A stretch of 27,226 bases of DNA, taken from the IMG/VR virus record IMGVR_UViG_3300032220_001536, positions 1 through 27,226 of that record, one strand, 5' to 3'. Under the pieces are notes generated by a model. The model was not told the DNA's origin and made no database searches. It saw nothing but the letters and a program-made list of their open reading frames with translations. The stretch comes from a virus (Duplodnaviria; Caudoviricetes). This document shows, piece after piece, positions 1-27,226 of this stretch (the first letter of the stretch is position 1; each line of letters opens with the position of its first letter). A program made the position numbers and the translations under genes.

Positions 1-270
1 ATGACTGACCACATTCCCAACGATCTCAGCCACCTCAGCGATTCAGAGTTCCATTCACTCTGCCCACAAGGTGAACACGCGCCGGGACCAGAGCCTCTTT
101 CCCACGCCGCGCAGGCAGTACGTAAGGCGTATTACAGCACTGACGATTACCTAGCTGGTCCAGCACTTGCCGCCGCCCTGCGAGCTGCTGCGCCAATGAT
201 GGAGTGTGTGCAAGATCACCTAAAACTCCTCGCTATCGCCGACGAGCTGGAGGCATTGCCCAATGACTGA
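1..270 (+). CDS. Small hypothetical phage protein (AQAV...AAALRA...AIADEL paralog 1)
   Basis: 89 aa ORF; shares LSxxAQAVxxAY / AAALRAAA / LxAIADELE motifs with the ORFs at 1038 and 1392. Confidence 0.75.
   Translation: MTDHIPNDLSHLSDSEFHSLCPQGEHAPGPEPLSHAAQAVRKAYYSTDDYLAGPALAAALRAAAPMMECVQDHLKLLAIADELEALPND
247..268 (+). repeat. 22-bp gene-junction direct repeat, copy 1 (CTGGAGGCATTGCCCAATGACT)
   Basis: Identical to 1022-1043; contains a GGAGG Shine-Dalgarno and the ATG of the next gene. Confidence 0.9.
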
Positions 271-484
271 CTTTCGCGCCAAACTACAGCGATTGGTGAA
301 GGCGTATGACGAACATGGCGGGAAGTGGCCCGACCACCATGAACAGGCGCTTTTTCAAGCCGTTGAAGACGCCCGCGCCGCCCTGGCTGAGCAGCCGGTG
401 TGGCCGATGGATAAGCTCGACCGGCTGATTGCTCTGGACCGAGACGACCCCGCCAACGACCTGCCGGTGCCTGCCAATGTCTAA
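263..484 (+). CDS. Small hypothetical phage protein
   Basis: 73 aa; GGAGG upstream; start overlaps the previous gene's end. Confidence 0.7.
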   Translation: MTDFRAKLQRLVKAYDEHGGKWPDHHEQALFQAVEDARAALAEQPVWPMDKLDRLIALDRDDPANDLPVPANV

Positions 485-689
485 CCTTTCTCCCCAGCAA
501 CAAGAACTGTTGGAAAGATTTAAAGAATCCGACACTGTTTGTGCAAAAGCATATGCTATTTACAAACAAAGTTTTGACCCTGTTGGACTAAACTGGACAG
601 CATACCGCCAAGCACATCATGCTTCTGTAAAAAGAATGTCTGACTGCATGAAAGCAAAATTCAATCCTTACGATTATTTCAAACCATGA
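477..689 (+). CDS. Small hypothetical phage protein (MSNLSPQQQ...)
   Basis: ATG at 477 overlaps the end of the previous ORF and is preferred to the track start at 429. Confidence 0.65.
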   Translation: MSNLSPQQQELLERFKESDTVCAKAYAIYKQSFDPVGLNWTAYRQAHHASVKRMSDCMKAKFNPYDYFKP

Positions 690-1045
690 ACAACCAACAC
701 CCAATCACCCCACCACCAGATCTAACGGATAAATGGAACAACCTTCCATTGAGCACTCAAGAAATCTTTGTGATGGTTGCCCGCTGGGGCGCCGACCAGG
801 AGTTGAATGCTTGTTGTGAGTGGTTGCAAGATCCCGATCTAAATGTGGACACTTACAAACTTCGCGCCGCCCGCCGCCAGGGCAAGGTGCAGCTGATCGA
901 TGCCACCAGCTGGTTCAAGCCGCTGAGCTTGAAGGAGCAGGCGCTTGAAGCGTTGGAAACGCTAAACCAAGCGTGGATTATGCCAAAGGAACTGGAAGCT
1001 GTAATCGCCATCCGTCGCGCACTGGAGGCATTGCCCAATGACTAA
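686..1045 (+). CDS. Hypothetical phage protein (HPITPPP...WGADQEL...LKEQAL type)
   Basis: 119 aa; ATGA overlap with the previous gene; ends LEALPND exactly like ORF 1-270. Confidence 0.75.
   Translation: MNNQHPITPPPDLTDKWNNLPLSTQEIFVMVARWGADQELNACCEWLQDPDLNVDTYKLRAARRQGKVQLIDATSWFKPLSLKEQALEALETLNQAWIMPKELEAVIAIRRALEALPND
1022..1043 (+). repeat. 22-bp gene-junction direct repeat, copy 2
   Basis: Identical to 247-268. Confidence 0.9.
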
Positions 1046-1271
1046 CCTCTCCCCCACCGCTCAGGCAGTGTTGGATGCTTATAAAAACGCTCCAGACTTG
1101 ACGCTTGACGGTGATCCTGACGAAGTAGAACGGCGCCTTGGTTTAGCCGCCGCCTTTCGCGCTGTATCAGAGCATGGCGAGTTCGTGATACTTGATGATT
1201 CGGGAAACGGAGATTTCGTGGTGAAGGTGGATTTCCTTCGCGCCATCGCCAAAGAACTGGAGGGTGCCTGA
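1038..1271 (+). CDS. Small hypothetical phage protein (paralog 2)
   Basis: 77 aa: LSPTAQAVLDAY...LAAAFRAV...LRAIAKELEGA. Confidence 0.75.
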   Translation: MTNLSPTAQAVLDAYKNAPDLTLDGDPDEVERRLGLAAAFRAVSEHGEFVILDDSGNGDFVVKVDFLRAIAKELEGA

Positions 1272-1399
1272 TGGCTACGACAACGCTGCTAATCGGCACG
1301 GCCATTTACATGGGGTTGGGCATGGCTATAATCCCCGCGTGCATGTGGCTATCAAACAAAACCTGCAATGCCCTTGAAAGGAGATGGAACCATGACTAA
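1271..1399 (+). CDS. Small predicted membrane protein, 42 aa (not in ORF track)
   Basis: Manual translation MATTTLLIGTAIYMGLGMAIIPACMWLSNKTCNALERRWNHD; TGATG overlap upstream, GGAGG RBS, one hydrophobic stretch, overlaps the next start. Confidence 0.65.
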   Translation: MATTTLLIGTAIYMGLGMAIIPACMWLSNKTCNALERRWNHD

Positions 1400-1568
1400 C
1401 TTCTTCCCCGCCGCGCAGGCCGTCAAAGACGCCGCTGTTGACGCTTACTGGCTATTCCACCCCGCCCAAGTTGCCGCCGCCCTTCGCGCTGCTGCAAGTC
1501 AACTGACAAGCGCAAAGGCGAGTAACAAGCTTCGTGCCATCGCCGACGAGCTGGCAGGGCACGCATAA
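1392..1568 (+). CDS. Small hypothetical phage protein (paralog 3)
   Basis: ATG 1392 after AAGGAG; FPAAQAVKDA...VAAALRAAA...LRAIADELAG. Confidence 0.7.
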   Translation: MTNFFPAAQAVKDAAVDAYWLFHPAQVAAALRAAASQLTSAKASNKLRAIADELAGHA

Positions 1569-1684
1569 AAAACACACAGCAAATCAGCGCTAAGCCGAAC
1601 TGCTGCGTAAAACGTATTCTCAACCCTTGCTCGCCGTAACCCCGAGATCGCAGTCCTACCAGTCGCTCTGAGCGAGGCTGCTCC

Positions 1685-2011
1685 CTAACCAGCCTCTTCT
1701 TCCTCCTCGGTCATCCACTCATGGATCTCGCCCTCCCTGTGGGCACACCAGAAAGCCTGGTTCCGGTACCACTCGGACCAATCCGAGGCTCCCTTCCTCG
1801 AGTTGCAATCCAAGCAACAGGCCACGAGATTCCGAGGATGGGTCAATCCACCCTTAATCCTGGGCACCACGTGATCAAGCGTCGCGCACTTACCCAGCTC
1901 ATCCCCGCAATAGGCGCAAGCAGCATCCCAGCGCCTAAGAATGGCCTGCCGGAATCGCTCCTTGGCAGTTTTTTTAGGCACGAGATTAGATCCATCGATC
2001 TGATGATCCAC
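1685..2011 (-). CDS. HNH endonuclease
   Basis: CAYCG...TLDHVVPRIKGG...NLVACCLDCNSRKG: HNH motif with two CxxC pairs. Confidence 0.92.
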   Translation of the reverse strand: MDHQIDGSNLVPKKTAKERFRQAILRRWDAACAYCGDELGKCATLDHVVPRIKGGLTHPRNLVACCLDCNSRKGASDWSEWYRNQAFWCAHREGEIHEWMTEEEEEAG

Positions 2012-2099
2012 CGAGGACTAACAGCGCCTTAACTGCAGGGTATCGAGGACGCGTTACAAACAAAAATAATGATATATGGCTAAAAGCCTGTGCCCAAAC

Positions 2100-2214
2100 T
2101 CGATCTTTCTGCATCGTTAATCGATCTTTCTGCACAACCACTCGATATATCTGCCACAGCACTCGATCTTTCTGCATCAAAACTCGATCTTTCTACACCA
2201 TACAAAAAGATCGA
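2100..2214. repeat. Five phased direct repeats (core TCGATCTTTCTGCA, 21-bp period) plus one inverted partial copy
   Basis: Core starts at 2100, 2121, 2142 (variant TCGATATATCTGC), 2163 and 2184 (variant TCGATCTTTCTACA); AAAGATCGA at 2206-2214 is the reverse complement of the core start. Confidence 0.92.
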
Positions 2215-2259
2215 CAAAAGTCCATAAACTTGTACGTAAGGTCGCATTCCATAGTCGTC

Positions 2260-4092
2260 GTGTCCCAAACAACTTCCGAAGAATTCCGGAACGACGGAGC
2301 CCTAGTCAATGTTTTGACTGGAATGGGAATGTCTTCGAAGGATCGAACAGTCTTTACGGGTATTGCCACACCTTCTTTCCTTGGACAATCAGATCTTGAG
2401 GCTCTGTACTCCCACGGAATCCCCCGGCGTTACGTCGATGCCATCTCCGACGAGATCCTGAGGCACCACACCACCATCACCCTGGGTGGGGATGAAGATC
2501 CCAATGCCAACGACACCATCTCGGCATTTGAAGAATTCCTTAAGGACAGCCAGTTCCACCAGGCCCTAGCCGAAGTCATCAAGCTGCAGCGTCTGTACGG
2601 GGGAGCCGGCCTGGTCCTCCTCATCGACGACGGAGTGGAAGATCCAGCCGAGCCTGTTAATACAAACAACATCCGCGGCATCAACGGGTACATCCCTCTC
2701 TCCCGTTGGGAACTGCTCCCTGAGGACTTCACGATCACGGACTGGTCTAAGCCCACCCATTACCGGATCACCACCAGCCAAAAGATCACAGACGACCAGA
2801 GAGCCGCCTACGTCAACGTTCGGATCCACCACACCCGGGTGGCCCGCTTCGATGGCATGTACCTGCCCTGGCGTGTCCGAGTACGGAACACCGGCTGGGG
2901 TCAGTCCGTCCTCCAGCTGATTTGGGAGTCGTACAAGCGCTACGAGTCCGCCATGGCCGGCCTCGAGAGCATGACCTCCGATGCGGACCTCTTTGTTCAC
3001 AAGATGCCGGGACTGTTCCAACGGATTGCTGCAGGAAACGAAAGCGACCTGCGCAAGCGCCTCGAGGCCAACAACCTGAGCCGCTCGGTCTACGGCGGCA
3101 TGGTGGTCGATAAGGAAGAGGAAGTGGAGTTCCTCAACAGAGCCCTCGCCAACATTGCCAACGCCACCGATCCCTTCGTCAAGGATCTGCAGGCAGCCAC
3201 CGGCTGGCCCGCCTCGATCTTGATGGGTGATTCCCCTGGTGGTCTGGGCAAGGAAGGCCGCTTCGAAGAACGGGTCTGGGCTTCCCTGGTCGAGCAATGG
3301 CAGGAGGTCTACTGCCGCACCCCGATCACGGAGATCTTCACCTACATCCTGGCCAGCAAGCAGGGCCCCACCCGAGGACGCATCCCGCCCTCCTGGGCGA
3401 CCAGCTTCACCAGCGTGTTCACGCAGACGGATGAGGAGAAAGCCGCCTTACGTCTCCAAATAGCGCAGGTGGATTCCCAGTACATCAATCTCGGGGTGCT
3501 CAATGCCCTCGAGGTGCGTGAAGCCCGCTTTGGTGGCACCGAATACTCGATCGAGACAACGCTAAACCAAGCAGTCACTGACCAGCTGATCGCCAGTGCT
3601 GATGCCCAGTTCCAAACCCAGATGATGGGTTACCAAGCCCAGCAGGAGGCAGCCCTAAATCCTCCGGAACAGGCTGGTGTACTCCCACCAGGCGAGACCA
3701 CTGAAGAAGAGCAACCCCAGCCTGAAGAGAAGACCAAGCAGGACAACTTCGATTCCTACGAAGCCCAGGGCCTGCGCATCCGTGTTTCGCACGTAGTCGG
3801 TGACCTCAAAGCTGGGTATCTGGTAGGTCCTGATGGCCAACGCACCGATACCAGTGCCAACGCACCCTTGATGGTGTTTGGTCCCCACCGAGCTCGGAGC
3901 TACAAGCTCTACCGCGCTCATTTCGTCTGTGACGGAGCCTTGCTTGATGGCCCCTATGCCACAGGCTTCGCCTCACTCAAAGCAGCCAAAGCCGGGATTG
4001 CAACTTTCTTCCCTCGACAGAATGTGGCAGGACTGTCCCCTGTTCCCGAGGGCGAAGTTGAAGCTCTCCGTGCCGCCTGGGAGGTGTACTAA
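2260..4092 (+). CDS. Portal protein (DUF1073-like) with C-terminal extension
   Basis: Motifs DGALVNVLTGMG..KD, RLYGG, IHHTRV, GWGQSVL, AATGWPASILMGDSPGGL; position at the start of the head module. GTG 2260 preferred over TTG 2230. Confidence 0.88.
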   Translation: MSQTTSEEFRNDGALVNVLTGMGMSSKDRTVFTGIATPSFLGQSDLEALYSHGIPRRYVDAISDEILRHHTTITLGGDEDPNANDTISAFEEFLKDSQFHQALAEVIKLQRLYGGAGLVLLIDDGVEDPAEPVNTNNIRGINGYIPLSRWELLPEDFTITDWSKPTHYRITTSQKITDDQRAAYVNVRIHHTRVARFDGMYLPWRVRVRNTGWGQSVLQLIWESYKRYESAMAGLESMTSDADLFVHKMPGLFQRIAAGNESDLRKRLEANNLSRSVYGGMVVDKEEEVEFLNRALANIANATDPFVKDLQAATGWPASILMGDSPGGLGKEGRFEERVWASLVEQWQEVYCRTPITEIFTYILASKQGPTRGRIPPSWATSFTSVFTQTDEEKAALRLQIAQVDSQYINLGVLNALEVREARFGGTEYSIETTLNQAVTDQLIASADAQFQTQMMGYQAQQEAALNPPEQAGVLPPGETTEEEQPQPEEKTKQDNFDSYEAQGLRIRVSHVVGDLKAGYLVGPDGQRTDTSANAPLMVFGPHRARSYKLYRAHFVCDGALLDGPYATGFASLKAAKAGIATFFPRQNVAGLSPVPEGEVEALRAAWEVY

Positions 4093-7000
4093 TGGACAAC
4101 CAACAGCAAGACACCACCAGAGCAGCCGCTTACCTTGCAGCTAAAGAGCGCCTGGACCTGCGGGGTGCCAAGTCCACCCGCACGGGCAAGACCCGTAACA
4201 CCATCAACTGCACAGCAGGCAACAAGCGTTGCGGAAACCGGTGCATCCCTAACAACTGGGACTGCCGGCTTGAGGGAAAAGGAACCAATTCCGATCTAAG
4301 TGCCCACTCTCAGGATTTGCTTGCGGGTACCGCCAAGCTGCAGCGAGGCTCGAGGGATCTGATCAAAGGTCTCAGCACAGCAAACCCAGAGCTGATTAAC
4401 CGAGGACGTAACTCGTTAGTACTAGGGGCTGTCAAAATTGCTCCAGGTGACAAGCTCGACAAGAAAAAGCAACTCAAACAGGACATTCTTCGCAACACAC
4501 GTCCTGTAGTTACGGTTCTAACCCTAGGTGTCTTGGGCCTAGCTGCTCACCGGGGGCTAAAGAAAACTTGGCCTGGCTACGCCAATGGAATGGGCCGCAA
4601 ATTAGATGACGCTGTCAAGCATGGGTACAACAGTGTCCTAGACCGCACACCCATTGTTGGGGCTAGGCGGGCAGCCATCCGAGCCACTGGCTTTGGTGCG
4701 GTTCAACAAGGTAGCAGGCAACTCCTAAAGGGCAACGAACTAGCCCGCAAGACCAGTGCAATGGCTAATAGCAATCCACTGAAGCCTGGGCTTGCAGCAA
4801 CAGTGGGCATCAGTGCTGACACCAGGGGTTCGTCATTGATAAACAAGTACGACGAAATGGTTAGGGGTGCCAAGGGATCAGTCAATAGAGATACATGGAT
4901 ACAAAAGGGACGTCAGCTTGTCTACGATGCAAAAGACAAGAAGGGCAATAGTGTTTACTCAACAGATGCAAGTGCTTATTTATTGACAAAACAATTCGGG
5001 CTTGACCCCAGGGGCATGATCGGAGATCGAGTCCGCTCAAGCTACACAACTACAGCACGCAGAGAGATTCTACAGATAAGACTGGGGAATCATTTCAACG
5101 AGCTATCAACAGCTATGAGACGGGACATGGAAGTCCGCGGCATGGATGTCAAACAGTACACCGAAAGCGTGCTGAAGCCTCAAATTGCAACCTCCACAAT
5201 GTGGATACCCGTTGCCGGTGACCGCAAAGCAGCGTCTCAACAGTCGGAGCAATTCCTAACAAGACTAATCACCAAAAATACAATTTCAGACCACAAAGAC
5301 CACGCCAATGAAATCATTAAAAAGACGGAAACTCATTTCAACACAGTATTTAACGACCTTTCTCTGAACTTAAATCGTAATGCGGCCAGTTCTGAGTCTC
5401 CAGCGGATGAAGCAACACTGGGATTTGCTCGTTTTCTGTCTACAAACTCACGCGGACCTGCCGTACGAGTCGTTAACAACGAACATGCAGACCTTTACCT
5501 CGAGGGCGTTTTTCGCCGACGAGTTAATGGACAAAACGATCCAATCGTTATCTCACGTCCGACTGCCGTTCGTGTAGCAAAAGCAGTAGCAGGCCACGCT
5601 ACGAATCCAACTCCAGAACAGGCACTTCAAATTCTTAAGGTTCAAGGTGGTATCAACGCAACTTATGCCGCATCGACTGGCCGTGTTCGCGTCCAGCAAA
5701 GCCTGACGGAAAGAGCACGCCAGCTGATGGCAACCGGAAACCTGAGCTACGAAGCTGCCCTCCGTCAGGCACGCAAAGAGGCCACTGCTCGCGGTGATTC
5801 CGACGACAGCGGAATTCCCCCACGGGTTGAAGCTTACCTTGAAGCTCGCACCGATCTCAAGGAGAACCCCCGCCTGGGAAAGACCTGTGGGGAGTCCCAT
5901 ATCCCCAAATCGCATAAGTGCACGAAGGGGATAGGTGCTTCTACGCAGAGTGCGGTCTCCAAGCATCAAGCTGCAAAGATCGCCGCCATTTCGGGTGGTG
6001 TCCTTCTGGCAGGTGCTCTCCTCACCGGCCTCGGTGTCAACCAGGCCAAGGTAAACAGATACCGATCGAACGTAAGTGAGTCCGCCATCAAGGCCGAAGT
6101 TCTTGCCAAAACAATGATGGACGAGATGCGTCAATCCGCGGCTCAGCGTCTAGGCAAAGACGTCAAAGACGTCACCGGCTTTGAGGCGTCAGTCTACAAC
6201 TTCAAGGACTCAGGACATGACCGCGGCTTTGGTAGCAACGACAAGGCCCCGGCCTACTTTGGCCAAACCCCGAACAGCCGAGGTGGCGTCGTGATGCTCA
6301 GCTACGCCGACGACAACCGATTTACCCGCCAGGGTCAGGGCAGCTACAAGATGGCCAAAGGTGGAGCCTTTCAAGAGATCTGGGGTGAGCACGATGTCCT
6401 GCCCTTTGCTAACAGTATTTCGCAGCCAAGCCGGCGCAGCCCAGACGACATGACCATGCAAGCCCGAGAACGGGTGGTCAAGGCTGCTGGACCGTTAGGA
6501 GGTGCAGTCAAGGGAGCTGTTAATACGAAAGAAGCTTTCTCAAACTTTGATTACTTAAGCGAAAATATCAACCGCCGGGGTCACAATCCGGATGCAATTA
6601 GGGCGGCTGCCTTTGTCGTGGCCCAACGCCGCCTCACCGGCAAGCCAATCAACTTGATGTCGTATAGCAACGGTGGAAACGTTGCCAGCGAGACCCTGGC
6701 CATCCTAAAAGACATGGGCTATAGGGACGTCAAAGTAATCAATATCGCTGGTCCCACCTTCGGTGTTTTCTCCCATAGTCGTGACCAGATGCGGACTTGG
6801 GTTAGCCGGGGCGACGAGTTCTGGTCGATGGGACGCAGTGCTGCATTTCAGGGTAGCAACATCCAGTTCCTCCGCAACTCCAACATTCCTCACGGACTAA
6901 CGGCCAAAACCGATCCCAACAATCGCGAGAACGGGGCCAATTGGAAGGCCAACTTCAAGGCAAAAAACAGCTACTTACTGGACGAGCAGCTGCAACGGGA

Positions 7001-7322
7001 GGCCCACCAGTTCCTGACCGTGGACAACCGCCGTTCTAGAGAGCTTGCTGATGAATTCATCTGGCGTTCAGCAGAGCGCAAGCCATTTGAGGGTGACCTA
7101 GACACGCTGTTGGGTGCGCGTGCCACCTCCGTTGCTGCCACCTACCGTCAAAAGCGTAAGGCCAACCTCGAAGCCGCCGACAATTGGCTACGCGACGAGC
7201 TTGAGAAAAGCATGATTGACAAGTGGTACGGAGGCTACAACGCCAAGACTGTGAAGAACCGCCAGAAAGAAATACAGCGAGACCTTCAAGAGCAAATCCA
7301 TGGTAAAAAAAGCGCCGCGTAG
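4092..7322 (+). CDS. Large two-module putative head cargo protein (ORF A); C-terminal alpha/beta-hydrolase-like domain
   Basis: 1076 aa; two CG-x3-I-x5-C motifs (4230-4265, 5886-5921), each followed by a hydrophobic segment; NLMSYSNGGNVA nucleophile-elbow-like motif. The ORF is solid; its function is inferred. Confidence 0.7.
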   Translation: MDNQQQDTTRAAAYLAAKERLDLRGAKSTRTGKTRNTINCTAGNKRCGNRCIPNNWDCRLEGKGTNSDLSAHSQDLLAGTAKLQRGSRDLIKGLSTANPELINRGRNSLVLGAVKIAPGDKLDKKKQLKQDILRNTRPVVTVLTLGVLGLAAHRGLKKTWPGYANGMGRKLDDAVKHGYNSVLDRTPIVGARRAAIRATGFGAVQQGSRQLLKGNELARKTSAMANSNPLKPGLAATVGISADTRGSSLINKYDEMVRGAKGSVNRDTWIQKGRQLVYDAKDKKGNSVYSTDASAYLLTKQFGLDPRGMIGDRVRSSYTTTARREILQIRLGNHFNELSTAMRRDMEVRGMDVKQYTESVLKPQIATSTMWIPVAGDRKAASQQSEQFLTRLITKNTISDHKDHANEIIKKTETHFNTVFNDLSLNLNRNAASSESPADEATLGFARFLSTNSRGPAVRVVNNEHADLYLEGVFRRRVNGQNDPIVISRPTAVRVAKAVAGHATNPTPEQALQILKVQGGINATYAASTGRVRVQQSLTERARQLMATGNLSYEAALRQARKEATARGDSDDSGIPPRVEAYLEARTDLKENPRLGKTCGESHIPKSHKCTKGIGASTQSAVSKHQAAKIAAISGGVLLAGALLTGLGVNQAKVNRYRSNVSESAIKAEVLAKTMMDEMRQSAAQRLGKDVKDVTGFEASVYNFKDSGHDRGFGSNDKAPAYFGQTPNSRGGVVMLSYADDNRFTRQGQGSYKMAKGGAFQEIWGEHDVLPFANSISQPSRRSPDDMTMQARERVVKAAGPLGGAVKGAVNTKEAFSNFDYLSENINRRGHNPDAIRAAAFVVAQRRLTGKPINLMSYSNGGNVASETLAILKDMGYRDVKVINIAGPTFGVFSHSRDQMRTWVSRGDEFWSMGRSAAFQGSNIQFLRNSNIPHGLTAKTDPNNRENGANWKANFKAKNSYLLDEQLQREAHQFLTVDNRRSRELADEFIWRSAERKPFEGDLDTLLGARATSVAATYRQKRKANLEAADNWLRDELEKSMIDKWYGGYNAKTVKNRQKEIQRDLQEQIHGKKSAA

Positions 7323-8206
7323 TGGAGCTAATTGAGCAGTACAACCAGATCCTCCGCACCACCGAGGACGGAACCATGCGGCGGCTCAACCGCGTCCTCG
7401 ATCAGTCCTTCAACCACATCGTGCGCCGCACGCGCATCCAAATGAAGGCTGGGTACAGCGATGCCCAGCAACGCAACCTGGCCCTGCTTCAAGAATTCCG
7501 GAATCTCGTCCCTGCCTACCGCCCGGACCGGGTCGATGCCTATGACCGGCTGCTTCGCACCTTGTTAGGAGACGCAAGCCGCTCGGGCCTCGATGTGGCC
7601 AGCCAACTGACCGAGCAAATGACCCCGGGCAAGCCCCGGATCGACGTATCCATCCCCCTGGATGCCACGGTCTCCGCCGCCGCCCAAGCCAAGGGCTACC
7701 TGCGCAAACACGGTGAGACCTTCGCCACCAAAGCAGCTGAGGTCGTAGCCAAAGGCATTGCCGAAGGTCGTGCCACCGACTCAATGGTCCAGGACATGCG
7801 CCTACGCCTGGGTGTGGTCAAGTCCAGAGCCGATGTCATCGTCCGCACCGAAACCCTGCGGGCCTACAACGACGCCTCGAACAACTACTACGCCAACCAG
7901 GGCATCGATCTGGTGATGTACTACGCCACTGCTGATGATCGCAGCTGCCCTTATTGCGCACCGAGGGCGGGCAAGATCTACAAACGCCAAGAGATCAAGG
8001 TCCCTTTGCACCCCCGGTGCCGGTGCTTCCTATCCCCCTGGGACCCCGACATTGCCCAGATGGACCCGGACTACACAGCCAAACGGGCCAAACACAGCAA
8101 AGAAGTCGCCCAAGCCATCGGCAAAAACGGCACCACCGAGGCCGTAAACCTCAGTCGTGCCGCTGTGTTCGAGCAGGTTGCCCCGACTCCTGTTAGTCCT
8201 ACTTGA
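7322..8206 (+). CDS. Head morphogenesis protein, Mu gpF / SPP1 gp7 family (short MuF, no toxin extension)
   Basis: RADVIVRTETLRAYN, DDRSCPYC, PLHPRCRC motifs. Confidence 0.9.
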   Translation: MELIEQYNQILRTTEDGTMRRLNRVLDQSFNHIVRRTRIQMKAGYSDAQQRNLALLQEFRNLVPAYRPDRVDAYDRLLRTLLGDASRSGLDVASQLTEQMTPGKPRIDVSIPLDATVSAAAQAKGYLRKHGETFATKAAEVVAKGIAEGRATDSMVQDMRLRLGVVKSRADVIVRTETLRAYNDASNNYYANQGIDLVMYYATADDRSCPYCAPRAGKIYKRQEIKVPLHPRCRCFLSPWDPDIAQMDPDYTAKRAKHSKEVAQAIGKNGTTEAVNLSRAAVFEQVAPTPVSPT

Positions 8207-8381
8207 AGCCAGGCAGGCGTTGGAGCAGTTTGATCAAGGGCTTCATGGCCTCGAGCTGGGCGTCGATGGCCTCGAGCAGACTCTCAATCCTCTTCAGGCG
8301 TGCAATCGCATCGTCCGCCCGAGTGATCAGGGGAGCGGCTGCCTCTTGGACCTCAGAACCTAGAAAGCTACCGAGTCCCAT
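8199..8381 (-). CDS. Small coiled-coil-like hypothetical protein
   Basis: 60 aa amphipathic helix; ATG overlaps the TGA of the upstream minus-strand gene (TGATG). Confidence 0.65.
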   Translation of the reverse strand: MGLGSFLGSEVQEAAAPLITRADDAIARLKRIESLLEAIDAQLEAMKPLIKLLQRLPGFK

Positions 8382-8521
8382 CACTTCTTAGGAAAAAGGA
8401 CTTTAAGGACGCTAAAAATGAGTTGAAGCCAAGAGTTAGCTTTCAGCGAAGGCGTAATCGCCATAATCTCTGATCCAGCTGCCACAACGACAGCAATAAC
8501 AGCAACAGTTTGAACGCTCAT
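8381..8521 (-). CDS. Small membrane protein, holin-like, 46 aa (not in ORF track)
   Basis: Manual translation MSVQTVAVIAVVVAAGSEIMAITPSLKANSWLQLIFSVLKVLFPKK: two hydrophobic/amphipathic segments and a basic C-terminus. The holin role is inferred. Confidence 0.65.
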   Translation of the reverse strand: MSVQTVAVIAVVVAAGSEIMAITPSLKANSWLQLIFSVLKVLFPKK

Positions 8522-8617
8522 AGTGAAAGTGTCACTGTTACCAGCTTATGGACCCTGATGTAAAACACCATCGCTAAGCTGGCCTATACAGAGTGGGCCA
8601 AAGGCGCCCTCTTCGCC

Positions 8618-9667
8618 ATGGCACGCCCCACCAAACAGCGCCCTCCTGTAAAGCAGGAAGCAGAAGAGATGGAAGCCCAGGAAATGGGTGAGACTTCCGA
8701 AGAAGAGACCCGTGAAGGCACCGAGGACGGAGCCTCCATGAAGAACAGCCGGAAGCGCAGCCCCAAAGGTGCCAAAAACACCAAGGCTCCGATGGACGCT
8801 GAGTGCGGCATCTGCAAATCTGGCAAGTCTTGCTCTTGTAAGGCCAAGAAAGACGGGGGATGCGGTAGCTACGGCAAGCGTGGCGATGCCCTGACCCCTC
8901 AGGAATATCTCGCTGCTTGCGATCTGGGTATCCAAGACCGCAGCCGCACCTACATTCGCGCCCGCCTCGACACCGCCATGAACCTCACACCTTCCACTGT
9001 CCGCGCTGACCTCAAGTGCGGGAACGGCTCCATCTCCCAGGGTGAGAAGTGCACCAAAGGCACGGCGCAGACCGTTGATCCGAGAGCCACCGCAAAGCGA
9101 GAATTTAACGACATTCATCGTAATCGCAAAGCTCACGCTGCATTCCACAATGCAAAGGCGAACAGAAAAGGTATTGGCAACAAGGTAAAGCTTGCAGGTG
9201 AAGTTGCAGCTCGTGTGGGTGCACAAGTCGCACTTGGTGTTGGCACAAATCAAGTAGTCAAAGGTATTATGAGTGGAAATATAGGTGAAGCAAGCCGAGG
9301 TTTTCGCAATATGCACCTAGGTCAAGCTGCCGTGCAGATGGCTAATGCTGGCAAAGCTAGCCGCATGGGCAATAAAGGACTCGCGAAAGAATTTATTAAG
9401 AGTGCAGGGCGTAATGCGGGAGTTGGCGTCGGCCAAGAAGCTGCTATTGGAGCCTATGCAGGTTTCAAACGCACAGGGGGAATGGCCGGTATCAATCGCC
9501 GTACTCGTAGTGCCTATCAATCAGCCCGAGCACGTGCCACCGGCATGCGCTCCACACCACATGGCACTGGATGGGCCTCTAGCGCCTACGACCGTCCCTT
9601 GCCCGGTCGTCGTGACTCGGTCTACGCCGCCGGATTTAGCCCTGACTACGAGCAACTCGCAATCTGA
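8618..9667 (+). CDS. Putative head cargo protein (ORF B): acidic/Cys-rich N-terminus plus leader-Cys module
   Basis: Internal MNLTPSTVRADLKCGNGSISQGEKC (from 8978); tail RRDSVYAAGF. Confidence 0.75.
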   Translation: MARPTKQRPPVKQEAEEMEAQEMGETSEEETREGTEDGASMKNSRKRSPKGAKNTKAPMDAECGICKSGKSCSCKAKKDGGCGSYGKRGDALTPQEYLAACDLGIQDRSRTYIRARLDTAMNLTPSTVRADLKCGNGSISQGEKCTKGTAQTVDPRATAKREFNDIHRNRKAHAAFHNAKANRKGIGNKVKLAGEVAARVGAQVALGVGTNQVVKGIMSGNIGEASRGFRNMHLGQAAVQMANAGKASRMGNKGLAKEFIKSAGRNAGVGVGQEAAIGAYAGFKRTGGMAGINRRTRSAYQSARARATGMRSTPHGTGWASSAYDRPLPGRRDSVYAAGFSPDYEQLAI

Positions 9668-9670
9668 GGC

Positions 9671-10447
9671 ATGGCGCTTACCCCTGCCACCATTCGCGCT
9701 GACCTCAAATGTGGGAAAGGGTCCATTTCCGAGGGCGAGAAGTGCTCAAAGGGCGCTGCCACTAAGCGTGCACCTCGAGCTGGCACCACAGAGCGACTGC
9801 TCAAGCGCGCCGGGACTATCGGTTTTATGGGGGGCCTCGGTTACACCGCAGTTGCACTAGCCAAAGGCAAAGCCAACCATGCAGTAGGCGGATTGACTGG
9901 TGTTATGGCTTCAACATCCGCTTTCAACACAGGTGAGGCAATGATGTATGAGCGCAAAGGTCAGAAAGCCAAAGCTAAAACAGCGCGAATAAAGGCCGGT
10001 ATAGGTGCTGGCTATGCACTAGCGGGTATAGGTCTGCTGGGGTACGAAGCCATATCAACCCGTAACTACATAAATAATGTTGCAAACGGCACATACACGC
10101 GAGAAACCGCAAGGAAAACCCAAGCAGCAGGAGAAAACTACAAAAATACCTATCAGGGCCGTTATGGTGGCGCAAGCGGAGCCGGTTACCGAGGTGCTCG
10201 TCCTCCCCGCCGCGGCTACCAAGGAAATCCCTTCCAAGATCTGGGTGTGTCCGCTTCGGCATCTACTGCGGAACTGAAGAAAGCCTGGAAAGCAAAGATG
10301 ATGCAGCATCATCCTGACCGCGGGGGTGACCCCGAAGTGGCCAAAAAGATCAACGAGGCATATCAAGCCATTCTGCGATCTAAAGGCATCAAGGACTCCA
10401 TCTACGCCGACGGCTTCGACATTGACTGGGACGCCCTCGCGCTGTAA
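9671..10447 (+). CDS. Putative head cargo protein (ORF C) with C-terminal DnaJ J-domain
   Basis: Leader MALTPATIRADLKCGKGSISEGEKC; hydrophobic segments; NPFQDLGV...LKKAW...HHPDRGG...INEAY J-domain; tail IKDSIYADGF. Confidence 0.85.
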   Translation: MALTPATIRADLKCGKGSISEGEKCSKGAATKRAPRAGTTERLLKRAGTIGFMGGLGYTAVALAKGKANHAVGGLTGVMASTSAFNTGEAMMYERKGQKAKAKTARIKAGIGAGYALAGIGLLGYEAISTRNYINNVANGTYTRETARKTQAAGENYKNTYQGRYGGASGAGYRGARPPRRGYQGNPFQDLGVSASASTAELKKAWKAKMMQHHPDRGGDPEVAKKINEAYQAILRSKGIKDSIYADGFDIDWDALAL

Positions 10448-10450
10448 GCC

Positions 10451-10966
10451 ATGAACCTCACCCCTGCTACCGTCCGTGCCGATGCCTTTATCGGTAACAA
10501 GAAGCTTAACTGCGGCCCTGGTTCCAAACCATGTGGCAACGCCTGTATCCCAAAAGACCACAAGTGTCGAGCGTCCTGGAACAAACCAGTCAAGGTTGCC
10601 GCCACAGTAGGTGCAGTGGCTGGTGTTGGATTAGTTGCAACTGCCTTCCTGCATAAACGCCCTGGTATGCGTAGCGCTGCACGAGCCTCTATCGAGCCAC
10701 TTGCTCAAGCTGGTTTTGCCGCAGGCAACGTTGCACGAGGCAACTTTGCTGGTGCTGCAAAGAACGCAGCCAATGTTGCTATGACCGGCAGAGAATTACC
10801 TAAGAATCTCAAGTCTCTAGCTAAAGGCTACAGCACAGACCTGAAGAACTTAGTCAACCGAGGTCGTAATGCTTCGTTCAAAGCTCGTCATCATCGTCAA
10901 GCAAAAGGTGGCCGAGTACCAGGCTTAAACTATGACTCAGTCTGGGCCATAGGTTTTGAACCGTGA
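10451..10966 (+). CDS. Putative head cargo protein (ORF D), basic, with a membrane segment
   Basis: Leader MNLTPATVRAD; CGPGSKPCGNACIPKDHKC; VAATVGAVAGVGLVATAFL; tail YDSVWAIGF. Confidence 0.75.
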   Translation: MNLTPATVRADAFIGNKKLNCGPGSKPCGNACIPKDHKCRASWNKPVKVAATVGAVAGVGLVATAFLHKRPGMRSAARASIEPLAQAGFAAGNVARGNFAGAAKNAANVAMTGRELPKNLKSLAKGYSTDLKNLVNRGRNASFKARHHRQAKGGRVPGLNYDSVWAIGFEP

Positions 10967-11349
10967 ACCTCACTCCCGCCTCCCTGCGCCTTGACACCGA
11001 GGACGGCAAGAAGTACACCAAGGTCGTCACCAACCCCGAAACCGGCCGTAAAAACAAGGTCCGTTATGGCGCCAAGGGCTATCGCATCGCACCTGGCACT
11101 GACAAGGGCGATCGCTACTGCGCCCGCTCCTTCGGCGACATGAAATCCGAGGGCTACAACTGCTCCGGCGGGGAACGCAACACCCCGCTTTGCCTTTCCC
11201 GGGCCAAATGGGCATGCTCTGGCAAGACCAGCCGCAAATCTTCTGCTCTAGCTCGCAAGGACAACTTCATCCAGCACTACGCCCCGGTTCAGCTTCAACC
11301 ACCCAATAAGCGCGACAGCGCCTGGATGCCGGGAAAGTCTCCGGCCTAG
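10963..11349 (+). CDS. Putative head cargo protein (ORF E), basic and Cys-containing; frameshift donor
   Basis: Leader (M)NLTPASLRLD; tail KRDSAWMPG containing the slippery heptamer. Confidence 0.75.
   Translation: MNLTPASLRLDTEDGKKYTKVVTNPETGRKNKVRYGAKGYRIAPGTDKGDRYCARSFGDMKSEGYNCSGGERNTPLCLSRAKWACSGKTSRKSSALARKDNFIQHYAPVQLQPPNKRDSAWMPGKSPA
11331..11337 (+). other. Predicted -1 programmed frameshift site G GGA AAG
   Basis: X XXY YYZ phase is correct in ORF E (CCG GGA AAG); same heptamer as lambda G-T; the -1 frame is open to 12185. Confidence 0.8.
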
Positions 11350-12185
11350 CTCGAGCCGACGCCCCCGAGGTCGCTCGCGGTAAGCCATGTGGTGCCTCTC
11401 ACATCCCGAAGCAGCACAAGTGTGGTAAGCACGCGGCTTCTCAGGCTTCGGCCAAGCAAAAACGCCTAACTCGACTGGCTGTAGCGGGTGGATTAACCGT
11501 CACTGCAGCGGTGGGCTTAGCCCTAATCGCTCGAGGCAAAGCCACTCCCCAAGTCCGCATGATGCCTGGGGTGACTGCCGCCCCGGTACCCCTAACACCC
11601 CGGAGCGTAAGGCTCTTACCTGCTCGAAGCTCAGCGCCAACCGAGGACGAACTAGAGATCCTTGAGCAATACATCAACAGCAGCCGCGTCTTGAATCGCA
11701 GCCTGCGCAGCGGGAAGCTTGTCCCTGGTGTGGAAGCCCGCGTCGAGAAAATCGACACTTGGATGCGTAACGCAAGCCCCACCGAGGGCCGGTATTACCG
11801 CGGCATAGCCTCAGAAAAAGATGCTGAATTCTTCCGCACTGCTTCCGTTGGTGACACCTACAACGACCGTGGATACGGCAGTTTCTCCAGCGTTTACCTC
11901 ACGGCCAGACAGTTCGCTAAAGAGACAGCAGCGGGCGCAGAGCGTGTAGTCGTACGCACACGAGCACCTTTTTACGCCATGCCAACCGAGGCCATCGACA
12001 CCATGGCCCGACACCGTGGAACCTTTGATGTTTCAGCCGCTGGCGAGAACGAGTTCCTCGCTCCACGTGGTGCAAGCTATCGCGTGACCAAGATCCGCAC
12101 CGGTATCCCAACTGAAGGGCGCAACCGTCTGCTTCGCAAGTACACCCTGGTGGATCTGGAGTACACAGGGGTCAACAATAGTTAG
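11337..12185 (+). CDS. ADP-ribosyltransferase module (VIP2/C2/Alt-like, R-S-E class), probably expressed as a frameshift fusion to ORF E
   Basis: YINSS..LNRSLR, YYRGI, GYGSFSS, GENEFLAPRGASYRV. The frame is open from 11310; a Cys module (11388-11423) lies upstream of the first GTG (11511). Confidence 0.85.
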   Translation, partial: VSGLARADAPEVARGKPCGASHIPKQHKCGKHAASQASAKQKRLTRLAVAGGLTVTAAVGLALIARGKATPQVRMMPGVTAAPVPLTPRSVRLLPARSSAPTEDELEILEQYINSSRVLNRSLRSGKLVPGVEARVEKIDTWMRNASPTEGRYYRGIASEKDAEFFRTASVGDTYNDRGYGSFSSVYLTARQFAKETAAGAERVVVRTRAPFYAMPTEAIDTMARHRGTFDVSAAGENEFLAPRGASYRVTKIRTGIPTEGRNRLLRKYTLVDLEYTGVNNS

Positions 12186-12397
12186 ATCCCTTTGATCAAA
12201 TCTTGCAGCGTAAGCCCATAAAGCTCGCTCAAACTGAACAACTTTGTAAGCGATACCTCCACTTCTCCCTTTTCCAACCTCGAATACGCCGCCTGACTCA
12301 CACAAAGTACCTCTGCAACCTCCATCTGTGTGAGTCCAGCATGCTCCCTTAGGCCCCGCATGCGACGACACAACATCAATTGCCTGTGAATCGCCAC
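12182..12397 (-). CDS. XRE-family helix-turn-helix regulator
   Basis: LREHAGLTQMEVAEVLCVSQAAYSRLEKG; start uncertain (12397, 12376 or 12361). Confidence 0.88.
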   Translation of the reverse strand: MAIHRQLMLCRRMRGLREHAGLTQMEVAEVLCVSQAAYSRLEKGEVEVSLTKLFSLSELYGLTLQDLIKGI

Positions 12398-12459
12398 TCA
12401 GTTTTAACCGCCTACCGTTTAAGGCTACTCATTACATCCTGGGGTCGTAAAGTGGTGCT

Positions 12460-13752
12460 ATGGAAACATCTGTTTCTCGCTACGATTTCGCGCCTATCAC
12501 GGGTAGCGAAGCCACCGAGGAGGGTTACCTCCGCGTGTGGTGTCGTGCGGCGCGTACGGGCACTCAGCTCTATCGGCGCGCAGATGGTTCACAAGTTCGG
12601 GAATACCGGCCTCCTGAAGAGGTCAGCAATCCCGACGCTCTCTCCACGTTCGGTATGAAAGCCGCTACGTGGGGGCACCCACCCGTCCTTCTCGACGCAG
12701 CAAACACAAAGCAGTACCAAATTGGCTACTCAGGTAGCCAAGTTCGGTACAACGATGGCTTTGTCGAAGTTGCACTCGTCGTCACAGACGCCGATGCCAT
12801 CGAGAAGATCAAGCGCAAAGATGCCACCGAGGTGTCCGCCGGCTACAAAGTCGACTTCGACCCCACCCCCGGGATCACCCCCGAGGGCGAGGAGTACGCC
12901 GGTGTCCAACGCAACATCCGGGTAAACCACATCGCCATCGTTCCTCGTGGCCGGGCCGGTCCCGAGGTACGCCTTCTGCTCGATCGCATGGATGCAGCCG
13001 ACGCTGTTTCCTGCCCCGAGTACGAGTTGGCACTCCAGCCCAGTCAACCTGCATCTCCCGTTATGGCCACCGTCAAACTGGACGGCCTGGAGATCGATCT
13101 GCCCGCAGAAGCAGCTACGGCGGTCCAGTCCTTCGCCCGGGACATGGAGCGCCAACTCAAAGCTGTTTCCACTGAGCGCGACGAGCTTTCTTCCAAGCTC
13201 GACGCCCAGCAAGAGGAGATCGATGCCCTCGCCTTTGAGAAAGAAACCGCCGAAGGTCGTGCCGACGCTCTCGAAGAGCGCCTGGCCGAATTCGACAACG
13301 GTTCTGCTCGCATCGACACAGTCGAACTCGACCAACTGGTCGCTGATCGTCTGTCCACCCTGCAAAACCTGGCTCCCGCCTTTGCCGACGACTTCAAATT
13401 CGACGGAATTGACGACGCCAGCCTCTACAACCAGGCTTTCGAAAACCTGACCGGCACCGCTCCCCGCGAGGACGCTGAGCCTTCCTACATCCAAGGCGTA
13501 GTCGACGGCATCCTTGCCGCTCGTGCTGACTCCGAGGACGACGAAGAAGGTGAAGATGACGCCCCCGAGGGTGAGGGCGAAGTCGCCGAAGAAGGCGAAG
13601 CCAAAGAGGACGCCGCTGACGCTCGTTCGGACAGCTCTGCTGCCCTACGCAACGCGCTGAAAGGCGTCGGCAGTGCAAACGCCACCCCCGAGAGCGTTTA
13701 TCGCTCGAAGATGGCTGATGCCTGGAAGCGTCCCCTGACCGCCACTAAGTAA
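12460..13752 (+). CDS. DUF2213-type putative prohead protease with C-terminal scaffold-like coiled coil
   Basis: EGYLRV..RAARTGTQLY, EYRPPEEV, GHP, EVSAGY, QRNIRVNHIAIVPRGRAG; acidic coiled-coil second half; lies just before the decoration and capsid genes. Confidence 0.85.
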   Translation: METSVSRYDFAPITGSEATEEGYLRVWCRAARTGTQLYRRADGSQVREYRPPEEVSNPDALSTFGMKAATWGHPPVLLDAANTKQYQIGYSGSQVRYNDGFVEVALVVTDADAIEKIKRKDATEVSAGYKVDFDPTPGITPEGEEYAGVQRNIRVNHIAIVPRGRAGPEVRLLLDRMDAADAVSCPEYELALQPSQPASPVMATVKLDGLEIDLPAEAATAVQSFARDMERQLKAVSTERDELSSKLDAQQEEIDALAFEKETAEGRADALEERLAEFDNGSARIDTVELDQLVADRLSTLQNLAPAFADDFKFDGIDDASLYNQAFENLTGTAPREDAEPSYIQGVVDGILAARADSEDDEEGEDDAPEGEGEVAEEGEAKEDAADARSDSSAALRNALKGVGSANATPESVYRSKMADAWKRPLTATK

Positions 13753-13764
13753 GGAGTACCTTCC

Positions 13765-14373
13765 ATGGCCGTAACTTTCACTGCTACCACTGTCACCAAC
13801 CCCACTGGTGCTCAAGGCAGCTACCCGCTTCGCGAGGCAGTTGGCCACGAGGGCGGCATTGCTGATCTGCAGGCTTATGTCTGCCGCAGCTTCCGCAACC
13901 AGTCCGGCGCCGCCATCCCCTTCGGGGTTTTGGTGATGACGGACAACTCGCCTACCACCAACGACGCTCTCGCCGTTGAGCCTGCGACTGGCACGACCCT
14001 GATTCAGGGCATCACTGTCCACTCGCAAGTCACTGAGGGCACCACTCTCGGTTCCGCCTACACCCCCGTTCCGACTCCTTACTTCTCCGATGGCCGCATG
14101 GGCTATCCGGACAAGGAGACCGTCAACGTCGTCTCCAAAGGCGTTGTGTGGGTGTGGTCCGTCGATGCAATTGCACTCGGCGACGCTGTCCGCTTCTACA
14201 AAGTTGACAACACCGGCACTACCGCTGGCGCATTCCTGGGTCGCTTCGGCAAAACTGCCGCCGCTACCAAGACCATCGCGGTCGCAGGTGCTCGCTGGTT
14301 GTCGGAAACCACTGCCGCGGGTCTGGTTCTCCTCGAACTCGACATCCCTGGTCAGACATACACCGCCGACTGA
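13765..14373 (+). CDS. Capsid decoration/cement protein
   Basis: 202 aa, Thr/Ala/Gly-rich with IPFG and VNVVSKGVVWV motifs; lies between scaffold and capsid genes. Confidence 0.7.
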   Translation: MAVTFTATTVTNPTGAQGSYPLREAVGHEGGIADLQAYVCRSFRNQSGAAIPFGVLVMTDNSPTTNDALAVEPATGTTLIQGITVHSQVTEGTTLGSAYTPVPTPYFSDGRMGYPDKETVNVVSKGVVWVWSVDAIALGDAVRFYKVDNTGTTAGAFLGRFGKTAAATKTIAVAGARWLSETTAAGLVLLELDIPGQTYTAD

Positions 14374-14388
14374 CGGAGATTCCTCATC

Positions 14389-15306
14389 ATGACTACTGAA
14401 ATCCGTAACGACGAAGTCGGCGTCTTTCTCGCCAGGGAGCTCGAGACAATCCTGTCTCGGACCTTTGAAGTCGAGTACACCGACATTAAGTACAGCACCC
14501 TAATCCCGATCTCCACCGAGGTCGGCCCCGGCGCTGACTCCTACACCTTCCGAGTCTTCGACAAGCAAGGCTCGATGAAAGTGATCGGGGACAAGGCATC
14601 TGACCTGCCCCGCGCTGACGTGCTCCGTAAGGAAGTGACCTACCCGGTCCGTTCCTTGGGTGCCTCCTTCGCCTATACCATCCAGGAAACCCGTGCCGCC
14701 GCCATGGTGCCCGGCATGAACCTGGAGCAACGTCGCGCTAACGCAGTGCGTCGTGCCTATGAGGAGAAGGTTCAGGAGATCGCTTTCTACGGCGATGCCG
14801 CCTCCGGCATGAAGGGCTTCTTCAACAACGATCAGGTCGACAAAACCGTTCCTGATAAGTGGTTCGACACCGCAAGTGTCACCACCGACGAAATGCTGGC
14901 TCTTCTGAACGAGGCACCTACCCGCCTGGTGCAGAACTCCAACATGAAGGAGATGCCCAACACGATGCTGGTGCCCTACAACGTGTACCGCATCATCTCC
15001 ACCACCCCCCGTTCGACAACCTCGGACACCACGGTGATGGAATTCTTCCTGCGCACCAACCCGATGATTAGCTCGATCGAGCCGATCAACGAACTGGAAG
15101 CCAGCAAGTCCGGCGGCGCTTTGTCGAAGGACCGGATCCTGGTTTATGACCGCAGCCCTGACAAGCTGCAACTCCAAGTGCCCCAGCCCCTGGAGTTCCT
15201 GCCCCCCGTGCGCCAAAACCTCGAGTTCTCGGTGGCTGCCCACGCACGTATCGGAGGTCTTGCGCTCTATTACCCCAAGAGCGCCATGGTGCTCGAAAAG
15301 GCATAA
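14389..15306 (+). CDS. Major capsid protein (DUF2184/HK97-fold type)
   Basis: FLARELE, DLPRAD, YTIQE.RAA, IAFYGD..GMKGFFN motifs; GGAG RBS; position. Confidence 0.9.
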   Translation: MTTEIRNDEVGVFLARELETILSRTFEVEYTDIKYSTLIPISTEVGPGADSYTFRVFDKQGSMKVIGDKASDLPRADVLRKEVTYPVRSLGASFAYTIQETRAAAMVPGMNLEQRRANAVRRAYEEKVQEIAFYGDAASGMKGFFNNDQVDKTVPDKWFDTASVTTDEMLALLNEAPTRLVQNSNMKEMPNTMLVPYNVYRIISTTPRSTTSDTTVMEFFLRTNPMISSIEPINELEASKSGGALSKDRILVYDRSPDKLQLQVPQPLEFLPPVRQNLEFSVAAHARIGGLALYYPKSAMVLEKA

Positions 15307-15363
15307 ACCTTTAGCCTTTTCCAACCCATTCAGAATGGGTTGATTCCCTATCTTCACCCAATC

Positions 15364-15777
15364 ATGATCATCGTTTACCGCCCAGAACTGGAAAACCCTC
15401 CGATGGACAAGGAGTGCACCATCGGATTCTCGTTCGTCAATGGCGGCGGCCTGACCGATCACATCCAAGTCCTCGCGGGGGTCACCCGTGACTTCCCCGA
15501 GGACGTTTGGGATCAAATCAAGGACTACGACGTGGTCAAAAACCTGCTTTCCCTTGGTGCCATGCGCATCGAGACCGAAGCAGCGACTCTGATCAAGCCG
15601 GTCACAAGCGAAGCCGGCAACTCCATTGCTGACCAGCCCCTCACCCAAGCCCTGAGCCTGGTTGAGGACAGCTTCGATCTGAACCAGCTACGTCAGTGGG
15701 ATGCGAAAGACTCCCGCATCCGGGTGAAGAACGCCATTGCCAAGCGGGTCACCGCGATCACTGAAGGCAACGGCTAA
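15364..15777 (+). CDS. Hypothetical virion-associated protein
   Basis: ATG 15364 (track start TTG 15340); follows the capsid gene; TAATG coupling to the next gene. Confidence 0.7.
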   Translation: MIIVYRPELENPPMDKECTIGFSFVNGGGLTDHIQVLAGVTRDFPEDVWDQIKDYDVVKNLLSLGAMRIETEAATLIKPVTSEAGNSIADQPLTQALSLVEDSFDLNQLRQWDAKDSRIRVKNAIAKRVTAITEGNG

Positions 15778-16085
15778 TGGCAGTCCCCAGCAGCAGCGAA
15801 TTCCTCCTCCGCTTCCCTGAGTTCGGCGAGCAATCGCTCTCAGTGGTGGAGGGAGCATTGGCTGAAGCCGGTCGCAATGCGCCTGCAACCAGCTGGGGGA
15901 CAACCCAATACGACGCCGTCAGCTATCTGGCGGCTCACTTATTGGCAACCCGCATCATGCAAATCGGCCTACAAGTTGGGGCGATGTCCGGCTCCCCCAC
16001 AGGGGAATTGCTGAACTCATCGCTCTACGGCCAGGAGTACCAACGGCTGCTCAACAGCCTGACCCTTAGCGGTTTTGCCTTGTAA
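15777..16085 (+). CDS. Head-tail adaptor (DUF4054-like)
   Basis: FLLRFPEF...YLAAHLL...SLYGQEY motifs. Confidence 0.75.
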   Translation: MAVPSSSEFLLRFPEFGEQSLSVVEGALAEAGRNAPATSWGTTQYDAVSYLAAHLLATRIMQIGLQVGAMSGSPTGELLNSSLYGQEYQRLLNSLTLSGFAL

Positions 16086-16088
16086 ACC

Positions 16089-16487
16089 ATGGCGATCTCA
16101 GCTGGCCTTGTCGCTAAATATGCCCCCTGGGGTAACGCCCAGCTGGCATTTGAGCTAGGCACTGGCTACGCGACTACAGATCCCGCCACCGGTAACGCGG
16201 TTCAAACCACCGAGGTCGTGGAGTATCTCGCCGCCTTGACCCTCCAAGCCCCGGCGTGGAAGGGCGAAAGCGGTGTTGACAACACCACGTACTCCTGCAA
16301 AGGCCGTGTCCTTAGCCCGGCAATCCTGGATGCCCGCATCACCAACGGCACTCAAGCTGACTGTGTGATCAATGGCTACCGAGGACGTTTCGAGCTCGTC
16401 TTCGATCTGACGATGGACATGAATTTCCGAAAGGACCTTCGCCAGCAGATCGAAGGCGTATTCCGAGTAGTGGGAGGGCCGGCGTAA
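16089..16487 (+). CDS. Probable head closure/neck protein
   Basis: 132 aa beta-rich ORF; assigned by position only. Confidence 0.5.
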   Translation: MAISAGLVAKYAPWGNAQLAFELGTGYATTDPATGNAVQTTEVVEYLAALTLQAPAWKGESGVDNTTYSCKGRVLSPAILDARITNGTQADCVINGYRGRFELVFDLTMDMNFRKDLRQQIEGVFRVVGGPA

Positions 16488-16861
16488 TGGCCCGCTCTCA
16501 ACAGTCACTCAGCAATGAGCTGAGTAAAGCCACTGCCCAGGCCATGAAGCAACTAGGCACATGGCTTGATGGGCGCTTCACCGAGGAGATCTCCTCCACG
16601 AAGTGGCCTTACCCAACACCTCCCAAGGTGCGGGACATCGTGGAAACTGGCCGCCTTCGGGCAAGCCAAACACGCTCTGTGAATGCGGACGGCTCAGTCA
16701 CCTTCACCTGGCCCGTCGATTACGCACAACAGGTCCACGAGGGCGGCGTTGCCCTCACCGGCATGCGCTTCCCAGGCCGACCCTGGACAAAAGTCCCCCT
16801 CGAGGAGGCTTCTGACAAGTTCGGCAAATTTCTGCGCTCCGCATTGGAGGCGCAGCAATGA
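16487..16861 (+). CDS. Neck/tail completion protein (HK97 gp10-like)
   Basis: IVETGRLRAS, YAQQVHEG, RPW motifs. Confidence 0.7.
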   Translation: MARSQQSLSNELSKATAQAMKQLGTWLDGRFTEEISSTKWPYPTPPKVRDIVETGRLRASQTRSVNADGSVTFTWPVDYAQQVHEGGVALTGMRFPGRPWTKVPLEEASDKFGKFLRSALEAQQ

Positions 16862-17331
16862 CGATCTCGACCAGCTACCCACCGGTGACCGTTCTTCGGA
16901 ACGAAATTGAGACCCACATCCTGAACCTCTACGAGGCAAACGGAACAACTCTCAAGGCTTATACCGCCTGGCCCGGCTACTACACCCTGCCTGACAACAG
17001 CCGCATCCCTGCGGTTTACGTCGTTGGCACATCGATGGTGCCCTCGAACTGGAACATCACCGGTATCGAGTGCACGATCGAAGAGGTCCCCGAGATCGCC
17101 AACCCTGGTTCTGTAAGCGGTGTCATCTCATTCGAGAGCTGGTCAGTCCGGTTCACCAATTACGGAACCAAAGAAGGGACCCGCATGACCACGTCACTGC
17201 TGGACATCAGCAGGCGACTGGCCCGGGCCTTCCCCAGGGACCAAGTCACGTACATGGCCCGAACTGAGGTCACCTTTGAGGCCCTCACGGCCCGCATCCG
17301 CGGAGTCGTAATGAACCCCCCGATCCCCTAA
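16858..17331 (+). CDS. Probable tail terminator protein
   Basis: 157 aa immediately before the tail tube gene; assigned by position. Confidence 0.5.
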   Translation: MTISTSYPPVTVLRNEIETHILNLYEANGTTLKAYTAWPGYYTLPDNSRIPAVYVVGTSMVPSNWNITGIECTIEEVPEIANPGSVSGVISFESWSVRFTNYGTKEGTRMTTSLLDISRRLARAFPRDQVTYMARTEVTFEALTARIRGVVMNPPIP

Positions 17332-17343
17332 GGAGTCACCACC

Positions 17344-18354
17344 ATGGCCGACTATGCAATCGGGCTTTCATTCCACAAGGCTCACCGGACTCTCGTCCGC
17401 GCCGTGGAACTGACTGCTCCCAACCGCTACTTCGCGACCCGCGACGCATCCGGTTTTATCACCCTGCCCACCCTGGACACCGGTGCAAGCTACCTGCAAA
17501 TGGGTGGTATTACCAAAGCCAGCTTCCAAGTCAACGACACGAATCAGGACTTCCGCCTCCTCGGTGATGACGGTTGGGCTGACAGCGTCATCACTGGCGC
17601 TGCTGTACAAGCATCGTTGACCAGCTATTTCGCCAGAGATACCGAAATCCCCGCAGGTACCACGGTCCCTGTGTTCCGCGGCAACTACGACGAAGGCTTC
17701 AACCTGATTCAGCGCAGCCGTTACGACAAGAGCTTCGAGGTCTACTTTGAGTTCCTCAAGGAGCTGGGTCAAGCCAATGGCACTACCGGCAACTTCATTT
17801 ATGACTTCACTGGTTTCAACGCTTGCATCAGCAACTACCAGGAGTCAGTTAGTGCCGAGGGTCTGACTGAAATCAGCTTTGACCTCATGTCCCGAGGACG
17901 TCCTGTCTTCGGTCGTTACGACGGCGGCTCCACCGCCCTCAGCATTGGTAACATCCAATCTTCGCTCCTGTTTACGGCACCTTCCTCCGGTACTCGTCGT
18001 TATGCGACTGTGCCTTTGGATAACGCCCAAGCGATTGTCACCACCGCCAACCAGACTGTCACCTACACCAGTGACGGTACGGTTGCTCTGGCCCAGCTTG
18101 CCCTCGGTCAAGCTGATGGCAGTGGCTTCCGCCTGGAAGTGGCTTCAACCGGAGTGGCAGTGCCCTGCACAGTGAGCCTCGCCTCCAACGTGGTCACAAT
18201 TGACCCTTCCCCAACGCTTACAGCCGGTACCATCTACCGTCTGCGCGTTCTGGATGGTGCAATCACCCAGGCTGTGGATGCCTCTGGAAACGCTTCTGCC
18301 TCCGGCACAAGGCGTCCTCTGGCGGGATTCACCACTGAATTCCGGACTGCCTAA
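17344..18354 (+). CDS. Major tail tube protein with C-terminal Ig-like domain
   Basis: AAGGAG RBS; tube-like N-terminal part (EISFDLMSRG); C-terminal VVTIDPSPTLTAGTIYRL...F.T Ig-like pattern; followed by a terminator. Confidence 0.8.
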   Translation: MADYAIGLSFHKAHRTLVRAVELTAPNRYFATRDASGFITLPTLDTGASYLQMGGITKASFQVNDTNQDFRLLGDDGWADSVITGAAVQASLTSYFARDTEIPAGTTVPVFRGNYDEGFNLIQRSRYDKSFEVYFEFLKELGQANGTTGNFIYDFTGFNACISNYQESVSAEGLTEISFDLMSRGRPVFGRYDGGSTALSIGNIQSSLLFTAPSSGTRRYATVPLDNAQAIVTTANQTVTYTSDGTVALAQLALGQADGSGFRLEVASTGVAVPCTVSLASNVVTIDPSPTLTAGTIYRLRVLDGAITQAVDASGNASASGTRRPLAGFTTEFRTA

Positions 18355-18380
18355 ACCCCCCGAGTTCGCACCCAAATACC

Positions 18381-18405
18381 AAGGCCCCACACCGGGGCCT
18401 TTTTT
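18381..18405 (+). terminator. Rho-independent terminator
   Basis: AAGGCCCC-acacc-GGGGCCTT stem-loop running into a T tract. Confidence 0.85.
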
Positions 18406-18411
18406 GTACCC

Positions 18412-18645
18412 ATGCACCACGATCTGTTAATCGATCCGATCAACACCGTCTTTGCAGTGAATTGCCAAGAAGAAGGCGCCACCCTTCACTGCGGCGCCAT
18501 CTACCTCGAACCCCTCGTCCAAAGCAGCACTATAACTTTAGCGTATAAAGAAGCTAAGATTGAGGTTGAACTACCACTCGAGCTGGTCAACCAGACAATG
18601 CCCTTTCGGGCCTGGTCGATCTCTCTCCCCATCAAAGATGTCTAA
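18412..18645 (+). CDS. Small hypothetical protein
   Basis: 77 aa ORF overlapping the next start. Confidence 0.55.
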   Translation: MHHDLLIDPINTVFAVNCQEEGATLHCGAIYLEPLVQSSTITLAYKEAKIEVELPLELVNQTMPFRAWSISLPIKDV

Positions 18646-19183
18646 GTACGCCAGCATCCTTTTCGAGCCCAGCAAGTTCCACCAGATTGGGCCATTCCGC
18701 TTCCCGGTCTACAACGACCTTGTCCCCGGTGAAGCCAAGGGCATCGAAGAGATCGGGCGTAAGCAGTCCAAGTCAACCTTCCGCTCGATCAAGCTCGCGC
18801 AGCGGATCGCTAAGGACAAAGGCATTACGACCAAGGAAGCGGTCGACCTTCTAAGCAAGGCCAACGACGACGAGAACCAAGCAATCCTGTTTGATTACGT
18901 AACCGAACTCGAGGAGCTCCAAAGCGACACCCTCGGTGCCACTGAGCAGCAAATTGCTTTTGTCACCCTATTCATCCGCTACCGGGGAGAAGTCAAGCTT
19001 CCCCGCTCAAGGGAATGGACCCGACTCAGTGACTGGACCGATGAGGACACCGAGAGCATGCCCTCCAAAACCATGGAGGAAGTCTTCAAGCTACTGACCT
19101 GGGAGCGTGATGGCTGGCCCGAGCCGGAAGCGGAGGGAAACGAAGTGGAGCAGGAGTTCAGCCCACCCCCGAACAAATCCTGA
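18638..19183 (+). CDS. Tail assembly chaperone (gpG-like)
   Basis: ATG 18638 (MSKYASILF); lies between tail tube and tape measure; slippery site near its 3' end. Confidence 0.8.
   Translation: MSKYASILFEPSKFHQIGPFRFPVYNDLVPGEAKGIEEIGRKQSKSTFRSIKLAQRIAKDKGITTKEAVDLLSKANDDENQAILFDYVTELEELQSDTLGATEQQIAFVTLFIRYRGEVKLPRSREWTRLSDWTDEDTESMPSKTMEEVFKLLTWERDGWPEPEAEGNEVEQEFSPPPNKS
19135..19141 (+). other. Predicted -1 programmed frameshift site G GGA AAC
   Basis: GAG GGA AAC in the chaperone frame; the -1 frame is open through 19614. Confidence 0.85.
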
Positions 19184-19614
19184 AGCAGTGTGAGGACCAC
19201 CTCCGCACACCCCTGACAGATTGGGACAGCGTCTATGTCAGGGTGCGTTGCTCCGAGATCGGTGCTGACTACCCCGCCGAACGCTTTCTCCGCACCCCAA
19301 TTAGCAGTATCCGCTGGCTCCTACGCCAATTGGATGACCGCGAAAAAGGCCAGGCCAACCTGGCCAGCGTTTCCACTGCGCGCCTCGCCCACATTGTCCT
19401 GCAGGCAGCCCATGGGATGTCTGGCTCGAAGAGTGCAGCACCCAAGGTCCAGCCCAAAGACTTCCTGCCTTACCCGGATTGGAGGCCCAGCACAGCCGAG
19501 GCCGATGGCCCAGATCAACCTACGAAGTTCATTCTCACGGAGCTAATCAAAACCCGTCAGATCCCAATGCACGTGTTCGCTTCACTGATAACTCGGGCAG
19601 AGGAAGAGCGATAG
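19141..19614 (+). CDS. Tail assembly chaperone frameshift extension (gpGT-like)
   Basis: -1 frame reads RSGAGVQPTPEQILKQCEDHLRTPLTDWDSVYVRVRCSEIG..., continuous with track ORF 19243-19614. Confidence 0.8.
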   Translation, partial: RSGAGVQPTPEQILKQCEDHLRTPLTDWDSVYVRVRCSEIGADYPAERFLRTPISSIRWLLRQLDDREKGQANLASVSTARLAHIVLQAAHGMSGSKSAAPKVQPKDFLPYPDWRPSTAEADGPDQPTKFILTELIKTRQIPMHVFASLITRAEEER

Positions 19615-19647
19615 CATACGTTTAGCGGATAGCTCACGAGCGAGAAC

Positions 19648-22600
19648 GTGGCTGACTTTAGGCTCAAGGTAGTAGCAGATACGCAGACCGCGGAGCGTGG
19701 TCTTAAACAAGTAGGAGAAGTCGCGGATAAAGCAACAAAGACCCGTAACTTAGACATAAAAGTTCCAAATCTATTTGAAGTATCAAAGACTTTTCAGACA
19801 CTAGAACGTGATGTAAAGTCAGCAGCGAACACCATAAAAACATTTTACACAGTAGGAAAGGCACTCCCAGGTAGCTTTGGAGAAGTAGTTCGCACTATTG
19901 AAAATGTAGGCAAAAACGCCACGAAAAGCGCCATAGCAATAAATAACAACAACTCAGCAGCTGAGATATTTAGCAATACAATAAAAGGTGCTACTGATGC
20001 AGCTAGTCAACTCGTAACAACCCTGGCAAAAGTAGGCTTTGCTACCTTCGCTATTAAAGAAACCGTAGGGATACTACAGGCAGCCTTTAACGGCTTCTTC
20101 AATAACACCATCGGCCGAGAGATCAAGCTCCGGGAGACGATCCTCAAGACTCAAACCACCCTTGCCTCCACCAACAAGGTCTTCAAGGACGGCAAAGAGA
20201 TCACCGATCCCTACCAGAAGATCGTCACGCTCACCGGTGCCGTCCAGAAAAACATTGACTCCATCCGAGAGCGGTCGATCGCTCTAGCTGGAGTCACCTC
20301 CAACGATGTCATCGAGGTCTTTGGCATTGTCGCCTCCCAGGTTGGCCAGATCGGTGGTGGCCTCAAGGAAGCTGAAGACCTGGCCATCAACTTCGCCGCT
20401 GCTCTTGGCACCTTCGGAATCCCCCTGTACCAAGCTCGGCAGGAGATCGGCTCAATCCTGCGCGGGGACATTACCACCGACTCTTACCTCGCCAAAGCAC
20501 TGGGCATAACCAACGAGGACATAACCAAGGCCAAAAACGAGACCGGTGGTGTAGTCAAATTCCTCGAAGACCGCCTAGCTGAAGCCGTTGCCGGCCAAAA
20601 GATCGCTGCCCAGGGCTTCTCCGGCGTGATGTCAAACATACGCGACCTCGGGGAGCTCATTGGCCAGAACTTTGGCCGAGGCATGCTTGCGCCCCTGCTC
20701 AACGGATTAACCGCAGTATTCGAGACCTTATTCCGCATCCGCAAGCAGATCTTCGATATTGCCTCCAAAGCTGGTGAAACTATCGGTCGTGTGGGCACAC
20801 TCGTAGTCGGACTGACCGCCGGCCGCACCGGTGTGGGCAAAGGTGTGGATGCAAGCGCCGCTGCCTCGGCCGCTTCGGGCCTTGCCGACAAGGCATTCAC
20901 CGAGATCGAGAGCGTCGCTCAACGCACAGTGGGTGCAATAGCAACAGTCATTGCTTCATTGAAGCCTACGGTGCTCATTCTTGCGGATGCCTTCCGCAAC
21001 GTATCAGAAGCTTTCGTACAAATTAAAGTTGGTACGTTTGAAGCATTAGCTTCAGCTTTAGCGAATGTAGCAAGAGCAGCGGGGGTAATTGCTCCGATAT
21101 TTGCGAGCATATTTAATCTATATGCGCGCCTGTTAAACACCCCCATTGTCAAATACTTTACCGAGGTCGCCACCGTCCTCGCATTCCTTAAGCGAGCCGG
21201 CCTAGACGCAGCTACTTCGCTCCTCATGTTCGGCAAGTTTGTTATTAGTTCGGTCATTCCCGCTTTAGGTGTCTTCGGCACGGCCGCCGGTGCTGTAGTA
21301 GCTGGGATTGCAGCTATCGGACTAGCGATAGGCAAACTCGTACTTGTGTTAGCTGGACTAGCGTCCGCCCTTGTCACGCCTGCGGCAGCTTTTCCAGCAG
21401 TAGCAGCGGCATTTCATGCACTATCCGCAAGCCTAACGAATGTAGGTAATCAAGCGGTCGGTGCTAATACTAAATTAGCTGGTTTTGGCAAGGGCCTTAC
21501 TACGTTAGGCGCTACGGCGAAAGCCGCAGGTGGCGCGATACTATCTTCCCTAGGTTGGATATTTGCATTTCAAGTAGGAATTGCGGTTGTCATAGACGCT
21601 GTCGGTCGTTTTCAACGCGCACAGGAGGAACAAAAGGCTAGCGCCCGCGCGACTGAAGCACTACGCCGCCTCCAAACAACCTACAAAAACGTAGGCGATT
21701 CAGCCAACAGCGCAACAAAATCGGCGCGCGACTTTGAGCAAGCCATTGTAAATGCGCGCTACGACAACATAGTAAATGAAGTTGAAAAAATACGCGAGCA
21801 AATTAAAGAAGTTGATGACTACTTAAATGATAACAGCTTGTTAGGCCGGATATTAAAATCACCTGGCCGGACGGCTATTATTGAGATACAAAATAAGCGC
21901 AAAGAACAGGCAACTACTCTTGAAAAAGAAGCGTCTGAAATTAGCGCGCAGCGTGACCGCAAACTAGCTGCAGAAAACGTAAAGCTAGAGACTCAAAAAC
22001 GTATAGACCTAACCAAAGAAATAGCCGAACTCGAGCGCAGCCATGCTTCCAAGCTCTTCGAGCTTCGCCAACAGGCAGCAGCGAAAGAGGTCGAGATCTT
22101 CCGCCTGGCAGGTGAACAGCGCATTGCCGAAGTCGAGCGCGCCAATGCCAAGATGCTCAAAGGGCAGGAAGGTGCATCCGCTGCAGCTATCGATGCACTC
22201 AACAGGTACCTGGCAACCCGAGAGCGGGGTGAACTCGAGATCGAAGCTGCTAAGCAAGAGCTTCACATTGAATCTGCCAACCTCGACAAGTCGGTGGCTG
22301 ACTACCGGGTAGCTATCGAGAAGCAGATTGCAGAGATCAAGAGGAAGTCAAACGAAAACGACATTGCCACGGCCGATTACCGGAAACAGCAACTGCTAGC
22401 AGGAGGGGCAACTGGTGCAGCAGGTAGTGGTGACTCCATTCAAGCTGCCGTTGCCGCAACCAAGAACCTGACAGGGGTCAATGAACAGTGTGCTGAAGCG
22501 GTCAAACGCTTCATGGCTGTTATCGGGGTCAACAGCTCGGTGATGACCAAAGCGGCAAAGAGTGCCGAAAAGATGGGCACGGTGATGACCGACTGGTCCA

Positions 22601-24507
22601 AGCTGCAACCCGGGGACATCGTGGCTCGGGGTAGCAAAGGCGATCCCAGCCATGTTGGGGTGTTTACCGGGGGTCAGAACGTCTTCCACCAAAGCTCAGG
22701 TCGTGGCCTGACGGCTGGTAACTACCCCGACCTCGGGTACTTCAAGGAGAAGGGCTACTTCATTCGCCCGTCCGGCATGGCGGCCGGCGCTGGCCCTGTG
22801 GCTAAGCCTGTTCTTCAGGAAGCTTCAAAGCTTAGGGATCCCAAACAGATGAGCAACGAGGTCGCAGCCATCACAGGCAGTATCAAGAACCTAAATGCCC
22901 AAACAGCCGAGCTAAGGGCCCAGGCTACCAACGCCAACACCAAAGCCGCCTTCGACGCCATCTTCGATGGTCTTTTCCCTCAGGTCCCAATCGAGGGAGC
23001 CCAGAACGATCTGATCGAGCGCTTCAACAAGATCAACTCCTTGCTCCTAAGCACAGGAGCCAATACTGCTGCTAGCACTGCCGAGCAGAAGTTTGCTGAC
23101 ATCAAGGCAGAAACCCAGACCCAGGTTGAGATCCTCAAGAGAGAAGTTGCCCAGGTCAAGACTGAATTTGAGAAACGGCGCACGTCGACCGACCCGAGAA
23201 ACAAGCTTTCTGATCAGCAAGCAAACGAACTGAAGACTCGAGCCGACAAAGGCCTGCAAGAACAAATTGAAAAACTGAACGAGATTGCGAAGGTCAAAAA
23301 GGCAATTTCAGCCGCGGACAACTACGGTGAGGCCCTGACCCAGCAGCAACAACTACTAATCCAGTTCAACCAGCAGACCGAAGCCATCAAAGACGAGGCC
23401 GAAGCTCGCCGCACAGCAAACAGACTACGAATGGAAGGCTTCTCCGAAGAAGCAATCCAGAACGAACTACGCAAGCTAAAGCTGGACCAAGAGTTCCAGA
23501 AAGCAGCAGAGCAAATGGATGCGCAGTACCTCCTTCTGCAGAATTCATTGGCTCAATACAACCTAGAACAAGCCAAAGGCACAGTACTCACTGGTGCTGC
23601 CAAGGAAGCTTATGAAGGACTGAACAAATCACTCGAAGACCTAAAGAAAAGGCGAGACGAATTAGAAAGCAAAAAAGACAAGGCCAAAACAGATGGTGAT
23701 GCTGCCACCGCTGGAACTAAACAAACCCCACGTGAAAAAATCGGAGGTCGAATCAGTGAAGTCAAAAAAGAACTAGCGGAGCTTACTAACGGAGCCAACA
23801 TCGCAATCAAGGCTGCTGATGGTATTGGAAACGCATTTGGCAGGGCATTTAGGGGCCTGATTGATCAAAGCATGACTGCTCGGGAAGCGTTGAGCGTATT
23901 CTTCAAGGACGTGGCCAACATGTTCCTCGAGATGGCCGCTCAGATCATCGCCAAGCAGATGACCATGATCATCCTGCAGACCATCCTCAAAGCACTTGGC
24001 GCTGTTAGCGGTGCCGGAAGTGGTGGCGATCTTGGAAAAGTCAACATGGCAGATGTAAGCAAATACTCAGCTCCTCTTGGTTATGCCAAAGGTGGAGTAT
24101 TTGGTGACGGTGTATCGAAATTTGCAGCGGGTGGAATTGTTAGCTCGCCCACGCTGTTCAAATTCGCCAACGGCGGCACCACCCAAACAGGCTTAATGGG
24201 TGAGGCCGGACCCGAAGCCATCATGCCCCTATCTCGGGGCCCTGGCGGCAAGCTCGGCGTCAACGCATCCGGCCTGCGCGAGGCCATGGGTAGCGCACCT
24301 GGAACTGGTGGTTCACCCATACTTAACATGAGTTTTGAGAGTACAACAATCAACGGTGTCGAGTACGTCTCACGGGATCAACTCGAGGCCGCCATGGCAC
24401 AAACCCGCAGGCAAGCATCTGCCGATGGTGCCAAGCGGGGAATGTCCATGACCCTGGATCGTCTCCAGCAGTCACCCCAAACCCGTAGCCGCGTAGGCCT
24501 TCGCTGA
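19648..24507 (+). CDS. Tail tape measure protein with internal NlpC/P60-like domain
   Basis: 1619 aa, Ala-rich and helical; C-terminal FAAGGIVSSPTLF...GLMGEAGPEAIMPL motif; internal CAEAV...PGDIV...HVGVF...H. Confidence 0.92.
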   Translation: MADFRLKVVADTQTAERGLKQVGEVADKATKTRNLDIKVPNLFEVSKTFQTLERDVKSAANTIKTFYTVGKALPGSFGEVVRTIENVGKNATKSAIAINNNNSAAEIFSNTIKGATDAASQLVTTLAKVGFATFAIKETVGILQAAFNGFFNNTIGREIKLRETILKTQTTLASTNKVFKDGKEITDPYQKIVTLTGAVQKNIDSIRERSIALAGVTSNDVIEVFGIVASQVGQIGGGLKEAEDLAINFAAALGTFGIPLYQARQEIGSILRGDITTDSYLAKALGITNEDITKAKNETGGVVKFLEDRLAEAVAGQKIAAQGFSGVMSNIRDLGELIGQNFGRGMLAPLLNGLTAVFETLFRIRKQIFDIASKAGETIGRVGTLVVGLTAGRTGVGKGVDASAAASAASGLADKAFTEIESVAQRTVGAIATVIASLKPTVLILADAFRNVSEAFVQIKVGTFEALASALANVARAAGVIAPIFASIFNLYARLLNTPIVKYFTEVATVLAFLKRAGLDAATSLLMFGKFVISSVIPALGVFGTAAGAVVAGIAAIGLAIGKLVLVLAGLASALVTPAAAFPAVAAAFHALSASLTNVGNQAVGANTKLAGFGKGLTTLGATAKAAGGAILSSLGWIFAFQVGIAVVIDAVGRFQRAQEEQKASARATEALRRLQTTYKNVGDSANSATKSARDFEQAIVNARYDNIVNEVEKIREQIKEVDDYLNDNSLLGRILKSPGRTAIIEIQNKRKEQATTLEKEASEISAQRDRKLAAENVKLETQKRIDLTKEIAELERSHASKLFELRQQAAAKEVEIFRLAGEQRIAEVERANAKMLKGQEGASAAAIDALNRYLATRERGELEIEAAKQELHIESANLDKSVADYRVAIEKQIAEIKRKSNENDIATADYRKQQLLAGGATGAAGSGDSIQAAVAATKNLTGVNEQCAEAVKRFMAVIGVNSSVMTKAAKSAEKMGTVMTDWSKLQPGDIVARGSKGDPSHVGVFTGGQNVFHQSSGRGLTAGNYPDLGYFKEKGYFIRPSGMAAGAGPVAKPVLQEASKLRDPKQMSNEVAAITGSIKNLNAQTAELRAQATNANTKAAFDAIFDGLFPQVPIEGAQNDLIERFNKINSLLLSTGANTAASTAEQKFADIKAETQTQVEILKREVAQVKTEFEKRRTSTDPRNKLSDQQANELKTRADKGLQEQIEKLNEIAKVKKAISAADNYGEALTQQQQLLIQFNQQTEAIKDEAEARRTANRLRMEGFSEEAIQNELRKLKLDQEFQKAAEQMDAQYLLLQNSLAQYNLEQAKGTVLTGAAKEAYEGLNKSLEDLKKRRDELESKKDKAKTDGDAATAGTKQTPREKIGGRISEVKKELAELTNGANIAIKAADGIGNAFGRAFRGLIDQSMTAREALSVFFKDVANMFLEMAAQIIAKQMTMIILQTILKALGAVSGAGSGGDLGKVNMADVSKYSAPLGYAKGGVFGDGVSKFAAGGIVSSPTLFKFANGGTTQTGLMGEAGPEAIMPLSRGPGGKLGVNASGLREAMGSAPGTGGSPILNMSFESTTINGVEYVSRDQLEAAMAQTRRQASADGAKRGMSMTLDRLQQSPQTRSRVGLR

Positions 24508-24911
24508 TGGCAACCTTTCCCGCCTACGCCCCAACCAAACGCCAGTTCGTGCCCGGGATCTACCCCCAGAAGAGCCATCGCTCATTGGCGGGCGTCGTGG
24601 TCAAGCGCACCTTCGGCAACAAGCCATCAGCCGCAACACTCAGCTTTTCGTTTGACAATATCGCCGATGTCAAAGTCGTGGCCATCCTGGGCCACTACCG
24701 CAGCCAAACAGCAGTCAACAGACGTTTCAAGATCTCAGCCATCACCATGGCTGGAATCAGCACCGAGCTCGCTGCAATCGCGGATGGGTCCGCGGACAAC
24801 CTTCGCTGGGAATACGCCAAACCGCCCGCGGTGGAATCGATCCGCCCGGGTGCATCCCGAGTCCAAGTTGAACTGCTCGGCGAAATCCGCGACCCGGCTT
24901 CTGACGACTGA
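24507..24911 (+). CDS. Distal tail protein-like minor tail protein
   Basis: 134 aa directly after the tape measure; WEYAKPP.VES motif; mainly positional. Confidence 0.6.
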   Translation: MATFPAYAPTKRQFVPGIYPQKSHRSLAGVVVKRTFGNKPSAATLSFSFDNIADVKVVAILGHYRSQTAVNRRFKISAITMAGISTELAAIADGSADNLRWEYAKPPAVESIRPGASRVQVELLGEIRDPASDD

Positions 24912-25381
24912 TGACACTCGACATTCGGATCTGCCAATTCTTTCAACTCACCACAGCAGCTGGCATCCAGCATCTGTACCAGAACTACTTCGCCCACGAG
25001 AGCGTTCCCTACGGGAGCAAAACCTACAACTGGGCTCCGTTCCGAGCTGAAGGCTCAATGGCCTCCCTGAACGGCGAAAACACAGTCCTGCAGGTGCTGT
25101 TTCCCAACATCGACTTCGTGCTCCAGCTGCTCAGCCAAGGGGGAGGTAACAGGCTAAGCACCTTGATCCTGACCACCCAATGGCTCACCCGTGACAACGC
25201 CTACACCCGTAACGTCCAGACCGAGTACTACATCGGCACAGGTGCCTCGATCAGTGAAACAACAGTTGAACTGCGCTTTCGGTCAGCGATCGACAGCGTG
25301 GTGTCCAATTTTCCCGGTCGTACACTGACTCAGGCGCTGGTTGGCCCTTTGCCCCTGGATTCACAGTTGTATCTCCAATGA
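24911..25381 (+). CDS. Minor tail (hub, gpL-like) protein
   Basis: YQNYF...FPGRTLT..LVGPLP; positional. Confidence 0.6.
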   Translation: MTLDIRICQFFQLTTAAGIQHLYQNYFAHESVPYGSKTYNWAPFRAEGSMASLNGENTVLQVLFPNIDFVLQLLSQGGGNRLSTLILTTQWLTRDNAYTRNVQTEYYIGTGASISETTVELRFRSAIDSVVSNFPGRTLTQALVGPLPLDSQLYLQ

Positions 25382-25764
25382 ATCTGAACGATTTGATTGG
25401 ACTGGAGTATGGCTGGAACCATGCACCTGGCGACGGTAGCGGCAAGACCGACTGCTTCCAGCTGGCCTGTGAAGTACGCCGCCGCCTGGGCATGTCCGAC
25501 TACAGCGAGCGGTTTGCTTGGGTCTATACCGAATTTTTAGACGAACAGTTCAACCGTGCAAAGATTGCCCGCTGGTTACTTCAGTGCGGAGAGCGGTTAA
25601 AGATTCCAGCACCTGGAGCAGTACGATTACTACCAGTTGAAGAAGGAGCAGCACTGGCTACGTATCTACACGATGGGACTACGATATTTCTAAGTTCTGG
25701 TGGGAGCGTAATTCGCACACAAATTCTGGACAGCCTTGGTTACTGCTTTTGGATGGACTCATGA
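25378..25764 (+). CDS. Tail assembly protein, NlpC/P60-like (gpK-like)
   Basis: DLIGLEYGW...DCFQLACEVRRRLG; the catalytic His motif is not evident. Confidence 0.7.
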   Translation: MNLNDLIGLEYGWNHAPGDGSGKTDCFQLACEVRRRLGMSDYSERFAWVYTEFLDEQFNRAKIARWLLQCGERLKIPAPGAVRLLPVEEGAALATYLHDGTTIFLSSGGSVIRTQILDSLGYCFWMDS

Positions 25765-27226
25765 CCCGTAAATTACTTCCTTACGAATATGATCTGATTG
25801 ACACATTAGGTGTCACAAAAGAAGAGTACCTTGAATTTCTAGCTGTTCAACAAGCATACACAGATTCTAAACAAGGTACCGTCCTAGACATTCAAAATGG
25901 TCCCGCAGTTGTAGCTATTGTTCTTGCTGTCATTGGCATTCTGGCGCAGGTTGCCTCCGTCCTCCTAGCACCAAAGCCGCGACTTCCCTCTACACCAGAA
26001 GCGTTTGGCCAGCGCCAAACCCGCGACCAGCGTTTCTCCCCTCGTTTCGGCTTCAACAGTCAGCAGGAACTGGCCAAGTATGGCGACCCCATCAACCTCG
26101 TCTACACCGACACAGCCATCAATCCCAATGGTGGCGTCCGGTTGGCAGCCTCATTGATCTGGTCCGCCGTTCGCAGTTACGGCTCCACCCAGTTTGTCCA
26201 GATGCTGATGGTACTCGGAGCTGGTGGTATCCGCTCCATCAACATCAGTAAAAGTGCCTTTGGACAAACAGCACTATCTGACATCACAGCAGAAAACAAA
26301 TGGCTGTACTTCCGCCCCAACGGCACCGGAGCATTGCAATGGGCTGACATCACGGGCGCCCAGTCTGTTGACGATCCGACGCTCTATGGCACATCCACAA
26401 ACAACCCATACCGCATCCAGACCACATCCGAGAACGTGCGGAGCGACGGGTTTAGCCAGGCTTACTCCCCAGCCACACAGAACAGCATCGGCATTTATGG
26501 CGTAGTGCCAATCAACGTCGAGGTGTACCAACGGAACGAAGCTGGAGACAAGGAAGCCGCGCCCCTAGGTATCTACTCCACCTGGAACTGGACATCCACC
26601 CAATCTGTTGGTACCGGATTTGAAGTCACCATCACCATTCAAGCAACCAATACAAACGTCAACGACGTCAATACCCAGGCACAGGAAACTCGCCGCGCAC
26701 TCGCTAGCACTTTTGACGACAGTGGTGTATTCAAACTCGGATCAGCAAAATTTCGCGTCAAGTCCATCAATGTTGGATCGCCAGATGAAAAAGACATGAT
26801 TGTAAAACTTGTGTGCATCGAGAACGGAAATGCTCCAGTTCTTGAGTACGCAAGTCAGACTATCGAAAGTGATAGCACACGGTTCAAGAATTCTGTTCTA
26901 AACAGGGCCGACTATACCGCAGCGGTAACTGTAACTAATGCTGCATACAATGCTGATCAACGTCAATACGAATCTTACAATGATGGAGAATACGTTGAGT
27001 ACAGCAAATTGCCATTCGACGACGTATTTAATAGCGACGGCATATACGGTCCACGGTTTGATTACGAATCTTTCATTGGTTACGAAAAGGATCGTAACTT
27101 TACACCTGCTGAACAGGGTGCTTACGCTACACTCCAACGACTAAACAACTTAATTGCTGCTTATGAATCCAATGATTACTTCTACACTAAAGCTTTAACC
27201 CGCTTTGAAGAAGCGTCGTACCAGAC
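25761..27226 (+). CDS. Central tail tip / host-specificity protein (gpJ-like), 3'-truncated by the window
   Basis: ATGA overlap; begins MTRKLLPYEYDLIDTLG..., hydrophobic segment then LLAPKP, FSPRFGFNSQQELAKYGDPINLVY; the same frame reads as sense at the window end. Confidence 0.75.
   Translation, partial: MTRKLLPYEYDLIDTLGVTKEEYLEFLAVQQAYTDSKQGTVLDIQNGPAVVAIVLAVIGILAQVASVLLAPKPRLPSTPEAFGQRQTRDQRFSPRFGFNSQQELAKYGDPINLVYTDTAINPNGGVRLAASLIWSAVRSYGSTQFVQMLMVLGAGGIRSINISKSAFGQTALSDITAENKWLYFRPNGTGALQWADITGAQSVDDPTLYGTSTNNPYRIQTTSENVRSDGFSQAYSPATQNSIGIYGVVPINVEVYQRNEAGDKEAAPLGIYSTWNWTSTQSVGTGFEVTITIQATNTNVNDVNTQAQETRRALASTFDDSGVFKLGSAKFRVKSINVGSPDEKDMIVKLVCIENGNAPVLEYASQTIESDSTRFKNSVLNRADYTAAVTVTNAAYNADQRQYESYNDGEYVEYSKLPFDDVFNSDGIYGPRFDYESFIGYEKDRNFTPAEQGAYATLQRLNNLIAAYESNDYFYTKALTRFEEASYQ

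Follow-up and report, generated by a model that had tools for sequence, protein, structure and literature searches.

Proteins injected together with phage DNA are hard to recognise, and a few model phages supply most of the known cases. The internal proteins of T4 and its Alt protein carry a capsid targeting sequence that is cut off by gp21, and the ejection proteins of phiKZ and SPN3US are likewise cut by the prohead protease. The polyvalent proteins of phages and conjugative elements, which are encoded beside portal-terminase head genes, have been proposed to be packaged and injected (PMC5512222). In MuF polymorphic toxins a variable toxic or enzymatic domain is tied to MuF beside the portal gene (PMC5576092, in part), and conduits built through the cell envelope by ejected proteins exist in P22 (gp7, gp16 and gp20) and as the T7 gp14-16 type (for such conduits, the abstract of PMC8402733).

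The locus compared here with these systems lies in 27,226 nucleotides of viral DNA (IMG/VR record IMGVR_UViG_3300032220_001536; the window, in what follows). An array at 4092-12185 holds seven payload units in six reading frames, and six of the units are headed by one module, made up of an R-x-D site, a beta-hairpin of the form Cys-Gly...Ile...Cys and, as a rule, a hydrophobic helix. The features of the array and of the neighbouring head genes are:

2230..4092, + strand: portal protein, 620 aa (PF06381, E 1.1e-57; phrog_146)
4092..7322, + strand: ORF A, 1076 aa, two fused cassettes (A1, A2)
A1, + strand: RLD 4149-4157; Cys hairpin 4230-4265; helix 4503-4559; conserved all-alpha payload
A1/A2 junction, + strand: RGD 5790-5798 and RTD 5847-5855
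A2, + strand: Cys hairpin 5886-5921; helix 5979-6035; alpha/beta-hydrolase-like payload
6666-6668, + strand: Ser859 of A2, in YSNGG
7322..8206, + strand: short MuF-type minor head protein, 294 aa (PF04233, E 1.2e-12)
8618..9667, + strand: ORF B, 349 aa, N-terminal part charged and Cys-rich
Within ORF B, + strand: RGD 8879-8887; RLD 8963-8971; internal leader 8978-9010; Cys hairpin 9017-9052; weak hydrophobic stretch 9185-9241; tail RRDSVYAAGF from 9608
9671..10447, + strand: ORF C, 258 aa, leader 9671-9703, Cys hairpin 9710-9745
Within ORF C, + strand: hydrophobic stretches 9809-9865 and 9989-10054; J-domain 10232-10372; tail from 10394
10451..10966, + strand: ORF D, 171 aa, leader 10451-10483, four-Cys hairpin 10532-10567
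Within ORF D, + strand: helix 10595-10651, then a helical hairpin; tail from 10934
10963..11349, + strand: ORF E, 128 aa, GTG start, leader 10963-10995, Cys-rich payload, tail KRDSAWMPGK
11310..12185, + strand: open frame F, 291 codons, first start codon not before 11511
11331..11337, + strand: slippery heptamer G GGA AAG (in CC GGG AAA G), predicted -1 shift from ORF E into the ADP-ribosyltransferase frame
Within frame F, + strand: RAD 11352-11360; Cys hairpin 11388-11423; helix 11475-11531
11634-12134, + strand: ADP-ribosyltransferase of frame F, with YRG, SFS and ENE
12182..12397, - strand: XRE-type HTH regulator, divergent from the protease gene (PHROG transcription regulators, E about 1e-9)
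12460..13752, + strand: DUF2213 prohead protease with a C-terminal scaffold-like part (PF09979, E 6.9e-42)
14389..15306, + strand: major capsid protein, N-terminal MTTEIRND, R-N-D at 14404-14412 (PF09950, E 8.1e-57)

The six exact copies of CG-x3-I-x5-C on which the original prediction was built are borne out: a six-frame scan of the window finds exactly six, at 4230, 5886, 9017, 9710, 10532 and 11388, all on the + strand and inside the frames named above, and the DNA-level pattern occurs six times forward, never in reverse and never as a reversed-pattern control. An R-x-D lies upstream of every copy (6/6) and a clear hydrophobic helix downstream of five; the hydrophobic stretch claimed for all is weak in ORF B (Kyte-Doolittle 1.11). 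The predicted tails of ORFs B-E were recovered as DS[VIA][YW] at 9614, 10394, 10934 and 11314, as were AYLxA...RxD at 4128 and 5832 in ORF A and GLARAD within the open frame 11310-12185. The four leaders, M[NA]LTP[AS][TS][VIL]R[AL]D at 8978, 9671 and 10451 and a GTG-started variant at 10963, are also present, but that at 8978 is internal to ORF B and not its start; the 120 aa of ORF B upstream of it are conserved in relatives. Most of the proposed single grammar of five ORFs plus an extension thus stands, with the exception of ORF E, which has no Cys hairpin or hydrophobic helix of its own and whose relatives carry DUF5872. Neither an Rfam nor a tRNA scan found a match in the window.

The grammar persists in relatives while the payloads turn over. 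In a comparison set of 54 loci, made up of the window and 53 related viral contigs, CG-x3-I-x5-C occurs 265 times on the gene strand and once on the opposite strand; R-x-D is found within 30 aa upstream of 260 of these motifs and a hydrophobic 19-mer (Kyte-Doolittle at least 1.2) within 110 aa downstream of 222, and 84 of 89 tails lie no further than 20 aa from a stop, counts that are not independent because the relatives are closely related. Across 35 modules C, G, I and C never vary, and R and D show a conservation of 90% or more. The 267 payload segments of the 54 loci fall into 57 clusters, and the 30 loci that include both portal and protease have 30 different payload orders, so that the proposed swapping of payloads holds; the capsid proteins of related loci are 80-93% identical, yet the payload order differs every time. 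Payload families comprise kinase-like, LRAT/NlpC, lipase/esterase, J-domain, ADP-ribosyltransferase, NUDIX and phosphatase domains. A looser pattern, CGxxCIPK, marks 92 distinct loci, 60 of which have no full-grammar module and are counted as chance matches. A profile of the module matches 724 representative proteins (protein clusters) at E<=1e-3, of which 290 reach E<=1e-10, and a single protein holds as many as seven modules; the 149 representatives among the matches listed contain 338 strict motifs, and R-x-D lies upstream of 312. One relative of 2677 aa combines LRAT, His_Phos_1, NUDIX and PARP-like domains. The profile match P0195 is a false positive due to chitin-binding CBM_14 repeats.

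Like the polyvalent proteins, the array places several effector-type domains beside head genes, there ADP-ribosyltransferase, protein kinase-like and peptidase domains beside portal-terminase genes (PMC5512222, in part). Two or more effector domains in one polypeptide are found in ORF A and its relatives, although most payloads of the window are separate genes, and the array is encoded with virion genes and is probably packaged, packaging being known only from a distant relative, the cultured cyanophage vB_AphaS-CL131. Unlike the polyvalent proteins, each domain of the array stands behind one fixed module of R-x-D, Cys hairpin and hydrophobic helix, and the chain is often split into genes by stops and a -1 frameshift that fall inside the junctions. 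None of the polyvalent LPD families of Pfam is among the Pfam matches of the window and its relatives, and the words "transmembrane" and "cysteine" do not occur in the main text of PMC5512222. The claim that this is not a described system accordingly survives in part: no description of it was found in the literature searched, but virion-packaged polyvalent effectors are in print (PMC5512222, in part).

Evidence for packaging comes from CL131, which was reached first through a tblastn match (E 0.4) and afterwards through the motif. Its ORF044, ORF047 and ORF048 carry the module, ORF048 five times, and all three proteins are in the proteome of CsCl-purified virions, ORF048 with 105 peptides, 175 PSMs and the top score of 23 virion proteins, ORF047 with 14 peptides and ORF044 with 9 (PMC6293099, Table S5). 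The proposed presence of module proteins in virions is thereby confirmed for the CL131 homologues, and it makes it likely that the window's proteins are packed in the particle as well. These proteomic data were searched for fully tryptic peptides only, so cuts at R-x-D could not have appeared in them. ORF044 is RadC-like, by motif only, and a CL131-specific pattern had no matches in the viral contigs. That the array proteins stay behind as late membrane proteins of the producing cell, acting at the assembly site, in lysis timing or in superinfection exclusion, would accord with the hydrophobic helix that follows 222 of 265 motifs, ejection being a proposal; the abundance of module proteins in purified CL131 virions and the placement of the genes within head or virion modules, seen in each phage context covered, make this highly improbable.

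Position bears on where in the particle these proteins might travel. The order portal-array-MuF-array-DUF2213-cement-capsid recurs in five further lineages, in agreement with the predicted linkage to a DUF1073-type portal, a DUF2213 protease and a DUF2184-type capsid. The location between portal and protease therefore holds for the window clade and these five lineages but not for the CL131-like phages: the giant tape-measure gene comes immediately after the array both in CL131 and in two CL131-like contigs, and in those two contigs DUF2213 and capsid are upstream of the array. Travel in or with the tail, in association with the tape-measure protein, could be read from this arrangement and from the annotation of CL131 ORF047, which likens it to a tape-measure domain protein. 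It is nonetheless a rather improbable reading, given the head-gene setting of the other lineages and the fusion of the array to MuF in 4 of 54 loci; ORF048, annotated at about 200 kDa, would moreover be hard to fit into a tail lumen filled by the tape-measure protein. By capsid the closest cultured phage is S-CBS4 (52.6%), which has no array and no motif.

The head genes themselves suggest what R-x-D may be for. The protease-scaffold protein contains nine R-x-D against 2.7 expected, each kept in 24-28 of 28 relatives, a count reached by 148 of 20000 shuffles; the enrichment is about 3-fold for R.D and K.D and 0.4-fold for R.E, and K.E is absent. The S-CBS4 protease protein has seven against 1.9 expected, and four more lineages have 8-11 against 2-3.4, whereas one CL131-like contig is without enrichment (3 against 2.0). 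The capsid protein begins M-x(3-7)-[IL]-R-x-D in all eight lineages looked at, resembling the cargo leader [LIV]-R-x-D; the capsid of the E. coli phage SA91KD, of the same family, lacks R-x-D at its N-terminus. We infer from sequence that the DUF2213 protease cleaves after the Asp of R-x-D, since this motif both stands at the start of the capsid protein and is overrepresented in the scaffold region of the protease protein; no description of DUF2213 cleavage specificity was found in the literature searched. Fused junctions have two invariant Asp sites separated by a spacer of about 0 to 17 residues, and this variable length fits cut sites better than a docking peptide, so that the original notion of leader and tail as an address to the prohead is not borne out in that form.

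The array would resemble the T4 internal proteins and Alt and the phiKZ/SPN3US type in being packaged, processed by a protease and ejected, in including an ADP-ribosyltransferase and in being cut after the acidic residue of an x-x-acid motif. It differs in the protease family, DUF2213, in the predicted R-x-D in place of [LI]-x-E or [SAG]-x-E, and in that its sites flank every unit on both sides and a membrane helix is described for each unit (ORF E being without its own).

On balance the evidence somewhat favours the joint reading that these proteins are packed into the virion, cut at R-x-D by DUF2213 and ejected, with their enzymes anchored in the host membrane. The neighbouring prohead protease would cut the packed units free at their R-x-D sites, and the units would be ejected at infection, each enzyme ending up anchored in the host membrane. 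A kinase, ADP-ribosyltransferase or J-domain would have to come to lie on the cytoplasmic side of that membrane. The payloads would act on the host, in the window a lipase-like hydrolase, a DjlA-like membrane J-protein and an ADP-ribosyltransferase, in relatives also kinases and LRAT/NlpC enzymes.

These assignments differ in their support. Both the J-domain and the ADP-ribosyltransferase of the original prediction are recognised by Pfam. The J-domain of ORF C (PF00226, E 5.1e-9, 36.5 bits against a cut-off of 27.8) has HPD at aa 214-216. DjlA of E. coli is a membrane-anchored J-protein, and ORF C is similarly laid out, its hydrophobic segments at the N-terminus being followed by a Gly-rich middle and, C-terminally, by the J-domain with HPD; unlike DjlA it is phage-encoded and carries the leader, Cys hairpin and tail of the array. 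The ADP-ribosyltransferase of frame F (PF03496, E 4.4e-7, 29.9 bits against 23.4) has the R-S-E catalytic motifs as YRG at aa 163, SFS at aa 191 and ENE at aa 246; a PDB sequence search with it gave no matches. The predicted Ser-hydrolase-like domain in A2 has no direct Pfam match and no match in a PDB sequence search; a profile of A2 aligns with regions surrounding the YSNGG elbow to which Pfam assigns Lipase_3, DUF676 or abhydrolase, and through this transitive link the payload is a candidate lipase-like hydrolase.

The more constant members raise a different possibility. ORF B has homologues in 53 of 53 related loci and ORF D has 69; 46 of 54 loci have the A1 payload, first in order every time. 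AF2 models of A1 (pLDDT 71.7) and ORF D (pLDDT 72.7; hairpin E25-28/E31-34, helices 41-67, 71-95 and 99-147) are predicted to be all-helical, apart from the hairpin in ORF D, with a membrane helix; A1 has no Foldseek match in PDB or BFVD at E<=1e-3, and ORF D none in the ESM Atlas. A1, B and D might accordingly be structural ejection proteins in the main, building a conduit through the envelope with enzymes as occasional passengers, and among the weak BFVD neighbours of A1 are tape-measure and internal virion proteins, matches (E >=0.015) that are not evidence by themselves. Most cassettes, however, carry enzyme domains typical of effectors, and content differs in 30 of 30 loci, which would be unusual for a conduit; siphophages, besides, are thought to use the tape-measure protein as their conduit. 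We regard this explanation as unlikely.

How much of each unit is made may be set at the junctions. The lambda tail chaperones gpG and gpGT are related by a -1 frameshift at G GGA AAG, with a 0-frame stop just behind it. The array has the same heptamer, but here it joins two head-module cargo cassettes rather than tail assembly chaperones. The hallmarks of a programmed -1 frameshift are present: an in-frame X XXY YYZ heptamer, an overlapping -1 ORF and a nearby 0-frame stop, three codons past the heptamer in ORF E. The slip site CC-GGG-AAA-G is kept in the same arrangement in 19 of 54 loci, and in 9 of these 19 the -1 frame has no ATG, GTG or TTG ahead of its Cys motif; the extension into the ADP-ribosyltransferase, as originally proposed, agrees with these results. 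A stimulatory RNA is not supported: RNA structure behind the slip site has a z-score of -0.76, and a small conserved hairpin 22 nt downstream has compensatory changes in 0 of 11 pairs. Since the array appears as one chain elsewhere, these would be the junctions of a polyprotein holding stop codons and a frameshift, and this placement would set the amount of each unit.

Taken further, the module of R-x-D cut site, Cys beta-hairpin and membrane helix could be portable, making of any enzyme a virion-packaged, protease-released, membrane-anchored effector in DUF2213 phages, delivered as a beads-on-a-string polyprotein whose junction stops and conserved -1 frameshift set dosage, with a co-delivered membrane J-protein recruiting host DnaK at the entry site; we put this forward tentatively, as a conjecture that could well fail. 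If true, it would give a sequence rule for spotting proteins injected with phage DNA, one that already marks at least 724 protein clusters, many without a known domain. It would likewise predict the cut specificity of a widespread prohead protease family, provide a natural set of exchangeable cargo slots in the phage virion and add a conserved case of programmed frameshifting that lies outside the tail chaperone genes, and the payload mix would point to an early, membrane-centred takeover of cyanobacterial hosts.

The MuF gene invites one further comparison. Because MuF adjoins the array, the payloads vary and an ADP-ribosyltransferase is present, the array might be taken for polymorphic toxins of bacterial competition, like the MuF toxins of temperate phages. 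Here, however, MuF is short, with its payloads in separate genes, as predicted: the PF04233 match stops near residue 237, and neither a further domain nor a C-terminal toxin follows. Where the two are fused (4 of 54 loci), MuF lies C-terminal, behind the last ORF A cassette, and the payload is thus N-terminal to it. The array module goes unmentioned in the available part of the MuF toxin paper (PMC5576092). In the ORF listings no conserved small immunity-like gene was noticed downstream of variable cassettes. Cellular genomes rarely carry the module: its DNA pattern, searched in 185,579 species genomes, gave two real contigs and, from Cys repeats of a Myxococcota MAG, one false positive, and of 401 cellular genomes drawn from the phylum to which the single module-bearing MAG belongs, one has the module. 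It is thus not a common prophage trait, and a role in bacterial competition seems very doubtful. In a Thermosynechococcus MAG a four-module protein lies on one 43-kb contig, and DUF2213 matches are on other contigs. A regulator occupies the place of the window's HTH gene in both S-CBS4 and CL131.

The row of putative cargo genes between portal and protease, here called the array, is built on a conserved, portable module that stands before variable enzymes and consists of an R-x-D site, a Cys hairpin with the motif CG-x3-I-x5-C and, usually, a hydrophobic helix. The window, whose record has an estimated completeness of 39%, holds siphophage structural genes on the + strand, among them head-tail genes, a cement protein gene and the gene for a tape-measure protein of 1619 aa. 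By its capsid protein, the nearest deposited phage is Synechococcus phage S-CBS4 (52.6% identity).

Structural and putative cargo genes of the window
2230-4092, +, portal
4092-7322, +, ORF A (two fused cassettes, A1 and A2)
7322-8206, +, short MuF
8618-9667, +, ORF B
9671-10447, +, ORF C
10451-10966, +, ORF D
10963-11349, +, ORF E
11310-12185, +, open frame F, ADP-ribosyltransferase (ART)
12460-13752, +, DUF2213 prohead protease with scaffold-like tail
14389-15306, +, PF09950 capsid protein

A six-frame scan of the window finds exactly the six Cys motifs of the original prediction, all on the + strand, in ORFs A (two), B, C and D and in the open frame ahead of the ART; the corresponding DNA-level pattern gives 6 forward, 0 reverse and 0 control matches. 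The leaders (N-terminal peptides of the type M[NA]LTP[AS][TS][VIL]R[AL]D), the AYLxA...RxD pairs and the four C-terminal DS[VIA][YW] tails all sit where they were predicted to, with the qualification that the leader at 8978 falls within ORF B, the first 120 residues of which are conserved in relatives. The common grammar of Cys motif and helix applies to the six motif copies and not to ORF E, which has neither element; the hydrophobic stretch is also weak in ORF B. The J-domain (Pfam match, HPD present) and ADP-ribosyltransferase (Pfam match, with YRG, SFS and ENE) payloads hold up, and ORF C is laid out like a membrane-anchored J-protein. Pfam gives no direct match to the Ser-hydrolase-like domain proposed in the latter half of ORF A; the assignment is reached indirectly: a 13-homologue profile of the A2 payload matches, around the YSNGG elbow, parts of other module proteins, and Pfam assigns these parts to Lipase_3, DUF676 or abhydrolase.

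ORF C as query and a DNA-level pattern built on KCGxGxISxGEKC together yielded 163 viral-contig stretches and, with overlaps removed, 53 separate loci no shorter than 4 kb, which form one lineage (capsid 80-93% and portal 50-77% identical to those of the window). Over these loci and the window (54 loci), 265 copies of the motif lie on the gene strand vs one on the opposite strand, with R-x-D at most 30 residues upstream in 260/265 and a hydrophobic 19-mer at most 110 residues downstream in 222/265 (median 22). Leaders number 91 on the gene strand (53 at an ORF start, 38 internal) vs 2 on the opposite strand, and for 84 of the 89 tails a stop is no more than 20 residues away. When 35 modules are aligned, the C, G, I and C positions do not vary, and conservation of R and D is 90% or higher. 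Behind the module there is mosaic turnover: 267 payload segments of the 54 loci fall into 57 clusters (70% mutual coverage), 18 of which have a Pfam match, to kinase-like (RIO1/APH/Kdo/Pkinase), LRAT, DnaJ, DUF5872, Lipase_3/cutinase, Gly-zipper, MuF (fused behind the last ORF A cassette, 4 loci) and ART (in the window only) families. That payloads are swappable is borne out by the 30 loci holding both portal and protease, in every one of which payload order differs and the A1 payload comes first; the portal-protease interval spans 4.8 to 11.5 kb.

Searched against 1.84 billion representative proteins, the 35-module profile gives 724 matches at E<=1e-3, 290 at E<=1e-10 and 27 at E<=1e-30, with up to 7 matched modules per protein; one listed match is a false positive. 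A Pfam scan of 60 of the 150 listed representatives of these 724 matches finds LRAT/NlpC-P60, several kinase-like families, DnaJ, Lipase_3/DUF676/cutinase/Tle3-like, His_Phos_1, NUDIX, PARP/ART and zincin-like families; 23 of the 60 have no Pfam match at E<=1e-3. A looser DNA pattern adds 92 further distinct loci, 32 of them with at least one full-grammar module. The array is linked to DUF2213 head modules, as anticipated: the order in five more lineages is terminase, portal, array, MuF, array, DUF2213, cement, capsid, with the array ending in ART, as in the window, in one of the five, and on two AT-rich contigs DUF2213, capsid and connector genes are followed by the array and then by a giant tape-measure-like gene. 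The module is rare among cellular genomes. Across 185,579 species genomes the DNA pattern picks out 4 stretches on three contigs, one of these contigs being a false positive, and the profile finds the module in 1 of 401 sampled genomes of the phylum to which the sole module-holding MAG, a Thermosynechococcus MAG, belongs. One module contig of this MAG has a DUF2213 gene 6 kb upstream; a 43-kb contig, on which a genome-wide DUF2213 search has no match, encodes a four-module protein with LRAT and DnaJ.

The ART frame is open from 11310, and its first ATG, GTG or TTG (11511) falls inside the hydrophobic helix. The 3' end of ORF E is ...ATG CCG GGA AAG TCT CCG GCC TAG, and a -1 slip on G GGA AAG leads into V-S-G-L-A-R-A-D-A..., then the Cys motif, helix and ART. 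This is read as a candidate programmed -1 frameshift joining ORF E to the ART frame; the E-F fusion junction would have the same form as junctions within fused proteins. The slip site is conserved: CC GGG AAA G is present in 19/54 loci, its heptamer constant and its flanks variable. These 19 share a 0-frame RRD-x-x-L-[TM]-P-G-K, with a stop 0 to 4 codons past the slip site, and a -1 frame V-x-x-L-x-R-x-D-A-P..., which in 9/19 has no start codon ahead of the Cys motif. No stimulatory RNA is supported behind the slip site. A twentieth match to CC GGG AAA G proved spurious. The 0-frame ORF before the slip site in one relative (L003, 10804-10860) is just 18 codons (VSLTPASLRRDGALTPGK), and the 606-codon kinase frame of that locus seems to depend almost wholly on frameshifting or an unusual start. 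In another (L074, about 9995 in oriented coordinates) the -1 frame is without the usual GKPCG hairpin just after R-x-D; its first Cys motif comes later, in a variant or decayed cassette.

The DUF2213 prohead protease is the likely cutter at R-x-D, since this tripeptide is enriched in the protease-scaffold protein and recurs at the capsid N-terminus and at junctions. In the window's protease-scaffold protein there are 9 R-x-D vs 2.7 expected, each kept in 24-28 of 28 relatives; over the 28, enrichment is about threefold for R.D and K.D and 0.4-fold for R.E, and K.E does not occur. When only the scaffold part is shuffled, 148 of 20,000 shuffles attain the count observed. The protease protein of S-CBS4, which lacks the array, has 7 vs 1.9 expected, and those of four further lineages 8-11 vs 2-3.4; in one CL131-like contig enrichment is absent (3 vs 2.0). 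Capsid proteins begin M-x(3-7)-[IL]-R-x-D in 8/8 lineages examined, closely resembling the cargo leader M-x-L-T-P-x-x-[LIV]-R-x-D; farther off within this capsid family the picture is mixed, with R-Y-D at the N-terminus in FP_Brigit and no N-terminal R-x-D in SA91KD. At the junctions of fused proteins two invariant sites, R-G-D and R-x-D, flank a spacer of about 0 to 17 residues, and tails read [RK]-[RK]-D-S, as do several scaffold sites. The notion that leader and tail peptides serve as an address finds no support in that form, the spacer peptides being too variable for an obvious one. Cleavage behind an acidic residue within short motifs is known for prohead proteases of other families (T4 gp21, phiKZ gp175).

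Module proteins are present in virions of a cultured carrier. A tblastn search of 50,697 phage records with ORF D returns one weak match (E 0.4), Aphanizomenon phage vB_AphaS-CL131, whose locus has seven motifs, all on the gene strand, in three proteins.

Module proteins of CL131
ORF044, 226 aa
ORF047, 330 aa, with GHSAG
ORF048, 1811 aa, five modules

The modules of ORF044 and ORF047 each follow R-x-D, as do four of the five in ORF048, the other following K-K-D-S; a clear hydrophobic stretch lies behind four of the five. Table S5 of the CL131 report lists 23 proteins of CsCl-purified particles, with ORF048 scoring highest (105 peptides, 175 PSMs, 54.6% coverage), together with ORF047 (14 peptides) and ORF044 (9 peptides), all three labelled hypothetical (PMC6293099). 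Experimental evidence for the predicted virion packaging is confined to these three proteins of a distant relative, whose array adjoins the tape-measure gene; the proteome says nothing on R-x-D cuts because the search covered fully tryptic peptides only (PMC6293099). Behind its module, ORF044 (L176, 5758-6438) has HNHPNLGWDKSD, by motif resembling a RadC/JAB-type metal site; RadC is among the domains listed for polyvalent proteins (PMC5512222).

AlphaFold2 models of moderate quality, built with alignments, make residues 1-565 of ORF A all-helical apart from a beta-hairpin formed by the Cys motif (pLDDT 71.7), and give ORF D (pLDDT 72.7) a hairpin, a long membrane helix, a helical hairpin and a disordered tail; fold searches with the A1 model gave no match. 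The invariant first and last Cys would close the hairpin, and C/H/H/C and four-Cys variants suggest metal binding or a disulfide. Cargo units would be made as separate, fused or frameshift-joined chains, enter the prohead, be trimmed by the prohead protease at both R-x-D sites and leave the particle together with DNA; the hydrophobic helix would then insert, and the enzymes would work at the host membrane.

Packaged multi-domain effectors beside portal genes are a published idea, that of polyvalent proteins, which the window's ART and the relatives' kinase payloads fit (PMC5512222). The nearest named system is that of MuF toxins, whose defining fusion of a toxin domain C-terminal to MuF is not found here (PMC5576092). 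No published description of the R-x-D/Cys-hairpin/helix module, the split-gene array or the frameshift was found, although paywalled journals or supplements may hold one.

Several smaller features of the region may be recorded. A divergent XRE-type HTH gene (12182-12397, - strand) lies immediately upstream of the DUF2213 protease gene, and a regulator is found at the equivalent position in S-CBS4 (gp021) and in CL131 (gp037); the head operon may therefore be driven from a regulated promoter of its own, apart from the portal-array unit. The 411-base gap between MuF and ORF B (8207-8617) has no + strand ORF of at least 100 aa and no Rfam match; the two genes are near each other in the relatives examined. 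Upstream of the portal (1-2230) the longest ORF is at most 119 aa; the large terminase is directly upstream of the portal in three relatives (L002, L003, L005) and five other lineages. The window's portal has a 120-residue C-terminal extension past its Pfam match (residues about 500-620), the end of which (QNVAGLS.VP...A.R.....Y) is kept among relatives, and the portal stop and the beginning of ORF A overlap. In S-CBS4 a C-terminal extension of the portal (L001, about 6786-6850 of the locus) contains ...TMDEAGLYLSRDLEHQRGD..., closely like the N-terminus of the capsid protein of that phage (MSEFRMDEAGLFLERQLE), as if the portal bore a duplicated capsid N-arm or a protease site.

Follow-up and report, generated by a model that had tools for sequence, protein, structure and literature searches.

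A conserved, probable −1 shift site precedes exchangeable enzymes in the head module of uncultured freshwater phages

Genes, host and reading frames of the locus

The window, the whole stretch of DNA analysed here, is a 27,226-base fragment (G000, 39% complete) of a tailed phage genome from a family of uncultured freshwater phages. Behind the portal gene, a large modular gene (ORF A) and a separate MuF gene lie four small modular ORFs; the end of one of them, ORF E, overlaps a −1 frame with a predicted ADP-ribosyltransferase (ART) domain (Table 1). Beyond the HTH gene the order is DUF2213 protease, cement and major capsid, followed by tail genes. By capsid protein the closest isolate is Synechococcus phage S-CBS4 (52.6%; next best about 33%), in which the order HTH(−)/protease/cement/capsid matches that of the window, and this similarity and gene order point to a picocyanobacterial host. 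Sequence similarity to S-CBS4 and to Cyanophage S-TIM5 suggests a cyanobacterial host; a host scan of genomes returned four loci, none of them informative.

A search of positions 8200–12500 found no sigma-70 promoter. On the reverse strand, the interval from MuF to ORF B contains a short stretch resembling an ORF (8391–8546) that looks hydrophobic and holin-like. The core of ORF E (10993–11250) has stand-alone relatives in Cyanophage S-TIM5 (gp065) and in Roseobacter and Vibrio phages; the S-TIM5 protein matches at 62% and is encoded near virion genes, and the relative in Vibrio phage 1.054.O sits just upstream of the portal.

Table 1. Features of the window, numbered from its first base
Feature	Position	Strand	Remark
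Portal	2230–4092		
ORF A, large modular	4092–7322		
Possible further in-phase GGGAAAG in ORF A	5876–5882	+	At Cys module; −1 stop 11 codons later
MuF, separate short gene	7322–8206		
Four small modular ORFs	8618–11349		Common LTPA-x-x-RxD leader and Cys/His modules
ORF with DnaJ domain	9671–10447		
ORF E, frame-0 partner, 128 aa	10963–11349	+	LTPA-x-x-RxD leader; Cys-rich core common to many phages
−1 frame with predicted ART	11310–12185	+	Opens after TAA 11307–11309; runs to TAG 12183–12185
Shift signal GCCGGGAAAG	11328–11337	+	Heptamer G GGA AAG at 11331–11337
Frame-0 stop TAG	11347–11349	+	
Arg-Ala-Asp in −1 frame, candidate cleavage mark	11352–11360	+	Doubles as 5' arm of the originally predicted hairpin
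Short stem, consensus CGCCC / GGGCG	11360–11373	+	One mismatch in the window; 22 nt after heptamer
Cys/His module (G-K-P-C-G...H-K-C), −1 frame	11379–11429	+	Also precedes other cargo domains of the cassette
Hydrophobic 19-residue segment	11475–11531	+	Mean Kyte-Doolittle 2.13; contains GTG 11511
Predicted R-S-E clade ADP-ribosyltransferase domain	11640–12185	+	Arg 11799–11801, Ser 11880–11882, Glu-x-Glu 12045–12053, stop 12183–12185
Convergent HTH gene, closing the cassette	12182–12397	−	Overlaps ART stop
DUF2213 head maturation protease/scaffold, candidate processing enzyme	12460–13752	+	
Tail-chaperone G-T site G GGA AAC	19135–19141	+	13 codons before stop; −1 frame open 157 codons

ORF E starts at a GTG that overlaps the upstream TGA, and its 3' end reads ATG CCG GGA AAG TCT CCG GCC TAG. 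The heptamer GGGAAAG, the sequence of phage lambda's own G-T slippery site, is in X XXY YYZ phase with ORF E and lies three codons before the stop. The original prediction was that a −1 shift here, outside the tail chaperones, gates an ART module. Its coordinates for the ORF E end, the heptamer phase, the TAA at 11307–11309, a CTG at 11322 and the lack of any ATG, GTG or TTG in the −1 frame until 11511 all hold, and recomputation again gave a predicted fusion of 407 residues, against 128 without a shift. The TAA itself is incidental: a substitution that is synonymous in frame 0 removes it from contigs of X2 and X6 and from one X7 contig. The Cys module of the −1 frame does resemble module 2 of ORF A, as had been noted, but 13 of 17 identical residues are fewer than 'nearly identical' implied.

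Across the 21 genes of the window there are eight in-phase X XXY YYZ sites, and only two, those of ORF E and the tail chaperones, combine a G GGA AAN heptamer with a nearby stop and a long −1 frame. The ORF E site belongs to the head module, and the tail-chaperone G-T site is separate. A CCCTTTG at 25345 is likewise close to a stop, and the next gene overlaps there in −1. An in-phase GGGAAAC (1202–1208) is present near the end of a further ORF (1038–1271), where the −1 frame extends for 63 codons. In S-CBS4 gp32 an A-run heptamer is as far from the stop as the window's 19135 site is from its own, and the −1 frame is open for 155 codons.

The ART domain matches PF03496 (E 1.1e-6). Its catalytic residues R54, S81 and E138 are invariant in 27 of 27 aligned rows, with the window reading E-N-E at the last motif, and the model (pLDDT 92.4) has the ART fold (Foldseek probability 1.00, TM about 0.6–0.7). 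The best PDB structure matches are C3/VIP2-type ARTs (E 5e-9), and among viral proteins the closest folds belong to ARTs fused to MuF, portal or minor capsid proteins; the match to phrog_832 is weak and a PDB sequence search gave none. From sequence and model, the predicted ART is of the R-S-E (Alt/VIP2/C3-like) type with its catalytic residues intact. No immunity-like ORF follows it.

Conservation of the probable shift site among relatives

Relatives were gathered with ORF E (80 loci kept of 120) and with linker-alignment searches that used patterns downstream of the heptamer (53 viral and 78 metagenome loci); the −1 ORF itself, used as a query against viral contigs, gave seven candidates, none of them a relative. 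A heptamer-based DNA scan yielded 117 loci, mostly unrelated chance matches, which were excluded from the junction counts; the comparisons of third positions and of the short stem read them too, but all 36 junctions used there besides the window are also present among the ORF E or viral linker loci. Removal of exact-junction duplicates reduced 204 loci plus the window, drawn from collections that overlap in samples, to 45 distinct 90-nt junctions. We call a junction shifted if frame 0 holds the upstream family motif and the −1 frame holds the linker. By this definition 39 are shifted (38 relatives and the window), four are in-frame fusions and two, ambiguous, have the same decamer; the 39 do not stand for 39 independent origins, since their ancestry is common through recombination.

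All 39 shifted junctions carry GCCGGGAAAG; the search patterns lacked the heptamer, but its last G was implied by the Val/Ala codon of the search motif. The frame-0 stop follows the heptamer within zero to four codons. At the site CCG, GGA and AAG are each used in 39 of 39 junctions, as against 0.24 of Pro, 0.06 of Gly and 0.70 of Lys codons in upstream genes. As a control for ancestry, 33 of these sequences, with a median pairwise identity of 0.64, were compared across the core of ORF E, where none of 16 four-fold sites was invariant. Median identity of the junctions is 74%, with the window 56–73% identical to the others, and the conservation of the site at the nucleotide level goes beyond what the protein needs. 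Third-position variation tracks frame 0 upstream of the site and frame −1 downstream of it. In an X2 contig, all seven listed upstream changes fall at third positions of frame 0 and nine of 15 downstream changes at third positions of frame −1, all of the latter before the first GTG, so that coding constraint extends over the part of the −1 frame in which no start codon is available.

The four in-frame fusions are of different kinds. L010 has an extra G, fixed in one relative lineage, and L210 keeps the heptamer in frame. The other two (L062 and L225) have no heptamer; in-frame relatives without it, which were to count against the prediction, do exist, but make up only two of the 45 junctions. 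In L227 an apparent 47-nt deletion between two GGGAAAG copies restores the frame. The in-frame versions imply that the fused chain is the natural product and also that the shift is not obligatory. We conclude from sequence comparison that the ORF E site is real and conserved and very probably the place of a ribosomal −1 shift, a variant of a known recoding mechanism. The claim of such a shift outside the tail chaperones is supported by these comparisons and passed all of the refutation tests run, and the heptamer and its frame offset, proposed as a check in relatives, were kept in every shifted junction.

No strong stimulator was found at the site. Folding of the downstream 50-mers reached z below −2 in none of the 39 junctions. 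The hairpin originally proposed is present, but it starts 14 nt past the heptamer and is no more stable than shuffled sequences (z +0.17 to +0.58), and we dropped it as a stimulator. Each pair of the short stem in Table 1 is kept in 34–39 of the 39 junctions, with almost no covariation, and coincides with conserved codons; an SD-like word precedes the site in 14 of 39. In most relatives a GGC at +12 to +14 is complementary to the invariant GCC that precedes the heptamer (11328–11345 in the window). A GCC/GGC stem enclosing the slip site is feasible but weak (median z −0.43), and either this pairing or an E-site effect is a possible role for the invariant GCC.

An exchangeable cargo cassette

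The unit behind the shift consists of junction, Cys/His module, hydrophobic helix and enzyme. Among the 39 shifted junctions, some of which carry two cargoes, classification by motif with Pfam support gave 26 kinases, three ARTs, four acetyltransferase-like domains, one HEXXH domain, three phrog_6437-type modules and three others, with four cut by contig ends; the acetyltransferase-like label is our assumption from a motif, with no family match. The kinase cargo had no match in cultured phages. An identical junction sequence leads into a kinase in L218 and, in L213, into an ART. The proposed gating is not specific to the ART, as the cargo of relatives is mostly kinase, and the gate belongs to the cargo cassette rather than to ORF E.

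The cassette is dispensable, since 47 of the 80 ORF E loci lack it; the others comprise 27 shifted loci, three in-frame loci and three that end too soon. In the window's closest relatives by protease (L001, L002 and L054; 97.5–99%) the slot is empty. Placed on a tree built from 57 protease sequences, the shifted state takes 19 changes to explain, which is no improvement on shuffled labels, a scatter which argues that the cassette moves freely. Its frame-0 partner ranges from about 890 residues down to an 18-codon, leader-only ORF in L207 (4954–5010), which has a GTGA-coupled start and would shift into a kinase cargo; with a partner this short, attenuation is almost the only function left for the shift. 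P0006 is an ART that has a leader of its own in frame, and P0008, known as a protein record only, starts Met-Arg-Arg-Asp right at the linker. Low dosage is therefore not obligatory, given these two and the enzyme classes of the cassette that ORF A homologues carry in frame.

Gene callers were expected to truncate such genes, and P0001, 95% identical, is indeed called from the GTG as 224 residues. Database proteins P0001, P0005 and P0011 are cut inside the hydrophobic helix, and out-of-frame residues open records P0002, P0003, P0010, P0019 and P0030 before the linker.

ORF A offers a second polymorphic slot. Homologues L289, L290, L294, L300 and L319 contain in-frame kinase, LRAT/NlpC-P60 and HEXXH domains, and the C-terminal domain in the window has an alpha/beta-hydrolase-like look, a weak ESM Atlas lead. 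A −1 shift at 5876 would truncate ORF A to about 608 residues. Of 34 first internal modules of the pre-MuF ORF, 22 contain GGGAAAG, preceded by one of five codons that each end in G. The heptamer is also present in 13 of 14 modules behind an ORF A N-domain that could be detected and in 35 of 37 'xL-GK' modules, compared with 5% of other Gly-Lys pairs. It also exceeds background in later ORF A modules (two of 11) and linker modules (10 of 37), so inheritance from an ancestral module may explain part of the pattern. We judge the chance that ORF A undergoes this truncating shift to be a little short of even. We do not count a His-codon bias as a sign that the −1 stop of ORF A is under selection, as CAT is also common at that His in linker modules (18 of 37).

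Proposed role, alternatives and relation to known systems

Because the cassette sits between MuF and the head protease and ARTs of the head region are generally predicted to be packaged, as stated in the consulted parts of PMC9503650 and PMC5512222, the products may be head cargo; we lean slightly towards virion cargo as the fate of the fusions. R/K-x-D occurs upstream of the site in 38 of 39 junctions and on the −1-frame linker side in 35 of 39. Marks of the form R/K-x-D-small number 12 in the DUF2213 protease (1.7 expected) and five in ORF B (0.9 expected), with no match to this pattern in the window's capsid protein; the count in the protease/scaffold is consistent with self-processing, and Arg-x-Asp is a candidate cleavage mark.

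On balance we favour a model in which a rare shift fusion loads a swappable enzyme into the head, to be freed at Arg-x-Asp and delivered to the host. A minority of ribosomes would slip back one base at G GGA AAG by tandem tRNA slippage (Gly from GGA to GGG, Lys from AAG to AAA), at a low rate and with no strong stimulator. The enzyme would be made only as a rare C-terminal extension of the carrier, giving many carrier chains and few enzymes. Dosage is quite likely the purpose of the shift, and we infer an enzyme that is toxic and kept at low copy number. The leader would direct the fusion into the phage head, the DUF2213 protease would release the enzyme, and the ART could then ADP-ribosylate arginine in a host protein early in infection. 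A broader Gag-Pol-like scheme is rather doubtful and offered tentatively: frameshifts would meter ART, kinase and peptidase on capsid-directed carriers, the head protease would free them at Arg-x-Asp, the truncating site of ORF A would meter in the opposite direction, and three frameshifts would set virion stoichiometry.

The frameshift could be real and its product an intracellular, membrane-anchored late protein acting in host takeover, lysis timing or superinfection exclusion. The hydrophobic 19-residue segment ahead of every cargo enzyme would suit such a protein, as would the lack of a strong match between cassette modules and virion-verified families, among which the best was phrog_8455 (E 0.007, on ORF B). 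We nevertheless consider it unlikely, given the position of the cassette between portal/MuF and protease, the leader and R-x-D marks that it has in common with the protease/scaffold, and the virion-protein-fused ARTs that are its best viral fold matches. Less probable still is that the shift only keeps readable a module originally inserted in the wrong frame, with no selection on the ratio. This explanation is given for frameshifted Ig-like extensions in the consulted sections of PMC5009743, in-frame variants exist, cargo enzymes are in frame elsewhere, and the junction resembles a degenerate LTP...RxD leader. One base would repair the frame, however, yet 39 of 45 junctions stay shifted over a median divergence of 26%, and the 18-codon partner in L207 leaves attenuation as the only role of the shift.

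Slippage of RNA polymerase with one added base would give an identical frame outcome, the extra G is fixed in the L010 lineage, and a good 3' RNA stimulator is missing; the runs are only G3 and A3, however, and the site is always in the X XXY YYZ phase of a known ribosomal shift heptamer, making this reading very improbable. Equally hard to sustain is translation of the enzyme from its own start, with an incidental heptamer. CTG 11322 and GTG 11511 are available in the window, relatives have upstream GTGs, the open −1 frame contains some ATG, GTG or TTG in 24 of 39 junctions, and P0008 begins at the linker. No start is common to the junctions, however: from the closing stop to the Cys module, 15 of 39 have no ATG, GTG or TTG, and 13 of these no CTG either. 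The CTG at 11322, the independent start that had been named as a possible refutation, is absent at that position from the other listed junctions; a start at GTG 11511 would lose the conserved, coding-constrained module, and the fixed rare codons would be left unexplained. An assembly error or recent pseudogene is next to impossible: the suggested check for an indel, made at the level of contigs, found 0 gaps and 6–23 substitutions across the site in contigs of all four other runs (X2, which belongs to the study of the possible source run, and X5, X6 and X7, each from another study), the offset is common to 38 related junctions, and the ART keeps its catalytic residues.

According to the consulted sections of PMC5009743, shifting on G_GGA_AAG is very frequent in E. 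coli, and the G:GT ratio of lambda is about 30:1. As in the lambda G-T case described there, a short ORF has close to its 3' end a G GGA AAN heptamer that would give a rare longer fusion, with ratio control in a structural operon. Unlike lambda, the window has the site in a head module, with MuF on one side and the protease on the other, and the part that would be added is an exchangeable enzyme rather than a chaperone domain. Phages can do without the cassette, which is mobile, and in the window an ordinary G-T site exists separately. The same sections describe shifts in T7 (10B), T3, Lactobacillus phage A2 and Listeria phages A118, A500 and PSA that likewise add a variable domain to the product of a virion gene, with in-frame and shifted versions both occurring among capsid and tail extensions. 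Those extensions are structural, often Ig-like, and borne by major subunits, whereas here enzymes would be attached to minor modular proteins and the partner also varies.

A variable C-terminal enzyme in the head module is a trait that the cassette shares with MuF polymorphic toxins. The cassette resembles MuF polymorphic toxins (PMC5576092) and MuF-VIP2 fusions (PMC7302621), as the portions consulted describe them, in its place in the head module, in a polymorphic C-terminal enzyme that can be a VIP2-like ART, and in its proposed delivery with DNA. It differs in that MuF is a separate gene and expression would depend on a frameshift. No MuF domain was matched on ORF E or the −1 ORF, and because it is without a MuF domain and without an immunity gene we do not class the cassette as a MuF toxin. 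The portions of PMC7302621 consulted report in-frame MuF-VIP2 fusions. Like T4 Alt and the phage polyvalent proteins (PMC5512222 and PMC9503650, in the parts consulted), the family strings R-S-E ART, kinase and metallopeptidase modules together in late genes; packaging has been shown for T4 Alt, whereas that of ORF E-fused cargo is predicted from the genes. As in retroviral and totiviral Gag-Pol (covered in the parts of PMC5009743 consulted), a −1 shift would tie an enzyme to a capsid-directed chain at a fixed low ratio, with later proteolytic release. The likeness is an analogy only, as this is a dsDNA phage with a host-directed enzyme and with packaging and cleavage predicted. In S-CBS4, the first 26 kb contain no GCCGGGAAAG and no such cassette was seen.

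Phage frameshifts reviewed in the consulted sections of PMC5009743 serve tail chaperones, coat and tail extensions, replicase and cro, and none gates an exchangeable enzyme; those of PMC7911831 concern tail chaperones only. The main texts of PMC5576092, PMC5512222 and PMC9503650 make no use of the word 'frameshift', and a search of the full-text literature (open main texts) found no account of the cassette or of a phage frameshift that gates an enzyme. In the part of PMC10885494 consulted, PRFect lists a VIP2 ART and MuF-like genes among unverified frameshift predictions, which is the nearest printed hint that we found.

If the shift is confirmed, recoding would be a way of controlling the dose of effectors that phages deliver, and genes of this kind would prove to be mis-annotated as a class. 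Near-identical phages naturally carry shifted, in-frame and empty alleles, which opens the role of dosage to direct testing; the junction could serve as a marker for finding new phage effectors.
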